Shown here in pieces: positions 1 to 64,000 of a stretch of DNA of 64,000 nt (positions are counted from its first letter, which is position 1; each line of letters begins with the position of its first letter). Position numbers and translations under genes: made by a program. The stretch is from positions 50,300 through 114,299 of the forward strand of contig CAZXOE010000002.1 of the NCBI GenBank assembly GCA_964642305.1, in the 5' to 3' direction. Source of the stretch: an uncultured Candidatus Saccharibacteria bacterium (lineage in GTDB: Bacteria > Patescibacteriota > Minisyncoccia > Phycocordibacterales > UBA1550). The notes beneath the pieces were generated by a model that was not told the origin of the DNA, searched no databases, and was given only the letters and a program-made list of their open reading frames with translations.

Positions 1-278
1 TTGCTATGTTGTTTGGGTACCTTAAATATTTTATAGTGCTTCTATTGTTCGCGCTTATTCCAAAACTCATCGCCTATCTAAAAAAGATGCCATTATCGTA
101 TGGAGGCGCGTACAGGATTAGTCTGTACGCGATAGTTCCAGCGCTCGCTTTGAAAACTTTAATAAACATTTTTGGTGTGTTCTTTCTTCCCGCATACTTC
201 ACGCTCCTTGTGTTTATGCTCATTGTTGCGATAAATATGAAGGAGAGAGATGAGCCAACATTGTTTGGAAGCAAATAA
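1..278 (+). CDS. membrane protein, C-terminal fragment (gene begins upstream of window)
   Basis: Hydrophobic ORF 6..278 running in from the window edge. No recognisable catalytic motif. Confidence 0.3.
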   Translation, partial: AMLFGYLKYFIVLLLFALIPKLIAYLKKMPLSYGGAYRISLYAIVPALALKTLINIFGVFFLPAYFTLLVFMLIVAINMKERDEPTLFGSK

Positions 279-897
279 AAATATGGACTACAAAAAAATT
301 GCAGAGGATTCGGTAATTAAAAAAACAGTTGACGCTCTTAAAGCGCGTAACATTTGTGCCGTTGTGGTGAATACAAAAGAAGAAGCGTTGGAAGAAATTA
401 AAAAACTTATCCCACATGGCGCGTCAGTGATGAACGGATCGTCTGCAACACTAGGCGAAATCGGGTTTGTTGAATACCTCAAAGAAGGGAAGCACGGGTG
501 GGACAATGTACACGCGAATATTCTGAATGAAAAGGATCCGACAAAGAAGGCTCGCCTTCGCAAAGAGTCAGTTCTCGCAGACTATTTTTTAGGAAGCGTA
601 CACGCAATCACAGAGGCAGGACAGCTTCTCATTGCATCAGCATCTGGGAGCCAATTGCCGAGCTACGCATTCTCATCAGATAATGTGATATGGGTTGCAA
701 GTGCAAATAAAATTGTCGTCGACCGAGAAGATGGTTTTAAGCGTATCGAAGATTACGTATTTCCGCTTGAGAATAAACACATGCAGAGCGTTGGCTATCC
801 CGGCTCTACAATCGGTCGCGTGCTCGTCTTTGAGCGCGAGATTATGCCAAACCGCCACCTCACGATGATTTTAGTAAAGGAGAAGCTTGGGTTTTAG
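250..897 (+). CDS. LUD-domain protein (LutC/YkgG-like, DUF162)
   Basis: 215-aa ORF whose length and sequence pattern resemble LUD-domain proteins. AAGGAG lies 4 nt upstream of the ATG at 250; an alternative start is the ATG at 283. Confidence 0.5.
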   Translation: MSQHCLEANKNMDYKKIAEDSVIKKTVDALKARNICAVVVNTKEEALEEIKKLIPHGASVMNGSSATLGEIGFVEYLKEGKHGWDNVHANILNEKDPTKKARLRKESVLADYFLGSVHAITEAGQLLIASASGSQLPSYAFSSDNVIWVASANKIVVDREDGFKRIEDYVFPLENKHMQSVGYPGSTIGRVLVFEREIMPNRHLTMILVKEKLGF

Positions 898-898
898 A

Positions 899-935
899 GT
901 AAAAACACCACCGCATAAATGCGATGGTGTTTTAG
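899..935. terminator. hairpin between convergent genes (bidirectional terminator candidate)
   Basis: acaccaccgcat-aaa-tgcgatggtgt stem with an A-run before and a T-run after. Confidence 0.4.
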
Positions 936-936
936 G

Positions 937-1554
937 TTACATACTGAACGCACTAATGAAAAACCAAAGGGCAAACCCAAGCAGAAGCACAGAAGACACC
1001 ATTGAAATATACTGCATGAGTTTAGGAGTAACCCACCTTCGCGCAACAGATGTTAGCGTAGAAAGTATCAGCCACCACGCAAATACTCCAAGCGGAATAC
1101 CAATGCCGTCAAGATATGCTATGAGGGTTGAGTTTTCCTGAGCGTCTTTTACAAGGATGGAGCCTAATATTGTCACCCAATAAATAAGATTGATGGGGTG
1201 CACAAAATTAAGAAGAAAGCCTGCAATGAACGGGTGTATATTGCTCTCTATATTGCCAATCTCTTTTTCCTTTAGTGCACCCTTTATTCCATTGATAGCA
1301 ATGTATGAAACAACTAGCCCTCCAATAACCCAAAGAAGTTTTAAGATCTCTGGGCGATTAAGGAAAAGAAGTATTCCTGCAATGGCGATATTGAGGTAGA
1401 TGAAATCCGCAAAAGTGCCTCCTAGCGAGACAAGAATTGCTTGACGAAACCCACCACGCAAGCCTCTGCGGAAGATCTCGATACTTACTTGCCCAAATTC
1501 AGCAGCAAGAACGAAGCCGAGCGCAAAATTTGTTAAGAATGTAACTGTAACCAT
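937..1554 (-). CDS. LysE/RhtB-family amino-acid exporter
   Basis: 205-aa polytopic membrane protein with six hydrophobic helices and LysE-like topology and length. Confidence 0.55.
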   Translation of the reverse strand: MVTVTFLTNFALGFVLAAEFGQVSIEIFRRGLRGGFRQAILVSLGGTFADFIYLNIAIAGILLFLNRPEILKLLWVIGGLVVSYIAINGIKGALKEKEIGNIESNIHPFIAGFLLNFVHPINLIYWVTILGSILVKDAQENSTLIAYLDGIGIPLGVFAWWLILSTLTSVARRWVTPKLMQYISMVSSVLLLGFALWFFISAFSM

Positions 1555-1607
1555 TTTCGTATTCTCCTATAAAAGAAGACAAATTAAAAGGATGTTCTGT
1601 CCACAGG

Positions 1608-2057
1608 CTACTCTTTTTCTTGTGGTAATGCAAGCATTTTATATACCCTAAGCCCCAACACAAAAAGCGCAGTCGAAACTATCGCCGACAATATACAATA
1701 AATACAAAAAGCTCCGATTTTGAATTTTTGAACATAGATGAAGTAAACAGATGAGAGAAAGCCGAGCGTTGTTGCAATCGGGATAAGTTTTGCGACCAAA
1801 AGATTTTTCGTATCCATATAGAGAAGCACAAGGAAGCCGATACCGAGATAAAATATCACGCCCCATGCTGAAAGTGGAACGCCAAAAAGCACTGAGTGTG
1901 GAGACTTTGAAACTGTGTCGCAACCGCTCGTTATGAAGCAAGGAATCGGCGCGCCGGAAACGCGCTTTGCAAGCAAAAATGCGGAGTCGGTAAAACCAAT
2001 GAGCGCTAGTATCATAATCGCCCAGATAATCAAATTAGATATATTGTTGTTCGTCAT
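1608..2057 (-). CDS. VKOR-family (vitamin K epoxide reductase-like) thiol oxidoreductase
   Basis: Loop cysteine pair CFITSGC, then S..S..FG.P.S.WG, and a C-terminal membrane CIYC (CXXC) active site. It lies adjacent to a DsbA-like gene. Confidence 0.65.
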   Translation of the reverse strand: MTNNNISNLIIWAIMILALIGFTDSAFLLAKRVSGAPIPCFITSGCDTVSKSPHSVLFGVPLSAWGVIFYLGIGFLVLLYMDTKNLLVAKLIPIATTLGFLSSVYFIYVQKFKIGAFCIYCILSAIVSTALFVLGLRVYKMLALPQEKE

Positions 2058-2157
2058 GATTGTGCGTAGAAATTGTAGTGAATTTTTAGTGTTTATGCAT
2101 TTAATTTTTATTTAAAAATTTGAAATTTGAAATTAAAAATTCTTGTGCAAGACCCTC

Positions 2158-2811
2158 CTAGTGCGCAAGCGCATATTCAATAAGTGCTTTTAGTTCTTCT
2201 TTAGAACGAGGGTTGGTAGATTTTTTGCCATTAATGAAGAATGTCGGTGTTTGATTTACTTGGGAAAGTTTGCCACTTTGCAAGTCGCGCTCTACCTTTG
2301 CTTTTACTGTGTCACTTTTTACATCAGCCTTGTATTTAGCAATATCAAGACCAAGTTTCTCCGCGTAGCCCTCGAAAATTATTTGAGCGCTCACACTTTC
2401 CGACCAATCGTTCTGGTTTTTGAAAAGCATATCTGCCATTTCCCAGAACCTACCCTGAGCGCCTGCTGCTTCAGATGCGTATGAAGCAGGAAGCGCGTTT
2501 TTGTGTTGCTGAAGAGGGAAGTGACGGTAAGTAAAAGAGATTTTGTCTTTATACTCGGCAAACATTTCCTCAAGCATTGGATAGTATGAACCACAAGCAG
2601 GACACTGAAAGTCGCTGTACTCCGTGAATGTCATTTTTGGTGCTTTTGAGCCCTTTGTCCAGTCGGTCTCGTCCAAAGGAAGGCTCATTGTGCCGTCTTT
2701 GCGAGGGAGTTCCGCTTTGGGGCCTGTGGCTACTTGATACGCGCCAATTCCTGCAATTGCGACAACTAGCGCCGCCGAAACCCAAATAATAATTCTTTTC
2801 TGTGTATCCAT
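2158..2811 (-). CDS. DsbA-like thioredoxin-fold disulfide oxidoreductase
   Basis: N-terminal TM anchor and a CPAC active-site motif (FQCPACGSY). It is paired with the VKOR homolog, as in the known VKOR-DsbA systems. Confidence 0.7.
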   Translation of the reverse strand: MDTQKRIIIWVSAALVVAIAGIGAYQVATGPKAELPRKDGTMSLPLDETDWTKGSKAPKMTFTEYSDFQCPACGSYYPMLEEMFAEYKDKISFTYRHFPLQQHKNALPASYASEAAGAQGRFWEMADMLFKNQNDWSESVSAQIIFEGYAEKLGLDIAKYKADVKSDTVKAKVERDLQSGKLSQVNQTPTFFINGKKSTNPRSKEELKALIEYALAH

Positions 2812-2839
2812 AATAGGTGTATGGTAGCAGATATTTTGA

Positions 2840-2900
2840 GCCCCGCAAAGTGTAACCTATCCGAGGTCAGGACTTCGGATAGGTTACACTTTGCGGGGCA
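2840..2900. repeat. 62-bp perfect hairpin (25-bp stem) in a divergent promoter region
   Basis: gccccgcaaagtgtaacctatccga / tcggataggttacactttgcggggc with a ~10-nt loop, about 27 bp upstream of the DsbA-like start. Confidence 0.5.
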
Positions 2901-2948
2901 TGCCAGAAGCTCGCGCACAAGCTGGTTTTCGGGTAGAATGATGAAATA

Positions 2949-3073
2949 TGAATCCCGTTAGAGGTCGCACAGTTTTTGTAGAATGGTGAGAAACGACTAT
3001 ACTGATAGGTGATACATTATTAATGAATACTAATTAACTACGGAAATTTTTAATAATTTCCTACCTCTAACGG
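2949..3073 (+). mobile_element. MITE-like mini-element copy 1 (TIR CCCGTTAGAGGT...ACCTCTAACGGG), ORF-less
   Basis: 12-bp terminal inverted repeats at 2954-2965 and 3063-3074. 9-bp direct repeats GATGAAATA at 2940-2948 and 3074-3082. The right end abuts the pgi ATG. The ends are homologous to the copies at 20241 and 40210. Confidence 0.5.
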
Positions 3074-3074
3074 G

Positions 3075-4379
3075 ATGAAATACCAGGGACACATAAAAGA
3101 AGGAGAGCATATCACTGTGGACAATGCTCGCGTGGAGGAGTATGTCGCAAAAATGCGTCTTGCAATGAGCGACAAAGCTTATTCAACCCCAGAAGCATCT
3201 CTGAGGTTGCCCTTTGACGAGGAGCTTCTAAAAAAATCAAAAAACCTCGCAAGCAAACTCGCGGGGCCAAAGCTCACGTATATTTTAGATATTGGCATCG
3301 GGGGGTCAAACCTCGGCGCAAGGGCGCTCTATGAAGCAACCGCTGGAACTATGGACGCACACACGCCATTTGCGCCAAAAATGCTTTTTGCGGACACATG
3401 CTCACCGGAGCTTCTTTCAGATATCACGGAGCTTCTCTTGAATGAAATAGGTGACAAAGAAGAAATTATAATTATTGTCGCAAGTAAGTCTGGCACAACG
3501 ACAGAAACAATCACAAATGCATCTGTGCTTGTCAGCGCGCTTGAACAAAAATTCGGATCACTCACGGATCGCATTGTGTGCATTACGGATGAGAAGTCGC
3601 CACTTTGGATTATGGCGGAAGATCAAAAATTCCATTTGCTTCCAGTTCCAAAAAATGTAGGTGGACGTTTTTCTGTTTTCTCGCCAGCCGGAGTGTTTCC
3701 GCTTCTGTGTGCTGGTATCCCTGGAGATGCGCTTATGCGTGGAGCGCAGTCCGTTATTCACGACGCTATTGAGAGAGGAGTAGAAAGTAATTCTTTTAAA
3801 TTCGCAAAAGATATTATTTCATGGCACGAACAAGGTAGAATCGTGTTTGATTTTTTTGCGTTTCACCCAGAGCTTGAGTCTCTTGGAAAATGGTATCGTC
3901 AACTTTTTGCGGAAAGTACAGGGAAAGAAAAAACAATTGACGGCGCGCCTACAACGCACCGCATGGTGCCAACTGTATCCATAGGTTCCACCGACCTCCA
4001 TTCTGTTGAACAAATGAACCTTGCGCAACAGAATATCTCAGCGCGTTTTCTTGTTCGCGCGCATGCTCCGCACTGGGAGCACCAGTTTTTGGCAGAGGAT
4101 AAAGTGTTTGCCCCACTCGTGCCAGGTGTTTCTAGGCGCGCTCCATGTGAAATTCTTGATGCCATTTATAAAGGGGTCACTGAAACATACAAGGAACGAG
4201 GAGTTTCATATGGTGAGATTTTGCTAACTGATCTTGATCCAGAGTCGCTTGGAGCGCTTATGCAGTTTATGATGTGTACCACGATGCATCTTGCAAAACT
4301 GCTTAATATCAATGCATTTGACCAGCCAAACGTAGAGGCATACAAGGAGGCTACGAGGAGGATTTTGAGCGGGAAATAA
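3075..4379 (+). CDS. pgi: glucose-6-phosphate isomerase
   Basis: DIGIGGSNLG motif (the PGI GIGGS signature). 434 aa, PGI-like throughout. Confidence 0.75.
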   Translation: MKYQGHIKEGEHITVDNARVEEYVAKMRLAMSDKAYSTPEASLRLPFDEELLKKSKNLASKLAGPKLTYILDIGIGGSNLGARALYEATAGTMDAHTPFAPKMLFADTCSPELLSDITELLLNEIGDKEEIIIIVASKSGTTTETITNASVLVSALEQKFGSLTDRIVCITDEKSPLWIMAEDQKFHLLPVPKNVGGRFSVFSPAGVFPLLCAGIPGDALMRGAQSVIHDAIERGVESNSFKFAKDIISWHEQGRIVFDFFAFHPELESLGKWYRQLFAESTGKEKTIDGAPTTHRMVPTVSIGSTDLHSVEQMNLAQQNISARFLVRAHAPHWEHQFLAEDKVFAPLVPGVSRRAPCEILDAIYKGVTETYKERGVSYGEILLTDLDPESLGALMQFMMCTTMHLAKLLNINAFDQPNVEAYKEATRRILSGK

Positions 4380-4437
4380 TATGAAAACATTTGGGACAAT
4401 GGAACACAGGCGTGACAAGAATGCACAAGATTCCTAA

Positions 4438-4472
4438 AACGCACAATCGCTACGCGATTGTGCGTTTTCCTG
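4438..4472 (+). terminator. intrinsic terminator after pgi
   Basis: aacgcacaatcg-ctacg-cgattgtgcgtt followed by a T-run. Confidence 0.6.
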
Positions 4473-4500
4473 TTCCTTTTGCTTGCCAGGATATGGTACA

Positions 4501-4605
4501 CCCCCACACCTACTTTTACCTTGTTATTTTTAGCTCGGAATAGTTCAAATTACCAGATTGTTCAGTATGCTGAAAAAATCACTAGGCAAAAAGTAGGTGT
4601 GGGGG
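4501..4605. repeat. inverted-repeat element (17-bp arms CCCCCACACCTACTTTT, ~70-bp spacer) abutting a TACAAT -10 box
   Basis: Left arm 4501-4517. Right arm 4589-4605 is a perfect reverse complement, immediately followed by TACAAT and then the ATG at 4643. A second copy lies at 34026-34130. Confidence 0.5.
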
Positions 4606-4642
4606 TACAATATACCCATTAGTAACTATTAATATTTTATTT

Positions 4643-5053
4643 ATGAAGCACATTGGAAAATACGCAGGTGTACTCGCAATTCTTGCAATGCCGGCAATCA
4701 CTTTTGCCGAAGGTGGCTTGAATGGCACATTGCAAACATTAATTACCATCGAAGATAACTCAAAGATGTTTGAGATGATTTCGCTCTGGGCGACCCTTAT
4801 TGTTGCTTTTGCGACAAGCATGATGGTGTGGGTTGGTGGGAGACATATGCATGGCGGAGTTTTTGGAAGCGTGCTAACTTTTTTTAGTATCGGTATGACA
4901 CTCATATTTCTCGGGATTGCGACAGAGGTGCCGTGGCTTGAAAACTTTGACCAGCTCTATCTAAAGATGATTCACGACTCACTATATATTATAGGCTACA
5001 TACTTATGGGTGTTGCCGCAAGCAAGCTTCTAAAAGTTATTAAAGGCGAATAA
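4643..5053 (+). CDS. small membrane protein (signal peptide plus 3 TM), unknown function
   Basis: 136-aa ORF with a hydrophobic profile. Confidence 0.4.
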   Translation: MKHIGKYAGVLAILAMPAITFAEGGLNGTLQTLITIEDNSKMFEMISLWATLIVAFATSMMVWVGGRHMHGGVFGSVLTFFSIGMTLIFLGIATEVPWLENFDQLYLKMIHDSLYIIGYILMGVAASKLLKVIKGE

Positions 5054-5067
5054 TTATTACTACTATT

Positions 5068-5337
5068 ATGGAACAAGCAGAACAATATAAAGCAGTGATA
5101 TCGGAGATTATTGCAAAGCAGAGCATTATTCTCGGCCCTGATATGGCTATTGCGCGAGCAAAAAAAGTTTCAGGTATTGAGATAGGAGATAAGGGGGAAG
5201 TGATAAGTGTTAATGGAGATCCTGCAGACGCGCTCAAGCGTCTCATAGACACGTATGTGGAGCTCTCTGGGCAGATTGTAAAAAACGCTCTCGGCCCAAT
5301 TTTTACAAAATATCCAGACATAGAACAGCGTCATTAG
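5068..5337 (+). CDS. hypothetical protein, possibly co-transcribed with the histidine kinase
   Basis: 89-aa ORF with tight spacing to the kinase gene. No recognised motif. Confidence 0.3.
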   Translation: MEQAEQYKAVISEIIAKQSIILGPDMAIARAKKVSGIEIGDKGEVISVNGDPADALKRLIDTYVELSGQIVKNALGPIFTKYPDIEQRH

Positions 5338-5340
5338 AAT

Positions 5341-7095
5341 ATGGTTTCCAAAGAACTTCTCCCTGTCATCGCAGTCCTTATCACCGTCTATATAGTGGTG
5401 GTTGTGTTTTCGTATTGGGGTGTGCACCGTATCAAGCGGGGCATTTACGCAAAAGATGCAGAAATGAAACGCAGACTCTATGAGCTTGCAATATTGAAGG
5501 AAATAGCAGACCGCACAGGTTACTCGCTCAATATTCAAAAAATTCTTGATGTTATTGTGGGTTCGCTTAATCAGTTCTTGGAGTATAGCGCCGTGTCGTA
5601 TATGTTGCTGGAACCTTCAAAAGTTGTCTTTAAAGTTGATCTGGAAAGATCGGTCTCAGCTGTTTTTATACAAGACATACGAGCGCGTATGCTAGGCTCT
5701 CTCTCGGCTTTGTTGGGTCGCGACCTAGCAGATATGGAAGTAGAAGAAACAATCACTGGCGCAATTATGATCGATCTCATTGAGGAACCAGTGCGTTCGT
5801 ACTTCAATATCCCTCTTGTAATTGGAGACCAGCTTGTTGGGGTACTTACAGTTTCCCACACAAAAGCAGGTCTATATAAGGAATCAGAGATGGAAATTCT
5901 TTATAAAATCGTGAACCAAGCGTCGCAAGCGGTCAGCAAGCTTGAGGAAGTGGTGAAAACAGAACAAGGGAAAATTGCCGCCATGCTTGAGAGCATGCTT
6001 GAAGGTGTGATTATGACCGACCGCGACTATCACGTCATTGCAGCGAACCCTGCCTCAAAAGTTGTTATTGGTTACAAAGGCGAAGCAGTCCCTACAATTT
6101 TTGATTTCATGGATGCGTTCAAAGGCGTGCTTGATATAAAAAGTAAGCTTGAAGAGGCGATTAAGCTGGACAAAATATTGACCATAGAGGAAATATTTTT
6201 TGGAAATAAGTATTATCAGGTAGTGGTGTCGCCTGTTAAGTCAAACGCTGGTGTCACAAAGGGCGAAATTTTGGGAGGAGTAGTTATTTTTCATGATGTA
6301 ACGCATGAAAAAGAAGCAGAAAAAATGCGAAGTGACTTCACGTCAATGATGGTGCATGAGCTCCGTTCCCCTCTTGGGAACATTAAAAAAATAGGCGAGA
6401 TGATGCGTTCATCAAAAATTTTGGAAGACAAACAGGCGTCTAGTGAATATGTTTCAATGCTTTACGATAGTTCGTCCTCAATGCTAGACCTTGTGAATGA
6501 CTTGCTTGACGTCGCGAAGCTTGAGTCCGGAAAGTTTTCTGTTGAAAAAAGCTCGGTTGATATAAAGGAGATTATTTCTGAGCGTGTGAAGTTTTTTGAA
6601 ACAAGCGCGCGTGATGCTGGCATAAGCCTAAACCTACTTATTGCAGATGGTGTTCCAAACAGTGTTTCGGTAGACGCGAAAAGGATCACGCAAGTGATTA
6701 ATAATCTTTTTTCAAACGCGCTTATCTACACACCAAAAGGCGGTACTGTAACAGCTGTTTGTTTTTTACATAAAAAAGGTAAGACTATTTCTGACGAGGC
6801 GCAGTCTGTGTCCGCCCCGTGGGTCTCAGACAGTATGTTTGGAGACACGGCTATTATTCAAGACAGCGTTGTAGTCGCCGTGACAGATACAGGAGAAGGT
6901 ATTACGCCTGAAAACATAGAGAAGCTTTTTAACAAGTTCACGCAGTTTGCGTCAAGCGCGCGCGACTCAGAGCACAAGGGGACAGGTCTAGGGCTTGTAA
7001 TAGTAAAAGGTATTGTGGAGGCGCACGGTGGTGTGGTTGGGGTTGGATCAAAACAAAAGACAGGAAGCACGTTCTACTTCACTCTTCCTCTTTAG
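5341..7095 (+). CDS. sensor histidine kinase (N-terminal TM, GAF/PAS-like, HisKA, HATPase_c)
   Basis: H-box HELRSPL and ATPase G-boxes (DTGEGI, GTGLGL). Confidence 0.8.
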   Translation: MVSKELLPVIAVLITVYIVVVVFSYWGVHRIKRGIYAKDAEMKRRLYELAILKEIADRTGYSLNIQKILDVIVGSLNQFLEYSAVSYMLLEPSKVVFKVDLERSVSAVFIQDIRARMLGSLSALLGRDLADMEVEETITGAIMIDLIEEPVRSYFNIPLVIGDQLVGVLTVSHTKAGLYKESEMEILYKIVNQASQAVSKLEEVVKTEQGKIAAMLESMLEGVIMTDRDYHVIAANPASKVVIGYKGEAVPTIFDFMDAFKGVLDIKSKLEEAIKLDKILTIEEIFFGNKYYQVVVSPVKSNAGVTKGEILGGVVIFHDVTHEKEAEKMRSDFTSMMVHELRSPLGNIKKIGEMMRSSKILEDKQASSEYVSMLYDSSSSMLDLVNDLLDVAKLESGKFSVEKSSVDIKEIISERVKFFETSARDAGISLNLLIADGVPNSVSVDAKRITQVINNLFSNALIYTPKGGTVTAVCFLHKKGKTISDEAQSVSAPWVSDSMFGDTAIIQDSVVVAVTDTGEGITPENIEKLFNKFTQFASSARDSEHKGTGLGLVIVKGIVEAHGGVVGVGSKQKTGSTFYFTLPL

Positions 7096-7125
7096 TTCTC
7101 AGCCCTAGCGGTATATAATATACCT

Positions 7126-10113
7126 ATGACCAAAAAAGTAATATTATTACTCACGCTTTTACTAGCAACATCTGCATCTGCCTCAGCTTTCTCTTTCCCC
7201 ACCAACCTCAAACTAGGTAGCAGAGGAGAAGAAGTAAAGAACCTCCAAATACTACTAAACCAAGATCCAGATACTCAGATAGCAGTAAGTGGAGCAGGTT
7301 CCCCAAACAATGAAACAACATACTTCGGCCCAGCTACAAAAAGAGCTGTAATCAATTTCCAAAACAAATACAAACAGGAAACACTAACACCGATAGGACT
7401 CACAAAGGGTACAGGATTTGTAGGAGCGCTCACAAGAAAGAAGCTCTCTACAATGGGAACATCAGGAACAACAGTAACTACAACAACACCTACAACATCC
7501 TGCCTAACCAAATACGACCCCAAGACAGGCAAACTCTGTGTCACAACAACCTCCACAGCTGTACAAACCTGCCTAACCAAATATGACCCCAAGACAGGCA
7601 AGCTCTGCTCTCAAATTACAGGAACATCATCTAGCTCAGTAACACCATCATCTATTACTTCAAATATCATCTCCCCAACACCAGCATACTCATTCTCTGG
7701 AGGAGGTGGTGGGGGAGGATACACAACACCATCAACATCTCAGACACAAACTCCCACTCCCACAAACGGAGGATGGAGCGCGTATGGAACCTGCTCAGCA
7801 ACAGCTTGTGGAACAACAGGTAACAGAGTACGCACCTGCAACAACCCCACTCCTCTAAATGGTGGAGCATACTGCTCTGGAACATCATCAGAAACCTGCT
7901 CTGCTCCAGCATGTGGAGTAAACACCTACACACTCACAGCAACAGCTGGAGCAAATGGAGTCATCTCTCCTCTAGGTGGCACCACTGTATCTCAAGGTGG
8001 AAGCCAGACATATACAATTACACCCAATGCAGGATACCAACTCGCAACATTAACAATCGGTGGTGGCCCAGTAAGCCCTGTTAGTTCATACACATTCACA
8101 AATGTTCAGGGGGATAATACGATTAATGCGACGTTCAGCGCGATACCAGAAGGAGCAAACCCCATCACACTCTCTCTCATACCTGCTAGAACATCTGGAG
8201 TAGCTCCACTCTCCGTATTCTTTGATGCCACAGGAACTACAGATCCCACTATGACCTCTAGACCATTCCATGATCTAGAATACACATGGGACTTCGGAGA
8301 TCCATCATCAGGCACTTGGGCAAATGGAGCACAACCAAATGTAAGTAGCAAGAACACAGCCACTGGCCCAGTCTCAGCTCATGTGTTTGAAACCCCTGGT
8401 ACTTACACAGTTACTCTCACTGCTTTTGATGGAGTGAATACTAATACAACTAATACTACGATTACAGTAGATGATCCAGATGTTGTCTTTGCGGGGACAA
8501 ATACTATCTGTGTTAGTTCAAACACTACACCTACAGCAGGAGCAAATGGATGTCCAACAGGAGCTCAGACAGTGATGCAACCAAACTTCGCAACTGCAAT
8601 CAATACTTATGCACTTACTAATAGAAGAGTGCTGTTTAAGAGGGGGGATGTGTTTACTGGAACAACATACGGATGGTTAAAAGTTGATGGACCTGGGATT
8701 ATTGGAGCGTTTGGAATTGATCAGACTATTAAACCAATTGTGCGTATAACTATTTCTTCAACATATAATACTCCTTATCTAGCTTTATCAAATAATAATA
8801 CTGCAGGTATAAATGACTGGAGAATAATGGATTTAGAATTTGACGGTCTTGGTAATATAAAATCGCAAGGCATCAGTGCATTTGGAAGTATTGACCAAGT
8901 TACTATTTTACGTATGAATATGCATGATATAGGTGTTGGAATCCTTTTTGATCCACAAGTTTTAGATTATCAAAATAGTTCTAGTCAAGATATTTATGGC
9001 AATATAACTGTAACTAATTTTCCTCTTCCTCGACATATCTACGATGAAATTGCAATTGTAGATTCTACTTTGACACCAGTCAGACCCAGTGCTTACGGGT
9101 GGAGAATTTACGCAAGCGCTAAACATTTTTCTATTATGGGTAATACTCTTGGTAATGTGTTTGACGATACGTCAATGGGTTACCATACTATACGTAATAA
9201 CTATGCACATAAGTATGTGTTGTCGAATAATACTTTTTCCAAATCTAAAGGGCTTGCGCTTAAGTTGCATGCGCCGGCATGGTGTGACGCCACAAGTCTT
9301 ACAAATCAATGTCTATTTAATGCAGTGGCGAGTACAATGCCAACCCCAACTTATAGTTACCTCACTAACACTCAACCAGTTGTATCAGTAATGGGTCAGA
9401 CTGGTGGTTACTCCGAACAGATTATTATTTCCGATAATAAAATTATTGGTAATAGTATTGCTGGCGATCCACCAGTATATTTATTTAATGTTGGGCCACA
9501 AAATGATGCAAAAGATGAACGATTGAAGGATATAATTTTGGAACGCAATTTTTTCAAAGCTGGATTAAATACACAAGCAGCTCTAATCATAACAGGTAGG
9601 GAAATAACTGCGCGAAATAATATTTGCGATCTAACAGGTGGAACAAACGGAAGAACATGTATCGAAGTAAAGCCGTATAGCCCTATCAGTCCCGCTCCTT
9701 TCCCAAAGGACATTTGGGTATATAATAATACAGCCTATAATGGAGATGTTACGGCTATAAGTCAGCCATCATTTTCTGCTGTAAAGGTTGACTTAGGTGC
9801 TGTTGATGTTGCTGTGAAAAATAATTTGGGTTATTCTCCGCTTTCTTTTGCTAGTCTTACAAGATTGCTTTACAACCTTAGTGCTTGCACGCCTTCTTGT
9901 GTTGTTGAATCAAATAATTCCACTGATTCTCAAATAAAAAACACATCCCCAGCTTGGGCCTCCTCAACCCCATCAACCCCCGCCGACTTCCGCCTCACCT
10001 CAGATAGCTACGGTCTAAACACAGGAACAGCAGTAAAAGTCTTCTCCGACTTCTTCCGTAACCTAAGACCACAAGGTAGTGCATATGACATGGGAGCAAT
10101 AGAAGGACTCTAG
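7126..10113 (+). CDS. secreted multidomain protein: peptidoglycan-binding domain, thrombospondin type-1 repeat, PKD domain, right-handed beta-helix
   Basis: Signal peptide. PG_binding_1-like LKLGSRGEEVKNLQ...YFGPATKRAVINFQ. Two Cys-pair repeats (CLTKYDPKTGKLC). TSP1-like GGWSAYGTCSATACG..RVRTCNNP..GGAYCSG. PKD-like WDFGDPSSG...GTYTVTLTAFDG. Confidence 0.65.
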   Translation: MTKKVILLLTLLLATSASASAFSFPTNLKLGSRGEEVKNLQILLNQDPDTQIAVSGAGSPNNETTYFGPATKRAVINFQNKYKQETLTPIGLTKGTGFVGALTRKKLSTMGTSGTTVTTTTPTTSCLTKYDPKTGKLCVTTTSTAVQTCLTKYDPKTGKLCSQITGTSSSSVTPSSITSNIISPTPAYSFSGGGGGGGYTTPSTSQTQTPTPTNGGWSAYGTCSATACGTTGNRVRTCNNPTPLNGGAYCSGTSSETCSAPACGVNTYTLTATAGANGVISPLGGTTVSQGGSQTYTITPNAGYQLATLTIGGGPVSPVSSYTFTNVQGDNTINATFSAIPEGANPITLSLIPARTSGVAPLSVFFDATGTTDPTMTSRPFHDLEYTWDFGDPSSGTWANGAQPNVSSKNTATGPVSAHVFETPGTYTVTLTAFDGVNTNTTNTTITVDDPDVVFAGTNTICVSSNTTPTAGANGCPTGAQTVMQPNFATAINTYALTNRRVLFKRGDVFTGTTYGWLKVDGPGIIGAFGIDQTIKPIVRITISSTYNTPYLALSNNNTAGINDWRIMDLEFDGLGNIKSQGISAFGSIDQVTILRMNMHDIGVGILFDPQVLDYQNSSSQDIYGNITVTNFPLPRHIYDEIAIVDSTLTPVRPSAYGWRIYASAKHFSIMGNTLGNVFDDTSMGYHTIRNNYAHKYVLSNNTFSKSKGLALKLHAPAWCDATSLTNQCLFNAVASTMPTPTYSYLTNTQPVVSVMGQTGGYSEQIIISDNKIIGNSIAGDPPVYLFNVGPQNDAKDERLKDIILERNFFKAGLNTQAALIITGREITARNNICDLTGGTNGRTCIEVKPYSPISPAPFPKDIWVYNNTAYNGDVTAISQPSFSAVKVDLGAVDVAVKNNLGYSPLSFASLTRLLYNLSACTPSCVVESNNSTDSQIKNTSPAWASSTPSTPADFRLTSDSYGLNTGTAVKVFSDFFRNLRPQGSAYDMGAIEGL

Positions 10114-10206
10114 TCTGAAAGAATACAGATCAGAAAAGGGGTAATTTTGCATTGTAAAATTACCCCTTTTCATAATTTACCAATGGGGGTATAATACAAA
10201 TTACAT

Positions 10207-10584
10207 ATGACAAAGAAAATATTAATTATTGATGACGATAAGATTTTTTCAAAAATCCTTCGTGATGGACTTATTGCTGGTGGAGAAGGGAGATACGAGG
10301 TGCTTTCTGCTTTTGATGGTGAAGAAGGTTTTGAAGTGGCCTCAAAGGAAAGACCAGACCTCATTATGCTAGATATGATGATGCCAAAAGTTACAGGCAT
10401 TGAGTTTCTGCGAAAGTATCGCAAGGAGGAGTTTGGAAAGAACACTCCAGTCATCGTGGAAACACAGCTCTCTGATCTTGAAAAAATGAGCGAAGGGGTT
10501 GAGCTCGGGGTACGAGGTTATATTATTAAATCGGATTATTCTCTTGATACGATTTTGCGACAAGTGGATGATATTTTGAAATAA
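10207..10584 (+). CDS. single-domain response regulator (CheY-like receiver)
   Basis: ILIIDDD at the N-terminus and a DLIMLDMMMP phospho-acceptor region. 125 aa. Confidence 0.75.
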   Translation: MTKKILIIDDDKIFSKILRDGLIAGGEGRYEVLSAFDGEEGFEVASKERPDLIMLDMMMPKVTGIEFLRKYRKEEFGKNTPVIVETQLSDLEKMSEGVELGVRGYIIKSDYSLDTILRQVDDILK

Positions 10585-10636
10585 CAAGGGGAACAACCGG
10601 GACAGGGAGAACAATTAACAATTAACAATAAACAAA

Positions 10637-11440
10637 ATGATTGATGATTCAAAAATTAAATTATTTAAAGCGTTCACAGTTTTAGCAATGCTATCTGCTG
10701 TTCTTGTGGGCGCGATGATTATATCCGAGGTGAAAGGATACCGCTTTATTGGTGGCGGAGTATCTGCGACAAATACAATTTCAGTTTCTGGAGAAGGAGA
10801 AGTATTTGCTACGCCAGACATTGCAAATATATCGTTTACAGTTCGTGAAGAAGCTAAAAAGGTTTCTGATGCGCAAGATAAGGTTACTATAAAAATAAAA
10901 TCAGCTCTTGCGAGCGTGAGGAAGCTTGGTGTTGATGACAAAGATATTAAAACTCAAAACTACAGTTCATATCCAAAGTATGAATGGCAAGAGGGGACTG
11001 TAACGTGCTTGGCAATTGGTTGCCCGCCTTCTCGCCCTGGCAAGCAAGTGATTGTCGGGTATGAGGTTTCGCAAACAGTTACAATAAAAGTTCGCGACCT
11101 TGAAAAGGCAAATGCGATAGTTGATGGACTCGCGACTGTGGGTGTGACAGAAATGCAGGGTCCAAATTTTGCAATTGATGATGAAGATGGTTTGAAGGCG
11201 GAGGCTAGAAAGATTGCGATAGACAAAGCTCGCGCAAAAGCAGAAGTACTTGCGAAAGACCTCGGGGTCTCGCTTGTTCGCATAGTGTCGTTCTCGGAGG
11301 GAGGTTACTACCCAATGTATGCTCGTGCTACTATGGTAAGCATGGAAAAAGGAATCGGTGGAGACGTGGGAGCTCCTGAGATTCCTCAAGGAGAGGAAAA
11401 AATCACTTCAAGTGTGACTGTGACGTACGAGATTAGGTAA
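10637..11440 (+). CDS. SIMPL-domain (DUF541, YggE-like) periplasmic protein
   Basis: N-terminal TM, then the I/V..G.GEV...PD.A pattern and a SIMPL-like repeat organisation. Confidence 0.55.
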   Translation: MIDDSKIKLFKAFTVLAMLSAVLVGAMIISEVKGYRFIGGGVSATNTISVSGEGEVFATPDIANISFTVREEAKKVSDAQDKVTIKIKSALASVRKLGVDDKDIKTQNYSSYPKYEWQEGTVTCLAIGCPPSRPGKQVIVGYEVSQTVTIKVRDLEKANAIVDGLATVGVTEMQGPNFAIDDEDGLKAEARKIAIDKARAKAEVLAKDLGVSLVRIVSFSEGGYYPMYARATMVSMEKGIGGDVGAPEIPQGEEKITSSVTVTYEIR

Positions 11441-11639
11441 AATCAGGCGAAAGTCTGAATGTCAAAAGTAATCCTAAAGGGTGGGCGCCTACGGCGCCCA
11501 CCCTTTACTACGATTCCACCGTGGGTTTGCATTTTTTTGTAGTTATGGTATAATAAACATAGCAATAAAGTAGTACATTGTAGTAACTACACGGCAACAC
11601 GGCAATTTCTATTAAACTTATTCTTGAAGGAGATGCAAA

Positions 11640-12539
11640 ATGTCGAAAAGAGATGGTAAGAAAAAAAATGCTCAAAACCACCCACCTGATAGCTATAAAC
11701 CGAAACAAAGGGCTGTTATTGAAACACCACAAACCGACCCAGCAATACTTTGGAACGGTCTGAACGGCATAATGGAAATTCAAGGTATGCGCTTTCGTTC
11801 ATCGAAAAATAAACTCGATGGCGAAAGGTGTGGATCTCCGCAGATATCAGTGCTCTCTGCTCCAGCAGGGACTGAGCTCTACGGCCTTGCGGGTTCAAGT
11901 ATCTATGTAACAGTCTTGAAGTTGCGTTTGCCAACGTTTCAATCTAATTTCCCTGTTGTTTCAGTAGATTACAAACGTCAAGAACGTCTGTGGAACTTCC
12001 TGAACAAGGTCTTCATTGAAACCGGGCTGAAACAGGCACCAGCGCAGCGCAAACATGCAAAACCAATGGCAGTAAGGGAGCGGTGCCACAGCAATAAGCA
12101 AAACACGAAAGTGTCTAGCTCCATTGATGACCTTGTTTCAGGTGTTTTAGGTAGGTACTCGTTTGAAAAGAACGGGGAGCCACAGGCGTATTTCCAGATG
12201 AAAACTATGGAATACACGAGCTACAAAGCGCGCGAAAAAAAGCAAGTGCTCATAGTGGAGGCAGTATCCGTTAGTCCTGGTCACAAACTCTACGATTACG
12301 TGCGCACGAAACCTCGGAAGCCGTTTGTATTTCACGACCAGCTCTCCCGGGATAACGTGCCGAACTTCAAGGGTGACTACGCCGGAGATTCAGAAAAGAT
12401 GTGGGAATTCCTGACCGAGCTCATTGCGAAACATCGCAAGAACGTTCTCGGCGGGGAGACGGGCTTCGTGCCTCTGGGTGGCGAAGTGGTAGAAGGTGGC
12501 GCAGAGGTCATTTACCTGGCCGACCGACGTGCCGCTTAA
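11640..12539 (+). CDS. hypothetical protein, compositionally atypical (GC-rich)
   Basis: 299-aa ORF with visibly higher GC than its neighbours. Canonical SD (AAGGAG) before the ATG. Terminators on both sides. Confidence 0.45.
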   Translation: MSKRDGKKKNAQNHPPDSYKPKQRAVIETPQTDPAILWNGLNGIMEIQGMRFRSSKNKLDGERCGSPQISVLSAPAGTELYGLAGSSIYVTVLKLRLPTFQSNFPVVSVDYKRQERLWNFLNKVFIETGLKQAPAQRKHAKPMAVRERCHSNKQNTKVSSSIDDLVSGVLGRYSFEKNGEPQAYFQMKTMEYTSYKAREKKQVLIVEAVSVSPGHKLYDYVRTKPRKPFVFHDQLSRDNVPNFKGDYAGDSEKMWEFLTELIAKHRKNVLGGETGFVPLGGEVVEGGAEVIYLADRRAA

Positions 12540-12870
12540 GGCAGAAAATTGTATGATTTGGACTCCCCGAAATTGGGGGAGTTTTTGTTTATCCAATTCA
12601 TAAAGTTTTTTGACGATCATTGACTTTTCCACACCCAAAGAGTATAGTAGGCGAAAGCCCTGCGGGGCTGTTTTTTTAGATAAGATATAACTGGGTACAA
12701 TATTTTAACAGCATTCGGACGCTGTGCAAGAGAGTACTCTCCCACGCGCTCCTCATTCGTCAAAATAACGAGCGAAGCGACATTAGAGTATCTACCCGCC
12801 AAAATTTTTCGTAGAAAAACTTAGGCGGGTGTGATTTCCAACTTCGCTTAACTCAAAGAAAATCAACATC

Positions 12871-13053
12871 ATGTCATTTATCCAATACATCAAAGAATCA
12901 AAGGGTGAGCTTGCTCATGTTACTTGGCCAACACGCAAGCAAACCATTGCTTTTACAATTCTCGTCATTGTGCTATCGATTCTGACGTCGCTTTACTTAG
13001 GAGCATTTGACACGTTGTTCACTACAATTATGAAAACGTTTTTCGTTCGCTAA
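12871..13053 (+). CDS. secE: preprotein translocase subunit SecE
   Basis: 60-aa single-TM protein immediately upstream of nusG, the conserved secE-nusG-rplK order. Confidence 0.7.
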   Translation: MSFIQYIKESKGELAHVTWPTRKQTIAFTILVIVLSILTSLYLGAFDTLFTTIMKTFFVR

Positions 13054-13072
13054 TTTTTTAATTTCACAAAAC

Positions 13073-13618
13073 ATGGCAAAACAAGAAACAACAGGCGAGC
13101 GCAATTGGTACGCAATCCACACATACGTGGGTTACGAAAACGCTGTACTCCGCAATTTAAAACAACGCATTGAGTCCCTCGGCATGGAGGACAAGATTTT
13201 TAATGTGCTTGTTCCTATGGAGAAGAAAATCAAGGTGAAAGGCGCGAAGCGTGTGGAAGTAGAGGAGAAAATTTACCCAGGATACATTCTTGTGGATATG
13301 ATTGTGACCGACGACTCGTGGTATGTGGTTCGCAACACCCCTCGCGTAACTGGTTTTGTTGGTGCTGGTGTAACCCCGGTTCCTCTTGCAAAACACGAAG
13401 CAGATGCGCTCTTCGCGCGCATGTCAGAAAGTACTCCAAAGCACAATGTTGACCTTGTGGTTGGCGACCAAGTTACTATTGTTGACGGCCCATTCAAGGA
13501 TCTTGAAGGCAAGGTTGCCGAAGTGGACGGCGAACGTGGTCGCGCAAAGGTACTTGTCTCAATGTTTGGTCGTGAGACACCTGTGGAGCTTGATTTCCTC
13601 CAGATTCATAAGATTTAA
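13073..13618 (+). CDS. nusG: transcription termination/antitermination factor NusG
   Basis: NGN domain (WYAIHTYVGYENAV) and a C-terminal KOW (GDQVTIVDGPFKDLEGKV). Confidence 0.85.
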   Translation: MAKQETTGERNWYAIHTYVGYENAVLRNLKQRIESLGMEDKIFNVLVPMEKKIKVKGAKRVEVEEKIYPGYILVDMIVTDDSWYVVRNTPRVTGFVGAGVTPVPLAKHEADALFARMSESTPKHNVDLVVGDQVTIVDGPFKDLEGKVAEVDGERGRAKVLVSMFGRETPVELDFLQIHKI

Positions 13619-13688
13619 TCCCTAGAAACTAACCGCTTGAAAAATCTCCCGAACTAAGGTAGACTCAACAAATTCCAATATTAATACT

Positions 13689-14114
13689 ATGGCAAAGAAA
13701 ATAACAAAAAAAGTAAAGGTAGTGATTCCCGCAGGCAAGGCAACTCCGGCGCCTCCTTTGGGGCCCGCTCTTGGTCAGGCAGGCGTGAATATCGGTGAGT
13801 TCGTTACCAAGTTCAACGATGCAACCAAGGACAAAATGGGGGATATGGTTCCAACTGTGATTACAGTATACGAGGATCGTACATTTACTTTTGTGATGAA
13901 AACTCCTCCAGCGTCAGGTCTTGTTATCAAGGCATCTGGAGTAGCTGGTGGCTCAAAGAAGCCAGGCACGAGCAAAGTTGGATCAATTACAAAAGCTCAG
14001 CTTCGTGAAATCGCAGAAAAGAAAATGCCTGACCTTTCCGCAAACGATGTGGAGGCAGCAATGAAAATCATCGCCGGAACAGCACGTTCAGCAGGAATCG
14101 AAGTTAAGGGTTAG
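13689..14114 (+). CDS. rplK: 50S ribosomal protein L11
   Basis: [22 protein letters not shown] is the L11 signature. Confidence 0.9.
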
Positions 14115-14116
14115 TA

Positions 14117-14152
14117 TTAAAAAAGACCGCTCAAAAGGCGGTTTTTTGTTAC
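14117..14152 (+). terminator. intrinsic terminator after rplK
   Basis: gaccgc-tcaaaag-gcggt followed by TTTTTT. No rplA follows. Confidence 0.5.
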
Positions 14153-14203
14153 TTTGAGACCTCCTAACCATTGTGTATACTATAGTTCTAATCATATAAA
14201 CAT

Positions 14204-14815
14204 ATGGCATCCTTCGAAAATAAAAGAAAGAATCCATCCTCATCAAATATTAGGTTTGGTGAGGCCAGGGTCATTCACGATTTACAAGAACTTAAAACCG
14301 TAGTTAAGGGTTTTCAAGATGCTGGCTTGAAAATTGTATTCACTCAAGGCGTCTATGACCTACTTCATGAAGGGCACGGTAAGTATCTTGAGTTAGCAAA
14401 AGAGCAGGGTGATATTTTGGTTGTGGGTATTGATAGTGATGAGCTTACTCGTAAACGAAAAGGCCAAAATCGCCCCGTAGTTCCTGAAGATGAAAGAATC
14501 AGAATGCTTACTTTTTTGCGTTCTGTGGACATTGTTACATTGAGAACGTTGTCAGAGACAGAAAAGGATATGGGTTATCTACACAAAGCAATCCGTCCAG
14601 ATGTTTTTGTGATGTCTAAAACGACAAAAGATTGGCCAATTGAACAACAAAGAGAAACAGAAAAACATGTCGGAAAGATTAAAATTTTTAAGCCACAAGC
14701 GGAAACGTCTAGCAGTGCCAGAATCCGCCATTTGATGATTGATGGAGCAACCGGCCTCGGTGAGAGAATCAATGATTTAGTACGAGAGTATTACGACGAA
14801 ATTAAAAAAATATAA
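14204..14815 (+). CDS. cytidylyltransferase-like nucleotidyltransferase (HxGH motif)
   Basis: FTQGVYDLLHEGHGKYL resembles the RfaE-domain-II/TagD-type HIGH nucleotidyltransferases. Confidence 0.5.
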   Translation: MASFENKRKNPSSSNIRFGEARVIHDLQELKTVVKGFQDAGLKIVFTQGVYDLLHEGHGKYLELAKEQGDILVVGIDSDELTRKRKGQNRPVVPEDERIRMLTFLRSVDIVTLRTLSETEKDMGYLHKAIRPDVFVMSKTTKDWPIEQQRETEKHVGKIKIFKPQAETSSSARIRHLMIDGATGLGERINDLVREYYDEIKKI

Positions 14816-15663
14816 TGAAAAAACGTTCTGCAGTTATTGCATTTATTCCAGTTATACACAGAGGTTATATTGATTTTATAAAAAAAACCGGTGTAACTTC
14901 TTTGTATTTACTTGAAGCATCAGATGCACCTGAGTTAGATTATCTTTCACGAGAAATACGAGCACTTACATACGAAGAAGCAAAAAAACTTTTATCTGCA
15001 CTTGGCCTTGAAGTGCATAAGTTTTCTAAGCATGTAGAAGAGCTTTCTGTTTCGGATATCGAGCTTTATATGCCAAACGAGGATATTTGCCATAGTGTGC
15101 AAGAACGTTTTTTAAAAAAGAAGAACATAATATTTATTGATACTTTTTTGCGTTGGGACTGGAACAAAACAGTTGGCTTCACATTAGCTATTCCGGAGGC
15201 AGATAGAATTGTAAAAAAGGACACAAAAGAGGCTCTAGAAGTATCAAAATATATGGGTGAACTTTTTAAGCAAGTGAATAATAGTTCAGATTGGTGGAGA
15301 CAGATTTCAGCTACTATAGTTAGTAACGAAAATAAGGTTATCACGGCCTACAATAAGCATCTCCCGAATGAATACGTTCCTTATATAGATGGAGACCCAA
15401 GAAATAATTTTAAACCAGGAGAGCACGTTGATTTGTATACATCACTTCATGGCGAAGCAGCTACAATAGCTGAAGCAGCAAGAAAAGGAATTTCACTTGA
15501 TAATGCAGAGATGTACGTAACAACATTTCCTTGTTCTCTTTGCGCGAGTCAAATAGCTGCATCGGGAATAAAAAAAGTATTTTTTACTGGAGGGTATTCA
15601 AATCTTAATGGAGTAAAGACTATGCGCGACGCAGGAGTCGAACTTATCTACATAGAGCAATAG
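14815..15663 (+). CDS. CMP/dCMP-deaminase zinc-binding domain protein with a ~170-aa N-terminal extension
   Basis: C-terminal HGEAATIAEA...PCSLCASQI (H-x-E, PC-x-x-C). The N-terminal half is unassigned. Confidence 0.6.
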   Translation: MKKRSAVIAFIPVIHRGYIDFIKKTGVTSLYLLEASDAPELDYLSREIRALTYEEAKKLLSALGLEVHKFSKHVEELSVSDIELYMPNEDICHSVQERFLKKKNIIFIDTFLRWDWNKTVGFTLAIPEADRIVKKDTKEALEVSKYMGELFKQVNNSSDWWRQISATIVSNENKVITAYNKHLPNEYVPYIDGDPRNNFKPGEHVDLYTSLHGEAATIAEAARKGISLDNAEMYVTTFPCSLCASQIAASGIKKVFFTGGYSNLNGVKTMRDAGVELIYIEQ

Positions 15664-15732
15664 CTAGTTTATAGAAACTAAAAATGACCGACAGAATTAA
15701 CTGACGGCCATTTTGTTTTCTATGGATTTAAA

Positions 15733-16233
15733 TTACTTACTTGAATCTTTATATCCTGCAAAGAGAAGCAGGGGTTCACTATTTTTGCCCTTCTTTTTTA
15801 CTCCCAACACAAAGTGCAAATGGAAGTGATTTACGCTACCACCTGTGTAATGTGTGTCACCAAAGCGAACTAAAAGAACACCAGCAGGTAGAGAAAATTT
15901 CTTCTCCAGTTTCTTTGTAATCTGAACAAGCTCAGTGAGTGCGGGAGTTTTTAATTCCGAAAAGGAAACAATGTGTTTACGGTGAACCAAAAGGAAATGA
16001 TGCTGGGTTCCCGCGTATGCGTTAAAGTTCTCAGTCACCACCCAATGCGTGCCGTGAAAAAGAATAGGTTTTGTGTGGTACTTAGGAACCGTCGTTTTTG
16101 AAGCAAAATCTACACAAAAAGGACAGACTTTGTCGCGTACAATTTGTTCATACACAGGTCTCTTTTCTCGCGCATGCGCTACATTTACTGTTGATTTGGT
16201 TTTTTTCATGAAGGGCTCCTTATGTGGGTACAT
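15733..16233 (-). CDS. HIT-family (histidine triad) protein
   Basis: HFHLHFVLG histidine-triad motif; CPFC is upstream. Confidence 0.65.
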   Translation of the reverse strand: MYPHKEPFMKKTKSTVNVAHAREKRPVYEQIVRDKVCPFCVDFASKTTVPKYHTKPILFHGTHWVVTENFNAYAGTQHHFLLVHRKHIVSFSELKTPALTELVQITKKLEKKFSLPAGVLLVRFGDTHYTGGSVNHFHLHFVLGVKKKGKNSEPLLLFAGYKDSSK

Positions 16234-16236
16234 TAG

Positions 16237-16258
16237 CTTTTTGATTTATATCAGAAAA
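16237..16258. promoter_or_regulatory. 22-bp palindromic operator-like site CTTTTTGAT-ttat-ATCAGAAAA
   Basis: 20/22 identical to a second site at 17299-17320. The two sites flank thyA. Confidence 0.45.
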
Positions 16259-16332
16259 CTGAGCCCTTGCCAATGTTTTCATAATAAAACATCCCCGCTC
16301 TTGATAGGGAGGGGATGAGTGTTTTTAATTAT

Positions 16333-17247
16333 TTATACCGGAGTCGGTATGGTCATTTTTGGGTGTGCTTCGTAGTCCGTAAGGGTAAAATCCTTTGGTC
16401 TGAAGTCAACGATGTTTCCATTCCCCTCTGCTAGGGTGACTGTTCCAAAAGGCATTGGCTCGCGGGCTATGAGCTCCTGTACAAATGGATACTGCTCCTC
16501 GTATATGTGTACATCATTGAAAGTGTAAACAAGTTCAACAAACGTATACCCAAGGATTTGCGCCAGCATCATTCCAAATGCTCCGTATTGAATGACGTTA
16601 AAAGCCCATCCAACCGGCAAATCACCGCTTCTTTGCATGTGGTGAATGGTGAGTTCCTTTGTGTCGGGATCAGTGAGAATATAAATATCCCCATGACACG
16701 GAGCAACTACCACTTTCCTTGTACCGTTGGGCCCAATAATTTCCGGTGGATACCAATTTGTAATACGGTGAGTTCGGAGGTGTGGTGCGCGTTTGATTTG
16801 TTCAACAACCGCGGTGATTTGGTTGAATTCACCACCGTCCCTTTTGGGAAATCTTGTCCAAACTGCACCATATGATGCTGTTCCAAGATCACCTTTAGGA
16901 AGACCAAAAATCGCACATTTTTCCTTCGTTACCCAACGGTCCCACCACTTGGGATTCATTCCAAATGATACGAGCTCATCGAGAGTTTGCGCTCCATTGA
17001 GAAAACCGATATGCTCGGCAATCGCACCACGAAACATTCCTTCGGTGATTTCACGAAGATTGATTACAGGGAAACCATTTTTCATCTTGTAGTGGAATTG
17101 AGCACCTGCAATCATTTTTGCCTCGCCTCCTTGAATAGGGCGGACAATTCTACCTTCCCTCATAATCTTTTCAAGAAGGTTTCTGTATTGAAAGTCTGGA
17201 ACCCTCTGATCAAGAGGAAGATATTTTATAACTGGAGGTGTTTTCAT
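16333..17247 (-). CDS. thyA: thymidylate synthase
   Basis: Active-site region VVAPCHGDIYIL...QRSGDLPVGWAFNV (PCH / QRS.D motifs). Confidence 0.85.
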   Translation of the reverse strand: MKTPPVIKYLPLDQRVPDFQYRNLLEKIMREGRIVRPIQGGEAKMIAGAQFHYKMKNGFPVINLREITEGMFRGAIAEHIGFLNGAQTLDELVSFGMNPKWWDRWVTKEKCAIFGLPKGDLGTASYGAVWTRFPKRDGGEFNQITAVVEQIKRAPHLRTHRITNWYPPEIIGPNGTRKVVVAPCHGDIYILTDPDTKELTIHHMQRSGDLPVGWAFNVIQYGAFGMMLAQILGYTFVELVYTFNDVHIYEEQYPFVQELIAREPMPFGTVTLAEGNGNIVDFRPKDFTLTDYEAHPKMTIPTPV

Positions 17248-17298
17248 TTTTTTGGTTCCTTAAGTAGGTGGTTAGGGTAATCACATGTATCTTACTAT

Positions 17299-17320
17299 TC
17301 TTTCTGATTTATATCAGAAA
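17299..17320. promoter_or_regulatory. 22-bp perfect palindrome CTTTCTGAT-ttat-ATCAGAAAG in the thyA/dut divergent promoter
   Basis: Perfect 9-bp arms. Paired with the near-identical site at 16237-16258. Confidence 0.45.
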
Positions 17321-17372
17321 GAGCGGGATTGTCAATCTTAAGTTATTTTCACAACATGCTACTATTCTATTT

Positions 17373-17795
17373 ATGAAGGTAGAAATTAAAAAAATAAATG
17401 GTATTGCGAGGCTGCCAATATTTGCAACAAAAGGGGACGCAGGTTTTGATTTGTTTGCTGTTGAGAATAAGATAATAAAAGCAGGTAAGCGTGAATTATT
17501 AGGGACAGGCGTGGCTATAGAAATCCCAGATGGGTACGTGGGTTTAGTTTGGGATAAAAGTGGTATCTCAAATAATTATGGGATAAAGACACTCGGGGGT
17601 GTTATTGATGCAGGGTATCGTGGTGAAGTAAAAATAGGACTAATTAATTTAAGCGACAGCGATTTTTTAATTGAAGCAGGAAACAAAATTGCACAAATGT
17701 TAATTCAAAAAGTAGAACACCCAGAACTTGTTGAGGTTGATGAATTATCAAATACAGAGAGAGGGGAGAATGGTTTTGGTAGCACAGGAAAATAA
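17373..17795 (+). CDS. dut: dUTP diphosphatase
   Basis: KGDAGFDL and GVIDAGYRGEV dUTPase motifs. Start chosen at MKVEIKK. Confidence 0.85.
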   Translation: MKVEIKKINGIARLPIFATKGDAGFDLFAVENKIIKAGKRELLGTGVAIEIPDGYVGLVWDKSGISNNYGIKTLGGVIDAGYRGEVKIGLINLSDSDFLIEAGNKIAQMLIQKVEHPELVEVDELSNTERGENGFGSTGK

Positions 17796-17801
17796 ATATT
17801 T

Positions 17802-18284
17802 ATGACAATTTCAATCATTGCCGCCATGGACAAAAAACGCCTTATTGGCGATGGTAAAAAAATACCGTGGTATTTGCCGGCTGACTTTGCATATTTCAAA
17901 GAGACGACAATGAGCAGGCCTATCATTATGGGAAGCACTACATTTGAGTCGATTGGAAAGCCGTTACCTGGGCGGAAAAATATTGTTCTCACACGAGGAG
18001 AGTTCACACGCGAAGGTGTTGACGTAGCACATTCATTGGAGGAAGCGCTCAAACTAACAAAAGATACTGATGAAGTATTTGTAATAGGTGGAGCAAATGT
18101 TTACACACAAGCACTACCGTTTGCAGACAAATTATACATAACATTTATAGACGGAGAGTTCACGGGGGATACGTTTTTCCCGCAGATTGATTGGTCAGAG
18201 TGGAAAGAGGTCAAAAGCGAGCGCCGCGAACCAGACGAACGCAATGCGTATGCTATGAAGTTTGCAGTTTTTGAACGCATTTGA
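17802..18284 (+). CDS. folA: dihydrofolate reductase
   Basis: ISIIAAMDKKRLIGDGKKIPW...GRKN..LTR is the DHFR signature. Confidence 0.8.
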   Translation: MTISIIAAMDKKRLIGDGKKIPWYLPADFAYFKETTMSRPIIMGSTTFESIGKPLPGRKNIVLTRGEFTREGVDVAHSLEEALKLTKDTDEVFVIGGANVYTQALPFADKLYITFIDGEFTGDTFFPQIDWSEWKEVKSERREPDERNAYAMKFAVFERI

Positions 18285-18314
18285 TAGTGGGTGGAATATG
18301 CTATATTTATTGTC

Positions 18315-19502
18315 ATGAAAGATACTCAAATTGAAAAACTTATCAAAGCTGAGAAAGTACGTCAGAAGAAGGTGGTTAACCTCATCGCGTCAGAAAACAT
18401 CGTTTCAGCAGATGTGCTTAAAGCACTCGGTTCAGAATTGACCAATAAATACGCGGAAGGATATCCGGGCAAACGTTACTACGGTGGCAATGAAGTGATT
18501 GATAAGATTGAAACCCTCGCACAAGAAAGAGCTCTTAAGCTTTTTGATCTAGATTCTAAAAAATGGCATGTGAACGTACAGCCTCTATCTGGTTCACCTG
18601 CAAACCTCGCGGTGTACACGGCGCTCATTCCGCAGGGTGGAAAAATTATGGGTATGAGTCTTACAAATGGTGGGCACCTTACGCATGGACACAAAGCGTC
18701 TGCTACGGGAAAATTTTGGCAACAAATTGCGTTTGGTGTAGATCCAAAAACAGAAGTACTCGACTATGACGCAATAAAGAAAATTGCAACAGAAAACAAG
18801 CCAAATATTATCGTCGCAGGCTTTACTGCGTACCCGCGCGTTGTTGATTACAAAAAGTTTAGAGAGATTGCAAGCGCGTGCGGAGCCTTGCTCATGGTGG
18901 ACATGTCACACACTGCCGGACTCACTGCGGGCGGTGCGTATCCGTCACCATTTCCACATGCGGACATTGTAACGACGACTGTCCATAAGACTCTTCGTGG
19001 GCCTCGCAGTGCGATGATTTTTGTTAAGCGTGAAAAAAATGCAGAAGGAAAAGAATTTGCTGACCTAATAGACAAGGCAGTGTTCCCAGGGTTGCAGGGC
19101 GGTCCACACGAGAACCAAATTGCGGCAGTCGCGGTGGCGCTTCGTGAAGCAAAAACCCCAGCATTCAAAAGTTATGCGAAGCAAGTTGTCAAAAATGCAA
19201 AAGTATTCGCGGATGAACTGCAGAAGCTCGGGTGGAGAGTGATTTCTGGGGGCACTGATAGTCATATGGTGCTAATTGATGTGTGGATGGATGGAAAAGG
19301 TTTGAGTGGGTCAGAGGCAAGTGATCTTTTAGAGAAAGAGGGAATCATTGTAAACAAAAATACTATCCCAGGTGAATCACGATCTGCGTTCGATCCATCT
19401 GGTCTCCGTCTCGGCACAGCAGCAGAAACAACCCGCGGTAAAAAGGAAAAAGATTTCAAGAAGATTGCAGAAAAAATCGATAATATTTTGAGAAAGAAAT
19501 AG
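18315..19502 (+). CDS. glyA: serine hydroxymethyltransferase
   Basis: LIASEN, YAEGYPGKRYYGG, and the PLP-lysine region TTTVHKTLRGPR. Confidence 0.9.
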   Translation: MKDTQIEKLIKAEKVRQKKVVNLIASENIVSADVLKALGSELTNKYAEGYPGKRYYGGNEVIDKIETLAQERALKLFDLDSKKWHVNVQPLSGSPANLAVYTALIPQGGKIMGMSLTNGGHLTHGHKASATGKFWQQIAFGVDPKTEVLDYDAIKKIATENKPNIIVAGFTAYPRVVDYKKFREIASACGALLMVDMSHTAGLTAGGAYPSPFPHADIVTTTVHKTLRGPRSAMIFVKREKNAEGKEFADLIDKAVFPGLQGGPHENQIAAVAVALREAKTPAFKSYAKQVVKNAKVFADELQKLGWRVISGGTDSHMVLIDVWMDGKGLSGSEASDLLEKEGIIVNKNTIPGESRSAFDPSGLRLGTAAETTRGKKEKDFKKIAEKIDNILRKK

Positions 19503-19578
19503 TGAAAAAGGGAGACCGGATCATTAAGGCTTTTGCTTTCTTCGTTTCAGTCTTACGTGGTATCATCTATGTACTAAC

Positions 19579-20211
19579 ATGAAAAAAGCTCCACTTATTA
19601 TTATTGACGGCATTGATGGTTCTGGAAAGACAACGCAGACAGAACTTCTAAAAGAGAGATTGTCCGATGGGCAAGTTATTTTTTCACGTCAGCCTGGAGG
19701 AACACCTCTTTCAGAGGCGATTCGCGACGTGTTTTCTTCCGTTGAGGCCGTGGAAGCGAGCGCCAAGACACAATTTTTTCTCATGTGGGCGTCACGCACA
19801 AACTGGCTTGAAAAAGTTGTAATTCCTAACACAGAAAAGGGGACACCCGTCATTTCCAATCGTGGAGATTCAGCAACTTACGCATACCAAGTATACGCGC
19901 GCGAGGCTCCGGAGCTTGAAGAAGAATTTTGGCGGTTGCGTGATTTTGTTATGGGGAAAAATAAACCAAAGATGCATATCATTATTGATATCTCCGCAAA
20001 GGAGGCGCGTCGTCGTATGAACCTGGACAAAAATCGTGTGAAATCACTTTTTGATATTAAGCCACTGGACTTTCATGAGCGCGCTCGATCGGGATTTAGG
20101 GCGTTCGCAAAAAAATTACCTGGCGAGGTTGTCATAATAGATGGGGAACGCGATAGAGAAGTTATACAAAAAGAAGTATACGAGCTTGTCAGTGACCTTT
20201 GTGGTTTTTAG
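19579..20211 (+). CDS. tmk: thymidylate kinase
   Basis: P-loop IIIDGIDGSGKTTQ. Confidence 0.8.
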   Translation: MKKAPLIIIDGIDGSGKTTQTELLKERLSDGQVIFSRQPGGTPLSEAIRDVFSSVEAVEASAKTQFFLMWASRTNWLEKVVIPNTEKGTPVISNRGDSATYAYQVYAREAPELEEEFWRLRDFVMGKNKPKMHIIIDISAKEARRRMNLDKNRVKSLFDIKPLDFHERARSGFRAFAKKLPGEVVIIDGERDREVIQKEVYELVSDLCGF

Positions 20212-20240
20212 TTTTACGCAGTCGTGGTATGCTCATTTTT

Positions 20241-20522
20241 ATGAATCCCGTTAGAGACCCCTCAGTTATGTATTACACCTATGTTATCGAGAACGATAAA
20301 GGTACATGGTATACTGGAAGTACGGGAGACCTACGGAAACGCTTTAGAGAGCACAACGAAGGGCAGGCCAACATGGACAAAAGGTAAAGGTTTGTGGAAG
20401 GTTATTTATTACGAAGCATGTCTTAATGAGCAAGATGCTCGGTCGAGAGGGATGTATTTAAAATCAAGAATGGGTAAGCGCTATCTAAAAAGTAGACTAA
20501 AGCGTTTCCTGTCTCTAATGGG
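20241..20522 (+). mobile_element. TIR mini-element copy 2 carrying a GIY-YIG nuclease ORF (TIR CCCGTTAGAGAC...GTCTCTAATGGG)
   Basis: Left end ATGAATCCCGTTAGAG is identical to the first 16 nt of copy 1. Right TIR at 20511-20522 abuts the argS ATG at 20523. Confidence 0.55.
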
Positions 20523-20526
20523 ATGA
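20268..20526 (+). pseudogene. GIY-YIG nuclease (YhbQ/UPF0213-like), interrupted by a +1 frameshift
   Basis: Frame 0 gives MYYTYVIENDKGTWYTGSTGDLRKRFREHNEGQ, the GIY-YIG core. Frame +1 continues TKGKGLWKVIYYEA...YLKSR. A 1-nt shift lies near 20370. The ORF track splits it into 20199..20387 and 20281..20526. Confidence 0.55.
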
Positions 20527-22241
20527 AAGAGAAACTAGAATCAATAGTTGCAGAGGCGCTCAAAGCGCTTGGAATTGAAACTGCGACTGTTACAATAGAA
20601 CGCCCCGCCGACATGGCGCACGGCGACTATTCCACCAACGCGGCTCTGGTTTACGGAAAGAAAGCAGGCATTCCACCGCGCGAGTTTGCGGAGAAACTAT
20701 TAGAAAAAATACGAGATGCATCACCATATGACATAGCAAAAATTGAAATCGCCGGCGCTGGGTTCGTCAATTTTTTCATGACCGCTGACGCGATAAGGGA
20801 AGAAAATAAAAAAGAAAAATGCTCTCTCGTCACTAGGTATTCAAAAAAGAATATTCTTGTGGAGCATTCTTCCCCAAATATCTTTAAACCGTTTCATATC
20901 GGGCATTTAATGAACAACATTGTTGGTGAGTTTGTCACAAGGGCAACAATAATAGGTGGCGGAAATGTCACGACTATATCTTTTCCATCAGATGTTTCCC
21001 TCGGGATTGCAAAAGCGGTGTTTGTCCTTCTTGAGGACAAAAAAGAAGGCAGAGATGTATTTGCGCTTTCAGATGAAGAAAAAATAACCGCATTTGGCGA
21101 AGCATACCGAAGGGGTGTGGAGTATTTTGACACGCGCCCCGATGAGAATGAAAAGGCAAAAGAGATAGCGCGCATCATTTATGACAAAGACCATTCATCA
21201 GAAACTCGCGCGTTTTTTGAACGCGCAAAAGAAATCAACACCGCATATCTTATAAAAATAATAAAGGAGCTTGGTTCTGTTATAGACGAGATAATTTATG
21301 AATCTGAGGCAGGTGAAATAGGGCAAGAGATTGTAGAGAAAAACACGGGCGAGGGAAAAGTGTTTGCAAAAAGTGAAGGCGCAGTGGTGTATGTCCCTGA
21401 TCCCGCGCGCAAGGATTTGCACACGCAGGTCTTTATCAACAGCGAGGGGCATCCGACATATGAAGCAAAAGATCTCGGCCTCATTGATTTGAAGTTCTCA
21501 AAATTTGCGCCCGATATTTCGTATTTTGTCACCGACACGGAGCAGGCATCGCATTTTAGGGTTGTGCTCGATGCCGCAGGGAAGCTTGGTGGTGTGTGGC
21601 CGTCGCGCGTAGAAAAAAGCATTCACATCCCGCATGGAAGAATGCTTTTCAAGGGGCAAAAAATGTCGAGCCGTCTTGGGGGTGTGCCGATCGCTCTTGA
21701 TGTTGTTGCAGTGGTGGAGGAAGAAGTAAGAGAGAGAGCAGGGGAGAAAATTGCGCACCTCGGTGCTCTAGAGAAAATGAAGCTGGAGCGTGAGATTGCG
21801 CTTTCTTCCCTCCGTGTGGCGGTCCTTCGTTCAAAGCCAGGTATTAATATTAATTTTGACCCCGAAACATCACTCTCGTTTGAAGGGGACTCAGGTCCGT
21901 ATCTTTTGTATACACACGCACGAACCGCGTCGCTTCTTGAAAAAGGGAAAGAAAAAGGATATGAGCCAACGTTTGCATCTGTGCCAGTAACACTTTTAGA
22001 AAGAGAGCTAGCGCAGTATGAGTTTGTTTTAGGGCAGGCGGTCACCGATCTTCATCCACAAAAATTAGTGACGTATCTTTTTGAAGTAGCGCAACTATTT
22101 AATGGTTTTTATGGAAGTACGCAAATCATCACAGAAGATAAAGAAACATCCGAGCATTACCTCGCCATAGTAAAGCGGCTCAAAGCAGTCCTCAAGGAAG
22201 GCCTCTGGGTGCTCGGCATTTCCGCACCGGAGAAGATGTAG
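20523..22241 (+). CDS. argS: arginyl-tRNA synthetase
   Basis: HIGH motif FHIGHLMN. Class-I ArgRS-like over 572 aa. Confidence 0.9.
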   Translation: MKEKLESIVAEALKALGIETATVTIERPADMAHGDYSTNAALVYGKKAGIPPREFAEKLLEKIRDASPYDIAKIEIAGAGFVNFFMTADAIREENKKEKCSLVTRYSKKNILVEHSSPNIFKPFHIGHLMNNIVGEFVTRATIIGGGNVTTISFPSDVSLGIAKAVFVLLEDKKEGRDVFALSDEEKITAFGEAYRRGVEYFDTRPDENEKAKEIARIIYDKDHSSETRAFFERAKEINTAYLIKIIKELGSVIDEIIYESEAGEIGQEIVEKNTGEGKVFAKSEGAVVYVPDPARKDLHTQVFINSEGHPTYEAKDLGLIDLKFSKFAPDISYFVTDTEQASHFRVVLDAAGKLGGVWPSRVEKSIHIPHGRMLFKGQKMSSRLGGVPIALDVVAVVEEEVRERAGEKIAHLGALEKMKLEREIALSSLRVAVLRSKPGININFDPETSLSFEGDSGPYLLYTHARTASLLEKGKEKGYEPTFASVPVTLLERELAQYEFVLGQAVTDLHPQKLVTYLFEVAQLFNGFYGSTQIITEDKETSEHYLAIVKRLKAVLKEGLWVLGISAPEKM

Positions 22242-22269
22242 GTCAGCAGACTAAAGTAAGCACGCTACT

Positions 22270-23005
22270 AAAGGGGTCAGGTACCTTTGATTTGTGATAT
22301 AGTCTTAGTATATAATACAAACATGCCACGACTACCACGCGTTGATGTTGGAGGAGAAATTTATCACGTCATTAATCGTGCAAATGCACGGTTGCCAATT
22401 TTTTTTAAAGAAGACGACTATAAACTTTTTGAGACAATTATTGAGGAAGCGCAGATTAAATTTGGTATGAGGATTCTCGCGTATTGTTTTATGCCAAATC
22501 ATTTTCATCTTGTATTACATCCAAACAGTGACGGTGATTTGCAGAAGTTTATGCAATGGCTCACGCTTACTCATACTCAACGCTGGCACACAAAAAATGG
22601 AACGACAGGAACTGGACATCTATATCAAGGACGATACAAGTCTTTTCTTGTCCAAGGCGACAGGCACTTACTTACTATTATTCGCTATGTAGAGAGAAAT
22701 CCACTGCGGGCAAAATTGGTCAAGAAAATTGAAAACTGGAATTTCTCAAGCCTCGCTAGGCGACTTTCTGGCAATCCTAAAAAGAATAAATTACTTGAAA
22801 AGTGGCCGATTGAAATGCCAAAGAATTATCTAGCCTTTGTGAACGAACCTATGAATAAAAATGAAGAAGATGTAATCAGGTACTCTGTTAATAGAAGCAA
22901 GCCTTTTGGATCGGACACATGGAGCAGTAGAATGATCGATAAGCACGGGCTAGAGGCGACGATGCGCAACAGGGGAAGACAAATCAAAGGTACCTGACCC
23001 CTTTG
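22270..23005 (+). mobile_element. IS200-like/RAYT unit bounded by 20-bp inverted repeats (AAAGGGGTCAGGTACCTTTG / CAAAGGTACCTGACCCCTTTG)
   Basis: The IRs at 22270-22289 and 22985-23005 are perfect reverse complements. The right IR overlaps the stop codon. Confidence 0.55.
22323..22997 (+). CDS. IS200/IS605-family Y1 (HUH) transposase, REP-associated tyrosine transposase-like
   Basis: HUH motif MPNHFHLVL and a catalytic Tyr region RYVERNPLRA. The TATATAATACAAAC promoter is fused to the ATG. Confidence 0.7.
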   Translation: MPRLPRVDVGGEIYHVINRANARLPIFFKEDDYKLFETIIEEAQIKFGMRILAYCFMPNHFHLVLHPNSDGDLQKFMQWLTLTHTQRWHTKNGTTGTGHLYQGRYKSFLVQGDRHLLTIIRYVERNPLRAKLVKKIENWNFSSLARRLSGNPKKNKLLEKWPIEMPKNYLAFVNEPMNKNEEDVIRYSVNRSKPFGSDTWSSRMIDKHGLEATMRNRGRQIKGT

Positions 23006-23013
23006 CGACATTA

Positions 23014-23049
23014 CCGCCCCGCATGGCTTGCGATATGCGGGGCTTTTTG
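23014..23049 (+). terminator. intrinsic terminator
   Basis: gccccgcat-ggcttgcgat-atgcggggc followed by TTTTT. Confidence 0.6.
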
Positions 23050-23116
23050 TGATATAATGCTTGTATATATTATGTATGTGTCTGCCCGTTAATTTTAATA
23101 ATTTATCCATCATCAT

Positions 23117-23497
23117 ATGAAAGAGAAAACACCAAAAACAAAAGAGAAAGAAAGTGGCATCGACATGCTTGCTCGTATGATGAAGCATGGTTTTGACCGC
23201 GTGGACAAACGGTTTGATGGTGTGGACAAACGGTTTGATGGTGTAGACAAACGTCTAGATGGTGTAGACAAACGTCTAGATGGTGTAGACAAGAGACTCA
23301 ACTCACTGGAGGCTGGGCAAAGCTCTATTGTTCAAGAAGTACTCGCTCTTAATCGTGCCCAAGAAGAAACCAATCGTCGCCTGACCTCAATAGAAAGGAA
23401 GCAGACAGGCATTCTTTCGAGCCTAGACGAGACGGTTACACGAAGTGAGTTTCGGGTGCTTGCAAACAAGGTCGCGGTTTTAGAAAAGAAGCGTTAA
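23117..23497 (+). CDS. small coiled-coil protein with five tandem heptad repeats (DGVDKRF/L)
   Basis: 5 x 21-bp tandem repeats (gatggtgt[ga]gacaaacg...) at 23193-23297. The rest is predicted alpha-helical and charged. Confidence 0.5.
   Translation: MKEKTPKTKEKESGIDMLARMMKHGFDRVDKRFDGVDKRFDGVDKRLDGVDKRLDGVDKRLNSLEAGQSSIVQEVLALNRAQEETNRRLTSIERKQTGILSSLDETVTRSEFRVLANKVAVLEKKR
23193..23297 (+). repeat. 5 x 21-bp tandem repeat (in-frame heptads)
   Basis: Direct reading of the near-identical 21-mers. Confidence 0.8.
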
Positions 23498-23616
23498 GCT
23501 AGTTATCCACACTTTCACACTGTATAGCTTGCGTTGCGCGGGGCTCTTCTGTGGTACAATAAACATATTATAAATGTTTTTAGCGCGCCCGCTGTCCGTT
23601 ATTTATTAAATTACAA

Positions 23617-26600
23617 ATGAAAAATATTTTCCATCGTTCCGCCGAGTTTATTGCAAAACACAAACACCATCACCATATCGCGCTCGCTACGCTCGCGCTC
23701 GTTATAGCAGGCGCAGGAGTGTACACATATCGGCACGAAATAGCGCAGGCGGCAACATATACTTTTACACAGTCCTCGTGGGCAGGCGGAGCTACTGCGA
23801 ACACCGCAGTGCACCCGACCAATCAATCAAGCTGGACGCAATATTCCGCAAATTCGGCAGATATAACTGCTGATGCAAGTAGTGTGAGACTAAACACGGT
23901 AAGCTACTCCTTTACAGATGACGGCACTAGCACTACCACCAGCCCAATAGCCACAGGTGGCGGTTTTTCAAGTGGTGCAAATTCCTCAACGGCGATTTCC
24001 GGTTCAGGCACAGGCGCGAGCGTGGGCTTGATGTTGAATGAATATGGCTGGGCAGTGGGAAATAGTGGAACCATACGAAAAACTGCCAACAGCGGGGAAA
24101 CTTGGTCTACCCAAACAAGTGGGACAACCAATGGTCTTAATAACCTCTACTTCATCGACTCCAATATCGGCTGGGCGGTGGGAGGTAGCGGAGTCATACG
24201 AAAAACCATAGACGGTGGTACAAACTGGCCTACCCAAACAAGCAGCGGGATAACCGCAAATGGTGTCCACTTCATCGACGCCAATACCGGCTGGGTGGTG
24301 GGAGGTGACGGAACTAATGGAATTATACGAAAAACCATCAACGGCGGAACAAGCTGGTCTACCCAACTAACGATAGGAGGCTATATGGATTTTTTCGATG
24401 TTCATTTCATTGACGCTAATACCGGATGGGCAGTGGGAAATCAAGCAACGATAAAAAAAACTATAGACGGTGGTACAACTTGGTCTACCCAAACAAGTGC
24501 GAGAAGTGCAGAACTTTACGCCGTCCACTTCATCGATACCAACACCGGCTGGGTGGTGGGAGCTTACGGAATACAAAAAACCATAGACGGTGGTACAACT
24601 TGGTCTACCCAAACAAGCGAGACACAATGGCTTCGCGGTGTCCACTTCATCGACGCCAATATCGGCTGGGCGGTGGGAGGTAGCGGAGTCATACGAAAAA
24701 CCATAGACGGTGGTACAAACTGGCCTACCCAAACAAGCGGGACAACCCAACAACTTAGAGGCGTCCACTTCACTGACGCCAATACCGGCTGGGCGGTAGG
24801 AGCAGCCGGCACCATACTCAAAACCACCAACGGCGGTACTACATGGACAGCTCAAACAAGCGGGACGACTCAGAATCTTAATAACCTCTACTTCGTATCT
24901 TATTATTCCAACCCCGGCACCTTCACTTCTGCAGATATTGACCTCGGGGCGAATGTTATCTTTAGTGGAAAAACATTAGATTGGACGGAAAGTTTGAACG
25001 GTGGCGATATTCAAATTCAAATGAGAAGCGCAACTACGCAAGGAGGGCTTTCTGGAGCGACATGGTACGGTCCGACTGGTACAGGGGATTATTATACAGC
25101 AAGTGGCGGTAGTAGTATAAACACTGTTCACAATGGTCATAGGTGGATTCAATACCGAGCAACTTTAACTACTCCTAATACAGCCCTTACCCCCACACTT
25201 GATTCTGTAACGATAAATTACACGCAATACGCAAGCGCGGGCGATTTAACTTCTTCTAAATATGATGTCGGGTCAGATACTCTTATTTCTAGACTTAGCT
25301 GGGTTGCGTCTACTACAACCACAGAAACTGTCGCTTTCCAGGTGCAGTCCTCACCGGACAACTCCACATGGACAGGTTGGTGCGGATTTAGCGAGACAGG
25401 CCCAACGTGCGATGGGTCAAACTATTTCACAGACGCGCACAATGGCGTAGCACTTGGCACTAGTCACCCGCTTCGTTCAGGCACTGGAGCAGGTGCTGAC
25501 AGATATTTCCAATATAAAGTATTCCTTGTTTCAGGCGGAGCTGTGACGCCAGAGCTAACATCTGTTACGGTGCAATATGTGATTAACGCGCCACCGGATG
25601 TTCAAAATGTCACTGCTGTGCAAAATGCAGATGGGACTGTGACGGTGAATTTTGATATGCGTGATACCGACACCAATGATGCTGGTGCCGCCACTCCAGG
25701 AAAAGTTATTTCTACACTGCAGTACAATAATGCGGCATGTGGTGCTGGACCTTCATGGGCTGATGCGGCCGCGGTTACTGGAGCTGTCGGCGCGAATACA
25801 ACCATTACTGCCACGTATCCAACAAGCGCGAGCTCCACTATTACATGGACTCCTTCTACCGACTGGTCGGATAAGTACTGCGCAACACAGCAAGTTCGTA
25901 TAAAATTGAATGACTCTGAGGGTGCAAATAATCTTGGGTATAGCACCGCGGCATCGTTTTTGCTCGATACCACAGCGCCTGTTGTAGCGTCAACCGGCGG
26001 TTTCCTTGTGGATTCCTCTGTAGGAGGAGCTGGACTTGCGGGCATAAAACTTACCGCAACAGATGACAGCACTATGCAGTATAGACTTTGCAATAATTCA
26101 GACTTTACAGCAGACGGATTGAACTCGGGTGCTGGTGCCTGCACAGAATGGAGCTCTGCTTCTGCGTCCGTTGACCTTACTACATCAGCAAATTCGTGGA
26201 ACACAGCTCTAGGCGCGGATGGAACAGAAACTGTATATATGCAAGTGCGTGATTTGTATGGCAACGTGACATCTAGGACAGCTAGCGCGCCAACGGTACC
26301 ACCATCGTTTATTGCAACTGACACAACAAACCTCAACAGCGACACGTACAGAGAGTTTTTGAGCTGGGGAAAAGCTTCATCAACTACATTTGGATCATAT
26401 AAGGTCTATTACAACACCACAGGCTCTGGTGCTAGCTATTCATTGCTTGGCACAGTTACAGATGTAAACCAAAATTACTATACACACACGATAACAACAG
26501 CAACAAGCTCAACACACTACTACAAGATGGTTACTGTTAGCGCGAACGGCGATATTTCAGAATTTACATCCGTAAAATCAGATGTCCCTGACGGCTCGGG

Positions 26601-29025
26601 AAGCACTGATGTTACGGCGCCGTATATACCATACGCCGGCATCGCGGTGTCGTCTGTGAGAAACACGTCTGCAAACATAACATTTAGCACGTATACAGAT
26701 GTTTCTTTGGCAGAAGGCGAGCTCGCAACCTCTACTGTGCGATACGCGAGCTATACTGGGAATGCGCCAACATCCTGCCCAACCACGTCTTCAACAAACT
26801 CAAACACATATGTTGTGAACCACAGCGTATATCTTACAGATCTAACTCCTTCTACCAGCTATGTGTTCTGTGTTCTTGCAAAAGATATTTCTGGGAATGT
26901 GAGTACGGCATCATATGTGGCGGAGTCTGGCGGAACATTTACAACCATAGGTGGCCCAAGAATAACAGGAGTGACACAAAGAGAAATTACAGACACATCC
27001 GCAACTATTTTCTGGAACACAGACACAAGCTCTGATTCAAAGGTGTATTTTTCAACTAGCGCGGGTGGCGTAAACGGAGCGACCCCAGTTACGGGAGCCG
27101 TTGTTACCACGTCTGGAACAAACGAAAATGGCACATTTTATCAGCATCAAATAGGGCTCACTGGTTTGACTCCCGGCCTAACATATTATTACAAGGTTTC
27201 CTCAACAGACGCTCTAGACTCAGAGTTGGTAGCAATAGATGACAATACTGGGCAATATTACAGTTTTGTAACCTTGAAGGACACAACCCCACCAATCATT
27301 ATGGGTACTTCTACGCCAGTGCTAGCGCCAACTGCCGCTGTTATTGTGTGGCAGACGGACGAAATGGCAGACTCGCAAGTATTTTATGATACCGTGTCGC
27401 ACGGAACAGACACATCCCTTTATCCAAAATACACAGCGACACAAAGCTACCCTACAAGCGTAAAGTCTATTTACCATGTAATGACACTGTCCTCAGACAC
27501 AGCAAATTCTGGAAGTGGTGGTGGAACGAACGCTCTTATAAAGGAGACACAGTATTACTATGTTGTGAAATCAACCGATTCAGCTGGCAACTCTTCTGTT
27601 TCGACGGGGACATTTACGACACCTGCAGACGGTAACGTTACTATTACTGTAGTGAGAGTAACCCAAGCATCAGAGGGTACACCACCAGACACAGCAGGCC
27701 CTGTTTTGTCTAGTGTGAAGGTCAGTGATATTACTCCGTTTGGAGCTACAGTTTCGTTTGATACGAATGAGGATGCTGTAAGTTTTGTTGAATACGGCAA
27801 AAGCGCGTCATTTGGCGATAGCGCTGGTAGCAAGACGTGGAGTAAAACACACTCCATAAAACTTCGCGGGTTAACTCTTGGCACTGAGTACTATATAAAA
27901 GTTTCTGCTGTAGATAAAGCAGGGAACACGGGTACAGGAGGTGAACAAACATTCAAAACATCGTTCCTTTCGGAGGATTTGAAAGACCTCACGAAGATAG
28001 AAAATATTGAGCAATTCCAAAAGGAGATTGAGGCAACGATTGAGTCAATCCTCCCGTCGCTCGTGCCTCCATTTATCACAAAGCCAGTCATTAGTGATAT
28101 CACAGAAGGTAGTGCAAAGATTTCATTTAGAACAAACATAAAAGCATTTCCAGTGGTTGTGTTTGCAGAGGATGGCGTATACGATGAAACAAAAGAAAAT
28201 CCGTATACAGGAGAGATGTCAGACACAACAGAAAAAGCTACGAGCCACGAGCTCGCCCTCACTGGTCTCAAGGGTAACACAAAGTATCATATTCAGGCGC
28301 GAGGGTTCTCTCTACCAAAGGTAATTGGCAAGTCAGCAGACGTGACATTTATCACAAAGGCGTCAAAGATTGCGGGTTCTATCGTGGAGCGCAAAAAAGA
28401 TTCGTTTACAGTGGTATGGACCACGGAACAGCCAACGTCATCAATTGTTGAGTTTAAAGATTTGAAGCGTGGCATAACAGGTCGTAAGACAGATGATGCA
28501 AAAAAGAAATCTCACTCTATGAAGATTGAAAACCTTCCTTCTGGAACTGCGTATGAAGTAAATCTTTCTGGAGTGACGGAGCAGGGGAATGTCGCAGAGG
28601 CTGGGTCGCCAATTTCTGTAACAACATCAACAGATACCACACCGCCAGTTATTTCAGGATTTAAAGTGGACAATGCTCTTGTTCCAGGCAGAACAGACAG
28701 AATCCAGACTATTGTGTCGTGGGTTACTGATGAGCCTTCAGACTCTACAGTTTACTATCAAGAAGGCGCTGGTACTCCGGGCGATACAGAGGAGCTTGCA
28801 AACAAAAATGAAGTGTTAGATTCGTATATTACGAACCACAGCGTTATTCTTCCAAGCTTGAAGCCAGGCACTATTTACCGATTAAAGGTTACATCAAGCG
28901 ATGACTCTGGAAACCTTGGTTCATTTGGCCCTCGCACAGTCATTACTCCAAAGCAGACTGAGTCCATCACCGATATCATTTTCAAGAACTTTGAAGACAG
29001 CTTCAAGTTCCTCCAGAAGATATAA
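23617..29025 (+). CDS. giant (1802 aa) membrane-anchored cell-surface protein: N-terminal TM, ~8 BNR/Ycf48-like beta-propeller blades, multiple FN3-like domains
   Basis: Repeated GW(A/V)VG..G.I.KT.DGGT.W..QTSGTT..L..VHF.D.N.GW blades. Later recurring ...YYYKVS..D..GN / TEYYIKVSAVDKAGN FN3-like beta-sandwich signatures. Confidence 0.65.
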   Translation: MKNIFHRSAEFIAKHKHHHHIALATLALVIAGAGVYTYRHEIAQAATYTFTQSSWAGGATANTAVHPTNQSSWTQYSANSADITADASSVRLNTVSYSFTDDGTSTTTSPIATGGGFSSGANSSTAISGSGTGASVGLMLNEYGWAVGNSGTIRKTANSGETWSTQTSGTTNGLNNLYFIDSNIGWAVGGSGVIRKTIDGGTNWPTQTSSGITANGVHFIDANTGWVVGGDGTNGIIRKTINGGTSWSTQLTIGGYMDFFDVHFIDANTGWAVGNQATIKKTIDGGTTWSTQTSARSAELYAVHFIDTNTGWVVGAYGIQKTIDGGTTWSTQTSETQWLRGVHFIDANIGWAVGGSGVIRKTIDGGTNWPTQTSGTTQQLRGVHFTDANTGWAVGAAGTILKTTNGGTTWTAQTSGTTQNLNNLYFVSYYSNPGTFTSADIDLGANVIFSGKTLDWTESLNGGDIQIQMRSATTQGGLSGATWYGPTGTGDYYTASGGSSINTVHNGHRWIQYRATLTTPNTALTPTLDSVTINYTQYASAGDLTSSKYDVGSDTLISRLSWVASTTTTETVAFQVQSSPDNSTWTGWCGFSETGPTCDGSNYFTDAHNGVALGTSHPLRSGTGAGADRYFQYKVFLVSGGAVTPELTSVTVQYVINAPPDVQNVTAVQNADGTVTVNFDMRDTDTNDAGAATPGKVISTLQYNNAACGAGPSWADAAAVTGAVGANTTITATYPTSASSTITWTPSTDWSDKYCATQQVRIKLNDSEGANNLGYSTAASFLLDTTAPVVASTGGFLVDSSVGGAGLAGIKLTATDDSTMQYRLCNNSDFTADGLNSGAGACTEWSSASASVDLTTSANSWNTALGADGTETVYMQVRDLYGNVTSRTASAPTVPPSFIATDTTNLNSDTYREFLSWGKASSTTFGSYKVYYNTTGSGASYSLLGTVTDVNQNYYTHTITTATSSTHYYKMVTVSANGDISEFTSVKSDVPDGSGSTDVTAPYIPYAGIAVSSVRNTSANITFSTYTDVSLAEGELATSTVRYASYTGNAPTSCPTTSSTNSNTYVVNHSVYLTDLTPSTSYVFCVLAKDISGNVSTASYVAESGGTFTTIGGPRITGVTQREITDTSATIFWNTDTSSDSKVYFSTSAGGVNGATPVTGAVVTTSGTNENGTFYQHQIGLTGLTPGLTYYYKVSSTDALDSELVAIDDNTGQYYSFVTLKDTTPPIIMGTSTPVLAPTAAVIVWQTDEMADSQVFYDTVSHGTDTSLYPKYTATQSYPTSVKSIYHVMTLSSDTANSGSGGGTNALIKETQYYYVVKSTDSAGNSSVSTGTFTTPADGNVTITVVRVTQASEGTPPDTAGPVLSSVKVSDITPFGATVSFDTNEDAVSFVEYGKSASFGDSAGSKTWSKTHSIKLRGLTLGTEYYIKVSAVDKAGNTGTGGEQTFKTSFLSEDLKDLTKIENIEQFQKEIEATIESILPSLVPPFITKPVISDITEGSAKISFRTNIKAFPVVVFAEDGVYDETKENPYTGEMSDTTEKATSHELALTGLKGNTKYHIQARGFSLPKVIGKSADVTFITKASKIAGSIVERKKDSFTVVWTTEQPTSSIVEFKDLKRGITGRKTDDAKKKSHSMKIENLPSGTAYEVNLSGVTEQGNVAEAGSPISVTTSTDTTPPVISGFKVDNALVPGRTDRIQTIVSWVTDEPSDSTVYYQEGAGTPGDTEELANKNEVLDSYITNHSVILPSLKPGTIYRLKVTSSDDSGNLGSFGPRTVITPKQTESITDIIFKNFEDSFKFLQKI
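24040..24870 (+). repeat. near-identical ~120-135-bp nucleotide repeats encoding the propeller blades
   Basis: Strings such as ccatagacggtggtacaacttggtctacccaaacaagc recur several times; this is the source of many spurious antisense ORFs. Confidence 0.7.
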
Positions 29026-29035
29026 AGAGGGGATA

Positions 29036-29096
29036 AAAATTCCCCGATACAAAAAAGCATCCGTAAGGATGCTTTTTTGTATCGGGGAATTTTCTT
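29036..29096 (+). terminator. long-stem intrinsic terminator after the giant gene
   Basis: ccccgatacaaaaaagcatcc-gtaa-ggatgcttttttgtatcgggg (21-bp stem) with flanking A/T runs. Confidence 0.7.
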
Positions 29097-29116
29097 CTTT
29101 ATATGTGAGCGTTTTT

Positions 29117-29185
29117 GGCGTTTCCTATTCTGTCTGTCCTATTACCTATTTACATCTATAGATGTAAATAGGTAATAGGACAGGA
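29117..29185. repeat. palindrome containing CCTATTTACATCTATAGATGTAAATAGG
   Basis: Imperfect ~69-bp palindrome whose 28-bp core recurs at 29779-29808. Confidence 0.6.
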
Positions 29186-29199
29186 AACGCTGGAAGTCT

Positions 29200-29763
29200 T
29201 TAAAGATTAAAATATTTTCGTACCCGAGACTCGTTTTCTATATCGCTAGCAGTAATAAGAAAAATATGTTCTCTCACATTAAAACAATCCCCTAAAAAAT
29301 CAACTTCTTTTTTGCATTCGAACGGTGTTATGAAAACAGATTTTTGGTATGGGTAGCAATTTGCTTTTTTTAACAGTTTATTTAATGCTTGCCTTGAGAA
29401 CTTCTTTTCTTCTGGTATATCAAACATTATTATTCGCCATTTTTTGTCCCACTTTTCGTGTTTATCAGACCTGTCTAATTTTAGATTATTTAGTCGAGCT
29501 TCTTTCCTGCCTTTGTCAGTAAGCGCAACATAAATCTCACCTCCACGATTCTCCATTTTTATTAAACCTTTATTTTTTAAACTTCCTGCTGAGCGTCTTA
29601 TTTTTAGTTTTATTTTCCCATCTTCAATATCAATATATTTGAGCAACTGCGCCAGGTTTGGAAGCGCGAGAATCATAACAAAAGCCCCAGTCGTTAGCAG
29701 AGAGGTTAGGATAATTTTTGAAATCTCACCTTTATCGTATTTTTGTGTATGGCTATTATTCAC
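29200..29763 (-). CDS. PaaX-like protein (winged-helix N-terminus, Cas2-fold C-terminal domain), N-terminal TM
   Basis: KWDKKWRIIMFDIPEEKK...QKSVFITP matches the PaaX C-domain / Cas2-like fold pattern (W.G.W..V.FDIPE....R.....L...G....SV). No cas genes or array nearby. Confidence 0.4.
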   Translation of the reverse strand: MNNSHTQKYDKGEISKIILTSLLTTGAFVMILALPNLAQLLKYIDIEDGKIKLKIRRSAGSLKNKGLIKMENRGGEIYVALTDKGRKEARLNNLKLDRSDKHEKWDKKWRIIMFDIPEEKKFSRQALNKLLKKANCYPYQKSVFITPFECKKEVDFLGDCFNVREHIFLITASDIENESRVRKYFNL

Positions 29764-29778
29764 TGTTAAAAGTATACC

Positions 29779-29808
29779 TATTTACATCTATAGATGTAAA
29801 TAGGTATA
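29779..29808. repeat. 28-bp perfect palindrome CCTATTTACATCTATAGATGTAAATAGG (second copy)
   Basis: Identical core to 29140-29170. The pair brackets the PaaX-like gene. Confidence 0.6.
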
Positions 29809-29933
29809 TGCGAAAAATGCGAGGGTCAACGAGTACACATAATTATACGATGCATGTAATAAGAGATGACCCAAAACCACGCCTTAAGACGGGGTTTTGG
29901 TTAGCCTTCGGCTTTGTGGTATTCTGAAAGAAT

Positions 29934-32900
29934 ATGACAGAATCTGAAAAGAAACTCTCTGATATTGCAAAACGCGAGGAGGAAACTCTTGCGAGCTGGC
30001 AGTCTGCTGATATTTTTGAAAAGACGCTTGAGCAAACTAAAAATGGTGAAAGTTTTGTTTTCTATGACGGGCCTCCATTCGCGACTGGCCTTCCGCACTA
30101 CGGACACATACTTGCAAGCACAATCAAGGATGCGATACCTCGCTATCAAACCATGCGTGGGCGATACGTTCGCCGTGTATGGGGTTGGGACTGCCACGGT
30201 CTTCCAATTGAAAACCTAATAGAAAAGGAGCTTGGGCTTGAACACAAAAAAGATATTGAGGAATATGGTGTAGAAAAATTTAACGAGGCGTCACGCGCTT
30301 CGGTGTATCGCTATGATGCAGAATGGAAAAAGTTTATTCCGCGAATCGGGCGATTCGTTGATATGGATCACTCATATAGCACGATGGATGCAGGCTACAC
30401 CGAAAGCGTATGGTGGGCTTTTAAGGAGCTTTTTAAAAAAGGTCTCGTGTATCAGGGTTTTAAGCCGATGCATATTTGTCCGAGGTGCGAGACAACACTT
30501 TCAAACAATGAAGTAACGAGTAACTATAAAGACATAACCGATATTTCAGTCACGGCAAAATTTGAGCTTGTTAAAGAGCCGGACACATACATTCTCGCGT
30601 GGACTACGACACCTTGGACTCTCCCAGGAAATGTGGCACTCGCAGTTTCTCCAGACTCTGAGTATGTGAAAGTAGCAATAGGGGACGAGAAATATATTTT
30701 GGCTGGAGAACGCGCTGAGGCAGCTCTTTCTGGGAAAGAGTACACAATAGTTTCGCGAATGAAAGGTTCTGAACTTGTTGGCGCAGAGTACAAACCAATT
30801 TTTGATTATTACTCAGAACAGGGAACGCTGGACAATCGCGAAAATGGATGGAAAGTGTACGGAGCAGAATTTGTAACAATGGAGAGCGGTACTGGAGTGG
30901 TGCACATCGCGCCAGCCTTTGGCGAGGACGATATGAATCTCGGCACAAAAGAAAATTTGCCGTTTATACAACATGTTGCAATGGATGGCACAATGAAAAA
31001 AGAAGTTCGGGATTTTACCGGTGTTTCTGTGAAGCCAAAGTCTGACGAAAAGGATGGACATCAAGCGACGGATATTTTAATTATTAAACACCTTGCAGGC
31101 GCTGGCGCGCTTTTTTCAAAAGAAAAAATTATTCACGCGTACCCGCATTGTTGGCGTTGCGAGACACCGCTTTTAAACTACGCGGCTCAATCGTGGTTTG
31201 TGAAAGTACCTGAACTAAAAGATAAACTTCTTGCAGAGAACGCAAAAACATCTTGGGTGCCAAAAAATATGCGCGACGGGCGTTTTGGAAAGTGGCTGGA
31301 AGGCGCGCGCGATTGGGCAATCTCGCGCTCGCGATATTGGGGAGCGCCAATTCCAGTGTGGGAATGTGAAAAATGTGAGGCGAGGGAAGTGTTTGGCTCT
31401 CGTGCGGAGCTTTCTCTGCGTGTGAAAAAATCCGGCAACAAATATATTGTAATGCGTCACGGCGAGGCAGAAAGCAATGTTAAGAGAGTTGTGAGTTCAA
31501 AAACAGACGGAAGCTCAGCGTACGGACTTACAGCAAACGGGCGCGCATTAGTAGAGGAGACTGGCAAGAAACTAAAAGAAAAAGGAATTGACATTATCAT
31601 CACGTCGCCTTTTGTGCGCACAAAGGAGACTGCGGAGATAGTCGCCGGAGCTATTGGTTTTGATACGCGAAAGATTATTGTTGATGAGCGCATCAAAGAA
31701 ATTGACACAGGGGTTTTTGACGGAAGATCAATTGACGAGTATCGCGGACACTTCGTTTCGATGGCGGAAAAATTCACAAAGAGACCCGAGGGAGGGGAGA
31801 ATTTGCTTGATGTGAAGCGTCGAGCCATGGCTCTTCTTGAAGATCTTGAAAAAGAGTACGCAGGCAAGACTATTCTTATTGTCACGCACGAATATCCTAT
31901 CTGGATGCTTATGACAGGAATAGAAGGAGCGAGCATTACGCGCGGAATAGAGATAAAAGACGGCAAAGAAGATTTTGTAGAGACCGGAGAAGTAAAAGAA
32001 ATACAGTACAGCCCATTCCCACACAATGCGGATTTTGAATTTGACCTGCACTTGCCGTACATAGACACTGTGGGTTTGTTGTGTAGTTGCGGTGGTAAAA
32101 TGAAGCGTGTCCCGTATGTTTTTGACTGCTGGTTTGAGTCTGGCTCAATGCCATACGCGCAGTTCCATTATCCGTTTGAAAACAAGGAACTTTTTGAAAA
32201 GAATTTTCCTGCGGATTTTATTGCTGAGGGTGTGGATCAAACACGTGGGTGGTTTTACTCCATGATGGTTCTTTCCGTTGCGCTCTTTGGTAAGGCTCCG
32301 TTTAAAAACGTAATAGTGAACGGAATGACGCTCGCGGAGGATGGGCAAAAGATGTCGAAGAGTCGCAAAAATTATCCCGACCCAGTGGATGTGATCAACA
32401 AATATGGCGCGGACGCTGTGCGTTATTATATGCTGTCGTCTCCGATAGTGCATGCGGAAGATCTTGCGTTTTCAGAAATGGGTGTAGATGAAGTTGTTAA
32501 AAAAAATATCGCTCGCCTTCTCAATGTGCTTTCCTTCTACAAGATGTATGGAGGAAGCGCTGCGCCTACCAAAGGGGAGAGTGAAAACCCTCTCGATCAA
32601 TGGATTCTCGCGCGTCTCGCAGAGCTTACGACAGAAATGACTAACGCTTTTGATAATTATGAACTTGATCGCGTGGTAAAACCTGTTGGACTTTTTATTG
32701 ATGATTTATCCACATGGTATATTCGTCGTTCACGAGAACGCTTTAAGTCAGATGAGACTGTGGATCGCGCGCATGCTATCGAAACGACACGCGTGGTACT
32801 TTTGGAGCTCTCAAAACTTATTGCGCCTGTGATGCCGTTTCTCGCGGAGCATATATATCAAAATGTCGGAGGTAACAAGGAAAGCGTGCATCTTGAAACT

Positions 32901-33425
32901 TGGTCGAAATCAAAAGAAGTAAACTCAGAAATTCTTGCAAGAATGGAAGAAGTTCGTCGAGTCGTCTCTGTTGCTCTTGAGGATCGCGCGAACGCCGGGT
33001 TGAAAGTTAGGCAACCACTTTCTTCGGTAACAATTCCATCTGTACTCAAAATTAATGTTTCTGATGAGGCGATCATCACCGATGAAATTAATGTGAAGCG
33101 TGTAATACGATCAGATGCTCATGATGCAAAAATTGAGATTGATAGAGAGATTACTCCAGAACTCAAAAAAGAAGGGCAGTTTCGTGATGTACTACGCACT
33201 GTACAAGAGTTACGCAAATCTGAGAATCTTAATCCTGCTGATAAAGTAGTGTTAAATGTGCATACTGATGATGATGGTAAAGAATTTCTGGAGTTATTTA
33301 AAGATGATTTAAAGAAGACCGCACTTTTGCTAGATATTCGTTTTACTAGTGATTTATTTGCGCAAGGGGGGAGCGCAAGCATTTCTTTTGATAAATTTTC
33401 TTTTGATTTTACTTTAGATAAATAA
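29934..33425 (+). CDS. ileS: isoleucyl-tRNA synthetase with an inserted histidine-phosphatase (PGAM-like) domain
   Basis: HIGH (PHYGH) and KMSKS present, plus the editing domain (WTTTPWTLPGN). A ~220-aa insert between VWECEKCE and HLPYID contains RHGEAESN...SPFVRTKETAEI. Confidence 0.9.
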   Translation: MTESEKKLSDIAKREEETLASWQSADIFEKTLEQTKNGESFVFYDGPPFATGLPHYGHILASTIKDAIPRYQTMRGRYVRRVWGWDCHGLPIENLIEKELGLEHKKDIEEYGVEKFNEASRASVYRYDAEWKKFIPRIGRFVDMDHSYSTMDAGYTESVWWAFKELFKKGLVYQGFKPMHICPRCETTLSNNEVTSNYKDITDISVTAKFELVKEPDTYILAWTTTPWTLPGNVALAVSPDSEYVKVAIGDEKYILAGERAEAALSGKEYTIVSRMKGSELVGAEYKPIFDYYSEQGTLDNRENGWKVYGAEFVTMESGTGVVHIAPAFGEDDMNLGTKENLPFIQHVAMDGTMKKEVRDFTGVSVKPKSDEKDGHQATDILIIKHLAGAGALFSKEKIIHAYPHCWRCETPLLNYAAQSWFVKVPELKDKLLAENAKTSWVPKNMRDGRFGKWLEGARDWAISRSRYWGAPIPVWECEKCEAREVFGSRAELSLRVKKSGNKYIVMRHGEAESNVKRVVSSKTDGSSAYGLTANGRALVEETGKKLKEKGIDIIITSPFVRTKETAEIVAGAIGFDTRKIIVDERIKEIDTGVFDGRSIDEYRGHFVSMAEKFTKRPEGGENLLDVKRRAMALLEDLEKEYAGKTILIVTHEYPIWMLMTGIEGASITRGIEIKDGKEDFVETGEVKEIQYSPFPHNADFEFDLHLPYIDTVGLLCSCGGKMKRVPYVFDCWFESGSMPYAQFHYPFENKELFEKNFPADFIAEGVDQTRGWFYSMMVLSVALFGKAPFKNVIVNGMTLAEDGQKMSKSRKNYPDPVDVINKYGADAVRYYMLSSPIVHAEDLAFSEMGVDEVVKKNIARLLNVLSFYKMYGGSAAPTKGESENPLDQWILARLAELTTEMTNAFDNYELDRVVKPVGLFIDDLSTWYIRRSRERFKSDETVDRAHAIETTRVVLLELSKLIAPVMPFLAEHIYQNVGGNKESVHLETWSKSKEVNSEILARMEEVRRVVSVALEDRANAGLKVRQPLSSVTIPSVLKINVSDEAIITDEINVKRVIRSDAHDAKIEIDREITPELKKEGQFRDVLRTVQELRKSENLNPADKVVLNVHTDDDGKEFLELFKDDLKKTALLLDIRFTSDLFAQGGSASISFDKFSFDFTLDK

Positions 33426-33428
33426 TTT

Positions 33429-34016
33429 ATGTCGCATCATATCTACCACACTCGTGGAATTATTTTGAGTAGCTCTGCGGTCGGCGAATCAAACCGCGTT
33501 TATAAAGTTTTTACTGAGGAGCTCGGGCTTATTCTAGGAACGGCACAATCAGTGAGAGAGGGGAAGTCGAAGCTTAGATACACACTCCAAGATTTTTCTA
33601 TTGTGAATGTTGATCTTGTGCGAGGAAAAGAAGTGTGGAGAATAGTGAGCGCAGGTGGGCATCAAACACTAGGCACTATAAAAAAAGACCCTGTTCGACT
33701 AAAACTTTTTGCGAGCTACTCCTTTTTACTGTCGAGACTTCTTCATGGCGAGGGAAGAGATCAAGAACTTTTTGATGAGATAGTACGCGTCGCGGATTTT
33801 ATAGAAAAAACAGCAATTCCACAGGAACTAACATTATCATTTGAAGCACTATCTACTATGCGTGTCCTCGTGCATTTGGGTTATATGGACCAAGAAGGGT
33901 ATGAAAAGTTTTTGAGTAAAAATACATACTCAGTTAGTATTTTGGAAAATTTTGAAAAAATACGCTCAAAAGTTCTTCACAAAATTAACACATCGTTAAG
34001 TGCTTCACATTTGTAG
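33429..34016 (+). CDS. recO: DNA repair protein RecO (short form)
   Basis: N-terminal OB-fold pattern GIILSSSAVGESNRVYKVFTEELGLILGTAQSVREGKSK. Confidence 0.55.
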   Translation: MSHHIYHTRGIILSSSAVGESNRVYKVFTEELGLILGTAQSVREGKSKLRYTLQDFSIVNVDLVRGKEVWRIVSAGGHQTLGTIKKDPVRLKLFASYSFLLSRLLHGEGRDQELFDEIVRVADFIEKTAIPQELTLSFEALSTMRVLVHLGYMDQEGYEKFLSKNTYSVSILENFEKIRSKVLHKINTSLSASHL

Positions 34017-34025
34017 TCGTGATAC

Positions 34026-34130
34026 ACCACCATACCTACTTTTACAAAAAATGAAGTTGTGCCAAGGCATGACCATGGCTTAGTTAGGTCGAATCTATTG
34101 ATTAGGCTATACAAAAAGTATGTGTGGGGG
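34026..34130. repeat. second copy of the 17-bp-arm inverted-repeat element, right arm abutting TACAAT
   Basis: caccaccatacctactttt ... aaaagtatgtgtggggg|tacaat, followed 3 nt later by the ATG at 34140. Confidence 0.45.
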
Positions 34131-34139
34131 TACAATAGA

Positions 34140-36053
34140 ATGATGTCAGATGATGTAAAAAGCAAAATCTCCGAGCTTGAAAAGCAGCTGTACTCAAAGG
34201 ATTTCAAACAACACAGAGTGGGGGATATTTTGCCACATAAAGAAGTTTCAGGTGCGCCGTCGTGGGACGCGAAAGAGGAAGCAATATCCCTCCGTGAAGA
34301 CGAGGTTGCCAGTATAAAACGCCACAATCTTATGAAAAAATTTGTTAAATATTCTATGTGGTTTTTTGCGCTAGCTGTTGGGGTCGCGGTGTTTATTTGG
34401 TGGCGCGGTTCAAATATTATTTCTGGAGACAAACTTCTCATTGATATTGAGTACCCAGTTACAATTTCTGGAGGCGAGCCTTTTGAAACAAAATTTGCGA
34501 TAACAAACAACAATAAAGTCGCAATTGAAGCCTCAACCCTTTTTGTAGAGTATCAAGAAGGTTTTTACTCCGTTCCAGGTAAGGTAGAAATCCCTCATAT
34601 ATCAAAAAATATTGGCATAATTACACCCGGACAATCAATTTCAGAAACTATAAACACAATGCTTTATGGAGAGGAGAATACCAGCAAGGAGGCCCGCGTG
34701 ACTTTTGAATATCGTATGGCTGGCTCAAATGCAACCATTAAAAAAACTACAAGATATGCTATAAAAATTTCTTCGTCGCCTGTTAATCTCAGTCTCTCGA
34801 TGCCAAAAGAAATTAGCTCTGGACAAGACATAGAATTTTCTGTTGATCTTAGTTCAAACAGTAGAGATTCACTAGGAGCGCTTCTTGTTGAAGCCGTATA
34901 TCCGCTTGGATTTAGTTTTCAAAGCGCAACACCAGCTCCAACATACGGAGAAAATGTTTGGCGTGTTTCTGGGTTGTCCCCTCATGAAAAAATAACAATA
35001 AAGATTCGTGGTTATGTAGAGGGGCAGGAGAGTGAAGAAAAGGTAACAAAAGTTTCCGTTGGCACAGAAGACCAGAGAGACGAACGTATTATTGGTATCT
35101 TGTATAATGCGGCTAGCGAGTCAAGCCTAATTGCAAAACCGTTTCTTGAAATTGACATAGCTGTGAACAATAATAGATCGCAGGATAATGTTACATCCTC
35201 AGGGAAAGGTGTTCGTGTTGATGTATTTTGGCAAAATAACAATTCAACAAGAATTACAGATGCTGTCATTGAGGTAAAGCTCAAAGGTGCCGCTCTCAAT
35301 AAATATTCTTTATACGCGTCCGGAGGAGGTTTTTATAGATCATTGGATAATACTATTATTTGGGACAAAATAGGGAATAAGGATCTCGCCATCATAGAGC
35401 CTTCTGCAAGAGGTACAATGAGTTTTAGCTTTTCGCCAATCGCTCTTGGTGTTGGCGCGGAGCATCCTATAAAGAATCCACAAATAATTTTTGAGGTTCG
35501 CGCGCGAGCGAATAGAATTAGTGACGCGAGCTCATCAGAAAACCTGTCTACATTTGTGACGCGTAGTGTAAAATTTGAAACAGATTTGAAGGTTATTGCG
35601 AAAGGATTGTTTTTTTCTGGACCATTTCAAAACATAGGACCAATACCACCGCAGGCTGACAAAGAAACAACCTACACTATCTCCCTAAACGCGCGCAATT
35701 CATCAAACAATGTTTCAAATACAGTTGTAAAGACAACCTTACCTATCTATGTGAAGTGGCTTGGAAAGATTGATCCTCTAGGTGAGGATATAACGTTCAA
35801 TGACAGCACAGGTGAGGTAATATGGAACGTTGGGCGCATACCATCTGGAGGCTTCCGCGACACGTCGTTTCAAATTTCGTTTATTCCTAGTGTGAGCCAT
35901 ATCAATCGCGCGCCACTACTCACTGGTGATATCACTATTTCCGCGATGGACGACTTTACAAAGACCGAGGTTCGAGACAAAAAACCCGCGTTGACCACCT
36001 ATATTTCCGGCGACCCACAATTTAGCCCAAATGACGCAAATGTGGTAAATTAG
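34140..36053 (+). CDS. membrane-anchored extracellular protein, unknown function
   Basis: Coiled-coil N-terminus, one TM (FALAVGVAVFIWW), and a large predicted beta-rich ectodomain. The ORF track begins at a GTG at 34059. Confidence 0.5.
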   Translation: MMSDDVKSKISELEKQLYSKDFKQHRVGDILPHKEVSGAPSWDAKEEAISLREDEVASIKRHNLMKKFVKYSMWFFALAVGVAVFIWWRGSNIISGDKLLIDIEYPVTISGGEPFETKFAITNNNKVAIEASTLFVEYQEGFYSVPGKVEIPHISKNIGIITPGQSISETINTMLYGEENTSKEARVTFEYRMAGSNATIKKTTRYAIKISSSPVNLSLSMPKEISSGQDIEFSVDLSSNSRDSLGALLVEAVYPLGFSFQSATPAPTYGENVWRVSGLSPHEKITIKIRGYVEGQESEEKVTKVSVGTEDQRDERIIGILYNAASESSLIAKPFLEIDIAVNNNRSQDNVTSSGKGVRVDVFWQNNNSTRITDAVIEVKLKGAALNKYSLYASGGGFYRSLDNTIIWDKIGNKDLAIIEPSARGTMSFSFSPIALGVGAEHPIKNPQIIFEVRARANRISDASSSENLSTFVTRSVKFETDLKVIAKGLFFSGPFQNIGPIPPQADKETTYTISLNARNSSNNVSNTVVKTTLPIYVKWLGKIDPLGEDITFNDSTGEVIWNVGRIPSGGFRDTSFQISFIPSVSHINRAPLLTGDITISAMDDFTKTEVRDKKPALTTYISGDPQFSPNDANVVN

Positions 36054-36060
36054 GGATTAT

Positions 36061-37479
36061 ATGGAAAAGAGCTCAGCGGACATTATGGAAAAGATTACGT
36101 CGCTTTCCAAGCGGAGAGGCTTCGTGTACCCATCATCAGAAATATACGGTGGCGTTGCGGGTGTATATGACTACGGACACTACGGCGCGCTACTCAAAGA
36201 AAATATAAAGAACGAATGGTGGAAACATATGATCCAGCTTCGCGACGATGTGTATGGTTTGGATAGCGCTATTTTTATGCACCCACAAGCATGGGTAGCC
36301 TCGGGCCACGTGGGAGGTTTTAACGACCCACAAGTAGATTGCAGAAACTGCAAGTCTCGTTTCCGTGCAGACCATATTCTTGAAGGATTTGGAATTGTTG
36401 CTGACAAGATGCCTATTGATTTTTTGAACACCGAGCTCGACAAACTTCGCGCTGAGAAAAAACTCGTATGCGCAAAGTGTGGGTCTGCTGACCTTACTCC
36501 AGCAAAGTCATTTTCAATGATGGTTAAATCAAATCTTGGTTCGCCTGTGGATATTTTGACAGAAGAAAATGTAATCTATTTACGCCCAGAGACATGCGGG
36601 GGTATTTATTTGGAATACAAAAACACTCTGGACTCTCTACACCCTAAACTTCCATTTGGTATCGCTCAGGTAGGTAAAGCTTTTCGTAATGAAATCGCTG
36701 CGCGCCAATATATTTTTAGGACGCGTGAGTTTGAACAGTTGGAAATGCAATATTTTCATAATCCAGCACAGACTAAGGAGCTGTATGAAATGTGGAAGGA
36801 AATCCGCTGGCAGTGGTTTTTATCGCTCGGTATTCCAGCAGAAAAAATTCGATGGTACAAACACGAAAAACTCGCGCACTATGCGAGCGACGCTTACGAC
36901 ATTGAATACGCGTACGGTTTCTTTGGAGGTGATTTCAAGGAGGTAGAAGGTATACACGCGCGAGGAGATTGGGACTTATCACAGCACTCAAAGTTTTCAG
37001 GCGTTCCATTAGACTATTTTGATGAAGAAACAAAGACGAGATTTACCCCACACATTATGGAAACGTCAGTTGGACTCGGGCGATTGTTCCTCATGTTTAT
37101 GGACAACGCATACACCGAAGTTGGTGAGGGTGAAGACTTGAGAGTATTTTTGAAATTCCCTCCAAAGCTCGCACCTATCAAATGTGCCGTATTCCCACTT
37201 CTTAAAAATAAGCCTGAACTCGTAGAAAAAGCCCGCGAAGTTTTTGCTATGCTTCGCACTGAATTTATGTGTGAGTTTGACGACAACGGCAACGTAGGTA
37301 AGCGTTATCGTCGTCAGGACGAGATAGGCACACCATTCTGTGTAACTATAGATTTTGACACACTTGGCGAAACTCCAGAGCACAAAGACACCGTCACCGT
37401 CCGCGACCGTGATACGGGAGAGCAAAAACGCCTTCCTATAGCAGATTTGACAAATTACATCAAATCTGCTATACTTTAA
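36061..37479 (+). CDS. glyQS: glycyl-tRNA synthetase (alpha2 dimeric, class II)
   Basis: N-terminus RRGFVYPSSEIYGGVAGVYDYGHYG is the eukaryote/archaeal-like GlyRS signature. Confidence 0.85.
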   Translation: MEKSSADIMEKITSLSKRRGFVYPSSEIYGGVAGVYDYGHYGALLKENIKNEWWKHMIQLRDDVYGLDSAIFMHPQAWVASGHVGGFNDPQVDCRNCKSRFRADHILEGFGIVADKMPIDFLNTELDKLRAEKKLVCAKCGSADLTPAKSFSMMVKSNLGSPVDILTEENVIYLRPETCGGIYLEYKNTLDSLHPKLPFGIAQVGKAFRNEIAARQYIFRTREFEQLEMQYFHNPAQTKELYEMWKEIRWQWFLSLGIPAEKIRWYKHEKLAHYASDAYDIEYAYGFFGGDFKEVEGIHARGDWDLSQHSKFSGVPLDYFDEETKTRFTPHIMETSVGLGRLFLMFMDNAYTEVGEGEDLRVFLKFPPKLAPIKCAVFPLLKNKPELVEKAREVFAMLRTEFMCEFDDNGNVGKRYRRQDEIGTPFCVTIDFDTLGETPEHKDTVTVRDRDTGEQKRLPIADLTNYIKSAIL

Positions 37480-37532
37480 GTAGTTTCAAATTTGGCAATT
37501 TTGCCAACTTTTTGATGAGATAAGGAGAATGA

Positions 37533-37685
37533 TATGGCATATAATGACTGGAGAATAAAGCCAGTGATTATTGGCTTTATTTTGGGCACAGGATTTCTTC
37601 GGTTTGCTGGATTTAGCTGGGAGGCATCGTTAGTCCTCGCTTCGGGGATTTGTTACCTTGCATTGATGATTGAAGAAGCACCATG
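37533..37685 (+). CDS. possible 50-aa small membrane protein
   Basis: ATG...TGA read directly (MAYNDWRIKPVIIGFILGTGFLRFAGFSW...). It is below the 60-aa ORF-track cutoff. Confidence 0.25.
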
Positions 37686-37699
37686 AATTGTTTGAGAGC

Positions 37700-37784
37700 A
37701 AAAGGCTGTCCTGCGATGGCCTTTTTTCTTTTCCACAACTGTCACCTAAGAGACGATATAGCGCCTCTTAGGTGACAGTTGGGT
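37700..37784 (+). terminator. two tandem intrinsic terminators
   Basis: aaggc-tgtcctgcgatg-gcctt+TTTTTT, then caactgtcacctaagag-(12-nt loop)-ctcttaggtgacagttg+TTTTTTT. Confidence 0.65.
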
Positions 37785-37824
37785 TTTTTTGTTTGTTGGG
37801 TGAGGTTTATGCTACACTGCCCAC

Positions 37825-39093
37825 ATGAAATTCAAGAAAAAAGTATTACCTAATGGCCTCCGTATGCTCGCGGTGCCGATGGTGGACAACCCCACCGTGA
37901 CCGTACTTGTCCTCGTTGAAGCTGGATCAAAGTACGAATCAAAAGATAAAAACGGACTCTCGCATTTTCTGGAACACATGTGTTTCAAGGGCACTACCAC
38001 TCGCCCAAACACAAGCGACCTTGCAAAAGAGCTGGACACGCTCGGATGCGAGTTTAATGCATTCACCGGGCAGGAGTTCACTGGATACTATGCAAAAGGA
38101 AAGGCGGGAGATTTTCCAAAACTTATTGATATTATTTCTGATCTCTATCTAAATCCACTTCTCAAAGAAGATGAGATTGAAAAAGAAAAGGGCGTGATTG
38201 TGGATGAGATAAATATGTATGACGATATGCCGATGCAAAAAGTACATGAGGTGTGGATGAACCTTTTGTATGGCGACCAACCAGCAGGATGGCCACTAGC
38301 AGGACCTCGCGAGATTGTGCGCGGAATGACACGAAAGGATTTTGTGAATTACCGCAAACTGCACTATGTAGCAGAGGCAACCACAGTGATTATTTCTGGC
38401 AATGTGGAGGCCAGCAGAGCATTTAAGGAAATTGCAAAAAGTTTCAAGGGAATTACTGAGAGTAAAAAAGGTGGCAAGAAAAAAACGCGCGACACGCAGT
38501 CGGGTCCGCAAGTCGCGCTAAAAAATAAGGATACAGATCAAACACATTTTATTTTAGGAGTAAGGTCGTTCCCAACTTATGATAAAAGAAATCCAATTCT
38601 CTCTGTACTAGGCGGAGTACTAGGGAGCGGAATGTCCTCACGATTATTTCGTAAAATTCGCGATGAGATGGGGGTAGGGTACTATGTGCGCGCTGGCAAC
38701 AGCACTTCAACAGACAGCGGGTATTTTGCAGTTTCGGCAGGGGTGGCAAACGAGCGCCTTCCGGAGGTTCTGCTCGCGGTGATAAACGAACTCAATGAAC
38801 TAAAAACCAATCTTGTTTCAGATGAGGAGCTATCAAAAGTGAAAGAGCATATTATTGGAATGATGTATCTTGGGCTTGAGTCGTCCGATGACCTTGCGGA
38901 ATACTATGGTACCCAGGAGGTGATGCGTCGTGAAATGCGTACCCCAAAAGAGCGCGAGAAGATTATTCGTTCTGTAACAGCGGATGATGTGCGAAAAATG
39001 GCGCGCAAGATTTTTGTGGACAAGAATCTTAACCTCGCGCTTATTGGACCTACAAAAGATGACGCGTCATTGAAAGCGCTTCTTAAATTTTAG
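37825..39093 (+). CDS. M16-family (pitrilysin/insulinase-like) zinc peptidase
   Basis: Inverted zinc motif HFLEHMCFKGT (HxxEH). Confidence 0.75.
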   Translation: MKFKKKVLPNGLRMLAVPMVDNPTVTVLVLVEAGSKYESKDKNGLSHFLEHMCFKGTTTRPNTSDLAKELDTLGCEFNAFTGQEFTGYYAKGKAGDFPKLIDIISDLYLNPLLKEDEIEKEKGVIVDEINMYDDMPMQKVHEVWMNLLYGDQPAGWPLAGPREIVRGMTRKDFVNYRKLHYVAEATTVIISGNVEASRAFKEIAKSFKGITESKKGGKKKTRDTQSGPQVALKNKDTDQTHFILGVRSFPTYDKRNPILSVLGGVLGSGMSSRLFRKIRDEMGVGYYVRAGNSTSTDSGYFAVSAGVANERLPEVLLAVINELNELKTNLVSDEELSKVKEHIIGMMYLGLESSDDLAEYYGTQEVMRREMRTPKEREKIIRSVTADDVRKMARKIFVDKNLNLALIGPTKDDASLKALLKF

Positions 39094-39117
39094 ACACCTC
39101 TGTGCTATGATGTTTAT

Positions 39118-40188
39118 ATGAAAAAGCCCGAAAAGGACACAGTTATTTCCATCACAGCAGGAACCATTGTAAAAGGCCTCGCTATACTCGTGGGTGCGTG
39201 GGTTTTGTGGGTCTTGCGTGACCTTGTGATGATTGTTGTAACATCAGTCATCCTAGCTTCCTCTATTGAACCAGGAATCAAATTCCTTTCCCGTTTTCGT
39301 GTACACCGTATTCCAGCGGTGCTTCTTACTTACCTTGCAACTGCCGGTTTATTTTTCGGGCTTATTCTTGGTTTCGTACCCCCAATTGTAAATGAAGCGT
39401 CTGACATCACTCAAAAACTTCCTAGTATGATACAGGCTGTTGATAAGAATATTCTTGGAGATAAAAATATTTTATCTAATGTATTTTGGGGCGACAACAA
39501 AGCAACAGCCTCCTCTGTAAATCCATCTATTGAAGATTTGTTTGGGAGAATTTCTGGAGTAAATTCGGCATCACAAAATGTGCTTGGCGCGGCTGGAGCA
39601 ATATTTGGTGGAGTATTTAGTTTTATTCTCATAGTCATCCTTTCTTTTTATTTTGCTATGCAAGAGCGCGGTATTGAGAATTTTTTAAGAATTATAATTC
39701 CATTTGGAAAAGAAGAGTACGCGATAAATCTTTGGGAGCGCTCAAAAGCAAAAATTGGAAAGTGGATGCAGGGGCAACTTCTTCTTGGTGTGCTAATTTT
39801 CGTGCTTGTGTATTTAGGTCTCACCATATTCGGTGTTCCATACGCTATGTCTCTCGCACTTCTAGCGGGTCTCTTGGAAATTATTCCAGTCTTCGGGCCA
39901 ATCCTCGCTGCGATCCCTGGTGTTATCCTTGCCTTTACTGTTGGTGGCACCACCCTCGCGGCAATTGTCACAGGTTTCTATGTCCTCGTTCAGCAGTTTG
40001 AAAGTCACCTTATTTACCCACTCGTAGTGCGAAAGGTCGTTGGTGTTCCCCCAATTCTTGTTATTCTCGCGCTTATTATTGGAGCCAAGCTCGGAGGGTT
40101 CCTAGGTATTCTTATCTCAGTGCCTGTCGCCGCAGCTATTATGGAGCTCGTTGAGGACATAGAGAGAGAAAAAGGTATGATTGTTTAA
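39118..40188 (+). CDS. AI-2E family transporter (PerM/UPF0118)
   Basis: ~8 TM. C-terminal VQQFESHLIYPLVV...ISVPVAAAI is the typical AI-2E family pattern. Confidence 0.6.
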   Translation: MKKPEKDTVISITAGTIVKGLAILVGAWVLWVLRDLVMIVVTSVILASSIEPGIKFLSRFRVHRIPAVLLTYLATAGLFFGLILGFVPPIVNEASDITQKLPSMIQAVDKNILGDKNILSNVFWGDNKATASSVNPSIEDLFGRISGVNSASQNVLGAAGAIFGGVFSFILIVILSFYFAMQERGIENFLRIIIPFGKEEYAINLWERSKAKIGKWMQGQLLLGVLIFVLVYLGLTIFGVPYAMSLALLAGLLEIIPVFGPILAAIPGVILAFTVGGTTLAAIVTGFYVLVQQFESHLIYPLVVRKVVGVPPILVILALIIGAKLGGFLGILISVPVAAAIMELVEDIEREKGMIV

Positions 40189-40209
40189 ATTGCAGTCGTG
40201 GTTACTTGT

Positions 40210-40327
40210 CCCGTTAGAGATAACTCAGTTATGTTTTCGGCGATAATGGGATATACTGAGATTACTATTATTAGAAGTTAAATATAATTAAGATAAGGAA
40301 ATTTAATAATTTCCTATCGCTAACGGG
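40210..40327 (+). mobile_element. TIR mini-element copy 3 (CCCGTTAGAGATA...TATCGCTAACGGG), ORF-less deletion derivative
   Basis: Left end shares cccgttagaga..ctcagttatg with copy 2. Right end shares ggaaatttaataatttcctaNNNctaacggg with copy 1. It abuts the metG ATG. Confidence 0.5.
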
Positions 40328-41896
40328 ATGACAGAAAAAAAATTCTACATCACTACGCCTATTTTTTACGCGAATGCGGAGCTCCATTTAGGGCACACAT
40401 ATACGCTTGTTTTGTCAGACGTTTTAGCGCGATATCATCGCTTTGTAGGAGACAATACTTTTTTCCTAACAGGCTCCGATGAGCATGGCGACAAAATTGT
40501 GCGTTCTGCGCAAAAGGAAGGCATGGGGCCTCAGGCGTTTGTAAATATAAATGTCGCAAAAATGGAGGTGCTTATTCAGGAGCTTGGTATATCAAATGAT
40601 CTATTTATTCGCACCTCCGATCAAGAGCATCATTGGTCAGGAGCAAAGAAGCTGTGGCACGCGCTTGAGGAAGCTGGTGATATTTACAGGGGCACATACA
40701 AAGGGCTTTACTGTGTTGGGTGCGAGGCATTCATTACCGAAAAAGAATTAGTGAGTGGCAAATGTCCTTTGCATGACGCTCCACCAGAGCATATTGAAGA
40801 AGAAAATTATTTTTTCAAACTTTCAAAATATGGCCCTGAAATAAAACGATTACTTGAAAGTGGAGAATTAAAAATTACTCCCCATTCACGAGTAAATGAA
40901 ATAGTTTCACTCATCTCTGGTGCGAACGGAGAGAGTGCTTTGGTAGATGTGAGTATCTCTCGCCCAGAGCGCGCGATACCGTGGGGGATACCTGCGCCAA
41001 GTGACCCAACACAGCTAATGTATGTGTGGTGCGACGCGCTTTCAAACTACATTTCTGCTCTTGGCTACGGTACAGACAATGATGAAAATTTCAAAACTTT
41101 TTGGCCAGCGGATATTCAGGTGTTGGGCAAAGACATACTTCGTTTCCACGCGCTCCTTTGGCCAGCATTTTTATTGTCAGCGAAGATTCCGCTACCACGC
41201 GAGCTTTTGGTCCATGGGTTTGTCAATTCAGGAGGGAAGAAGATGTCTAAGTCCTTGGGTAACGTGTTGAGTCCGGGTGAATTTATTTCAGAGTATGGCA
41301 GGGACGCGCTTCGGTATTACCTTACGAGAGAGGTAACTCCCGTGGATGATTGGGATTTAACCCGAGAAAAATTTAAAGAAGTTTACAATGCAAACCTGGC
41401 AAATGGCTTGGGGAACCTTGTATCACGCACTTTAAAAATGGCTGAATCGTATTTTGGAGGAGTGGTAAAAGGTGACGCGACACGTGTACCTCCTATTAAA
41501 ACAAAAATGTCCGATGTGGAAACGTTTGATGAAATTGCAGGTATTAATATTCCATATATTATTACAAATGACATTTTGCCACGTTACCATAAACATATGA
41601 GCGCGAATGAGATAAATAGAGCAGCGGACGTAATTTGGGAGCTCATTGGGCATCTAGATCAATTTGTTACAGATTATGAGCCATTTAAGCTTGTGAAGAC
41701 AGACAAGGAGTCTGCGGAGGCTGTAATTTGGTGTCTTTTGTACGGACTTCGCGAGGTTGGCCAAATGCTTACGCCAATGATGCCAGATACAGCGCAAAGG
41801 ATTATAACGCTTGTTGGCGCATCCGATGTCAAGGCTGATGAAATGGTCTTTAATGCAAAAGCACTCACCGAACCGCTTTTTATGCGCAAAGAGTAG
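40328..41896 (+). CDS. metG: methionyl-tRNA synthetase
   Basis: HIGH motif (ELHLGHTY) and KMSKS. Confidence 0.9.
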   Translation: MTEKKFYITTPIFYANAELHLGHTYTLVLSDVLARYHRFVGDNTFFLTGSDEHGDKIVRSAQKEGMGPQAFVNINVAKMEVLIQELGISNDLFIRTSDQEHHWSGAKKLWHALEEAGDIYRGTYKGLYCVGCEAFITEKELVSGKCPLHDAPPEHIEEENYFFKLSKYGPEIKRLLESGELKITPHSRVNEIVSLISGANGESALVDVSISRPERAIPWGIPAPSDPTQLMYVWCDALSNYISALGYGTDNDENFKTFWPADIQVLGKDILRFHALLWPAFLLSAKIPLPRELLVHGFVNSGGKKMSKSLGNVLSPGEFISEYGRDALRYYLTREVTPVDDWDLTREKFKEVYNANLANGLGNLVSRTLKMAESYFGGVVKGDATRVPPIKTKMSDVETFDEIAGINIPYIITNDILPRYHKHMSANEINRAADVIWELIGHLDQFVTDYEPFKLVKTDKESAEAVIWCLLYGLREVGQMLTPMMPDTAQRIITLVGASDVKADEMVFNAKALTEPLFMRKE

Positions 41897-42019
41897 TTTG
41901 CCTATTCTTTTTGTCGTTGCGAGGCACGAAGCAATCTACGGGTTAATTCTGGCTTGCTTCTGAACTAGCAAGTTCACGTCTTGGACGCAACCCACGCAAT
42001 GACAGGAATTAAAAACACC

Positions 42020-42844
42020 ATGCTTCCACAATACTTCGACATCCATGCGCACGTAAATGACGAGCGTTTTAGTGAGGACAGGATTGAAGTGCTTGAGCGA
42101 ATGCGCGAGCACGGAGTTTTTGCTATTATTGTCGGCACAGATTATCAAAGCTCGCAAGAAGCCGCCAACATTGCTTCATTTGTGGAGGACGGTGTGTATG
42201 CCTCTATTGGTGTTCATCCGATTGACGACAGAAATGAAAAATTTCGTGAGCCGTTTTTTGCAGAGCTCTCAGTTGGGCCGCGCGTGGTGGCGGTGGGGGA
42301 ATGTGGCCTCGACTATTCACGCCTAGCAGATGTTTCTGATGTTGCTCTTGAAAAAGCGCGCCAGAAAAAACTTTTTGAAGAACAAATAGATTTTGCTTTG
42401 GCGAGAAATTTACCACTGATGATTCACTGTCGCGATAGCGACAAGGCTCTTGCTGATGCGCACCGCGATGTGCTCGCGCTACTGAAAACAAAGAAAAATA
42501 TAGTGGCGGGGCGTCTTCGCGGGAACATACATTTTTTTTCGCAGACTATTGATATTGCCCGCGAATATTTTGCTCTTGATTTTACAATTTCAATCACCGG
42601 CGTTATCACATTTTCTAATGAGTATGATGAAGTAGTGCGTTTGTCGCCACTTGATAAAATAATGTCCGAGACAGACTGCCCATATGTGGCGCCTGTGCCA
42701 TACCGTGGAAAAAGAAACGAGCCTATTTATGTGGAGGAAATTGTAAAAAGAATAGCAGAGATTCGTGGTGAGGATTTTGAAACCGTGCGTTCTGCTCTTG
42801 TCCAAAACGCTCTCCGTGTTTTTAACATTACACCACACATCTAA
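42020..42844 (+). CDS. tatD: TatD-family metal-dependent hydrolase/DNase
   Basis: FDIHAH N-terminal metal-binding motif. 275 aa. Confidence 0.75.
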   Translation: MLPQYFDIHAHVNDERFSEDRIEVLERMREHGVFAIIVGTDYQSSQEAANIASFVEDGVYASIGVHPIDDRNEKFREPFFAELSVGPRVVAVGECGLDYSRLADVSDVALEKARQKKLFEEQIDFALARNLPLMIHCRDSDKALADAHRDVLALLKTKKNIVAGRLRGNIHFFSQTIDIAREYFALDFTISITGVITFSNEYDEVVRLSPLDKIMSETDCPYVAPVPYRGKRNEPIYVEEIVKRIAEIRGEDFETVRSALVQNALRVFNITPHI

Positions 42845-42976
42845 TCTAGGAGCTTCCAGAAGTCATTCTGCTGAACGAGGACCGCCCTTTCTAAAGAGTT
42901 TTTGACTTTCTACCCCCTCTCTGGTAGGATACGCAAGTTACTAGGTTAACGGGGGGAACCCCAAAAAATTGAAAAT

Positions 42977-43447
42977 ATGAATCATCAAGAACACACGGAG
43001 CCTCGCATTTACGAGCTAGGCTACCATCTCGTTCCAACGCTATCTGAGGAGCAAATTCCAGGAGTGTCGGGAGCCGTGCGTGGTATGATTGAACGGATTT
43101 CCAAGGACATCATTGCCGAGGAATTACCCGTATTCATCGACCTCGCCTACACTATTGTAAAAACAGTAGACCATAAAAATAAGCGTTTTGACGAAGCTTA
43201 TTTTGGATGGGTTAAGTTTGAAGGATCTCCAGCAGGAATAGCAGAGCTTGAGGAAGGACTCAAAAAGGACGAAAATGTCCTTCGTTATCTCATTGTAAAG
43301 ACTATTCGCGAGAATACATTTATTGCGAAGAAATTTACTGGAGCAAAAGTAAAAGAAGTCGCAGAGGAGCCAGTCGCAGAGGAGCCTGTAGTGGAAGCTC
43401 AGTCTGAGGAAGTACTGGACAAGGCTATTGAAGAATTGGTAAAATAA
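42977..43447 (+). CDS. rpsF: 30S ribosomal protein S6 (with an acidic C-terminal tail)
   Basis: IYELGYHLVP..MIERI and the rpsF-ssb-rpsR context. Confidence 0.8.
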   Translation: MNHQEHTEPRIYELGYHLVPTLSEEQIPGVSGAVRGMIERISKDIIAEELPVFIDLAYTIVKTVDHKNKRFDEAYFGWVKFEGSPAGIAELEEGLKKDENVLRYLIVKTIRENTFIAKKFTGAKVKEVAEEPVAEEPVVEAQSEEVLDKAIEELVK

Positions 43448-43451
43448 GATC

Positions 43452-43907
43452 ATGTATATCAACAAAGCAATGGTTTACGGCAACTTGACTCGCGATCCTG
43501 AAATGAAGGCGATTCCGTCAGGTCAGCAGGTGACGAGTTTCAGTCTTGCGACAAATCGTGTCTGGAAGGACAAGAGCGGAGCAAAGCAGGAGAGTGTGGA
43601 TTATCACAATATTGTGATGTATGCAAAACTCGCGGAGCTCGCTCATCAGTACTTGAAAAAAGGTTCGGGTGTGTATATCGAGGGTCGCATGCAGACGAGA
43701 AGTTGGGATGATGCAAGTGGTGTTAAAAAATACCGAACAGAGATAATCGCAGACTCAATGCAGTTCGGACCTCGCGCAGGTGGCGCTACAGGAGGAAGCA
43801 GTAACGCACCAGCTAGCTCAAAGGCTACTCAAACTACAGCACATGAGCCACTTGAAACTATTGAGTATCCGCAGGAAGATATCAATCCAGACGACATCCC
43901 CTTTTAG
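43452..43907 (+). CDS. ssb: single-stranded DNA-binding protein
   Basis: OB-fold core and a C-terminal DDIPF tail. Confidence 0.85.
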   Translation: MYINKAMVYGNLTRDPEMKAIPSGQQVTSFSLATNRVWKDKSGAKQESVDYHNIVMYAKLAELAHQYLKKGSGVYIEGRMQTRSWDDASGVKKYRTEIIADSMQFGPRAGGATGGSSNAPASSKATQTTAHEPLETIEYPQEDINPDDIPF

Positions 43908-44051
43908 AAAATCAATGAGCGAAGCGAATATGATTTTCTTATCCGCCTAAGTTTTCGAATTAACAAATTCGTGGCTCTGCCATAAACTTTTATTTGAAAA
44001 ATTTTGGTGGGTGGGGAGGTCCAGTCTAGCCATATCAATTAAAAACAAACT

Positions 44052-44261
44052 ATGAAAAAGAACACACAATGCTACTTTACGACAAACAACGTTAAGCTTA
44101 TCGACTACAAAGATGTCGATATCCTAAAGAAGTTTCTCACTCCTCATGCTCGTATGATCGGTGGCGGACGCACAGGCGTATGCTCAAAGCATCAACGCCA
44201 GCTCGCGTCGGCAATCAAACGCTCACGTTTTATGGGGCTTCTTCCATTCGTTGCGAAGTAA
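44052..44261 (+). CDS. rpsR: 30S ribosomal protein S18
   Basis: CYFTTNNVKLIDYKDVDILKKFLTPHARM is the S18 signature. Confidence 0.85.
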   Translation: MKKNTQCYFTTNNVKLIDYKDVDILKKFLTPHARMIGGGRTGVCSKHQRQLASAIKRSRFMGLLPFVAK

Positions 44262-44357
44262 CAAGCACAAAAAATCCTCGAGACAATGTCTCGGGGATTT
44301 TTTGTGCTTGTTTTGAGCCCGCACTCGCTTTCGACTTTAAGACTTGTGACTTTCTGA

Positions 44358-44933
44358 CTATTTTTTGTCTATTCTTTCCGCATACGTCCCAGTTTCTGTA
44401 TTTACACGAATGAGATCTCCTTCATGAATAAACATCGGCACATTGATAGTCGCACCAGTCTCGAGGGTTACAGTATTTGAACCGCCAGACACGGTGTTGC
44501 CACGAACTGCTGGAGGAGCCTCACTTACAAGGAGCTCAACCTTAATAGGGAGCTTAACCCCAATAACCTTCTCATCAAAAAGCATTGCAGTAACGAGAGT
44601 GTTTGCTTTAAGAAATCCCTCCTTTCCGTCGAGAATTTCCGTCTTGAGGGCGAAGCGGTCTGATGGTTTCTTTGGATCGCAGAACCATGATTCGCCTTTG
44701 CCAGAGTAAAGATATTTGATTTCTTTTGTCTCGATATCAGCCTCCTCTGCTCGGTCTGATTGCTGAAAAGTCTCTTCCACAACACGCCCAGTAACGAGGT
44801 GTTTAAGTTTGGTCTGGTTGGTAGGGCGACGCTTTTGCTTCTGCGCAACGTGCGAGGACATAACTATGTACGGCTCGCCTTTCAAAACAATACACTTCCC
44901 GGGTTTAATTTCATTGTAATCAATAATTGCCAT
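44358..44933 (-). CDS. efp: elongation factor P (non-canonical modification loop)
   Basis: EF-P over its full length, but the loop reads VAQKQKRRPTNQTKL instead of VKPGKGQAFARVKL. Confidence 0.85.
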   Translation of the reverse strand: MAIIDYNEIKPGKCIVLKGEPYIVMSSHVAQKQKRRPTNQTKLKHLVTGRVVEETFQQSDRAEEADIETKEIKYLYSGKGESWFCDPKKPSDRFALKTEILDGKEGFLKANTLVTAMLFDEKVIGVKLPIKVELLVSEAPPAVRGNTVSGGSNTVTLETGATINVPMFIHEGDLIRVNTETGTYAERIDKK

Positions 44934-44971
44934 AATCTGCCTATTTTACTGGTTTTCAGAGAAATAGCAAA

Positions 44972-45997
44972 CTACTCCGCTTCTTTTAATTTCGCGCGGA
45001 TTTCCTTCAGAATGGAAGCGCGTACCACCTTATTCTCTTTGTCTGCAAGAAATATACACGCTGAATCATAACCGCGACCGATTTTTATATCGCCATAAGA
45101 GTATGAAGAGCCGGACTTCTGTAAAATCTCAAACTTTTCTCCGAGACCTAAAATCTCGCCTTCTTGTGAGATGCCTTTGCCGTGCATCAAGTCAAACTCC
45201 GCCTGTTTGAATGGCGCCGCAACTTTGTTCTTAATAACCTTTACGCGAGTGCGACTCCCCACCACTTCCTCTCCTTTTTTAATCTGCGCAATACGACGAA
45301 TATCCAAGCGCACTGATGTATAAAACTTAAGCGCCTTACCTCCCGGCGTTGTTTCCGGGTTTCCAAACATCACACCTATTTGCATACGAATTTGATTTAT
45401 AAAAATAACAATTGTTTTAGAATTGGCAACTATTGCGGTGAGCTTGCGAAGCGCCTGTGACATTAAACGCGCCTGCTTGCCAACATGATGCGCGCCCATA
45501 TCTCCCTCAATCTCGTCTTTTGGAGTGAGAGCCGCTACAGAGTCTACAACAATGACGTCAATTTTTCCTGATCGCACAAGGCTCTCCACTATCTCAAGCG
45601 CTTGCTCTCCTGTGTCTGGCTGAGAAATGAGAAGTTCATCAATATTTACTCCGAGCTTTTTTGCATACTCCGGATCCATAGCGTGCTCTGCATCAACAAA
45701 CGCGCAGATGCCACCCATTTTTTGCGCTTCAGCAACGACATGAAGAGTGAGCGTCGTCTTCCCAGAAGACTCTGGCCCAAAAATTTCAACGATACGTCCG
45801 CGTGGGAGACCACCAACACCAAGTGCGTAGTCCAAACCAATGGACCCGGTTGAGATAGCATCCACCCCAACTTTTGGCTTGTCGCCGAGCTTCATAATCG
45901 CGCCTTCGCCAAACTTTGCCTGGATCGATCTTATTGTATCCTCAATGTTTCCACCAATCTCTTTTTTTTCCTTTGCTGGTTTTTTTGCTAATGCCAT
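44972..45997 (-). CDS. recA: recombinase RecA
   Basis: GPESSGKTT Walker A; canonical RecA sequence throughout. Confidence 0.95.
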
Positions 45998-46127
45998 GGT
46001 TGATTTTTAAGGAGCATAGCGACTATAAAAATCACCACCCCGTTAAATAATTTCGCTTTGCGAAATTCCTGCTCTGCAGGATTTAACCGGGGTAAATAAC
46101 CCTAGTGTCACCTCGTCCTTTATGTTA

Positions 46128-46601
46128 TTAAAAATTATTAATCGTGCCCGATGCCTGCCCCGTAGGAAGTAGGCCTTTTGTGTCCGTTAGTTGTTCCAGC
46201 GGGGTCGTCGTTGCAGAAATTGTTCCCTCTGTTCTTCCCGTTCTCTCAGTTGCCCCTGTTCCCACCAAGTTCATCTCTATCGTTTTCTCAACAGTTCTCT
46301 CGTAATTATCTTTTGCGGTAACCCTAATTATATTATACCCAGGAGCGAGTATCAATTGAGCGCGAAAGTTACCAGCTAGATCAACAGGCGTCTGAGTGCC
46401 GTTTATTGAGAGGTTATTTGTATGGATACCGCGACCAATGACTACAATTGCGGGTGTTGTCGTTGAATACCCATTTAGGGGACTTTCAATGATAATTCTC
46501 GGGCCACGAATATAGTCATTCAGGACAAAATATGAATAGCCAATCACTATTATTGTTCCAAGTATTGCGAATGTCCGTTTTAGTATTGTTCTGCCGTCCA
46601 T
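46128..46601 (-). CDS. membrane-anchored hypothetical protein
   Basis: 157-aa ORF with an N-terminal TM. No motif recognised. Confidence 0.35.
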   Translation of the reverse strand: MDGRTILKRTFAILGTIIVIGYSYFVLNDYIRGPRIIIESPLNGYSTTTPAIVVIGRGIHTNNLSINGTQTPVDLAGNFRAQLILAPGYNIIRVTAKDNYERTVEKTIEMNLVGTGATERTGRTEGTISATTTPLEQLTDTKGLLPTGQASGTINNF

Positions 46602-46635
46602 GTGTTTATCGAGGGGAAATACGATGCCTAATGCG

Positions 46636-46693
46636 TCTTTGCGAGTACTCGAAGCAATCTACAGGTTCTGGATTGCTTCGAGTACTCGCAAAG
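46636..46693. repeat. 58-bp hairpin (23-bp stem) at the 3' end of ftsK, member of a dispersed repeat family
   Basis: tctttgcgagtactcgaagcaatc-tacaggttctg-gattgcttcgagtactcgcaaaga. It shares CGAAGCAATCTACRGGTT with 41925-41945. Confidence 0.6.
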
Positions 46694-46708
46694 ACCAGGT
46701 GGCGAGTC

Positions 46709-49018
46709 TTACACATCAGTCGCGCCCCCCGCCTTCTCAATCACCTCGCGCGCCTTCGCTCCATCCCCTGGCCCAATGACACCTCGCTCCTCAAGCATAT
46801 CAATTAGTCGAGCGGCGCGCGCGTAGCCCACCTTGAGGCGTCTTTGGAGATACGAAGTAGACGCTTTTCCTGCCTCAATAATTATCGCGCGCGCATCCTC
46901 ATACAAGTCATCATCATCGTTGCCATCACCCTCCTCCTCAAATGACGAGCTAAATATAGAATCACGTTCGTTGCTAATGCTTCCGGACGACAAATTTATT
47001 TCATCTGTGTCTGGCAGACCGTCGGTCGGCATATTAGCCAAATACTTTACAACTGTCTTCACCTCTGTTTCCGACATAAAGGCCGACTGAATACGGGTGG
47101 GCTTGGACATTTCACCAGATATATAGAGCATATCACCAGCACCAAGAAGCTTCTCAGCTCCAGATGCGTCCAAAATAGTACGAGAGTCAATTTGTGATGA
47201 CACTTGCAGAGCCACACGCGCAGGTACGTTTGCCTTGATGAGGCCCGTGATGACATTCACAGACGGACGTTGTGTTGAGAGAATGAGGTGAATACCCACC
47301 GCGCGACTCATTTGCGCTAGGCGCACAATAGCGCTTTCAAGCTCACGAGGGTATGCCTGCATAATATCCGCAAGTTCGTCCAGGATGATGACAATATAAG
47401 GCATACGCTCCGGCATTCCTGCGTCTGCGCTCCCACCCAGTTCTTCCTTTTCCCCTCGTGCACCCTTGTTCTTCTCGTTCTTCTTGAGCGCAACTTCAAG
47501 CACGTTTTTATGATACGAAGAAATGTCACGCACAGACTCCGCTTCAAGTACATTATAACGGCGGTCCATTTCTTTTGCCGCCCACTTAAGCGCGAGAATT
47601 GCTTTTTTCGCGTCTGTAATTACTGGTGTAAGCAAATGGGGGATTTTGTTGTAGAGAGTAAGTTCAACACGCTTTGGGTCTATCATAATAAAACGCATCG
47701 CTTCCGGTCCATTTCTAAAAAGTAAAGAGTTTACAACTGCATGAATTGTTACAGATTTTCCAGAACCAGTCGCGCCGGCGATTAGCACGTGAGGCATTTT
47801 TGCCAGGTCCGCATAGTAGAGCTTCCCAGAAACACCACGTCCGAGTGCCACAAGAAGAGGCTTTGCAGAATTACGATATTCGTCCGAAGAAAAGAGTGTC
47901 TTGAGACCAACAACAGTTTTTGTGGAGTTTGGTACTTCAATGCCCACGAGCGACTGCCCTGGGATAGGCGCTTCTATACGAATAGGGTGAGCAGCGAGCG
48001 CGTACGAGAGCTCGTTTTGAAGTCCAACGATGCGCGCGAGCTTCACACCTTCTGCTGGTTTCAACGCGTAGCGTGTGACAGACGGCCCGATAGAAACCTC
48101 GTCCATTTCAACAGTGATACCGTACTGCGCGAGTGTTCGTTTTATGATGTTTGCATTTGCTTTAATGTCTCCGACACCTGGCTTGCCACGGTCTCCTTCA
48201 AGTATCGAAAGCGGTGGGGGAACATATGTTGTGTTCATCACTTGGTTCATTGAAATACCCGACTCGTCTGCTGGCGTGATATCCTTTTTGATCTTTGCGA
48301 TGACCTGAGCTATCTTCGCAGGCTTTTCTTCTTCCTCAGTTTCTTCTTTTTTTACTTCATCATTATTTGTTTGTATCGCTACTTCCTCGTCAACGTATTC
48401 ATCCTCACCATCTTTCTTTCTCCAGAAAAGCAGAGTGCTAAAATCTGGCTTCGCATTAAACATCACAAGGAATGATATAGAAAGAAATGCAATTAGAAAT
48501 AATGTCGCTATATAAGTATCAAAAAGTTTAACAAGCGGAGAAGAAACAATTTGCCCTAGTATTCCTCCAGACATATCTCCTGAAAATATATTCACAAGAC
48601 CAAGCATAGAAAAAAGAAAAAGAAACGCGCCTATGCTCGCGGTAACAGCAATATTCGGTCGTGACTCGCGGAAAAAAGAAATACCAAGAAGAAATAGTAG
48701 GAGAGGGAGAGCAAAGTATCCGACACCCAAAAGATATTCAAATCCGTTGTAGACTTTTCCACCAAGTAACCCCGCATAGCCCCAAGGAGCGACAGAGAAA
48801 AAGATTCCAACTACAAAAAATAAAATCGCTATTACACTATGGCGTATCTCGTCAGAAAGTCCACCAAGGAAAGAGATACCTCTAAACAAAGAAGCTCCTT
48901 CATTAGAACCTTTGATTATTTTTTTAGGAACCTTTTCGTCATTCTTTCTACGCCCATTCTTTTCTTTCTTTGCCATATGAGTATTGATATATAGTAACAG
49001 ATAAAAACATTCCTCCAA
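46709..49018 (-). CDS. ftsK: DNA translocase FtsK/SpoIIIE
   Basis: N-terminal TM block, Walker A GATGSGKS, and a C-terminal gamma winged helix (YARAARLIDMLEERGVIG). Confidence 0.85.
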   Translation of the reverse strand: MEECFYLLLYINTHMAKKEKNGRRKNDEKVPKKIIKGSNEGASLFRGISFLGGLSDEIRHSVIAILFFVVGIFFSVAPWGYAGLLGGKVYNGFEYLLGVGYFALPLLLFLLGISFFRESRPNIAVTASIGAFLFLFSMLGLVNIFSGDMSGGILGQIVSSPLVKLFDTYIATLFLIAFLSISFLVMFNAKPDFSTLLFWRKKDGEDEYVDEEVAIQTNNDEVKKEETEEEEKPAKIAQVIAKIKKDITPADESGISMNQVMNTTYVPPPLSILEGDRGKPGVGDIKANANIIKRTLAQYGITVEMDEVSIGPSVTRYALKPAEGVKLARIVGLQNELSYALAAHPIRIEAPIPGQSLVGIEVPNSTKTVVGLKTLFSSDEYRNSAKPLLVALGRGVSGKLYYADLAKMPHVLIAGATGSGKSVTIHAVVNSLLFRNGPEAMRFIMIDPKRVELTLYNKIPHLLTPVITDAKKAILALKWAAKEMDRRYNVLEAESVRDISSYHKNVLEVALKKNEKNKGARGEKEELGGSADAGMPERMPYIVIILDELADIMQAYPRELESAIVRLAQMSRAVGIHLILSTQRPSVNVITGLIKANVPARVALQVSSQIDSRTILDASGAEKLLGAGDMLYISGEMSKPTRIQSAFMSETEVKTVVKYLANMPTDGLPDTDEINLSSGSISNERDSIFSSSFEEEGDGNDDDDLYEDARAIIIEAGKASTSYLQRRLKVGYARAARLIDMLEERGVIGPGDGAKAREVIEKAGGATDV

Positions 49019-49030
49019 AGCCTATATTTT

Positions 49031-49180
49031 CTAATGGACACTGGCAATCATTGACTTTTCTCAAATGTCCGTTATATAATGGACAAACATTACGAAGTTC
49101 GAGATAAAGGACATATTCTAAAAAAAGCACGAAATAAAGGACACCTTAAAGACACACAATGGACTACAATAAGGACATCA
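49031..49180 (+). promoter_or_regulatory. promoter (TTGACT-18-TATAAT) with a periodic array of AAGGACA / ATGGACA repeats
   Basis: GGACA cores at 49036, 49081, 49109, 49139 and 49173, spaced ~28-45 bp, spanning the -10 box, the leader and the first codons. Confidence 0.45.
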
Positions 49181-50031
49181 AAGACAATAGGCTCGTGAGC
49201 CATACACCGACCAACGGAGCGCTTGTTTTTGGTGCTACTATTTCAAAAAAGTGTGAGCGCCTTGCTACCGCAATTTACCTCGTTACCAATTTTCTATCGG
49301 ACACAGAGCCGATGAAGCCCCGCCTTCGCTCTCTCTCGCTAGAGCTTGTCCGAGACGCGTCTCTCGTGAAAAACGGGAGTCAGGCAATGGAGGCAAATGT
49401 CCTTGAAGCGCTCCGCGCGAATATTCTTGAAACACTTTCTTTGTTTGAACTCGCATTTATTGCAGGCTTAGTATCCGAGATGAACTTCACTATTTTGAAG
49501 AGGGAATACGTTTCGCTTAGGGACATGATTGAGGTGAAAAAAGCATCTCGCGAGTCGCATACAGACAGCATCCTTGGTGACAACTTTTTCAGCGTATCGA
49601 ACCCAGAGCCCCTAAGGTCAGACCTTAAGAATTTGAGCCCAAGGTCGGACCTTTATGCATCCTCAGCAACCCGCACCCCCGCCTCCCCTAAAGGACATTC
49701 TATAGGACAAACAGTTATCACAATGTCCGATAGAAACACAAAAGGACAATCCGTTTTAGTGCATCCGTCTTTGCGAGGAGGTACTCCGACGCGGCAATCC
49801 AGCACCCCATCATCCACTCCCCGCGCAATCACAGATGTAGCAAAAGAATCTCGCCGGTCACGCATTTTAAAACTTGTAAAAGACAATCGTGAAGTTACCA
49901 TAAAGGACATTGCAAATCATTTTGCGGACTTATCAGAAAAGACAATTCAGCGTGAACTTATGTCCTTTGTAGAACGCGGTGTCCTTAAGAAATTTGGAGA
50001 ACGTCGCTGGTCACGTTATTCATTAGCATAG
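49159..50031 (+). CDS. hypothetical protein with a C-terminal winged-helix (DeoR-like) DNA-binding domain
   Basis: C-terminus RILKLVKDNREVTIKDIANHFADLSEKTIQREL. Low-complexity S/T/P-rich middle. Confidence 0.4.
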   Translation: MDYNKDIKDNRLVSHTPTNGALVFGATISKKCERLATAIYLVTNFLSDTEPMKPRLRSLSLELVRDASLVKNGSQAMEANVLEALRANILETLSLFELAFIAGLVSEMNFTILKREYVSLRDMIEVKKASRESHTDSILGDNFFSVSNPEPLRSDLKNLSPRSDLYASSATRTPASPKGHSIGQTVITMSDRNTKGQSVLVHPSLRGGTPTRQSSTPSSTPRAITDVAKESRRSRILKLVKDNREVTIKDIANHFADLSEKTIQRELMSFVERGVLKKFGERRWSRYSLA

Positions 50032-50040
50032 CGGATATAA

Positions 50041-50107
50041 TAAGGCCCGGCCTCGGATACCAGAGCATAACCAAGGCCCGGCCTCGGGTACTCTCGAGGC
50101 CGGGCCT
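50041..50107. repeat. REP-like GC-rich palindromic doublet (AAGGCCCGGCCTCG...)
   Basis: aaggcccggcctcgg ... aaggcccggcctcgggtactctcgaggccgggcctt. Related to the palindromes flanking RAYT #2. Confidence 0.6.
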
Positions 50108-50869
50108 TATTATCCACACCTTACTCTCATCACCACTTGCTTGTTTCTTGCCCCATTTTCTGCTATTATATACCCGTGTGGAGAGGTTGGTAAGTATCGT
50201 TAAATGTGTCTGCATTCCGCATCCACTTTCAACTTCGAATCAGCTGATTCGTGGCTCGGCCATGAAAACTTTCAAGCGACTAGTTTGGAAGTTATCCACA
50301 CATATACTTTGCAGGTTAATCTTGCACCGTATATAATGTATGTAAGTTCAGTGCGTAGATTAATTTCTGCGTTACTGAATTTAGGCGTAGTGAATGTGTC
50401 CGCACATTTGCGCGTCATTAAAATAGAAACTCCCGGCTTACGATAGATTGCAAGCAAGGGGAGAGTCCATTGAAAACTAGGTCCGTTGCGAAAAGATATT
50501 CGCTGTATCCAAGGACTGCCATTGGGTACCCTCAAGGGCAGTCCTTGGATATCTTCTCGCACCGGATCTTGCATAGAAAACATATCTCACAATTAGGTAT
50601 GTTCTCATTGTTTGCTCGCATCTGCATTCTTGTCAGTTGCGAATCAGCTGATTCGTGTCTTGGACATAAAATTGTCCAGGTCAGTTGTCAGATGTATTTG
50701 CAAAGCAAATTTCTATGGCCTCGATCCGTGTGGTCGAAGCACTACCGCATGACCGACAAAACGACAGAATAAAAAAAGTTCACTTAATTAAAGTGTGCAC
50801 GAAAACCTTCCTCAACTGCAAAGACGAAGAGGGAGCACACTGTGCGATTAGAAACATATCAATTTATTT

Positions 50870-53800
50870 ATGACTACAATTATTTCATCAAAGTCTGCAA
50901 AAATTACTGCAGGTTTGGTAGGACTTATTGCTGGTGTTGCAATGTTTGCAATCACAGCTCAAGCCGCTACATTTACAACAAACCTAAAGCAAGGCAGCAC
51001 AGGTGCTGATGTAAAGAACCTTCAAATGGTTTTGAACATGAGCGCTGACACACAGGTTTCAGTATCAGGTGCAGGTTCACCTGGTAACGAAACTTCATAC
51101 TTCGGTCCTGCAACAAAGGCCGCAGTTGTAAAGTTTCAGAATAAGTACGCATCAGAGATTCTTGCGCCAGTTGGTTTGACCAGCGGTACAGGATACGTTG
51201 GTGCGTCAACACGCGCAAAGTTGAACACAATGGAAGGAGGTTCAACAACAAGCATGGTTCCTGGTTGTACTTCAACAGTTGGCTTTAGCCCAACAACAGG
51301 AGCTTCATGTGCTTCAGGAGTAGTGACAACAACTACTTTAGTTCCTGGTTGTACTTCAACAGTTGGCTTTAGCCCAACAACAGGAGCATCATGTGCAACA
51401 GGTGCTGTAACAGCATCAGGTCCAGTATCAGCATCACTTGCAAACGACAACCCTGCAGCATCTGCAGTTATTGCCGGACAAGCAACTGCTGATCTTCTCC
51501 ATGTTGCTTTCACAGGTAACGGTACAATCACCAACGTTAAGTTGATGCGTACTGGTATCTCAGCAAACACAACTCTTTCAAACGTTTACCTATACAATGG
51601 TAACACTCGTTTGTCTGACGCTGCTTCGGTGAACAACACAGATAGCACAATCAGTTTCAACGGTCTTAACCTTTCAGTTAATGGCTCACTTACACTTTCA
51701 GTGAAGGCTGACATCGCAGCAGGTACTGCAGGTCAGATTGTTGGTGTAAATCTTATTGGTTACACAACATCAGGTAGCGGAGAGACAACTGCAAATATTT
51801 CAGGTAACTACATGAATATTGCATCAGCACCATCAACAATGACTGCTGCTACTGCAGCTGCAAACACTGTAGGTTCTACCGCAACAGTAAACGCTGGAAC
51901 AACCGGCTTTACATTCTGGTCATCTCCAGTAACTGTAACAAACCGCCTCGGTCTTCTTACAGGAGCTAACTTCAGATACGTTGGATCAGCTCCCGCAGAT
52001 GCACTTGAGAATATTCGCCTTTACGTGAACGGTGTTGCAGCAGGCGCTACAGGTGTTTTGAACACATCAACGAACCTTGTTTCGTTTGATTTTGCTTCAA
52101 GCCCAGTAACATTGAACACCGGTGCTTCAACAATTGATGTTCGCGCTGACGTTGTAAAGGGCTCAAATCGTACAATTACGATTTCTCTTGCAAACGCTGC
52201 CGACCTCATGATCCGTGATTCACAGCTTGGTGTAAACGTTGCAGTAACAAACAACAGTTCAACAGGAACTACTGTTACTATTAACCCAGGTTCAGTTACA
52301 GCATCCGTAGACTCAACATACAATGCAACAACAGTGGCAGGCGGTACAACCGGCGCTATTGTAGGGCAGTACACATTGAAGGCTTACGGTGAAGATGTAA
52401 AGGTAGACACACTTAAGGTTACTTTTGCTACAACTTCAGCTATAACAACACTTGACAACGTTGCGCTTTACGCAAACGGTGTACAGGTAGGTTCATCAGC
52501 AAACTTCCTCGGAACAGCTGCTCTAACCTTCACTTTGGGCTCATCTCTTATCCTTCCAGCCAATACAACTGTAACTCTTACAGTTAAGGCTGATATGATA
52601 GACAGTACAGGGTCTGCATACACATCAGGTACAGTAGCTACAGTACTTGGAGGTGTTGCAAGCAATGCGCAAGGACAGAGCTCATTTGAAACTCTTTCAG
52701 TAGCAAGTACTGCTATCACAGGCAACACTCTTACTGTAGGAGCTAGCGCAGGTACGTTTGTTCGAACCTCAGGTTTCGTAACATCAACATCCTCACCTAA
52801 TACACAGAATGTAAAGATTGGATCGTTTACGCTCCAAGCTGGATCAACTGAAAGTATTAGTGTAACAAGTATTGGTGTTAAGCCTACATTAGGTGGATAC
52901 AACGGTGGTACAGCAAACGCTATTACCAACTACAGTACACTTACTGTTAAGAATGGTTCAACAGTTCTTGGAACTCCAGTTGGTAACCCAGCTGCAGCAA
53001 CATCAACGTTCTCATTCAGTGGTATCAACATTCCTATTAACGGATCAGTTACATTTGATGTATACGCCGACATTGGAGGCGCAGCATCATCAACAGCAAA
53101 TCCTACTATCACTGCAGACATGGCGGTAACATACCGAGGTGCTGTAAGCAACACAACAACAACCTCAGCAGCTGCTGGCGTTGCTATTGCTTCAGCTTCT
53201 GCTACTTTGGCGGCTCCAACATTGGTGTCATCATCAGCAGTTGCGCAGTATGTAGTAGGTGGTTCATCATTCGGTATTGCAACCTTTAAGTTGTCAACAG
53301 CCGCACAGGGAACATCAGCTACAGTTAACAAGCTTGCGTTCGCAACTACAGGACAGGATGCTATTGTAAGCATTACTGTAGGTGGCGTTACACAGGCGGT
53401 AACAGGATCAGGTGCCTCAGCAACAACAACAATCTCAGGTCTTAACATCAATGTTCCTTACACAGGTGTTGATGTGCCTGTAACCGTTAAGTTCTCTGGT
53501 TTCCTCGGTTCAACAACAGGTGGTTCACTTTCATCTGGTATTGCTTCAACACTCGTAACACTTAGTTACGTAGAAGGAACATCAGGTACAGGTGCAGCTA
53601 TCACTTCTTACTCACCTGTGTCTTCAAACACAATGATGTTGTACGCCTCAAAGCCTACGGTTTCAGGGCCTTCATCATCATCAGGTATCCTTTCATCAGG
53701 TGTACAGAAGATCGGAGAGTTCACAGTTGCGGCTGACACCAACGGCAAGATTGCTGTTGCGACAACCTCAATTACGTTCTCAACATCAACAACTGGAACA

Positions 53801-54124
53801 ATTAACGTAACAGACGTTAAGCTTTCAGATGACGGTGGTTCTACAGCAATTGCAAACTCAAACACTGTCGCTGCACCACTTTCTGGAACAGCATTCACAA
53901 TTGGGTTTACAACACCTTACGAAATCTCAGCAGGTACTTCAAAGACCTTCTCGATTTACGCTAACGTGACTGGTGCATACGGAGCATCTGGAGTAACCTC
54001 ACTTTCAACCGCGCTTACCTCTGCTGCAACATTCCTTTGGAATGATGTAACTACAGGTTCAACTGGTTTGACAGGAACAGGTATTCAGAACTTTGGTGTA
54101 GGTGCATACACTCTTAGAAACTAG
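50870..54124 (+). CDS. cell-surface protein: N-terminal TM, peptidoglycan-binding domain, two Cys-pair repeats, long Ser/Thr/Gly/Ala-rich beta-rich region
   Basis: The N-terminal ~110 aa are paralogous to the 7126 protein (LKQGSTGADVKNLQMVLN...YFGPATKAAVVKFQNKY). Confidence 0.6.
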   Translation: MTTIISSKSAKITAGLVGLIAGVAMFAITAQAATFTTNLKQGSTGADVKNLQMVLNMSADTQVSVSGAGSPGNETSYFGPATKAAVVKFQNKYASEILAPVGLTSGTGYVGASTRAKLNTMEGGSTTSMVPGCTSTVGFSPTTGASCASGVVTTTTLVPGCTSTVGFSPTTGASCATGAVTASGPVSASLANDNPAASAVIAGQATADLLHVAFTGNGTITNVKLMRTGISANTTLSNVYLYNGNTRLSDAASVNNTDSTISFNGLNLSVNGSLTLSVKADIAAGTAGQIVGVNLIGYTTSGSGETTANISGNYMNIASAPSTMTAATAAANTVGSTATVNAGTTGFTFWSSPVTVTNRLGLLTGANFRYVGSAPADALENIRLYVNGVAAGATGVLNTSTNLVSFDFASSPVTLNTGASTIDVRADVVKGSNRTITISLANAADLMIRDSQLGVNVAVTNNSSTGTTVTINPGSVTASVDSTYNATTVAGGTTGAIVGQYTLKAYGEDVKVDTLKVTFATTSAITTLDNVALYANGVQVGSSANFLGTAALTFTLGSSLILPANTTVTLTVKADMIDSTGSAYTSGTVATVLGGVASNAQGQSSFETLSVASTAITGNTLTVGASAGTFVRTSGFVTSTSSPNTQNVKIGSFTLQAGSTESISVTSIGVKPTLGGYNGGTANAITNYSTLTVKNGSTVLGTPVGNPAAATSTFSFSGINIPINGSVTFDVYADIGGAASSTANPTITADMAVTYRGAVSNTTTTSAAAGVAIASASATLAAPTLVSSSAVAQYVVGGSSFGIATFKLSTAAQGTSATVNKLAFATTGQDAIVSITVGGVTQAVTGSGASATTTISGLNINVPYTGVDVPVTVKFSGFLGSTTGGSLSSGIASTLVTLSYVEGTSGTGAAITSYSPVSSNTMMLYASKPTVSGPSSSSGILSSGVQKIGEFTVAADTNGKIAVATTSITFSTSTTGTINVTDVKLSDDGGSTAIANSNTVAAPLSGTAFTIGFTTPYEISAGTSKTFSIYANVTGAYGASGVTSLSTALTSAATFLWNDVTTGSTGLTGTGIQNFGVGAYTLRN

Positions 54125-54318
54125 TTTTACTAGGGACTAAGTAACAACGAAAAGAGTCTTAGTCTCAAATTAGGTCAATGCGTCGCTTCAGAGAAATTAT
54201 CTCGAACGAGCTAAACCCAAAACGAAACTAACCTCCCTGCCCGCCACTGCCTGTCGCTCCTGAATTAGCAAATTCACGTCTTGGACGCAAATGAGCAGTT
54301 AGGCGATGGCAGGCGGGA

Positions 54319-54357
54319 ATTCAGAAAAAGACCCCTTTCTCTTACGAGAAAGGGGTC
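54319..54357 (+). terminator. intrinsic terminator
   Basis: gacccctttctc-ttac-gagaaaggggtc with flanking A and T runs. Confidence 0.6.
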
Positions 54358-54375
54358 TTTTTCGTGCTCAAATCC

Positions 54376-54411
54376 CCAAGCTCCCCAAGGCCCGGCCTAT
54401 GTACATAGGCC
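54376..54411. repeat. 36-bp perfect palindrome CCAAGGCCCGGCCTATGTACATAGGCCGGGCCTTGG (REP-like, left of RAYT #2)
   Basis: Read directly; identical to 55109-55144. Confidence 0.85.
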
Positions 54412-54434
54412 GGGCCTTGGTATATAATACAAGC

Positions 54435-55088
54435 ATGAGGAAGCTCAATTTTTCTATTCATGAATACTACCATCTCTACAGTCGTGGTACCGACAAACGT
54501 ATTATATTTAGCGATGAAGAAGACAAGCAAAGATTTTTACATCTCTTGTATCTCTGTAATACTGACAGCAGTCTAATATTTAGAGAGATACCCATAGGCC
54601 GGGCCTATGAAGAGAGAAAAGGAGATACTTTGGTTAATATTGGAGCATATTGCATGATGCCAAATCACTTCCACCTACTTGTTAGAGAGAAGAAGGATGG
54701 TGGAATCACGAAATTTATGGGTAAATTACTAACATCGTATTCAATGTACTTTAACAAGAAATATAAGCGTACTGGGACTTTGTTTGAGAGTAGATTTAAG
54801 GCAAAGCATGCTAATGATGATAAATACTTGAAGTATTTATTTGCTTATATTCATCTAAACCCAGTTAAGATTATTGATCCAAAATGGAAGGAAAATGGGA
54901 TTAAGGATCGAGATAGTGCTGAGGAATATCTAGAAAGTTATCAATATTCGAGTTACGCGGATTACGTAGGCGACCATCGTAAGGAGAGCAACATCCTTAA
55001 TAAGCGAGTGTTTCCAGAGTATTTTTCAAAGCAGCAGGAATTTAAAGAATTCATAAAAGAGTGGCTATCCTATGGCAATATAGTGTAG
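54435..55088 (+). CDS. IS200-like Y1 (HUH) transposase / REP-associated tyrosine transposase (RAYT)
   Basis: HUH motif MPNHFHLLV and a Tyr region YIHLNPVK. The TATATAATACAAGC promoter is fused to the ATG. The ORF track's upstream extension is discounted. Confidence 0.7.
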   Translation: MRKLNFSIHEYYHLYSRGTDKRIIFSDEEDKQRFLHLLYLCNTDSSLIFREIPIGRAYEERKGDTLVNIGAYCMMPNHFHLLVREKKDGGITKFMGKLLTSYSMYFNKKYKRTGTLFESRFKAKHANDDKYLKYLFAYIHLNPVKIIDPKWKENGIKDRDSAEEYLESYQYSSYADYVGDHRKESNILNKRVFPEYFSKQQEFKEFIKEWLSYGNIV

Positions 55089-55108
55089 CCCCGAGGACTA
55101 CCAAACCA

Positions 55109-55144
55109 CCAAGGCCCGGCCTATGTACATAGGCCGGGCCTTGG
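55109..55144. repeat. 36-bp perfect palindrome, identical second copy (right of RAYT #2)
   Basis: Read directly. Confidence 0.85.
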
Positions 55145-55209
55145 TGGTAAAGTTATCCACAATAAAGTTAGGTGTTTCGGGGGTGGATTGGTAGAATTAG
55201 AGGAATTAT

Positions 55210-55851
55210 ATGAACGAAAATATAAAAGCGAAGATGATGAATGTATGGAGGATTTTTTGGAAAGTGGTAGCGGGTATTATTGCCATATTTGTCATCGTAA
55301 CCTTATTGCGTGTTCTGTATGTTTCAAAAAATACACCAGAGCAGGTAGCGAAAATTCATGCGACGAAACTCACTATGGATGATGTGATGGGGGTGAATTT
55401 ACCGCCTGACCCGGGTGTGGAAGCCGATAAAACTGTTGAAGGGATTGATGCCAATAAAAATGGCATCCGCGACGATGTAGAGCTCGCAATTTTCAAAGAG
55501 TACCCGAATTCGGCAAAAACTAGAGCTGTGCTATTGCAGTATGCGCTGGCGTTGCAGATGGAGGCAACACAACCATTCCCGAATAAAGAAACTGTTACTG
55601 AGGTGGTTAGAGAGCAAAGCAGATCAGGTTCATGTGTTGGCGACATACTTGTACCAAGAGAAAGTCCTGAATTTTCGAGAAGCTATTCTGATGTGGAAAA
55701 GATTTATATGTATATTAATTTTATTAAAGATAAACAACTTAATACTAACGAAAGGAAACAAGCAAGAAAGGATTTTGTTAGATATGTAGGAAGCTATAGT
55801 GAGTCAGAAAATGAGGTTTGTGATATTGATATTTCAGCGCTTCAAAACTAG
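55210..55851 (+). CDS. membrane-anchored hypothetical protein
   Basis: 213-aa ORF with an N-terminal TM. Confidence 0.4.
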   Translation: MNENIKAKMMNVWRIFWKVVAGIIAIFVIVTLLRVLYVSKNTPEQVAKIHATKLTMDDVMGVNLPPDPGVEADKTVEGIDANKNGIRDDVELAIFKEYPNSAKTRAVLLQYALALQMEATQPFPNKETVTEVVREQSRSGSCVGDILVPRESPEFSRSYSDVEKIYMYINFIKDKQLNTNERKQARKDFVRYVGSYSESENEVCDIDISALQN

Positions 55852-55857
55852 GATTTT

Positions 55858-58800
55858 ATGAGTTATTTTTTATTAAAATTTAAAGTAATCATAACGGTTA
55901 TTCTACTCTCGTTATTTTCATTTCCAGTTTTTGCTCAAACTGGAGACAAGATCTGTTCGTCAAATGGGTATACTGTAGCCACTGTTAATGGAGTGCTTAC
56001 AGATGAAGACGAAGCTATTTTTAATAGAGACAGTCTAGAACTTCTTTTACCTATTGCATACCACGGGGAAAAACTAACCATAGAGTACCTCTTCAACCCA
56101 ATCCACTCTGGTGGATTTGGAGACCTTATGAATTCTGTAGCGCAAAAAGCGTTTGAGAATGAAGTCGTTGCAGACTACGACCTCATTGAAATGCTAAAAG
56201 ACGCAAGCCAGAAAGTTAAAACTCAAAAGTTACTTCTCGTTGCCCATTCTCAGGGCAATTTTTATGCAAATAGTTTTTATGATGTAGTCACAACACAAGC
56301 AGGTGGGGTTCCTGCCCAGTCTATAGGCGTCTATTCAGTTGCAACACCTGCCAGTCGCGTAGCCGGCAACGGGAAATGGCTTACCTCTGATACCGATAAG
56401 GTCATTGCTGGAGTTGTTGGTAATTTGCCTTTCAGAAAAATAAAGGCACCAAACACACATATTGAGTTGCAGTCTGGCGATGATTTTTCGGGGCACGGCT
56501 TTAGTGAAATATATTTAAAATATCGTTCAAATGAAATTGTTAAGGATATAACTTTCTCTCTAGGCGGTCTTTCAGAAAATAGTATGCAGGATACTGGAGC
56601 GCCATGCATTTCACCTCCAGAAATTAGTCTTGCGCACAAGCAACAAGGTTTAGTGTACGCAATTACTGACCCAGTTTTGAACCCACTTGGAGCTGGTACG
56701 CTATGGACACTTGGAAAAGGGGTGAGCGCTTCTATTTATGTAGCCAACACAAGTATTGCTATCGCCGTTGGCACTTATCATATTGCAGTAAATACTGCCA
56801 TCTGGACATATAACACAGCGGTAGCCACCGGAAAAGCTGTTGGTAGTGGCGTGGTTTCAGTTTCCTCTTCTGTGTACAATGCTATTGTCTCGGCATTTTC
56901 CAGTGGAAGTTTTGCAAGCAATAACAGCGCTGGGCCAATCTTTGCAGTAGAATCCCAATTACAAAACACACAGACTCAACCAGCGGTAAGTGTTGTGGAT
57001 AAAATAACTCCCGCAACAGTAACACTAAAGTTATCAAATGCTCAGCCATCAGTTGAAGCACCGCAATCGCCTCAAGCTAATCAAACTGCCCTCGTATTTG
57101 AGCCGAAGGTGCAAGAGGGGACGAATGCGCCAAAGCTTGTGTTTGTTGGGTCGTTTTCCACAGGTGGGGGCTCGCCAACACAGCAAACACAGCAAATCCT
57201 TGGCACACAAACAACAGCGCCAGTAGAGGAGGTGGTTGTGGTAGTAGATGAAACAGTTGCGAATGAGGGCGCGGCCTTGGCCGCGCCCTCATTATCCGCA
57301 CCCCAGTGCTTGCAAACACTCGCCGTCGACGGATGCCTCCTCGCTACGACAACGGTGCGTTTTGAGTGGCCAGAAGTTGCCGACGCAGACCATTATTTAG
57401 TCAACAAAAATGGCTCATACGCCACAACGACAGAAACAGCACATGATATTGAATTAAAGGATTTTTCGAATTACATAATGGAAGTTGTGGCGATTGGCGC
57501 CGACGGGCAGGCGAGTGCTACAAGCACGCAGGCAGTTTCCGTGGCGACAATCCCGATCGCTATTAACGAAATAGCGTGGATGGGGACGGTTGCATCGGCA
57601 AATGACGAATGGTTTGAAATAAAAAATAACACAAATCATACAATTGACCTCACTCAGTGGGAGCTAAATGCTAAAGACGGCGCGCCACATGTGGTGCTCA
57701 CAGGTACAATCGCTCCACGCACGTACATTATTTTTGAACGAAAAGATGACACGGTAGTCGCTGATATTGAAGCCCACGCAACAACCACTGGTGCATTAAA
57801 TAATGGAGGTGACCAGCTAACACTAATGCGTAATTCAGTTATTTTTGATCAAACCCCAGAGGGGTCGTGGGCGGAAGGATTCAATAGTACATCAAGCAGG
57901 AAAACAATGGAGCGTTATTCCTCGCGAGAGCCAGGCACTGACCCAGAAAACTGGGGGACCAACCTCGGCTACATTAAAAATGGAATTGATGCTGAAGGAA
58001 ACGCGATTGACGGCACTCCTGGAGAGCAAAATTCAGTAAGCACCCTTATAAACAAAGGGGAGGATATCACGAGTGATTTCACGCTTAATGCAGACGAGGA
58101 GCGATATGTTGTGCCTGAGGATGATGTTTTGGTGTCCGCGTCTGCAGCTCTAACGGTTGCGCCTGGAGTCGAAATTAATTTTTACAATAATGGGAGACTG
58201 CTTATTAACGGCATCCTTGACACGCAAGGAACTCCAGAAAACCCCGTGATATTCAGGTCATTTGACGATTCAGCTTCAGGGGCGATTGTTTTTTGGAATA
58301 CAACTGGCACATCAACAATTGATTATGCTCGTATCGAAAGTACTAGGGGTTTAATAGCGCGCGGAGCAAGCACGACAGTTGAGATTTCCAATACAGAATT
58401 TTCTGGGAATGCCACTGCTATTGAATTATATAATGGGGCACATGCGTCACTCGCGTCATCAACGATAAAGGATACATTTGAGTATGACGCAATCGGAGTA
58501 TATTACAGCACGATGACTATCGTATCCTCAACAATATCAAACACTATTGAAGGAGATGCAATAGGAGCGTATTACAGTAACGTTACAATCGCATCTTCAA
58601 CAATATCAGATACGCTTGATGGTGACGCCATCGGAGTTTATTACAGCACGATGAATATTGCGTCAACGACGATTGACGGCACCCCAGACAGAAATGGTAT
58701 CTTTTCGTACAAGTCCGTGCTGGATATTGAAAATTCTACAATACGCAACACGGAAGACGATGCAATTATTCTTTCAAATAGCACATCAACAATAAAAAAC

Positions 58801-59325
58801 TCTACGATAGAGGGTGGCACTATTAACGAATGGGGGAGTGGAGTGAGTATTTATAAGGGTACAGCAATAATCGCAAGCACGACAATCTCAGATATTACAG
58901 GATGGGCTGGTATCTCCGTGGATGAGGCGACACTGTCAATTTCTAGTTCAACAATAAAAAATGTAGAGGGTTATGGACTATATGCCTATAATGCAACATC
59001 GACAATATCAAACGTGGTGGTAGAAAATGGCGGGATTAGCGGTGTTGAAATTAATCAAGGAACAGCAACTATTACTAATACGAGCGTTTCAGGATTTACT
59101 GAAGGAGCTGGTGTCTCTGTTTCATTGAACCGCGAAGGAAACTGGCAAAAAATGGAGGCTGTGCCAGGAGTTGTTGCTAGTATCTCTAATTCAGAGATTA
59201 CGGGGAATGCAATAGGAGTCGAGATGGAAGTCGGTTCTGCAATAATAGCACCCGATGTTTTTGTGCAAGAAAATACAAAAAATATTGTCGTTTGTTCGCT
59301 AGTAGGTGAATGTCTTGAGCAATAG
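55858..59325 (+). CDS. secreted protein: alpha/beta-hydrolase (GHSQG serine-hydrolase motif) + lamin-tail domain + parallel beta-helix repeats
   Basis: Signal peptide. LLVAHSQGNFY nucleophile elbow. LTD-like INEIAWMGT..NDEWFEIKN. C-terminal repeated ~22-aa beta-helix turns (..SSTI.NT.EGDAIGVYYS..). Confidence 0.6.
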   Translation: MSYFLLKFKVIITVILLSLFSFPVFAQTGDKICSSNGYTVATVNGVLTDEDEAIFNRDSLELLLPIAYHGEKLTIEYLFNPIHSGGFGDLMNSVAQKAFENEVVADYDLIEMLKDASQKVKTQKLLLVAHSQGNFYANSFYDVVTTQAGGVPAQSIGVYSVATPASRVAGNGKWLTSDTDKVIAGVVGNLPFRKIKAPNTHIELQSGDDFSGHGFSEIYLKYRSNEIVKDITFSLGGLSENSMQDTGAPCISPPEISLAHKQQGLVYAITDPVLNPLGAGTLWTLGKGVSASIYVANTSIAIAVGTYHIAVNTAIWTYNTAVATGKAVGSGVVSVSSSVYNAIVSAFSSGSFASNNSAGPIFAVESQLQNTQTQPAVSVVDKITPATVTLKLSNAQPSVEAPQSPQANQTALVFEPKVQEGTNAPKLVFVGSFSTGGGSPTQQTQQILGTQTTAPVEEVVVVVDETVANEGAALAAPSLSAPQCLQTLAVDGCLLATTTVRFEWPEVADADHYLVNKNGSYATTTETAHDIELKDFSNYIMEVVAIGADGQASATSTQAVSVATIPIAINEIAWMGTVASANDEWFEIKNNTNHTIDLTQWELNAKDGAPHVVLTGTIAPRTYIIFERKDDTVVADIEAHATTTGALNNGGDQLTLMRNSVIFDQTPEGSWAEGFNSTSSRKTMERYSSREPGTDPENWGTNLGYIKNGIDAEGNAIDGTPGEQNSVSTLINKGEDITSDFTLNADEERYVVPEDDVLVSASAALTVAPGVEINFYNNGRLLINGILDTQGTPENPVIFRSFDDSASGAIVFWNTTGTSTIDYARIESTRGLIARGASTTVEISNTEFSGNATAIELYNGAHASLASSTIKDTFEYDAIGVYYSTMTIVSSTISNTIEGDAIGAYYSNVTIASSTISDTLDGDAIGVYYSTMNIASTTIDGTPDRNGIFSYKSVLDIENSTIRNTEDDAIILSNSTSTIKNSTIEGGTINEWGSGVSIYKGTAIIASTTISDITGWAGISVDEATLSISSSTIKNVEGYGLYAYNATSTISNVVVENGGISGVEINQGTATITNTSVSGFTEGAGVSVSLNREGNWQKMEAVPGVVASISNSEITGNAIGVEMEVGSAIIAPDVFVQENTKNIVVCSLVGECLEQ

Positions 59326-59326
59326 T

Positions 59327-59370
59327 CCCCATAGGTCCGACCTCTGTCTACAGAGGTCGGACCTATGGGG
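59327..59370. repeat. 44-bp perfect palindrome (CCCCATAGGTCCGACCTCTGT|AGACAGAGGTCGGACCTATGGGG), REP-like / terminator
   Basis: Read directly. The half-site is related to CATAGGCCGGGCC of the RAYT palindromes. Confidence 0.7.
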
Positions 59371-59477
59371 AGACCCGTGGGGAAAAGTTATCCACAATTA
59401 GGATAAGGACGAGCTAGGGGATTGGATGTGCGGTTGGTATAATACAAGTAATATTAGCAAAATAATTTTGGATATTT

Positions 59478-59984
59478 ATGGGAAATTTAATTACTAAAAA
59501 AACATTGAGCTGGGCTGTTGTAATTGTTGTAGCTGGGTGGTTAATTGTGTCTGCGTTCAGTAAACCCGCTGACAAAGAAACGGGGTACACTGCAACCCAA
59601 ACTGCGACTTCAAGTAAGACCGTGGCTACGACTACGACGACCGCTACTGCTCCAAAAAAGACCACTACACCCGTTGCTAGTCAGCCTGTAACAATGAGTT
59701 ACCAGAAGGCGCTTGAAAACTACAAAGATAATCTTCGTATTCAACTTAGCGGTACTAGTTTTTGTCAGGCGTCACCAAATAATGTGATGTACAAAAGTGG
59801 CACGAGTATTATGATTGATAACCGATCAGCTCAAACCAGAAATATAAAAATCGGAAGCGCGTCGTACACTATTGAAGGGTACGGCTTCAAGATAGTTAAA
59901 CTCTCAAGCGCTACATTGCCAACAACGCTATTAATGGATTGTGGGACACAGCAAAACATAGCAAAGATTTTACTTCAGAAATAG
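59478..59984 (+). CDS. membrane-anchored Thr-rich hypothetical protein
   Basis: 168-aa ORF with an N-terminal TM. Confidence 0.4.
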   Translation: MGNLITKKTLSWAVVIVVAGWLIVSAFSKPADKETGYTATQTATSSKTVATTTTTATAPKKTTTPVASQPVTMSYQKALENYKDNLRIQLSGTSFCQASPNNVMYKSGTSIMIDNRSAQTRNIKIGSASYTIEGYGFKIVKLSSATLPTTLLMDCGTQQNIAKILLQK

Positions 59985-60021
59985 CCTCAGAAAGAGTCTC
60001 AGAAACACCCGAAAAAACAAA

Positions 60022-60070
60022 ATAAAAAGGACCGCCCTTTTTGAATTCTTAAGGGCGGTCCTTTTTATTT
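60022..60070. terminator. intrinsic terminator
   Basis: aaaggaccgccc-tttttgaattctt-aagggcggtccttt plus TTTTT. Confidence 0.6.
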
Positions 60071-60169
60071 TGTTGCTTTTGGCTGTTTCTGAGCGATTTA
60101 CATAGGGTAATACTATGTAAATCAGTAAGGCCTTGCTGTTTTTGTTAAAAATGTGGTATAATATATAAA

Positions 60170-60313
60170 TGAACGATGTAGCTAAATCAATAGCAGGTTT
60201 CGTGGCAATTGTACTCGTGGGACTTGCTGGTGTGGCTGTCTCAAATGTAATGAAATTGGGGGACATGAACGCCCTCGTCCTAACGGTTGACAATGTTATA
60301 AACACACGCTAGT
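60170..60313 (+). CDS. possible 47-aa small hydrophobic protein, leaderless
   Basis: TGGTATAAT lies 8 nt before the ATG. Reads MNDVAKSIAGFVAIVLVGLAGVAVSNVM... Confidence 0.25.
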
Positions 60314-60526
60314 ATAGCCCTGAAGCCCGAAGAAGTAGGCTGTTTCAGAGAAATGGAACATAGGACCTGCGGAGGTCGACTCATAGCCTGAAAAGGCTTG
60401 GCTTTGCGACTTAAACAATATGTTTGAGTCGCCGTTTCTTTAAAAAGTGGCGAGCAACCTACTGCTCACAACGGAACACCTTGGTGTTTTGTTGTCAGTC
60501 GTAAGTTGTCAGTCGTAAGTTACATT
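60314..60526 (+). promoter_or_regulatory. long structured 5' UTR of rplJ (candidate L10 leader autoregulatory element)
   Basis: ~210-nt GC-enriched untranslated region ending in a 14-bp tandem direct repeat TTGTCAGTCGTAAG x2 just before the start. Confidence 0.4.
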
Positions 60527-61141
60527 ATGGCAATTACAAAACAAAAGAAAGTAGAACTCGTCGCAACAATGAAGGATCGTCTTGCTGATGCAAAGTCAAT
60601 CGTCTTTGTAAACTTCAAAGCACTTTCAGCAGCTGATACAAAAACGCTTCGTAGGAAGCTCTCAGCAGACAATGTTGGATACTTTGTAACAAAGAAGACT
60701 CTAGCAAAGCGTGTACTCGGCGACCTCAAAGCGAAAGGCGAGATGCCCGAGCTTCCAGGGGAACTTGCGATAGCATACGGAGAGGATCTCCTTGCTCCAG
60801 CACGCGAGACATATGCATTCCAGACGACTTCACGCGACAAGGGTTCAATCTCAATTATGGGAGGAATCTTTGACGGAGAGTACAAAACAAAGGAGGAAAT
60901 GATGGCAATTGCTATGATTCCACCGCTACAGGTACTCCGTGGAATGTTCGTAAACATCATCAATTCACCAATTCAGCGTTTCGCTATTGCGATGGGAGAA
61001 ATCGCCAATTCTAAAGGCGTGGCACCGGTAGTAAAAGTAGCAGAGGTGGTGCCAGCCCCAGTAGCAGAAGTAGCCGAGGTGGCCACTGAGGCGCCCGCAG
61101 AGGTAGCAGCAGAAGAGGTAAAGGAGGAAGCAAGTGCTTAA
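60527..61141 (+). CDS. rplJ: 50S ribosomal protein L10
   Basis: Canonical L10 N-terminus ([11 protein letters not shown]....S.VF..F.....) with an acidic/Ala-Val-rich C-terminal tail. Confidence 0.85.
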
Positions 61142-61164
61142 TTAATTTTTTAATCAATATTACT

Positions 61165-61554
61165 ATGACAGAAAACAAAGATGTGGTAGTTCCTGCAAAG
61201 TTCAAGGACTTGGTAGAAAAGATCGAGACAATGACTGTTCTCGATCTTCACGAGCTTGTAAAGGTGCTCGAGGAGAAGTTCGGTGTTTCAGCAACTGCAG
61301 CAGCAGCCGCTCCAGCAGCAGCAGCCGCAGGCGCAGAGGAGAAGGATTCATTCAACGTAGAACTTTCAGCTTCAGGCGACACAAAAATCGCCGTTATCAA
61401 GGTTGTAAAGGAAGTTCTTGCTCTTGGTTTGAAGGAGGCAAAGGACCTTGTAGACGCAGCGCCTTCAATGCTAAAGGAAGGCATGAAGAAGGCAGACGCA
61501 GACGAGTTCAAGAAGAAATTGGAGGAAGCAGGCGCAAAGGTAACTTTGAAGTAA
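61165..61554 (+). CDS. rplL: 50S ribosomal protein L7/L12
   Basis: Ala-rich hinge and a C-terminal ...[22 protein letters not shown]... Confidence 0.9.
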
Positions 61555-61558
61555 TCGC

Positions 61559-61620
61559 ATTGCACTCCAAAAGAAAAACCCAAGGAAACTCCTTGGGTTT
61601 TTCTTTTGGAGTGCAATATT
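61559..61620 (+). terminator. strong intrinsic terminator after rplL (26-bp stem)
   Basis: ttgcactccaaaagaaaaacccaagga-aa-ctccttgggtttttcttttggagtgcaa. Confidence 0.7.
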
Positions 61621-61883
61621 CAAAGTTACCTTTGCGCCTGCGGCGAGTGGTGTCAGGAGAACACCTGTTCTCCTGTGGAGGAGAGCAGTGAGCTTGTACT
61701 CAAGCGAGCGTTGAGAGAGTGGGTGAGAAGCGAGCGTGCGGAGCTTCGCAAGGCCGGACTGAGCGAAGGCGAAGGAGGCGGGGTAGCGCAATTCGCCAGC
61801 AGGCGAATATGTGTGACCTCAAGGAGGAGTACTCTCCGACGGCTGGTGCAAAGGTTACTCTCAAGTAACCCGCAGTAAATGCT
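61621..61883 (+). ncRNA. candidate structured non-coding RNA (class unassigned)
   Basis: GC- and purine-rich island with no protein-like ORF. 5' AGUUACCUUUGCGCCUGCGGCGAG pairs with 3' CUCCGACGGCUGGUGCAAAGGUUAC. Several internal hairpins. Bracketed by two terminators. Confidence 0.35.
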
Positions 61884-61928
61884 AAAAAAAAGGGGTGTGG
61901 CCTTACGGCCACACCCCTTTTTTTTCCT
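61884..61928 (+). terminator. intrinsic terminator
   Basis: AAAAAAAA-aggggtgtggcc-ttac-ggccacacccct-TTTTTTTT. Confidence 0.75.
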
Positions 61929-61958
61929 TTGTATCTATAAAATGTTATACTACCCCTC

Positions 61959-62597
61959 ATGGACACTCTCGGAAAATTATTTGGAAGCCAGGCGCGTGTA
62001 AAGATTTTGCGCTTGTTTCTACTAAACTCACAGGATGCATACGATGTGCCAATGGTTGCGGAAAAGAGCAAAGTTTCAGTGGCAGAGGCGAGGCGCGAAC
62101 TCACACTACTCAAGGCTGCTGGGGTAATATCCAATAAGTCTTTCACAAAAGAAATATTTTCAAAAAAGAAAGATGCAAAACCGAAGAAAAAAAGAGTTCA
62201 AGGTTTTCAGCTTAAAACAACCTTCCCGCTACTGGCATCTCTTAAAGGTTTGATTGTTTCTGAGACCCCTCTGAACAGAGATGAAATAGCAAGGCGATTT
62301 AAAGGCGTTGGAAAAATCAAATTTCTAGCCATTTCCGGCATTTTTATTGACGAGCCTGAGGCGCGCGTGGACGTGCTAATAGTTGGCGACGACCTCAAAA
62401 AACGCTCTATTGAGAACGTTTTACGCACAATTGAGGCAGAAATAGGTCATGAACTCTCCTACGGAGCCCTAGAAACCTCTGAATTCCTTTACCGCGTGAG
62501 TGTGTACGATAAATTTGTGCGAGATGTGCTTGATGGCCGTCACGATACTGTCATAGACCGAATAGGGGCGGAGGAGGTAAAGCCAGTCATATTGTAG
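61959..62597 (+). CDS. hypothetical protein, N-terminal winged-helix-like
   Basis: RVKILRLFLLNSQDAYDVPMVAEKSKVSVAEARRELTLL is HTH-like. The rest is unassigned. Confidence 0.35.
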   Translation: MDTLGKLFGSQARVKILRLFLLNSQDAYDVPMVAEKSKVSVAEARRELTLLKAAGVISNKSFTKEIFSKKKDAKPKKKRVQGFQLKTTFPLLASLKGLIVSETPLNRDEIARRFKGVGKIKFLAISGIFIDEPEARVDVLIVGDDLKKRSIENVLRTIEAEIGHELSYGALETSEFLYRVSVYDKFVRDVLDGRHDTVIDRIGAEEVKPVIL

Positions 62598-62759
62598 AGT
62601 TATCCACAGCCCCCTTTCTTTCGTTATATCTATAATGGTATAATAAAAGGGTAGGAATCAAGCTACTCTGCTCGCCGGCGCAAACCGCAGGCGCTGTGCA
62701 AGTGGAATTGATGATACGAGATAATTTATTAGTTTTAGTTTTAAAAATATAAAAAAGAT

Positions 62760-63452
62760 ATGCCTATTATTTCAGATTGGGGAGTACAGTTGAGTAGCGC
62801 GTTTACTGGCATCGGTATAGAGGTGTTACAGTTTCTTCCAAAGCTTCTCCTCGCAATCATTATCTTTATTGCAGGATGGGTTGTTGGTTCAGTTTTATCT
62901 GACGTTGTTTCAAAAATTATTAAGGCAATCAAGGTTGATTCAGTCCTTGAGAGCGCGGGAGCTCGCGGTCTTCTAGACAAAGCAGGTTTTAATTTGAACA
63001 CTGGCGCATTCCTAGGAGGATTGGTTAAGTGGTTCATCATCATCGTCTTCCTTGTTACAGCACTTGATATTTTGAAGCTTCAGGCTGTTAACGCATTTTT
63101 GACGAATGTTGTCCTCGGTTACATTCCACAGGTTATTGTTGCAACCTTGATTTTGGTTGTTGCGGCAGTTCTCGCTGATCTCGCTCAGAAAGTTTTGGCA
63201 GGTGGCGCTCGCGCTCTTGATTCAAAGCATGCAGGGATGGTTGGTGGTGTAGCTCGTTGGGCAATCTGGATTGTTGCAATTCTTGCGGCATTGAACCAGC
63301 TCGGAATTGCTGGTGGAATGATGCAGACACTCTTCACAGGACTTGTAGCAATGCTTGCTATCGCAGGTGGTCTTGCATTTGGTCTTGGTGGCAAAGAAGC
63401 AGCAGCAAATTACATCGAGAAGCTCCGTGGAGATATCTCGAATCGTCGCTAG
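62760..63452 (+). CDS. membrane protein with duplicated 'conserved TM helix' repeats (MscS-associated type)
   Basis: Two ~100-aa internal repeats (..LAIIIFIAGWVVGSVLSDVVSKIIKAIKVD.. / ..LILVVAAVLADLAQKVLAGGARAL..). Confidence 0.45.
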   Translation: MPIISDWGVQLSSAFTGIGIEVLQFLPKLLLAIIIFIAGWVVGSVLSDVVSKIIKAIKVDSVLESAGARGLLDKAGFNLNTGAFLGGLVKWFIIIVFLVTALDILKLQAVNAFLTNVVLGYIPQVIVATLILVVAAVLADLAQKVLAGGARALDSKHAGMVGGVARWAIWIVAILAALNQLGIAGGMMQTLFTGLVAMLAIAGGLAFGLGGKEAAANYIEKLRGDISNRR

Positions 63453-63502
63453 TTAGTAGGTAGAATTAGGATAGAATATCGAATATGGAATAGAATTTCA
63501 GG

Positions 63503-63530
63503 AAAAACCCGCCTTTTAGGCGGGTTTTTC
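63503..63530. terminator. intrinsic terminator flanked by GAAT/ATTC repeat blocks
   Basis: AAAAA-cccgcc-tttta-ggcggg-TTTTT. Confidence 0.6.
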
Positions 63531-63591
63531 TGTGGATTTACCCCATTATTCAACATTCGAATTTCAATATTCAATATTCTACCAAAAGTCC

Positions 63592-63619
63592 TTGACATAG
63601 CTTTTCTTTTGTATATAAT
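63592..63619 (+). promoter_or_regulatory. consensus sigma70-type promoter (TTGACA-16-TATAAT)
   Basis: ttgaca at 63592-63597 and tataat at 63614-63619. Confidence 0.55.
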
Positions 63620-63625
63620 GGCTGG

Positions 63626-63724
63626 ATTGTTGCATATGAGTATCGGAACCAAATATACCCCCGGCGGGACTAGATAGGAACCATTACGGCTTCTATTTTA
63701 CCCGCGTTATCGCGGGTTTTTTTA
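63626..63724 (+). ncRNA. candidate small RNA / leader (promoter-to-terminator unit ~100 nt)
   Basis: Begins ~7 nt after the -10 box and ends at acccgcg-ttat-cgcgggt+TTTTTTT. Contains only a 12-codon ORF (MSIGTKYTPGGTR). Confidence 0.3.
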
Positions 63725-64000
63725 TTCCGATGAGAACGCTCATCGATTGTTGATTGTCAATAAGGGTTTCTCTTTAAAAATTTTCGTGATGAACCACGAC
63801 AGTTTTGAGCGAGGCGAAGTGAAAATTTTGAGGCATATAAACATATGTCGAAAGATTTTCGCAAAGCCACAGCCAAAACTGTCGCGGTGAAATAGAAACA
63901 TTTTTAGAGAGGAGCCCATCATTCTGTCACACGCACCGTTAAGGAGGTCTTTGAGTGCGTGTAGACAGGCAGGTAAAAATAAAGTCCCTGTTTTAAGCAA

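What the first reader, a model, noticed from the sequence alone, without database searches (positions are those of the whole stretch)
31381..32049. Isoleucyl-tRNA synthetase with an embedded complete histidine-phosphatase (phosphoglycerate-mutase-like) domain
The region between the zinc-knuckle VWECEKCE and the conserved HLPYID...DCWFESGSMP is normally a ~40-aa linker in bacterial and eukaryote-like IleS. Here it is ~220 aa and contains an intact PGAM/CobC-type histidine phosphatase: IVMRHGEAESN (RHG catalytic His), ...SPFVRTKETAEIV..., ...ERIKEIDTGVFDGRSIDEY..., ...ILIVTHEYPI. The host gene keeps HIGH, the editing domain and KMSKS, so it is presumably functional. The insert has no intein splice junctions. 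A phosphatase inserted in an aaRS catalytic core is unusual and could relate to tRNA end healing, Ap4A/nucleotide turnover, or regulation.
Basis: partly seen in the sequence, partly recalled or inferred. Interest (0 to 1): 0.7.

Follow-up and report, generated by a model that had tools for sequence, protein, structure and literature searches.

The report
Isoleucyl-tRNA synthetase with built-in phosphatase
This candidate-phyla (Patescibacteria) bacterium's essential isoleucine-charging enzyme carries a complete, apparently active phosphatase domain inside its catalytic core, one instance of a widespread and apparently undescribed partnership between this enzyme and a phosphatase whose substrate is still unknown.

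Summary
The ORF at 29934..33425 (+, 1163 aa) is a type-2 IleRS that passes NCBI's curated IleS cutoff. Residues ~497-700 form a complete branch-1 histidine phosphatase (PF00300, E=8e-34) inserted between the two halves of the second zinc knuckle.

It is not a one-off. At least 80 species-representative genomes carry the same insertion as an intact ORF, and all five core catalytic residues are kept in 68/68. In the closest comparison dN/dS is 0.04 for the insert and 0.11 for the rest of the gene.

In related lineages the closest free-standing phosphatases are encoded directly upstream of an insert-less ileS (argS-hisPhos-ileS-recO). Other lineages carry the domain at three further sites in IleRS, in one to at least three full copies, all with intact catalytic residues. 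One lineage has a HAD phosphatase in the same slot.

Best reading: a neighbouring gene was captured and became a selected, active phosphomonoesterase module working with IleRS. The substrate is unknown. A phosphorylated tRNA 3' end is the leading guess; an unrelated housekeeping phosphatase is the main rival.

No publication describing this was found.

The parts
29934..33425 (+). ileS: type-2 (eukaryote-like) isoleucyl-tRNA synthetase with embedded phosphatase, 1163 aa
   Evidence: ORF. TIGR00392 ileS 888.3 bits against cutoff 621.4. Best PDB match is IleRS2 8C8V at 756 bits, against IleRS1 1FFY at 336 bits. AF2 model pLDDT 91.7, pTM 0.85.
30096..30107 (+). HIGH signature (HYGH, aa 55-58)
   Evidence: mostly conserved across the 68 aligned sequences (57-62 of 68 per motif position, with some alignment offsets)
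30522..31148 (+). CP1 editing domain (about aa 197-405), bracketed by the first zinc cluster (C182/C185, C406/C409)
   Evidence: Aligns to the isolated IleRS editing domain 1WK8 at query 197-405. C182, C185, C406 and C409 are kept in 68/68.
31365..31376 (+). First half of the second zinc knuckle (C478-E-K-C481)
   Evidence: both Cys kept in 51/68 relatives
31422..32033 (+). Inserted histidine-phosphatase domain (aa ~497-700; Pfam match 505-671 = nt 31446-31946)
   Evidence: PF00300 E=8.3e-34. PhoE 1EBB/1H2E E=1.4e-14. AF2 of aa 485-712: pLDDT 96.0, pTM 0.92. Foldseek top hits iPSP1, PhoE, Rv2419c and CobC with target-normalised TM 0.72-0.78. dN/dS 0.04 against L001.
31455..31463 (+). RHG motif: R508, nucleophile H509, G510
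   Evidence: R508 and H509 kept in 68/68, G510 in 67/68; aligned to the RHG motif of PhoE
31476..31478 (+). N515 (phosphate pocket)
   Evidence: 66/68
31617..31619 (+). R562 (phosphate pocket)
   Evidence: 68/68
31698..31700 (+). E589 (general acid/base)
   Evidence: 68/68
31887..31889 (+). H652 (second catalytic His)
   Evidence: 68/68
32082..32090 (+). Second half of the second zinc knuckle (C717-S-C719)
   Evidence: C717 kept in 51/68, C719 in 50/68
32124..32153 (+). DCWFESGSMP motif, where the Rossmann fold resumes
   Evidence: D731, W733 and P740 invariant in alignment A2
32349..32363 (+). KMSKS signature (aa 806-810)
   Evidence: K806 and K809 kept in 68/68
32595..33353 (+). Anticodon-binding domain (aa 888-1030) and C-terminal DUF5915 region (aa 1040-1140)
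   Evidence: PF08264 E=4e-29 and PF19302 E=5e-14
33429..34016 (+). recO, the conserved downstream neighbour of ileS
   Evidence: RecO_N. recO lies downstream of the fused ileS in 54 of 68 loci with enough sequence, and downstream of the split hisPhos-ileS pair in L081.
20496..22238 (+). argS, the usual upstream neighbour of ileS in relatives, here displaced about 7.7 kb upstream by the 1802-aa surface-protein gene and a PaaX-like gene
   Evidence: Arg_tRNA_synt_N, tRNA-synt_1d and DALR_1. argS is upstream in 44 of 58 loci. Coordinates are those of the stop-to-stop ORF found.

Best explanation
Residues ~497-700 of this IleRS are a complete, catalytically competent branch-1 histidine phosphatase of the PhoE/iPSP1/CobC type. 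It sits in the surface loop between the two halves of the second zinc knuckle of the connective-peptide region of a type-2 IleRS. Shown: the fold, the full catalytic set (R508, H509, N515, R562, E589, H652), strong purifying selection, and an otherwise intact synthetase. Inferred origin: capture of the small phosphatase gene that, in related Patescibacteria, lies immediately upstream of ileS (argS-hisPhos-ileS-recO). The same partnership exists as a split operon and as insertions at four different loops of IleRS, in one to at least three full copies, and in one lineage with a non-homologous HAD phosphatase in the same slot. Inferred mechanism: H509 attacks a phosphomonoester to form a phospho-histidine intermediate, E589 protonates the leaving group and then activates water, and the two Arg, Asn and second His hold the phosphate. 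Inferred role: the phosphatase works together with IleRS and not merely alongside it. The substrate is unknown. My leading guess (about 0.25-0.3) is a phosphorylated tRNA(Ile) 3' end (3'-phosphate, opened 2',3'-cyclic phosphate or pyrophosphate) that has to be cleared before charging. Next comes a nucleotide or pyrophosphate-type product of adenylate-forming enzymes (about 0.15-0.2).
For: Identity and integrity.
Conservation: the five core catalytic residues are kept in 68/68 and N515 in 66/68; insert length is 214-238 aa. dN/dS is 0.04 for the insert and 0.107 for the rest against L001.
Spread: at least 80 species-representative genomes carry the fused gene, mostly as intact ORFs of about 1150-1220 aa.
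Split version: the free-standing relatives P0147, P0153, P0139 and P0115 (32-37% identical to the insert in alignment A3) each lie 1-11 nt upstream of, or overlapping by 4 nt, an ileS start. The L081 partner passes the TIGR00392 cutoff. A fifth case (L094) is adjacent but inverted. More distant free-standing relatives are not next to ileS.
Synteny: argS-ileS-recO is shared by the fused and split forms.
Multiple sites and copies, all with R-H..R..E..H intact.
Specificity: of 105 proteins of 300 aa or more that carry this domain type, 102 are IleRS.
Non-homologous replacement: P0251 has tandem HAD phosphatase at site B and no His_Phos.
Hints towards RNA ends: P-loop kinase modules co-inserted in some IleRS have Pnkp1 (4XRP) as their best solved match (E=1.9e-5); from my own knowledge Pnkp1 is part of an RNA-repair complex. 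The same phosphatase subfamily is fused to the tRNA-modification enzyme TsaC, whose alternative partners include a 2H/LigT cyclic phosphodiesterase and TruB.
Against: No biochemical data exist. Coordinates of the models are not available, so the distance from H509 to the synthetic site, the editing site or the tRNA path is unknown. The nearest sequence and structural relatives are all small-molecule phosphatases. The domain is not basic (mean net charge -2, pI about 6.7), so it has no obvious RNA-binding surface of its own. Patescibacteria fuse many small enzymes to TsaC, including the DNA-repair domains MGMT and methylpurine glycosylase, so fusion by itself is weak evidence of shared function in this group. 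Every aaRS handles tRNA 3' ends, ATP, AMP and PPi, and none of the proposed substrates explains why IleRS alone is the host. The kinase-Pnkp1 similarity is weak, and kinase modules occur in only a few relatives and not in the window protein. The direction of evolution (capture versus fission) is inferred, not demonstrated.
Confidence: 0.6

Rival explanations
1. Hitch-hiker. The domain is an independent housekeeping small-molecule phosphatase (for example phosphoserine, sugar-phosphate, nucleotide or pyrophosphate) whose gene happened to lie next to ileS. Local rearrangements moved it into permissive surface loops, and it keeps its own function with no mechanistic link to isoleucylation. Genome streamlining in Patescibacteria favours such fusions.
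For: The closest solved relatives are small-molecule phosphatases of about 200 aa (iPSP1, PhoE, GpgP, CobC, HFP). The modelled His_Phos domain begins and ends with beta strands (E19-24 and E203-206 of the model), an arrangement that in this fold suits loop insertion (my reading of the fold; no coordinates available). CPR TsaC is fused to many apparently unrelated enzymes. From my own knowledge, ileS operons in other bacteria contain unrelated genes such as ribF and lspA.
Against: The association is highly specific: 102 of 105 multidomain carriers are IleRS and none is ArgS, although the gene lies between argS and ileS. All fusions are internal insertions at four sites and never the simple end-to-end fusion that loss of a stop codon would give. 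Up to three full copies per IleRS are each maintained. A HAD phosphatase occupies the same slot in one lineage.
Confidence: 0.3
2. Regulatory phosphoprotein phosphatase. The domain removes phosphoryl groups from IleRS itself or from a translation factor, for example after attack by a HipA- or Doc-like kinase or as part of a kinase/phosphatase/acetyltransferase switch on IleRS activity.
For: Some relatives combine His_Phos with P-loop kinase and GNAT modules in one IleRS (P0273, P0267, P0252). JGI labels one such protein SixA-like. From my own knowledge, the histidine-phosphatase superfamily includes the protein phosphatases SixA, PGAM5 and Sts-1.
Against: The SixA model scores 32 bits against a cutoff of 74.5. 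The domain has a PhoE-like cap typical of small-substrate enzymes. The co-inserted kinases are P-loop and nucleotide/polynucleotide-kinase-like, not protein-kinase-like. There are no PADLOC hits.
Confidence: 0.07
3. Non-catalytic structural or oligomerisation module. The fold is used only as a spacer, a dimerisation surface or a ligand sensor.
For: From my own knowledge, His_Phos proteins often dimerise. 17 of 68 relatives have lost the flanking zinc-knuckle cysteines, so the insert might substitute structurally for the knuckle.
Against: The full catalytic set is invariant in 68/68 sequences and in every copy at every site, despite only about 35-45% overall identity. dN/dS is 0.04. A non-homologous HAD phosphatase in the same slot points to selection for the activity, not the shape.
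Confidence: 0.03
4. Artefact or selfish element. The insert is an assembly chimera, an intein, or a recent mobile insertion that has inactivated ileS.
For: A few relatives carry IS200-like Y1 transposase or DUF559 nuclease domains inside IleRS.
Against: The same in-frame architecture appears in at least 80 independently assembled genomes. There is no compositional break, no splice-junction nucleophiles and no Hint domain. There is purifying selection on both the insert and the host, and HIGH and KMSKS are intact.
Confidence: 0.01

Closest known systems
PhoE (YhfR) of Geobacillus stearothermophilus, PDB 1EBB/1H2E; also the histidine-phosphatase-type phosphoserine phosphatase iPSP1 of Hydrogenobacter thermophilus, 4IJ5/4IJ6
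   Same: Same fold, size (~200 aa) and catalytic residues (RHG His, two Arg, Asn, Glu, second His). Best sequence match is PhoE, E=1.4e-14; best structural matches are 4IJ6 and 1H2E.
   Different: Those are free-standing enzymes acting on small phosphomonoesters. Here the domain is an internal insertion in an aminoacyl-tRNA synthetase, shares only about 25% identity with them, has family-specific motifs (SGNKY before the first strand, SHExP(I/L)W after the second His), and has no known substrate.
Type-2 isoleucyl-tRNA synthetase (IleRS2), e.g. Priestia megaterium 8C8V and Thermus thermophilus 1ILE
   Same: The host aligns end to end apart from the insert: 756 bits to 8C8V, with HIGH, KMSKS, the editing domain, both zinc clusters and a type-2 C-terminus (DUF5915).
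   Different: About 200 extra residues lie between chain residues 465 and 470 of 8C8V. No solved IleRS has a catalytic domain there.
CP1 editing domain of class Ia synthetases (IleRS, ValRS, LeuRS)
   Same: It is the precedent for a second hydrolytic catalytic domain inserted into the Rossmann fold of the same enzymes and acting on the tRNA 3' end. A recent survey counts aaRS among the preferred hosts of inserted domains (PMC13114784).
   Different: CP1 is universal in these enzymes, unrelated in fold, and hydrolyses aminoacyl esters. The insert here is lineage-restricted and has phosphomonoesterase chemistry.
NCBIfam NF040702 'isoleucine--tRNA ligase, N-acetyltransferase domain-containing' (ileS_w_GNAT)
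   Same: It is a curated recognition that some IleRS carry an extra enzymatic domain. GNAT modules co-occur with His_Phos in Gracilibacteria and Peregrinibacteria IleRS.
   Different: The window protein has no GNAT domain and scores 340 bits against a cutoff of 1999. No equivalent curated model or description exists for the phosphatase-bearing form.
RNA end-healing enzymes: T4 Pnkp (P-loop kinase + HAD-type 3'-phosphatase) and bacterial Pnkp1-Rnl-Hen1 (4XRP)
   Same: The combination seen in some relatives (P-loop kinase whose best PDB match is Pnkp1, plus a phosphatase that is His_Phos or, in P0251, HAD) mirrors the kinase + phosphatase logic of end healing. The description of T4 Pnkp and of Pnkp1's function is from my own knowledge.
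   Different: No histidine-phosphatase-fold enzyme was found in the searched literature acting on RNA ends. The window protein has the phosphatase only. The kinase similarity is weak (E=1.9e-5). No ligase partner was identified.
Bifunctional RNase H/acid phosphatase, NCBIfam PRK07238 (named by NCBI as 'bifunctional RNase H/acid phosphatase')
   Same: It is the top NCBIfam hit of the insert (93.7 bits), and another case of a CobC/PhoE-like phosphatase fused to a nucleic-acid enzyme.
   Different: The score is far below the cutoff (326). That fusion is end to end, not an internal insertion, and to my knowledge its biological rationale is also unresolved.

Membership tests
Isoleucyl-tRNA synthetase (TIGR00392 equivalog) | Whole-protein score above the curated cutoff | tested here: met
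   888.3 bits against 621.4
Isoleucyl-tRNA synthetase (class Ia) | HIGH and KMSKS signature motifs | tested here: met
   HYGH aa 55-58 and KMSKS aa 806-810; K806 and K809 kept in 68/68
Isoleucyl-tRNA synthetase (class Ia) | CP1 editing domain present | tested here: met
   aa 197-405 align to the isolated IleRS editing domain 1WK8, E=4.5e-26; confidently modelled
Isoleucyl-tRNA synthetase (class Ia) | Isoleucylation and editing activity | not testable with these tools
   Needs enzymology or complementation
IleRS type 2 (eukaryote-like) | Closer to IleRS2 than to IleRS1, with a type-2 C-terminus and no C-terminal zinc-binding domain | tested here: met
   8C8V (IleRS2) 756 bits against 1FFY (IleRS1) 336 bits; DUF5915 C-terminus
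Histidine phosphatase superfamily, branch 1 (PF00300) | Pfam score above the gathering threshold | tested here: met
   117.4 bits against 21.7, E=8.3e-34
Histidine phosphatase superfamily, branch 1 (PF00300) | Catalytic core: RHG nucleophile His, second His, two Arg, and the acid Glu/Asp | tested here: met
   R508, H509, R562, E589, H652 and N515 align to the PhoE catalytic positions and are kept in 66-68 of 68 relatives
Histidine phosphatase superfamily, branch 1 (PF00300) | Complete alpha/beta fold | tested here: met
   AF2 pLDDT 96.0, pTM 0.92; Foldseek probability 1.00 and target-normalised TM 0.72-0.78 to PhoE, iPSP1, GpgP and CobC
Histidine phosphatase superfamily, branch 1 (PF00300) | Phosphomonoesterase activity | not testable with these tools
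   Needs an assay (pNPP and a substrate panel, with an H509A control)
Cofactor-dependent phosphoglycerate mutase (dPGM) | Score above the curated cutoffs of dPGM models | tested here: not met
   NF038349 91 bits against 225; TIGR01258 20 against 81.7; NF002339 45 against 316
Alpha-ribazole phosphatase CobC | TIGR03162 cutoff | tested here: not met
   73.7 bits against 162.9
Phosphoserine phosphatase PspA (histidine-phosphatase type) | NF045917 cutoff | tested here: not met
   68 bits against 350, although 4IJ6 is the top structural neighbour
Phosphohistidine phosphatase SixA | TIGR00249 cutoff | tested here: not met
   32.3 bits against 74.5, covering only the N-terminal third
Intein | N-terminal Cys/Ser, C-terminal His-Asn followed by Cys/Ser/Thr, and a Hint fold | tested here: not met
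   An 'HN' is conserved at aa 697-698 but the next residue is A/R/E/H/K/D. There is no conserved nucleophile at the N-junction and no Hint domain in Pfam.
RNA end-healing module (PNKP-like) | 3'-phosphatase or cyclic-phosphodiesterase activity on RNA ends | not testable with these tools
   Only circumstantial evidence:
RNA end-healing module (PNKP-like) | 5'-kinase domain in the same protein | tested here: not met
   No P-loop kinase in the window protein; present only in some distant relatives
Known anti-phage defence proteins (PADLOC) | Match to any PADLOC model | tested here: not met
   No hit for the insert or for the free-standing P0147

The most novel reading that the evidence does not exclude
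IleRS of Patescibacteria is a tRNA(Ile) repair and charging platform. The embedded phosphatase removes a 3'-terminal phosphate, an opened 2',3'-cyclic phosphate, or a toxin-installed pyrophosphate from tRNA(Ile), so the same enzyme can recharge it at once. In some lineages it is joined by a PNK-like kinase, a GNAT or a serine hydrolase, or is replaced by a HAD phosphatase. This would be the first histidine-phosphatase-fold enzyme acting on an RNA end, and the first aminoacyl-tRNA synthetase with a built-in tRNA end-healing activity, possibly as a counter-measure to tRNA-targeting toxins.
Probability: 0.2. Interest if true: 0.9.

Novelty: new variant of a known kind. Interest (0 to 1): 0.75.

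Why it matters
Aminoacyl-tRNA synthetases are among the best-studied enzymes, and their known added catalytic domains are editing hydrolases. A conserved, apparently active phosphatase inside the catalytic core of IleRS implies a phosphate-removal step tied to isoleucyl-tRNA synthesis that is not part of the textbook reaction. The supporting pattern is strong: hundreds of candidate-phyla species, a split-operon counterpart, independent insertions at several loops, and a non-homologous phosphatase in the same slot.

Even if the coupling proves to be only genomic, it would be a clear natural example of an adjacent gene being repeatedly captured as an internal domain of an essential enzyme in streamlined genomes.

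Either way the question is directly testable with recombinant protein. It also touches Patescibacteria physiology, tRNA damage and repair, and the tolerance of the class I catalytic core to large insertions, which is useful for aaRS engineering.

Tried and rejected
- Intein or mobile insertion: rejected. There are no splice nucleophiles, no Hint domain and no compositional break.
- Assembly artefact or split gene: the first homology search returned only fragments of 189-474 aa, which suggested split or frameshifted genes. Genome loci then showed intact ORFs of about 1150-1220 aa.
- Assignment to a specific phosphatase family (dPGM, CobC, PspA, SixA, GpmB): all are below the curated cutoffs.
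- Defence-system models (PADLOC): no hits.
- Rfam on the whole window: nothing at gathering thresholds.
- Literature: six searches or full-text look-ups found no description of an IleRS-phosphatase fusion or of a histidine phosphatase acting on tRNA ends, including the 2026 IleRS phylogenomics preprint.
- Identity-based clustering of the domain copies, meant to tell independent captures from intragenic duplications, was uninformative. All classes are about 27-36% identical to one another, so a proper phylogeny is needed.
- Electrostatics as a test of RNA binding: the insert is near neutral and the result is inconclusive.
- Context of more distant free-standing relatives (P0024, P0029, P0030): not next to ileS, which served as a negative control.
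- 3D geometry of the insert relative to the active sites could not be obtained, because the structure tool returns no coordinates. Calling site A 'CP3' rests on my recollection of class Ia nomenclature; the paper read names CP1-CP3 but gives no residue boundaries.
Full report
**1. What is in the window**

A single ORF, 29934..33425 on the + strand, encodes 1163 aa.

Pfam finds tRNA-synt_1 split in two, His_Phos_1 (PF00300) at aa 505-671 (E=8.3e-34, 117 bits against a gathering score of 21.7), Anticodon_1 at 888-1030 and DUF5915 at 1040-1140. NCBIfam's IleS equivalog scores 888 bits against a cutoff of 621.

The best solved relatives are type-2 IleRS: P. megaterium IleRS2 8C8V at 756 bits and T. 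thermophilus 1ILE at 726 bits, against 336 bits for S. aureus IleRS1. In the 8C8V alignment the query jumps from residue 484 to 686 while the chain moves only from 465 to 470. About 200 residues are therefore inserted between the CxxC (C478/C481) and the CxC (C717/C719) of the second zinc knuckle. GC content is continuous across the insert.

**2. The insert is a complete, intact histidine phosphatase**

Its best solved sequence relative is PhoE/YhfR (1EBB/1H2E, E=1.4e-14). The printed alignment puts R508-H509, N515, R562, E589 and H652 on the conserved RHG, N, R, E and H positions of PhoE.

An AlphaFold2 model of aa 485-712 is very confident (pLDDT 96.0, pTM 0.92). Foldseek places it with probability 1.00 among ~200-aa phosphomonoesterases: iPSP1 4IJ5/4IJ6, PhoE, Rv2419c GpgP, CobC 6E4B and HFP 9MMH, with target-normalised TM-scores of 0.72-0.78. 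The full-length model is also confident (pLDDT 91.7, pTM 0.85; block means 82-97 across aa 500-700).

No curated subfamily cutoff is reached (dPGM, CobC, PspA, SixA, GpmB). The domain can be called PhoE/CobC-like but not assigned a substrate. Intein features are absent.

**3. It is a clade-wide, selected trait**

All 80 best loci match the whole 276-aa junction query, insert included. Their record titles name Yonath-, Taylor-, Lloyd-, Nomura-, Kaiser-, Zambryski- and Vogelbacteria, Paceibacterota and Minisyncoccia; many other records carry a generic 'uncultured Candidatus Saccharibacteria' label.

The closest is Ca. Yonathbacteria UBA11698 at 88% identity, so the window probably comes from a Parcubacteria-group bacterium (lineage). 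Most loci hold an uninterrupted stop-to-stop ORF of about 1150-1220 aa. The short 'fragments' of the first protein search were therefore contig-end or frameshift artefacts.

In 68 aligned sequences of 1000 aa or more:
- R508, H509, R562, E589 and H652 are invariant, and N515 is kept in 66/68.
- The segment between aa 484 and 706 is 214-238 aa long.
- K806 and K809 of KMSKS and the first zinc cluster are invariant.
- The four Cys of the second knuckle are kept in only about 51/68, so the insert outlives the knuckle that hosts it.

Mean pairwise identity of the insert is 43.5%. That is lower than the catalytic core (58-62%) but higher than the C-terminal region (37%). Against the closest relative, dN/dS is 0.04 in the insert and 0.107 elsewhere. 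dS is about 1.4, near saturation, so these values are approximate.

**4. A split-gene counterpart**

An exhaustive HMMER search with the insert gave 50 cluster representatives at E up to 1e-30 and 1275 at E up to 1e-10. Among the best 150 are complete free-standing proteins of ~190-205 aa that share the insert's idiosyncratic motifs.

I looked up four of these, and in every case the gene abuts the start of an ileS:
- L081/L082/L083: argS-hisPhos-ileS(984 aa)-x-recO, with a 1-nt gap.
- L085: argS-hisPhos-ileS.
- L086: argS-hisPhos-ileS, overlapping by 4 nt.
- L087: hisPhos-ileS.

The L081 partner is an insert-less IleRS that passes the TIGR00392 cutoff (689 against 621 bits). A fifth case, L094, has the phosphatase gene next to an insert-less ileS fragment and near argS, but inverted, which may be a misassembly. 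More distant free-standing relatives (P0024, P0029, P0030) are not near ileS, so the adjacency is specific to the subfamily closest to the insert.

The fused loci share the same flanks: argS upstream in 44 of 58 informative loci and recO downstream in 54 of 68. In the window, recO follows directly (33429..34016) and argS lies at 20496..22238. The simplest history is that the gene between argS and ileS moved into ileS. The opposite direction (fission) is not excluded.

**5. A wider pattern**

Profiles built from the insert and from the two IleRS halves show His_Phos domains at four positions in IleRS (window numbering):
- Site A: the zinc-knuckle loop, as in the window.
- Site B: aa ~746-757, just after the WFESGS...FEN segment.
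- Site C: aa ~877-887, between the catalytic body and the anticodon-binding domain.
- Site D: aa ~422-431.

Among 115 full-length relatives of a two-domain form, the classes are C only (43), A only (39), B+C (11), B only (5), A+C (3), A+B+C (2) and none (12). P0058, which is cut off at its end, has three full copies plus a partial fourth. Source names for this set include Gracilibacteria, Peregrinibacteria and Peribacteria.

Every copy examined keeps R-H...R...E...H, although copies within one protein share only about 35% identity. They are old and separately maintained.

Of 105 proteins of 300 aa or more that carry this domain type, 102 are IleRS, 2 are tandem phosphatases and 1 is a TsaC fusion. 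None is ArgS, and none is a simple end-to-end IleRS fusion.

The same slots can hold other enzymes: GNAT, a serine hydrolase, P-loop kinases, DUF559 and an IS200-type Y1 domain. In P0251 a tandem HAD-family phosphatase sits at site B with no His_Phos at all. A non-homologous phosphatase in the same slot argues that phosphatase activity itself is being selected.

**6. What it may do**

The chemistry can be inferred from the family (established knowledge of branch-1 histidine phosphatases). The RHG histidine attacks a phosphomonoester to give a phospho-histidine intermediate. The conserved Glu acts as general acid and base. The two Arg, the Asn and the second His bind the phosphate. The substrate cannot be read from sequence.

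For functional coupling to IleRS:
- The exclusive host.
- The split operon.
- Repeated internal insertion.
- Multiple maintained copies.
- The HAD replacement.

Hints towards an RNA-end substrate:
- P-loop kinase modules co-inserted in some relatives have Pnkp1 (4XRP) as their best solved match, though weakly (E=1.9e-5). From my own knowledge Pnkp1 is part of an RNA-repair complex.
- HAD is the fold of the 3'-phosphatase of T4 Pnkp (my own knowledge).
- The same phosphatase subfamily is fused end to end to TsaC (Sua5/YrdC) in four clusters.
- TsaC's other partners include a 2H/LigT-type cyclic phosphodiesterase and TruB.

Against:
- The nearest relatives are small-molecule enzymes.
- The domain is not basic.
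- TsaC is also fused to MGMT, methylpurine glycosylase and Nudix domains. Patescibacteria evidently fuse many small enzymes, so a fusion is weaker evidence of shared function here than elsewhere.
- No proposed substrate explains why only IleRS is the host.
- The position of H509 relative to the active sites or the tRNA could not be measured, because model coordinates are not returned.

My estimates:
- 0.95 that this is an intact phosphatase domain in a functional IleRS.
- About 0.85 that it derives from the neighbouring gene.
- About 0.55-0.6 that it works with IleRS functionally.
- About 0.25-0.3 that the substrate is a phosphorylated tRNA end.
- About 0.3 that it is an unrelated housekeeping phosphatase riding in IleRS.

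**7. Novelty**

The architecture is visible in automatic annotations: precomputed PF00133+PF00300 combinations, a JGI product name 'isoleucyl-tRNA synthetase/phosphohistidine phosphatase SixA/...GNAT', and NCBI names such as 'class I tRNA ligase family protein'. NCBI also curates an IleS-with-GNAT exception model.

I found no paper describing an IleRS-phosphatase fusion, its split-operon counterpart or its multiple insertion sites. A 2026 preprint on IleRS domain evolution mentions neither phosphatase nor Patescibacteria.

I rate it a new variant of a known kind: an aaRS with an added catalytic domain, but of unprecedented chemistry and position. Interest is 0.75, because a specialist would be surprised by the scale and regularity of the pattern and the question is directly testable.

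Noticed in passing
window 23617-29025 (+): A giant 1802-aa ORF with an N-terminal membrane anchor, many 'TIDGGTTW/IRKT..GG..W' repeats and long Ser/Thr-rich repeat modules. It is probably a surface protein, and it separates argS from ileS in this genome.
   Followed up: no
window 29200-29763 (-): A 187-aa protein with a PaaX central Cas2-like domain (PF20803, E=5e-18) directly upstream of ileS on the opposite strand. Probably a small regulator.
   Followed up: partly
window 20496-22238 (+) and 40310-41893 (+): Two more class I synthetase genes lie in the same 64 kb: argS (Arg_tRNA_synt_N, tRNA-synt_1d, DALR_1) and a 528-aa metG-like gene (tRNA-synt_1g, Anticodon_3). Neither carries a phosphatase.
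   Followed up: partly
window 1-64000: No Rfam family reached its gathering score anywhere in the 64 kb, so no tRNA, rRNA or riboswitch was detected. ARAGORN was not run.
   Followed up: no
window 31365-31376 and 32082-32090; loci L001-L080: The four cysteines of the zinc knuckle that hosts the insert are lost in about 17 of 68 relatives, while the insert and the first zinc cluster are kept. The insert may have made the knuckle dispensable.
   Followed up: partly
P0184, P0273, P0267, P0203 (relatives, not in the window): Some Patescibacteria IleRS carry an IS200-type Y1 transposase domain (P0184, P0273), or a DUF559 endonuclease-like domain (inside the editing-domain region in P0267; at about aa 572-675, after the N-terminal catalytic half, in P0203). 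These come in addition to His_Phos, and in P0184/P0273/P0267 to GNAT and/or kinase modules, giving proteins of up to 1859 aa.
   Followed up: partly
P0251 (relative, not in the window): An IleRS with about 427 aa of tandem HAD-family phosphatase at site B and no histidine phosphatase. This is a non-homologous phosphatase in the same slot.
   Followed up: partly
P0116, P0307-P0309; L096:977-2140: The same phosphatase subfamily is fused end to end to the t6A enzyme TsaC (Sua5/YrdC). Patescibacteria TsaC is a fusion hub, with partners that include the MGMT DNA-binding domain (the most common), TruB, a 2H/LigT cyclic phosphodiesterase, methylpurine-DNA glycosylase, GNAT and Nudix.
   Followed up: partly
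L094:2-1507: An insert-less ileS fragment is followed by a His_Phos gene on the opposite strand that overlaps its end, with argS further along on the minus strand. This is either a local inversion of the argS-hisPhos-ileS block or a misassembly.
   Followed up: no
L028:1628-2458: One locus with a fused ileS also has a separate ORF matching the phosphatase profile upstream of argS. It may be an additional free-standing paralogue.
   Followed up: no
L095 (context of P0133): The genome carrying the two-phosphatase IleRS (sites B+C) also encodes DAHP synthase, adenylosuccinate synthase, SufBD and a 1123-aa SLH-domain protein nearby, a richer biosynthetic context than I would expect for typical Parcubacteria. 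Relatives are named Gracilibacteria or Peregrinibacteria.
   Followed up: partly

What the first reader, a model, noticed from the sequence alone, without database searches (positions are those of the whole stretch)
40210..40327. Third copy, a deletion derivative, flush with the metG start codon
The left end cccgttagagataactcagttatgttttcgg matches copy 2 (cccgttagagacccctcagttatgtattac), including the ATG that starts the GIY-YIG ORF. Here the ORF is reduced to MFSAIMGYTEITIIRS*. The right end ggaaatttaataatttcctatcgctaacggg|ATG matches copy 1 (ggaaatttttaataatttcctacctctaacggg|ATG). So this copy is chimeric between the 'with-ORF' and 'ORF-less' forms, which is expected if the ORF-less forms arise by internal deletion. 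Three of the three aaRS and glycolysis genes examined have the element at position -1 of the ATG.
Basis: seen in the sequence. Interest (0 to 1): 0.65.

Follow-up and report, generated by a model that had tools for sequence, protein, structure and literature searches.

The report
Tiny GIY-YIG transposon relic before metG
The 118 bases in front of metG are a gutted copy of an apparently undescribed, very small (about 277 bp) mobile element of CPR/Patescibacteria that encodes only a small GIY-YIG nuclease, folds back on itself, and inserts exactly at gene start codons.

Summary
Window 40210-40327 is the third copy of a repeat bounded by CCCGTTAGAG...CTCTAACGGG, next to the metG ATG. Four syntenic metG orthologs lack it, so it is an insertion. 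It belongs to a large CPR family. The long form (~275-278 bp) is one GIY-YIG ORF of the UPF0213/Slx1 type whose coding ends are the inverted repeats. True termini are Y...R (11-bp TIR), so the A of the host ATG is the element's last base. A 4-bp target duplication flanks them (TNNA, mostly TGAA of A|TGAA starts), regenerating the host start codon and supplying the nuclease's TGA stop. Two long-range helices, P1 (termini) and P2, covary strongly inside coding sequence. Short forms such as copies 1 and 3 keep P1 and P2 and match the long form minus the P2-enclosed segment. That supports "deletion derivative" but not "chimeric". Near-identical copies at different genes show recent mobility. A sister subfamily (C...G termini) sits on -35 promoter boxes. 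Copy 3 is atypical: it has no duplication, and its left flank ACTTGT pairs with AUGA, burying the metG start codon. The transposition chemistry, and whether the helices act as DNA or RNA, remain inferred. No description was found in the papers searched, Rfam or NCBIfam.

The parts
40209..40328 (+). Copy 3: complete short (non-autonomous) element including the terminal T...A pair (core 40210-40327, 118 bp)
   Evidence: It is absent from four syntenic metG orthologs. Terminal-pair rule.
40206..40222 (+). P1 5' strand of copy 3: flank TTGT + CCCGTTAGAGATA
   Evidence: The fold (-36.3 kcal/mol, z -4.3) pairs it with 40315-40331. P1 covaries in the family.
40315..40331 (+). P1 3' strand of copy 3: TATCGCTAACGGG + ATGA, which contains the metG start codon
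   Evidence: One A.G mismatch (A 40218 opposite G 40319).
40297..40314 (+). P2 hairpin GGAAATT-TAAT-AATTTCC, directly 5' of the P1 3' strand
   Evidence: The stem shows compensatory changes in relatives (GGAAATC/GATTTCC, GGAAACG/CGTTTCC, GGACACC/GGTGTCC). It corresponds to long-range helix P2 of the long form.
40231..40281 (+). Remnant reading frame MFSAIMGYTEITIIRS*, starting at the position of the nuclease's conserved internal ATG
   Evidence: The left 30 nt match c2 at 24 of 30. Probably not functional.
40192..40209 (+). Left flank GCAGTCGTGGTTACTTGT: extended -10-like TGgTTACTT (40199-40207), the atypical hexamer ACTTGT (40204-40209) in place of a duplicated start, and no 4-bp duplication (CTTG against TGAC)
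   Evidence: GCAGTCGTGGT is shared with the c2 flank. The origin of ACTTGT is unexplained.
40328..41896 (+). metG (methionyl-tRNA synthetase), the host gene
   Evidence: Pfam tRNA-synt_1g E = 2.7e-98. Orthologs.
2953..3075 (+). Copy 1: short element before pgi. TGAA duplication at 2949-2952 and 3076-3079, retained upstream ATG at 2948-2950, -10-like TAGAAT at 2934-2939, P2 hairpin at 3042-3061
20246..20523 (+). Copy 2: long element before argS. TGAA duplication at 20242-20245 and 20524-20527, captured in-frame ATG at 20241, internal ATG at 20268, frameshift near 20361-20372, stop TGA at 20524-20526 overlapping the argS ATG, -10-like TGGTATGCT at 20225-20233
20335..20347 (+). Copy 2, P2 5' strand GGAAACGCTTTAG (codons of LRKRF)
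20497..20509 (+). Copy 2, P2 3' strand CTAAAGCGTTTCC (codons of LKRFL), exact reverse complement of 20335-20347

Best explanation
Copy 3 is a non-autonomous, internally deleted (MITE-like) member of a family of very small DNA mobile elements of CPR bacteria. SHOWN: (1) It is an insertion, because syntenic orthologs lack it. (2) The autonomous-looking form is about 277 bp and is a single ORF for a 85-95 aa GIY-YIG nuclease of the UPF0213/Slx1 clade. Its first and last codons (NPVRD / SLTG) are the two arms of an 11-bp terminal inverted repeat, Y-CCCGTTAGAG...CTCTAACGGG-R. (3) Elements are flanked by a 4-bp direct repeat of target DNA (TNNA, mostly TGAA). When the target is the TGAA of an A|TGAA start, the host start codon is rebuilt next to the element (its first base is the element's last base). 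The second TGAA copy gives the nuclease its TGA stop, overlapping the host ATG. The first copy leaves an ATG behind the host's -10 box, often in frame with the nuclease. (4) Two long-range helices are maintained by compensatory changes at synonymous sites: P1 (termini plus two flanking bases) and P2 (LRKRF codons pairing with LKRFL codons). Short forms keep exactly P1 and P2. (5) Near-identical long and short copies sit at different genes in one genome. INFERRED: the nuclease is the mobilising enzyme. Like its structure-specific relatives, it recognises the branched P1/P2 fold (extruded cruciform or single strand), not a long sequence, and makes cuts staggered by 4 nt at TNNA. Short forms are moved in trans. 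Host genes, many of them essential, stay expressed because the start codon is regenerated and, in long forms, translation is coupled through the ATGA overlap. For copy 3, metG is probably expressed from transcripts that start inside the element or are processed at P1. In a full-length transcript, P1 would bury the AUG.
For: Insertion: four metG orthologs (77-88% identical, same M16 peptidase-AI2E-metG-TatD synteny) have 12-22 nt between the upstream stop and the ATG. The empty argS site in L090 reads GTGGTATGCTcaatttaatt|ATGAAAGAG, against the filled sites GTGGTATGCT...ATGAA-T[element]ATGAAAGAG in the window and L003. Family: more than 2700 homologs, mostly 94-95 aa, with MNPVRD and RLKRFLSLTG nearly invariant, and 3006 clusters at 50% identity with E <= 1e-10. 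TIR and TSD: the outer pair is complementary in 112 of 113 and 122 of 128 elements. The 4-bp repeat is perfect in 69 of 113 (26% for shuffled partners) and in 71 of 128. It is diverse (TCAA, TGGA, TCTG, TTTA, TATG, TGAG...), so it is not element-borne. The mixed cases ATGAAC[..]GTGAAG fit only a 4-bp duplication plus Y...R termini. Helices: 96.9% of cells are paired, and 125 cells have changes on both sides against 31.6 +/- 4.3 in shuffles (0 of 500) and 6-20 when the partner is slid. All three window copies fold this way with z from -3.6 to -5.0. Short form = long form minus the P2 loop. Protein: Pfam GIY-YIG. The nearest solved relatives are UPF0213 BH0048 (1.6e-9) and Slx1 by sequence and by fold. 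The N-terminal MNPVRD is disordered in the model. 66 of 70 long forms keep an intact ORF, and 61 of those 66 end at the junction TGA. Mobility: L012, L014 and L017 are 99.6-100% identical at three different genes, and short pairs are 95-99% identical with unrelated flanks. Tandem arrays occur at one start codon. Targeting: 61 of 128 termini-selected elements abut a start codon, and 46 of 52 T...A-type ones do. A -10-like box lies 5-11 nt before the retained upstream ATG in 27 of 55 against an 11.5% background. Genes in the window are largely SD-less, and 29% have such a box. Hosts include ArgS, IleS, PheT, SecA, TopA, LigA and PyrG.
Against: No biochemical or in vivo evidence exists. GIY-YIG enzymes hydrolyse DNA and are not known to do strand transfer, so insertion needs further, unidentified steps (ligation, fill-in). 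The nuclease could be a passenger if an unseen transposase exists elsewhere in these incomplete genomes. Copy 3 itself lacks the duplication and has ACTTGT on its left, like 7 of 138 start-adjacent elements, which the model does not explain. Interior similarity between short and long forms is weak. The DNA-versus-RNA test is equivocal: G.U to A.C mismatches are 21:16 in P2 and 6:3 in P1. The enrichment at start codons could partly reflect survival of harmless insertions in compact genomes rather than targeting. Copy 2, the only long copy in the window, is a pseudogene, so no active nuclease is shown in this genome. 37 of 66 intact ORFs begin at their own internal Met, so start-codon capture is optional. 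No conserved internal promoter exists in the subfamily of c1 and c3, so how metG is expressed is unproven.
Confidence: 0.72

Rival explanations
1. The helices act mainly in RNA. The element is tolerated, or even useful, because P1/P2 in the transcript is cut by a double-strand-specific RNase (RNase III type, as for rRNA intervening sequences and Neisseria Correia elements) or is melted by ribosomes. This regenerates a near-leaderless mRNA or couples host translation to translation of the element. It can be true alongside DNA mobility.
For: P1 includes the A and U of the host AUG. Seven elements, including copy 3, carry AYTYGY, whose TYGY pairs with RUGA always through a G.U opposite the U of AUG, and G.U pairs are stable in RNA but poor in DNA. 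Short forms are co-oriented with the host gene in 28 of 29 and 9 of 9, although they are non-coding. GIY-YIG-bearing non-intron insertions are reported in CPR rRNA genes (PMC11270868), and RNase III is retained in CPR (PMC12641178). The ATGA stop/start overlap is present in 61 of 66.
Against: There is no G.U excess over A.C in P2 (21:16) and only 6:3 in P1. The same P1 architecture occurs in the C...G subfamily, which sits upstream of -35 boxes and so outside the downstream gene's transcript. No transcript data are available. In copy 3 the best -10-like box (40199-40207) would start transcription inside the 5' arm.
Confidence: 0.4
2. It is a free-standing homing endonuclease gene that spreads only by cleavage of an empty allele and recombinational repair (like T4 seg/mob genes). 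The short copies are decayed relics left in place.
For: GIY-YIG is a classic homing endonuclease fold. There is a weak hit to the group I intron endonuclease family TIGR01453. The element lies between genes and is co-oriented with the downstream gene. The ORF decays in some copies.
Against: The protein is the catalytic domain only (85-95 aa), with no DNA-binding domain for a long target. TIGR01453 scores 21 bits against a cut-off of 56. Dozens of unrelated insertion sites occur within single genomes, with no flank homology and with 4-bp duplications. Short forms have multiplied as short forms.
Confidence: 0.08
3. The palindromic elements are REP/BIME-like or IS200-like sequences moved by a Y1 (HUH) tyrosine transposase such as the one encoded at window 22324-22997. 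The GIY-YIG ORF would be cargo.
For: A Y1_Tnp gene lies 1.8 kb downstream of copy 2. The elements have subterminal hairpins and orientation bias, as IS200/IS605 derivatives do.
Against: The Y1 gene has its own unrelated 19-bp inverted repeats, found nowhere else in the window. There is no Y1 homolog in about 2 Mb of element-bearing loci. Y1 transposition makes no target duplication and uses no terminal inverted repeats, and both are present here. The TIRs are the coding ends of the nuclease ORF.
Confidence: 0.04
4. It is a conserved cis-regulatory leader (riboswitch- or attenuator-like) of aminoacyl-tRNA synthetase and glycolysis genes, with a nuclease gene inserted in one copy.
For: Position immediately 5' of aaRS genes, a stable conserved fold, and covariation.
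Against: Orthologous metG and argS genes lack it. Host genes are functionally unrelated (pili, SecA, topoisomerase, ligase, glycosyltransferases). Target duplications and near-identical copies are present. There is no Rfam match.
Confidence: 0.02
5. Chance resemblance of AT-rich promoter regions.
For: The interiors are AT-rich, and interior-only similarity is weak.
Against: Terminal motif: 0 of 100 shuffles. Whole-length alignment z = 12.4. Hundreds of homologous elements have the same ends.
Confidence: 0.01

Closest known systems
Bacterial insertion sequences and their MITE derivatives (e.g. IS630/Tc1-type elements with TA duplication; Neisseria Correia elements)
   Same: Terminal inverted repeats, a short fixed-length target duplication, many copies per genome, ORF-less short derivatives that keep only the ends, and empty sites in relatives. 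Like Correia elements, they sit next to genes and form long hairpins in transcripts.
   Different: The only ORF is a GIY-YIG nuclease, not a DDE, HUH, serine or tyrosine transposase. The whole autonomous unit is about 277 bp, less than half the size of IS200 (my own knowledge: about 700 bp). The TIRs are coding. A second internal helix (P2) is conserved. The target duplication supplies the ORF's stop codon and rebuilds the host start codon. TIR sequences are unrelated to any I know.
UPF0213 (YhbQ/BH0048-type) proteins and Slx1 structure-specific endonucleases
   Same: Best sequence and fold matches (1zg2 E = 1.6e-9; Slx1 6seh, 4xm5, 7cq2). Single GIY-YIG domain with the catalytic Tyr, Tyr-Gly, Arg, His and Glu positions invariant.
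   Different: Slx1 works with Slx4 and carries a RING domain. UPF0213 proteins are single-copy housekeeping-type genes with no reported repeats. Here the gene is multi-copy, bounded by inverted repeats, and has extra conserved termini (NPVRD, RLKRFLSLTG) that reflect DNA/RNA pairing.
Free-standing and intron-encoded GIY-YIG homing endonucleases (I-TevI; T4 SegA-G, MobE)
   Same: A selfish GIY-YIG gene wedged between host genes, co-transcribed with them, and prone to decay.
   Different: There is no DNA-binding domain, many unrelated sites per genome, target duplications, inverted repeats and non-autonomous derivatives. None of these is a feature of homing.
IS200/IS605 and REP/RAYT systems
   Same: Mobility apparently depends on folded (hairpin) ends rather than on long sequence recognition. 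Short targets, orientation bias and abundant small palindromic derivatives are shared.
   Different: Those elements use a Y1 HUH transposase, have no terminal inverted repeats and make no duplication. No Y1 gene is associated here.
GIY-YIG-encoding, non-intron insertions in CPR rRNA genes (Tsurumaki et al. 2024, PMC11270868)
   Same: Same host clade. [quoted passage not shown] These may be the same element family.
   Different: That survey did not describe inverted repeats, duplications, short derivatives or start-codon insertion. I found no copy inside an rRNA gene. One copy lies on the promoter upstream of a 16S gene (L015).
Long-range RNA pairing that couples translation of adjacent cistrons (MS2 coat/replicase) and ATGA stop/start overlaps
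   Same: The ORF's 5' and 3' regions pair over a long distance, and the stop codon overlaps the next start. Translation of the element would open the helix that holds the host AUG.
   Different: Here this is only a resemblance. No expression data exist, and the same helices occur in copies outside host transcripts.

Membership tests
GIY-YIG nuclease superfamily (Pfam PF01541) | Profile match above the curated cut-off | tested here: met
   Repaired c2 ORF: E = 1.8e-12, 47.8 bits against a cut-off of 22.6. All homologs carry PF01541.
GIY-YIG nuclease superfamily (Pfam PF01541) | Conserved catalytic positions (Tyr of GIY, Tyr-x-Gly of YIG, Arg, His/Asn, Glu) and the alpha/beta fold | tested here: met
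   Y14, Y24, G26, R32/R34, H38 and E58 are invariant in 32 sequences. AlphaFold model pLDDT 88 with a three-stranded sheet plus helices. Fold hits to UPF0213, Slx1 and UvrC-N. The window's own copy is frameshifted.
UPF0213 / Slx1 clade (structure-specific GIY-YIG) | Closest relatives by sequence and fold are UPF0213 and Slx1 rather than UvrC, I-TevI or restriction enzymes | tested here: met
   1zg2 1.6e-9, 1ywl 2e-4, SLX1 1e-3. The top 7 Foldseek hits are UPF0213 or Slx1.
UPF0213 / Slx1 clade (structure-specific GIY-YIG) | Cleavage of branched or stem-loop DNA | not testable with these tools
   Needs enzyme assays on P1/P2 junction substrates.
Homing endonuclease gene (I-TevI / Seg type) | Nuclease joined to a DNA-binding domain that reads a long (14-40 bp) target | tested here: not met
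   85-95 aa, catalytic domain only. TIGR01453 scores 21 bits against a cut-off of 56.
Homing endonuclease gene (I-TevI / Seg type) | One cognate site, copied by homologous repair, no duplication | tested here: not met
   Many unrelated host genes, a 4-bp duplication, and identical copies with unrelated flanks.
Insertion sequence / MITE (TIR transposon) | Terminal inverted repeats | tested here: met
   11-bp Y-CCCGTTAGAG / CTCTAACGGG-R, with the outer pair complementary in 112 of 113 and 122 of 128.
Insertion sequence / MITE (TIR transposon) | Target-site duplication of fixed length | tested here: met
   4 bp, perfect in 69 of 113 and 71 of 128 against 26% in the control, with diverse sequences. 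Not met by copy 3 itself (CTTG against TGAC).
Insertion sequence / MITE (TIR transposon) | Empty sites in relatives and multiple near-identical copies at different loci | tested here: met
   empty metG and argS sites; 99.6-100% identical long copies; 95-99% identical short pairs.
Insertion sequence / MITE (TIR transposon) | Encodes a transposase of a recognised class (DDE, HUH, Ser, Tyr) | tested here: not met
   The only ORF is GIY-YIG. There is no room for another gene in 277 bp.
Insertion sequence / MITE (TIR transposon) | Demonstrated transposition | not testable with these tools
   Needs a mating-out or trap assay, or read-level insertion polymorphism.
IS200/IS605 - REP/RAYT | Y1 HUH transposase; no TIR; no duplication | tested here: not met
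   TIR and duplication are present. No Y1 homolog in about 2 Mb of loci. The window's Y1 gene has separate repeats.
Known structured RNA family (Rfam 15), including T-box and other aaRS leaders and group I/II introns | Covariance-model match | tested here: not met
   No hit at gathering score in the window. Only chance-level hits at E up to 10 around copy 3.
Cis-regulatory leader of the host gene | Presence at the orthologous position in relatives | tested here: not met
   Four metG and three argS orthologous sites are empty.

The most novel reading that the evidence does not exclude
This would be a new class of prokaryotic DNA transposon, and the smallest autonomous one known (about 277 bp). 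Its sole protein is a structure-specific GIY-YIG nuclease whose gene is the element. Mobility would depend on a folded P1/P2 DNA junction written into the coding sequence. Insertion would be directed to promoter landmarks: the +1/ATG of leaderless genes for the T...A subfamily and the -35 hexamer for the C...G subfamily. The 4-bp duplication would rebuild the host signal, supply the nuclease's stop codon and couple the two genes.
Probability: 0.45. Interest if true: 0.92.

Novelty: new variant of a known kind. Interest (0 to 1): 0.8.

Why it matters
If the nuclease is the mobilising enzyme, this adds a new enzyme class to prokaryotic transposition. It would also set a new lower size limit for an autonomous mobile element, with a gene whose coding ends double as its recombination sites.

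It shows how a parasite can sit in front of essential genes in tiny, tightly packed CPR genomes without killing them, by rebuilding the start codon or the -35 box through the target duplication. That makes it a natural probe of how these uncultured bacteria start transcription and translation (largely SD-less, leaderless-type starts).

There are practical consequences too. Thousands of 'GIY-YIG nuclease family protein' annotations, N-terminally extended or fused host proteins, and mis-called start codons in CPR genomes come from this element. The 45-135-bp derivatives are an unannotated repeat class that will affect assembly and binning. A small nuclease that recognises a programmable-looking DNA fold is also of biotechnological interest.

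Tried and rejected
- **Rfam:** gathering-score search of the whole window and an E-value search around copy 3 found nothing.
- **Sigma-70 two-hexamer promoter scan:** uninformative, because these genomes use extended -10 boxes without clear -35 boxes at these genes.
- **Y1 transposase at 22.3 kb as mobiliser:** rejected.
- **Phage carriage:** no relative in IMG/VR.
- **rRNA-gene insertion for the GTCAAC-flanked copies:** not supported. Only L015 lies near a 16S gene, and it sits on that gene's promoter.
- **Defining short-form orientation by minimum-free-energy folding:** unreliable and abandoned in favour of sequence motifs and subfamily alignment.
- **Conserved internal promoter in the c1/c3 subfamily:** none found. 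The interior is unconserved. TAnnnT boxes 12-60 nt before the host ATG are common but expected in AT-rich sequence.
- **Element-borne ATGAAT instead of a duplication:** rejected because of diverse matching flanks and the mixed ATG/GTG cases.
- **5- or 6-bp duplication models:** rejected for the same reason.
- **My early idea that the ORF has no start codon of its own:** wrong. A conserved internal Met exists and is the only possible start in 37 of 66 intact copies.
- **G.U versus A.C strand test for RNA versus DNA:** inconclusive.
- **Literature:** eight searches (GIY-YIG with Patescibacteria, Parcubacteria, transposon/TSD, MITE, leaderless/start codon, UPF0213/YhbQ; leaderless with candidate phyla radiation; the TIR string itself) found no description.
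Full report
**Observation.** The sequence at 40210-40327 is exactly as quoted, and the mini-ORF MFSAIMGYTEITIIRS* lies at 40231-40281. The window holds three copies of an element bounded by CCCGTTAGAG...CTCTAACGGG:
- c1, 2954-3074, before pgi;
- c2, 20247-20522, before argS;
- c3, 40210-40327, before metG.

The terminal decamer (up to 1 mismatch) occurs 7 times against 1.8 expected, and 0 of 100 shuffles reach that. c1 and c3 align over their whole length (90 of 107 columns identical, z = 12.4). c2 encodes a GIY-YIG domain once a 1-nt frameshift is repaired. The frameshift is identical in three independent assemblies, so c2 is a real pseudogene.

The 'chimeric' reading fails. c3's left 30 nt match c2 at 24 of 30 and c1 at 22 of 30.

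**It is an insertion.** The window is a metagenome contig from a relative of Candidatus Yonathbacteria. Four MetG orthologs (77-88% identity) in the same gene order (M16 peptidase, AI-2E transporter, metG, TatD) have only 12-22 nt between the transporter stop and the ATG.

For argS:
- the empty site in L090 reads GTGGTATGCTcaatttaatt|ATGAAAGAG;
- the filled sites (window and L003) read GTGGTATGCT...ATGAA-T[CCCG...CGGG]ATGAAAGAG;
- L088 and L089 are also empty;
- L087 carries a long element before tmk instead.

**The family.**
- The repaired ORF, read from the ATG just left of the element, has more than 2700 homologs. Nearly all are from Patescibacteria and 94-95 aa long. The termini MNPVRD and RLKRFLSLTG are almost invariant.
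- In DNA these termini are ATG AAT CCC GTT AGA GA and TCT CTA ACG GGA TGA. The inverted repeats are therefore the coding ends of the gene.
- A profile search finds 3006 clusters at 50% identity with E <= 1e-10, including long fusions with host proteins.
- Eighty loci from named genomes yielded 115 elements in two size classes: 45-135 bp, and 271-282 bp plus three longer ones.
- A second sample, collected from metagenomes by the termini alone, yielded 128 distinct short elements.

**Ends and duplication.**
- The base outside the left end and the base outside the right end are complementary in 112 of 113 and 122 of 128 elements (T...A or C...G).
- Just outside these lies a 4-nt direct repeat. 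It is perfect in 69 of 113 (26% for shuffled partners) and in 71 of 128.
- TGAA dominates, but TCAA, TGGA, TCTG, TTTA, TATG, TGAG, TCCA, TTAA, TAAA and TAGA also occur as matching pairs. The repeat is therefore duplicated target, not part of the element.
- Mixed cases such as ATGAAC[..]GTGAAG and GTGAAT[..]ATGAAT fit only a 4-bp duplication plus element termini Y...R. The first base of the downstream start codon belongs to the element.
- For the window, the elements are therefore 2953-3075, 20246-20523 and 40209-40328.

**Two conserved helices.**
- In 66 long forms the consensus fold has P1 (14 bp) and P2 (14 bp). P1 comprises the termini plus the two flanking bases, so it includes the A and U of the host AUG.
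- P2 pairs GGAAACGCTTTAAT, in the DLRKRFN codons, with ATTAAAGCGTTTCC, in the RLKRFL codons. One nucleotide separates P2 from P1 on the 3' strand.
- 96.9% of cells are paired. 125 cells have changes on both sides, against 31.6 +/- 4.3 in shuffles (0 of 500) and 6-20 with slid partners.
- Many of these are covarying synonymous third positions (CGC/AAG changing to CGT/AAA), which protein selection cannot produce.
- The N-terminal MNPVRD is disordered in the structure model. It is conserved even where translation can only start at the internal Met.

**Short forms.**
- They keep P1 and a local hairpin that is P2 with its loop removed: GGAAAyN..NrTTTCC + TRT + CTCTAACGGG. Compensatory stem changes occur between genomes.
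- c2 minus its P2-enclosed segment is 115 nt, against 118 (c3) and 121 (c1).
- The subfamily of c1 and c3 has 9 members of 117-121 bp. Only P1 and P2 are conserved; the interior has drifted.
- All three window copies fold this way (z = -4.3, -5.0 and -3.6).

**The protein.**
- It is a bare GIY-YIG domain with invariant catalytic positions.
- Its nearest solved relatives, by sequence and by predicted fold, are UPF0213 proteins and the branched-DNA nuclease Slx1. They are not I-TevI-type homing enzymes.
- 66 of 70 long forms keep an intact ORF. 29 of them start at the retained upstream ATG, and 37 at a conserved internal Met.
- In 61 of the 66, the stop is the TGA of the second duplication copy, overlapping the host ATG (ATGA). 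Where the duplication lacks TGA, the ORF reads into the host gene. L065 is an example, with a 297-aa fusion.

**Where it lands.**
- 138 elements abut a start codon. In the unbiased sample this is 61 of 128, against about 0.2% expected by chance.
- T...A-type elements do so in 46 of 52 cases.
- Genes in the window rarely have Shine-Dalgarno motifs (13% against a 7.9% background). 29% have a -10-like box 5-11 nt before the start (background 11.5%, p = 6e-4). This indicates leaderless or near-leaderless mRNAs.
- The same box precedes the retained upstream ATG in 27 of 55 elements.
- Hosts are diverse and often essential: ArgS, IleS, PheT, SecA, TopA, LigA, PyrG, ATP synthase and pilus genes.
- C...G-type elements are mostly elsewhere (54 of 69). 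Their flanks are GTT[TG]AC, and 11 of 29 of these are followed by a -10 box at 16-19 nt (background 9.2%). Examples include TTGACA-17-TAATAT and the promoter facing a 16S gene in L015. This subfamily therefore sits on -35 hexamers, which the duplication rebuilds.
- Orientation is fixed relative to the host gene or target: 28 of 29, 9 of 9, and 6 of 6 in each of two C...G subfamilies.

**Mobility.**
- Three long copies in one assembly are 99.6-100% identical at three different genes.
- Short pairs are 95-99% identical with unrelated flanks.
- Tandem arrays at one start codon show that the rebuilt target is reused.
- No Y1 transposase accompanies the element, and no copy was found in viral contigs.

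**Copy 3 in particular.**
- It is an ordinary member of the short class, except on its left side. There, ACTTGT replaces the expected A-TGAC-T, and there is no duplication.
- Seven of the 138 start-adjacent elements, from several lineages and of both sizes, have AYTYGY at this position. In each, TYGY can pair with the host RUGA through a G.U opposite the U of AUG.
- In copy 3 this extends P1 to about 17 bp and buries the metG start codon. I cannot explain the origin of this flank.
- I also cannot explain why c2 and c3 share GCAGTCGTGGT upstream.

**Mechanism: what is shown and what is inferred.**
- Shown: insertion, terminal inverted repeats, a 4-bp duplication, coding ends, the P1/P2 constraint, purifying selection on the nuclease, recent spread of long and short forms, and target and orientation preferences.
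- Inferred: the nuclease is the mobilising enzyme. It recognises the folded P1/P2 junction and cuts with a 4-nt stagger at TNNA. Short forms move in trans. Host expression survives through the rebuilt start codon and ATGA coupling.
- Open: whether the helices act in DNA, RNA or both.
  - The mismatch test is equivocal.
  - Copies upstream of promoters argue for DNA.
  - The G.U class and strict co-orientation with host genes argue for RNA.

**Known systems.**
- The element works like an insertion sequence with MITE derivatives, but it lacks any recognised transposase class.
- It fails the tests for a homing endonuclease gene, for IS200/REP systems, for any Rfam family and for a host leader RNA.
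- Eight literature searches found no description.
- The nearest mention is of GIY-YIG ORFs in non-intron insertions of CPR rRNA genes (PMC11270868).

**Verdict.** The finding is one copy of what looks like an undescribed and widespread family of mobile elements. I rate it a new variant of a known kind (a TIR/TSD element with MITE derivatives). It would become a new class if the GIY-YIG nuclease is shown to be the transposase.

Noticed in passing
window 22271-23003: IS200/RAYT-like Y1 transposase gene (ORF 22324-22997, Pfam Y1_Tnp 5e-18). It is bracketed by its own perfect 19-bp inverted repeats, AAGGGGTCAGGTACCTTTG and CAAAGGTACCTGACCCCTT, found nowhere else in the window. TATAAT lies 6 nt before its ATG (a leaderless-type start).
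   Followed up: partly
window 2836-2900: Long, near-perfect hairpin (gccccgcaaagtgtaacctatccgaggtcaggacttcggataggttacactttgcggggc) between the DsbA-like gene (2158-2811, minus strand) and copy 1. It looks like a bidirectional terminator or another palindromic element.
   Followed up: no
whole window: Most genes lack a Shine-Dalgarno motif, and 29% have a TGnTAnnnT-type -10 box 5-11 nt before the start codon. This suggests widespread leaderless or near-leaderless mRNAs in this Yonathbacteria-like genome.
   Followed up: partly
L092-L210 and L015:526, L046:9308, L065:6904, L116:7080 and 9137, L153:160, L183:663: A sister subfamily with C...G termini is inserted on -35 promoter hexamers (flanks ...TTGAC|el|GTTGACA-16/17-TAnnnT). 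One sits on the promoter facing a 16S rRNA gene. The TTGA/TTTA duplication rebuilds the -35 box.
   Followed up: partly
L065:6896-7789: In-frame fusion of the nuclease to the host protein (297 aa). The duplication is TCAA just after the host ATG, so no TGA stop is supplied. Long fusion proteins (e.g. 600 aa with the nuclease at residues 9-101) also appear among family representatives.
   Followed up: partly
L037:2136-2534, L039:1001-1396, L013:~9980-10284: Tandem arrays: a long element followed directly by a short one (or preceded by another element's end) at the same start codon. The rebuilt ATGAA target is hit again.
   Followed up: partly
L012:2173, L014:2678, L017:7057 (one assembly, CAZATK01): Three long elements that are 99.6-100% identical in front of three different genes, indicating very recent transposition. 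This assembly would be a good source of an active nuclease.
   Followed up: yes
L087:474-758: In an argS-orthologous locus the long element sits before tmk (stop overlapping the tmk ATG) rather than before argS, which shows independent insertions at neighbouring genes in related genomes.
   Followed up: partly
L056:10292, L039:1281, L016:6631, L038:1550, L067:1276, L011:11723, L046:9308: A short-form subfamily with arms CCCGTTAGAAGCCGCGATCGC...GATCGCGATCTGCTTCTAACGGG carries the palindrome GCGATCGC (the same octamer as cyanobacterial HIP1). The 45-bp L046 copy is almost a bare hairpin.
   Followed up: no
L021, L068, L070, L076, L077, L081 (bins labelled Omnitrophota, TA06, Planctomycetes, Scalinduaceae, Syntrophales): Long elements also occur in contigs binned outside the CPR. 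L076 and L081 have identical flanks in two different bins, which suggests either horizontal transfer or mis-binning.
   Followed up: no
window 40192-40202 and 20218-20228: The 11-mer GCAGTCGTGGT occurs exactly twice in 64 kb, both times just upstream of an element (c3 and c2). It is only partly explained by the local extended -10 consensus.
   Followed up: partly

What the first reader, a model, noticed from the sequence alone, without database searches (positions are those of the whole stretch)
41961..41991. Dispersed ~35-bp hairpin-plus-tail repeat family (five copies) in intergenic regions
Copies: ctgaactagcaagttcacgtcttggacgcaa (41961-41991); ctgaattagcaaattcacgtcttggacgcaa (54260-54290); ttcgaattaacaaattcgtggctctgccataaac (43954-43988); ttcgaatcagctgattcgtggctcggccatgaaaac (50234-50269); gcgaatcagctgattcgtgtcttggacataaa (50639-50670). 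Each has a short hairpin (GAAYNAGC..RTTC) followed by a conserved tail (CGTGKCTYGGMCRYRAAA). A second sub-motif, CGAAGCAATCTACRGGTT, links 41925-41945 to the 23-bp-stem hairpin at 46636-46693. These behave like REP/BIME-type elements and may be the substrates of the RAYTs.
Basis: seen in the sequence. Interest (0 to 1): 0.55.

Follow-up and report, generated by a model that had tools for sequence, protein, structure and literature searches.

The report
Two-hairpin dispersed repeat of Parcubacteria
The five short repeats are real copies of a ~32-base, two-hairpin DNA element that is scattered through the genomes of many tiny "candidate phyla radiation" bacteria, sometimes even in-frame inside essential genes. 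It behaves like the REP/RPE palindromic repeats of better-known bacteria but has a different architecture and no identified enzyme that moves it.

Summary
There are exactly five copies, all on the + strand and all intergenic, against 0.02 expected by chance.

The "tail" is a second hairpin. The unit is a 6-bp stem with a 4-nt loop, directly followed by a 4-bp stem with a 3-nt loop, then YAAA(C).

A degenerate pattern found at least 115 loci in about 45 Patescibacteria (Parcubacteria-type) genomes and none in viral contigs. Across 126 copies, 99.6% of stem positions pair and 5 of 10 pairs covary. Copies at orthologous sites differ only by pair-preserving changes.

Copies lie in either orientation relative to genes: in intergenic spacers, in terminator loops, near tRNA genes, nested in each other, and in-frame inside DnaE, GyrB, LigA, UvrC, RecJ, TGT and aminoacyl-tRNA synthetase genes.

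Two clean filled-versus-empty orthologous sites show it is gained or lost as a unit.

There is no general target-site duplication and no Rfam match. The RAYT-like genes are each flanked by their own, different palindromes, never by this motif.

Verdict: a REP/RPE-like insertional palindromic repeat with a new two-hairpin architecture. The RAYT link is unsupported and the mobilising enzyme is unknown.

The parts
41961..41991 (+). Copy 1 (subtype B, T-A closing pair). H1 41961-41976 (T GAACT AGCA AGTTC A), H2 41977-41987 (CGTC TTG GACG), tail CAAC. Lies between metG (ends 41896) and tatD (ATG 42020).
   Evidence: 46.3 bits; genes
43956..43987 (+). Copy 2 (subtype A, C-G closing pair). H1 43956-43971, H2 43972-43982 (TGGC TCT GCCA), tail TAAAC. 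Lies in the ssb-rpsR spacer, in the loop of a host hairpin.
   Evidence: 53.2 bits. The orthologous spacer of Yonathbacteria UBA11698 (L031) lacks exactly this block.
50236..50267 (+). Copy 3 (subtype A). H1 50236-50251, H2 50252-50262 (TGGC TCG GCCA), tail TGAAA. Flanked by the direct repeat ACTTTCAA.
   Evidence: 54.1 bits
50640..50671 (+). Copy 4 (subtype A). H1 50640-50655, H2 50656-50666 (TGTC TTG GACA), tail TAAAA. Lies about 200 nt upstream of the 1084-aa gene. It is shared with relative L049, where H2 carries a compensatory G-C pair in place of T-A.
   Evidence: 58.6 bits
54261..54291 (+). Copy 5 (subtype B). H1 54261-54276, H2 54277-54287 (CGTC TTG GACG), tail CAAA. Sits at the tip of a long host hairpin downstream of the 1084-aa gene.
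   Evidence: host hairpin -37 kcal/mol, z -3.3; 50.6 bits
41916..42000 (+). Host hairpin of copy 1: outer stem GUUGCG/CGCAAU, inner hairpin GAAGCAA...UUGCUUC (41928-41960). The element is inserted between the 3' strand of the inner stem and the 3' strand of the outer stem.
   Evidence: The same arrangement is seen in L004, L017 and L031.
46635..46695 (.).
   Evidence: (I9)
43938..44015 (+). Host hairpin of copy 2 (CCGCCTAAGTTTT ... AAAATTTTGGTGGG).
   Evidence: -24.5 kcal/mol, z -4.5; call 42b
12794..12855 (-). Paralogous 'empty' version of the copy-2 host hairpin. Both flanks are present without the element.
   Evidence: I3 and I13 overlap by 8 nt here, but are 27 nt apart at 43955/43983
54236..54317 (+). 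Host hairpin of copy 5 (CCUGCCCGCCACUGCCUGUCGCUC ... GAGCAGUUAGGCGAUGGCAGGCGGG).
   Evidence: flank duplex -34.3 kcal/mol
29934..29960 (+). Unoccupied site. In relative L114 the orthologous class-I aminoacyl-tRNA synthetase gene carries a 48-nt in-frame insertion after codon 6 that contains the element in reverse orientation.
   Evidence: 47f, 49

Best explanation
The five copies belong to a family of ~32-nt non-coding insertional repeats of Parcubacteria/Paceibacteria-type CPR bacteria.

Each unit is two directly abutting DNA hairpins: a 6-bp stem with a 4-nt loop, then a 4-bp stem with a 3-nt loop, followed by YAAA(C). A weakly conserved C-R and a T-rich stretch lie just 5' of the unit.

Shown here:
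- The hairpin structure, not the sequence, is what is conserved.
- The unit is present or absent as a block at orthologous sites.
- It lands in intergenic spacers, in loops of existing hairpins, inside other copies at the H1/H2 junction, and in-frame in essential genes.
- It does so in either orientation and without a regular target-site duplication.

Inferred: it spreads as folded single-stranded DNA recognised by a trans-acting enzyme, with a HUH/Y1 transposase as the obvious but unproven candidate. This is the way REPs/REPINs and IS200/IS605-derived elements are thought to move. Copies persist because the structure stays under selection, either for continued recognition or because the hairpins are useful in DNA or in transcripts.

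In this window all five copies are extragenic and co-oriented with the neighbouring genes, so they are probably transcribed as parts of spacers and 3' or 5' untranslated regions.
For: Structure:
- 126 copies have 99.6% of stem cells paired, and 5 of 10 pairs show double changes; 0 of 500 shuffles reach this, and shifted registers collapse to 18-51%.
- The H1 closing pair lay outside the search pattern yet is CG 84, UA 37, UG 2, other 3.
- The degenerate pattern allowed mispairs, but K-M was 64/64 and Y5-R10 64/64 Watson-Crick among unique sequences.
- Model-found copies outside the pattern show compensatory changes at otherwise fixed positions: GACCC/GGGTC, GACTC/GAGTC, AACCT/AGGTT, CGCC/GGCG.

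Gain or loss as a unit:
- The ssb-rpsR spacer is filled in the window and empty in L031, and the paralogous hairpin at 12794-12855 is empty.
- The aminoacyl-tRNA synthetase N-terminus is empty in the window and filled in L114 (call 47f).
- L031 has a copy in the ftsK spacer that the window lacks.

Intragenic copies:
- They use only stop-free frames and occur in both orientations, in DnaE, Mur ligase, TGT, LigA, GyrB, UvrC, PheT, RecJ and trigger factor.
- GyrB carries the element in the same linker in opposite orientations in two genomes.
- The TGT copy lies in a 38-aa segment absent from solved TGT structures.

Other:
- One subtype is nested in another at the H1/H2 junction in at least 8 loci.
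- Orientation relative to genes is mixed.
- Copies at orthologous sites differ at 58 stem pairs; 54 are double compensatory, 4 are wobble and 0 are disruptive.
Against: - No mobilising enzyme has been identified. The Y1/RAYT-like genes nearby have their own different flanking palindromes.
- There are no terminal inverted repeats and no regular target-site duplication. Only about 5% of copies have long flanking direct repeats.
- Only two filled/empty pairs are cleanly alignable, and the direction of the change (insertion or precise deletion) is inferred by parsimony.
- Strict conservation with compensatory change at orthologous sites is more than a decaying selfish insert would show, and fits a host function equally well.
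- Among spacers between co-directional genes, copies are co-oriented with transcription 33:16. This could reflect an RNA-level role or a replication-strand bias.
- Insertion into hairpin loops is only an enriched minority (7.7% against 2.3%), not a rule.
Confidence: 0.62

Rival explanations
1. A host-functional structured element. The two-hairpin module is kept because a conserved host factor uses it, either on DNA (for example a nucleoid, topoisomerase or replication-repair protein recognising extruded or single-stranded hairpins) or on transcripts (3'-end stabiliser or processing site). Its dispersal by insertion is secondary. This overlaps with the best explanation, as it does for classical REPs.
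For: - Copies at orthologous sites stay intact, with only pair-preserving changes, while flanks diverge strongly.
- The element is retained in very small genomes whose shared proteins are only 45-80% identical.
- There is a 33:16 excess of co-orientation with transcription in unidirectional spacers.
- Wobble pairs favour the given strand: 9 G-U against at most 5 other non-standard cells.
- Three of the five window copies form three-way junctions with an outer stem.
- Copies lie 25-80 nt upstream of tRNA genes in several genomes.
Against: - The downstream genes do not form a consistent class: tatD, rpsR, a surface protein and a transposase in the window.
- Many copies are antisense to transcription or inside coding sequence in either orientation.
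- There is no Rfam family.
- Copies are present or absent between close relatives at otherwise conserved loci.
Confidence: 0.25
2. One reading: these are the cognate REP substrates of the RAYT-like Y1 transposases encoded in the window (22287-22997 and 54435-55088), which cleave and re-join them.
For: - Two Y1_Tnp genes are present, and their best curated match is 'REP-associated tyrosine transposase'.
- Copy 5 lies about 145 nt upstream of one of them.
- The absence of target-site duplication and the hairpin dependence fit HUH chemistry.
Against: - Both matches are below the curated cutoff (71.8 and 44.8 against 80 bits).
- Every Y1 gene examined (five) is bracketed by its own palindrome, different in each case and never this motif.
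- In the window, the AAGGCCCGGCC palindrome family is the one with the classical RAYT-flanking arrangement.
- Y1 genes occur in only 4 of 115 motif loci, 3 kb or more from the motif.
- The motif is nearly identical across genomes whose Y1-flanking palindromes all differ.
Confidence: 0.1
3. A promoter, transcription-factor site or cis-regulatory leader RNA acting on the downstream gene.
For: All five window copies are upstream of, and co-oriented with, a + strand gene. Several copies in other genomes sit just upstream of tRNA genes.
Against: - Stem positions covary, which a double-strand sequence reader would not require.
- There is no -10 or -35 element at a fixed distance (sequences).
- Copies occur between convergent genes, in terminator loops, antisense, and inside long ORFs.
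- There is no shared downstream function.
Confidence: 0.03

Closest known systems
REP elements (GTAG- and CGTC-tagged repetitive extragenic palindromes; Di Nocera et al. 2013, PMC3733652)
   Same: Both are 20-40-nt structured palindromic repeats, dispersed and mostly extragenic, with subfamilies that differ by compensatory stem changes. Some families span many species. Occasional in-frame intragenic copies are notably in DNA synthesis/repair and tRNA-related genes. CGTC REPs likewise 'apparently lack a dedicated transposase'.
   Different: - This element has two abutting short hairpins (6 bp and 4 bp) instead of one 8-9-bp stem.
- It has no unpaired GTAG or CGTC terminal tag. The CGTC/TGTC tetramer, when present, is base-paired in hairpin 2 and covaries to TGGC.
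- Copies are mostly singletons rather than head-to-head dimers.
- They are not depleted between divergent genes (16 divergent against 12 convergent).
- The host lineage is Patescibacteria.
REPIN-RAYT systems (Bertels and Rainey; Nunvar et al. 2010, PMC2817692)
   Same: Both are hairpin-dependent repeats that persist over long evolutionary times in a lineage. Y1/HUH transposase homologues are present in the same genomes.
   Different: The Y1 genes are not flanked by this motif and have other cognate palindromes. The motif is not organised as inverted doublets.
Rickettsia palindromic elements (RPE; Ogata et al. 2000, as reviewed in PMC10969869 and PMC3733652)
   Same: Both insert in-frame into unrelated housekeeping genes, adding a short hydrophilic peptide, as well as into intergenic DNA. 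Both occur in reduced genomes of host-dependent bacteria.
   Different: RPEs are about 100-150 bp and restricted to Rickettsia. This element is 32 nt, so extra bases must accompany it to keep the frame (48 nt in the synthetase case). No intragenic copy occurs in this window.
IS200/IS605-derived miniature elements (PATE-type) and their single-strand transposition
   Same: No target-site duplication, dependence on DNA hairpins, a weak sequence preference just 5' of the element, and insertion into single-stranded or hairpin-prone places.
   Different: No cognate TnpA has been identified. The two hairpins are unlike each other and directly adjacent, with no internal segment. The cleavage sites are unknown.

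Membership tests
REP (GTAG/CGTC super-families, PMC3733652) | Small (20-40 bp) palindromic repeat present in multiple dispersed copies | tested here: met
   32-nt unit; 5 copies in the window; at least 115 loci in about 45 genomes
REP (GTAG/CGTC super-families, PMC3733652) | Unpaired terminal tag fitting GTAG or CGTC next to a single 8-9-bp stem with a 4-5-nt loop | tested here: not met
   Two abutting hairpins of 6 and 4 bp. CGTC/TGTC is paired with GACG/GACA and covaries to TGGC/GCCA. Definition read.
REP (GTAG/CGTC super-families, PMC3733652) | Predominantly extragenic, between unidirectional and convergent ORFs | tested here: inconclusive
   Crude ORF calls place 44 of 131 hits inside some ORF of >=90 aa, many of them probably spurious short or antisense ORFs; 23 lie in open frames of >=250 aa. 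So roughly two-thirds to four-fifths are extragenic. Of those: 49 unidirectional, 12 convergent, 16 divergent. There is no depletion at divergent spacers.
REP (GTAG/CGTC super-families, PMC3733652) | Units mostly arranged as inverted dimers (BIME/REPIN-like) | tested here: not met
   Most loci have a single copy. Inverted pairs occur only in L044, L052 and L069. All five window copies are direct and more than 400 nt apart.
REPIN-RAYT system | RAYT gene flanked by its cognate REP/REPIN sequences | tested here: not met
   Five Y1 genes are each flanked by other palindromes. No Y1 gene is adjacent to the motif.
REPIN-RAYT system | Encoded Y1 protein is a bona fide RAYT | tested here: inconclusive
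   Pfam Y1_Tnp is met. The NCBIfam REP_Tyr_transpos match scores 71.8 and 44.8 bits, below the 80-bit cutoff.
Rickettsia palindromic elements (RPE) | In-frame insertion into unrelated housekeeping ORFs | tested here: met
   DnaE, GyrB (twice), LigA, UvrC, RecJ, PheT, TGT, Mur ligase, trigger factor and a class-I aminoacyl-tRNA synthetase in related genomes (47f). None in this window.
Rickettsia palindromic elements (RPE) | About 100-150-bp element encoding a conserved peptide; Rickettsia lineage | tested here: not met
   The unit is 32 nt. The encoded peptide varies with compensatory stem changes (LWPSHESADS, LCPRHEPAGS, LRPRREFVNS at the LigA N-terminus). Hosts are Patescibacteria.
MITE | Terminal inverted repeats and target-site duplication | tested here: not met
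   Flanking direct repeats of >=7 nt occur in 6 of 130 copies (0.9 expected), and none of >=4 nt in 83 of 130. The two hairpins are internal palindromes, not terminal inverted repeats.
IS200/IS605-type single-strand element | No target duplication; hairpin ends; insertion 3' of a short specific target; cognate TnpA | tested here: inconclusive
   No duplication. Hairpins present. There is only a weak 5' preference: purine at -5 in 90-95% of copies, C at -6, T-rich -3 to -1, with no covariation with the 3' flank. The enzyme was not identified.
Known cis-regulatory or catalytic RNA (Rfam 15) | Match to a curated covariance model | tested here: not met
   No hit at gathering score in the window. 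No hit on any copy at E<=5.
Sigma-70 promoter or transcription-factor operator | Fixed orientation and distance to a downstream gene; sequence rather than pairing conserved | tested here: not met
   Mixed orientation and intragenic copies; covariation of stem positions

The most novel reading that the evidence does not exclude
The two-hairpin module is not just a selfish REP-like repeat. It may be a lineage-wide functional nucleic-acid module of Parcubacteria, recognised by a conserved but unidentified host or element-encoded protein that is not a RAYT. It would be kept under structural selection for hundreds of millions of years and tolerated even inside essential replication and repair genes. 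That would make it a new kind of persistent 'replicator or punctuation' system in the most reduced bacterial genomes.
Probability: 0.2. Interest if true: 0.75.

Novelty: new variant of a known kind. Interest (0 to 1): 0.52.

Why it matters
CPR/Patescibacteria genomes are among the smallest and most streamlined known and are usually described as poor in repeats. A structured repeat family shared by dozens of such genomes would matter for three reasons.
- It gives a handle on how mobile or structured DNA persists in minimal genomes. It is conserved by compensatory change, polymorphic between relatives, and inserted in-frame into DnaE, GyrB, LigA, UvrC and RecJ.
- It extends the REP/RPE phenomenon beyond Proteobacteria, with a new architecture and no cognate RAYT.
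- It is a practical annotation issue: spurious small ORFs, odd peptide insertions in essential proteins, and assembly breakpoints.

The covariance model built here can be used directly for a census.

Tried and rejected
- **Rfam**, at gathering and relaxed thresholds: nothing on the copies.
- **tRNA/tmRNA scan of the window**: none. A T-arm-like sequence next to some copies turned out to be inverted tRNA-Arg 3' fragments, not an interrupted RNA gene.
- **Promoter reading**: no hexamers at a fixed distance, mixed orientation, intragenic copies.
- **Mini-ORF or conserved-peptide reading**: the peptide changes while pairing is kept.
- **Target-site duplication**: present in only about 5% of copies, in ACTTT-repeat contexts.
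- **'Always inserted in a hairpin loop'**: the overall flank-pairing distribution is not shifted (p=0.57); only the strong tail is enriched about three-fold.
- **A third closing helix** between the conserved 5' and 3' flanks: no covariation.
- **Association with Y1/RAYT genes**: absent.
- **Viral origin**: 0 hits in viral contigs.
- **Spread across CPR classes**: I first took the 'Saccharibacteria', 'Gracilibacteria' and 'Shapirobacteria' labels at face value. Shared proteins are up to 71-82% identical to Nomurabacteria/Yonathbacteria loci, and the 'Gracilibacteria' loci show no UGA recoding, so the labels are unreliable and I withdrew that claim.
- **Origin of replication** near 50.1 kb (DnaA-box-like TTATCCACA): such 9-mers are scattered over the window and the GC skew shows no switch.
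- **TIGR arrays** (found in a literature search): these are tandem, not dispersed.
- **Other orthologous spacers** for copies 1, 3 and 5, and for L066: too diverged to give clean boundaries (calls 42a, 42c, 42d, 47e, 47g).

Full report
**1. Observation**

- A pattern spanning both halves (GAAYNNNNNNRTTCRYGKCTYKGMCRY) matches exactly these five sites, all on the + strand, even with two mismatches allowed. Shuffles give 0.02 expected.
- An unfiltered covariance-model scan of all 64 kb again returns only these five (46-59 bits; next best 9.9 bits).
- All five are intergenic. Copy 1 lies between metG and tatD. Copy 2 lies between ssb and rpsR. Copies 3 and 4 lie in an 838-nt gap upstream of a 1084-aa PG-binding protein. 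Copy 5 lies between that gene and a Y1_Tnp gene.
It is a separate hairpin family (46635-46695, 25-bp arms), and a shorter version of it hosts copy 1.

**2. Anatomy**

The "tail" is a hairpin. Aligning 126 copies gives this unit:
- [C/T]GAAYY-ARCW-RRTTC[G/A], a 6-bp stem with a 4-nt loop;
- directly followed by YGKC-TYK-GMCR, a 4-bp stem with a 3-nt loop;
- then Y-AAA-(C).

Evidence for the pairing:
- Of 1260 stem cells, 99.6% pair, and 5 of 10 pairs show double changes. No shuffle reaches this, and slid registers fall to 18-51%.
- My search pattern allowed mispairs at the degenerate positions, yet K-M and Y5-R10 were Watson-Crick in 64 of 64 unique sequences.
- The H1 closing pair lay outside the pattern altogether and is CG 84, UA 37, UG 2, other 3.
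- Copies found only by the model carry compensatory changes at positions the pattern had fixed: GACCC/GGGTC, GACTC/GAGTC, AACCT/AGGTT, and CGCC/GGCG in hairpin 2.

Two subtypes recur. Subtype A has a C-G closing pair and GTGKC...GMCAT (window copies 2-4). Subtype B has a T-A closing pair and ACGTC...GACGC (window copies 1 and 5).

Beyond the hairpins there is a weak sequence preference: a purine at -5 in 90-95% of copies, C at -6, T-rich -3 to -1, and AAAC followed by a T-rich run at the 3' side. These outer positions do not covary, so there is no closing helix.

**3. Distribution**

My estimate of the chance expectation for that collection is about 0.5. All hits are Patescibacteria MAGs, from about 45 genomes, several with 6-8 or more loci.
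- No viral contig matched.
- The lineage labels need caution. Proteins shared between "Saccharibacteria"-labelled and Nomurabacteria/Yonathbacteria loci reach 71-82% identity, and the "Gracilibacteria" MAG shows no UGA recoding. I therefore claim only spread across Parcubacteria/Paceibacteria-type genomes whose shared proteins are about 45-80% identical.
- The window itself is closest to Yonathbacteria UBA11698, at 75-85% DNA identity with synteny over 41.7-57.4 kb.

**4. Where copies sit**

- Relative to crude ORF and tRNA calls, intergenic copies are 33 same/same, 16 opposite/opposite, 16 in divergent spacers and 12 in convergent spacers.
- Many lie 25-80 nt upstream of tRNA genes, but others lie downstream of or antisense to tRNAs.
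- Some sit in the loops of terminator-like hairpins (L019, L033, L044, L101; window copies 2 and 5). Strong flank-to-flank pairing is enriched about three-fold (7.7% against 2.3%), but it is not the rule.
- In at least 8 loci a subtype-B copy is nested in a subtype-A copy exactly between H1 and H2.

Twenty-three copies lie inside open frames of 250 aa or more.
- They use only the stop-free frames and occur in both orientations.
- The hosts are DnaE, a Mur ligase, TGT, LigA, GyrB (two genomes), UvrC, PheT, RecJ and trigger factor.
- In GyrB the element occupies the same Toprim to C-terminal linker in opposite orientations in two genomes, which implies independent events.
- In TGT the encoded peptide lies in a 38-aa segment absent from all solved TGT structures.
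- At the LigA N-terminus of three genomes the peptide changes (LWPSHESADS, LCPRHEPAGS, LRPRREFVNS) while the pairing is kept. Selection therefore acts on the nucleic acid, not on the peptide.

**5. Gain and loss**

- In the ssb-rpsR spacer, the relative L031 keeps the host hairpin (CCGCCTAAGTTTT...AAAATTTTGG) but lacks a 35-nt block containing copy 2. A paralogous hairpin in the window (12794-12855) is likewise empty.
- Conversely, the window's class-I aminoacyl-tRNA synthetase gene (29934-33425) lacks a 48-nt in-frame insertion that carries the element in the orthologue of L114 (calls 47f, 49).
- L031 has a copy in the ftsK spacer that the window lacks. Copies 1, 3 and 5 are absent from the relative, although those spacers are too diverged for clean boundaries.
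- Flanking direct repeats of 7 nt or more occur in 6 of 130 copies (0.9 expected). Three are 11-13 nt long and lie in ACTTT-repeat contexts. Most copies have none. Both clean pairs have AAGTTTT immediately 5' of the element.

**6. Conservation in place**

I grouped copies that share flanks across genomes. At stem pairs there are 54 double compensatory differences, 4 wobble changes and none that break a pair. Unpaired motif positions differ at 11%. The 25-nt flanks differ at about 60% in ungapped comparison. Window copy 4 and its orthologue in L049 differ by exactly one such T-A to G-C swap in hairpin 2. This could be in-situ compensatory evolution, or short-tract conversion or replacement from other copies. 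Either way the structure is maintained.

**7. The RAYT hypothesis**

- The two Y1_Tnp genes match the REP-associated tyrosine transposase model best, but below its cutoff.
- Each is bracketed by its own palindrome: a 26-nt inverted repeat at 22270/22979, and CCAAGGCCCGGCC...GGCCGGGCCTTGG at 54385/55108.
- The AAGGCCCGGCC family has 8 copies against 0.5 expected, including a cluster at 50042-50108. It is the family with the classical RAYT-flanking arrangement.
- Three further Y1 genes in related loci are each flanked by yet other palindromes.
- Y1 genes occur in only 4 of 115 motif loci, never next to the motif.

So the two-hairpin element is not the cognate flanking REP of any Y1 gene seen. 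Action in trans cannot be excluded.

**8. Comparison with known families**

- No Rfam family matches, and I found no description in the searchable literature.
- The closest known things are REPs. Di Nocera et al. (PMC3733652) define them by an unpaired GTAG or CGTC tag, a single 8-9-bp stem and frequent inverted dimers. They also report intragenic REPs concentrated in DNA synthesis/repair and tRNA-related genes, and CGTC REPs without a dedicated transposase.
- The behaviour matches, including the striking host-gene bias. The architecture does not: there is no tag, there are two short abutting hairpins, and copies are mostly singletons.
- RPEs share the in-frame habit but are 100-150 bp.
- MITE criteria (terminal inverted repeats, target duplication) are not met.
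- IS200/IS605-like single-strand transposition fits the lack of duplication and the hairpin dependence, but it is untested.

**9. Mechanism, and how sure**

- Shown: a structure-constrained 32-nt two-hairpin unit that is gained or lost as a block, is orientation-independent, and is tolerated in coding sequence.
- Inferred: spread via folded single-stranded DNA by an unidentified trans-acting enzyme.
- Open: whether persistence reflects a host function.

**10. Verdict**

The finding is real and correctly sensed as REP-like. It is a new architectural variant of a known kind in a lineage where such repeats have not been described. The RAYT link is unsupported. Interest is moderate: 0.52.

Noticed in passing
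window 50042-50108, 54385-54421, 55108-55148: AAGGCCCGGCC palindrome family (8 copies against 0.5 expected). It brackets the RAYT-like gene 54435-55088 on both sides and forms a three-copy cluster downstream of the HTH gene. This family, not the finding's motif, has the classical REP-RAYT arrangement.
   Followed up: partly
window 22270-23004: The second Y1_Tnp gene (22287-22997) is enclosed by a perfect 26-nt inverted repeat, AAAGGGGTCAGGTACCTTTGATTTGT. Y1 genes in L049, L051 and L036 each have yet other flanking palindromes.
   Followed up: partly
window 50313-50640: A conserved non-coding block lies between copies 3 and 4, behind a TTGCAG-17-TATAAT promoter-like site. It aligns with L049 and L028. 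The consensus fold has 98 pairs, 14 with double changes, from only 3 sequences. There is no Rfam hit, and the overlapping 103-aa ORF is poorly conserved as protein. It is a candidate structured RNA or a long leader of the 1084-aa gene.
   Followed up: partly
window 2947-3085, 20240-20530, 40203-40335: A repeated leader lies directly upstream of pgi, argS and metG. Its 5' box TCCCGTTAGAG is complementary to a 3' box CTCTAACGGGATGA that contains the start codon, with about 90-250 nt between them. It may be a start-codon-sequestering regulatory RNA. There is no Rfam hit.
   Followed up: partly
window 29143-29806: A PaaX-middle/Cas2-like ORF (29200-29763, - strand) is flanked on both sides by a perfect 32-nt palindrome, TACCTATTTACATCTATAGATGTAAATAGGTA.
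   Followed up: no
window 29934-33425: A class-I aminoacyl-tRNA synthetase gene with a histidine-phosphatase (His_Phos_1) domain inserted at residues 505-671.
   Followed up: no
L006 (DnaE fragment), residues 235-647: The DnaE of one motif-bearing genome also carries an intein with a LAGLIDADG domain, in addition to the in-frame element copy at residue 720.
   Followed up: no
L086 1610-1760: A motif copy sits between inverted fragments of a tRNA-Arg 3' end, between the tRNA-Val and tRNA-Arg genes. The same context recurs in L050, L061 and L113.
   Followed up: partly
flanks of many subtype-A copies (e.g. window 50225-50235 and 50267-50274; L034, L056, L083): Short arrays of ACTTTNN(R)ACTT units surround a subset of copies, giving 8-13-nt direct repeats on both sides. 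Similar ACTTTTAAC boxes lie 8-12 nt before start codons in several loci.
   Followed up: partly
loci L005, L006, L009, L013, L052, L056, L075 and others: The record labels 'Saccharibacteria' and 'Gracilibacteria' of several hit MAGs look unreliable. Shared proteins are up to 82% identical to Nomurabacteria loci, and there is no sign of UGA recoding.
   Followed up: partly
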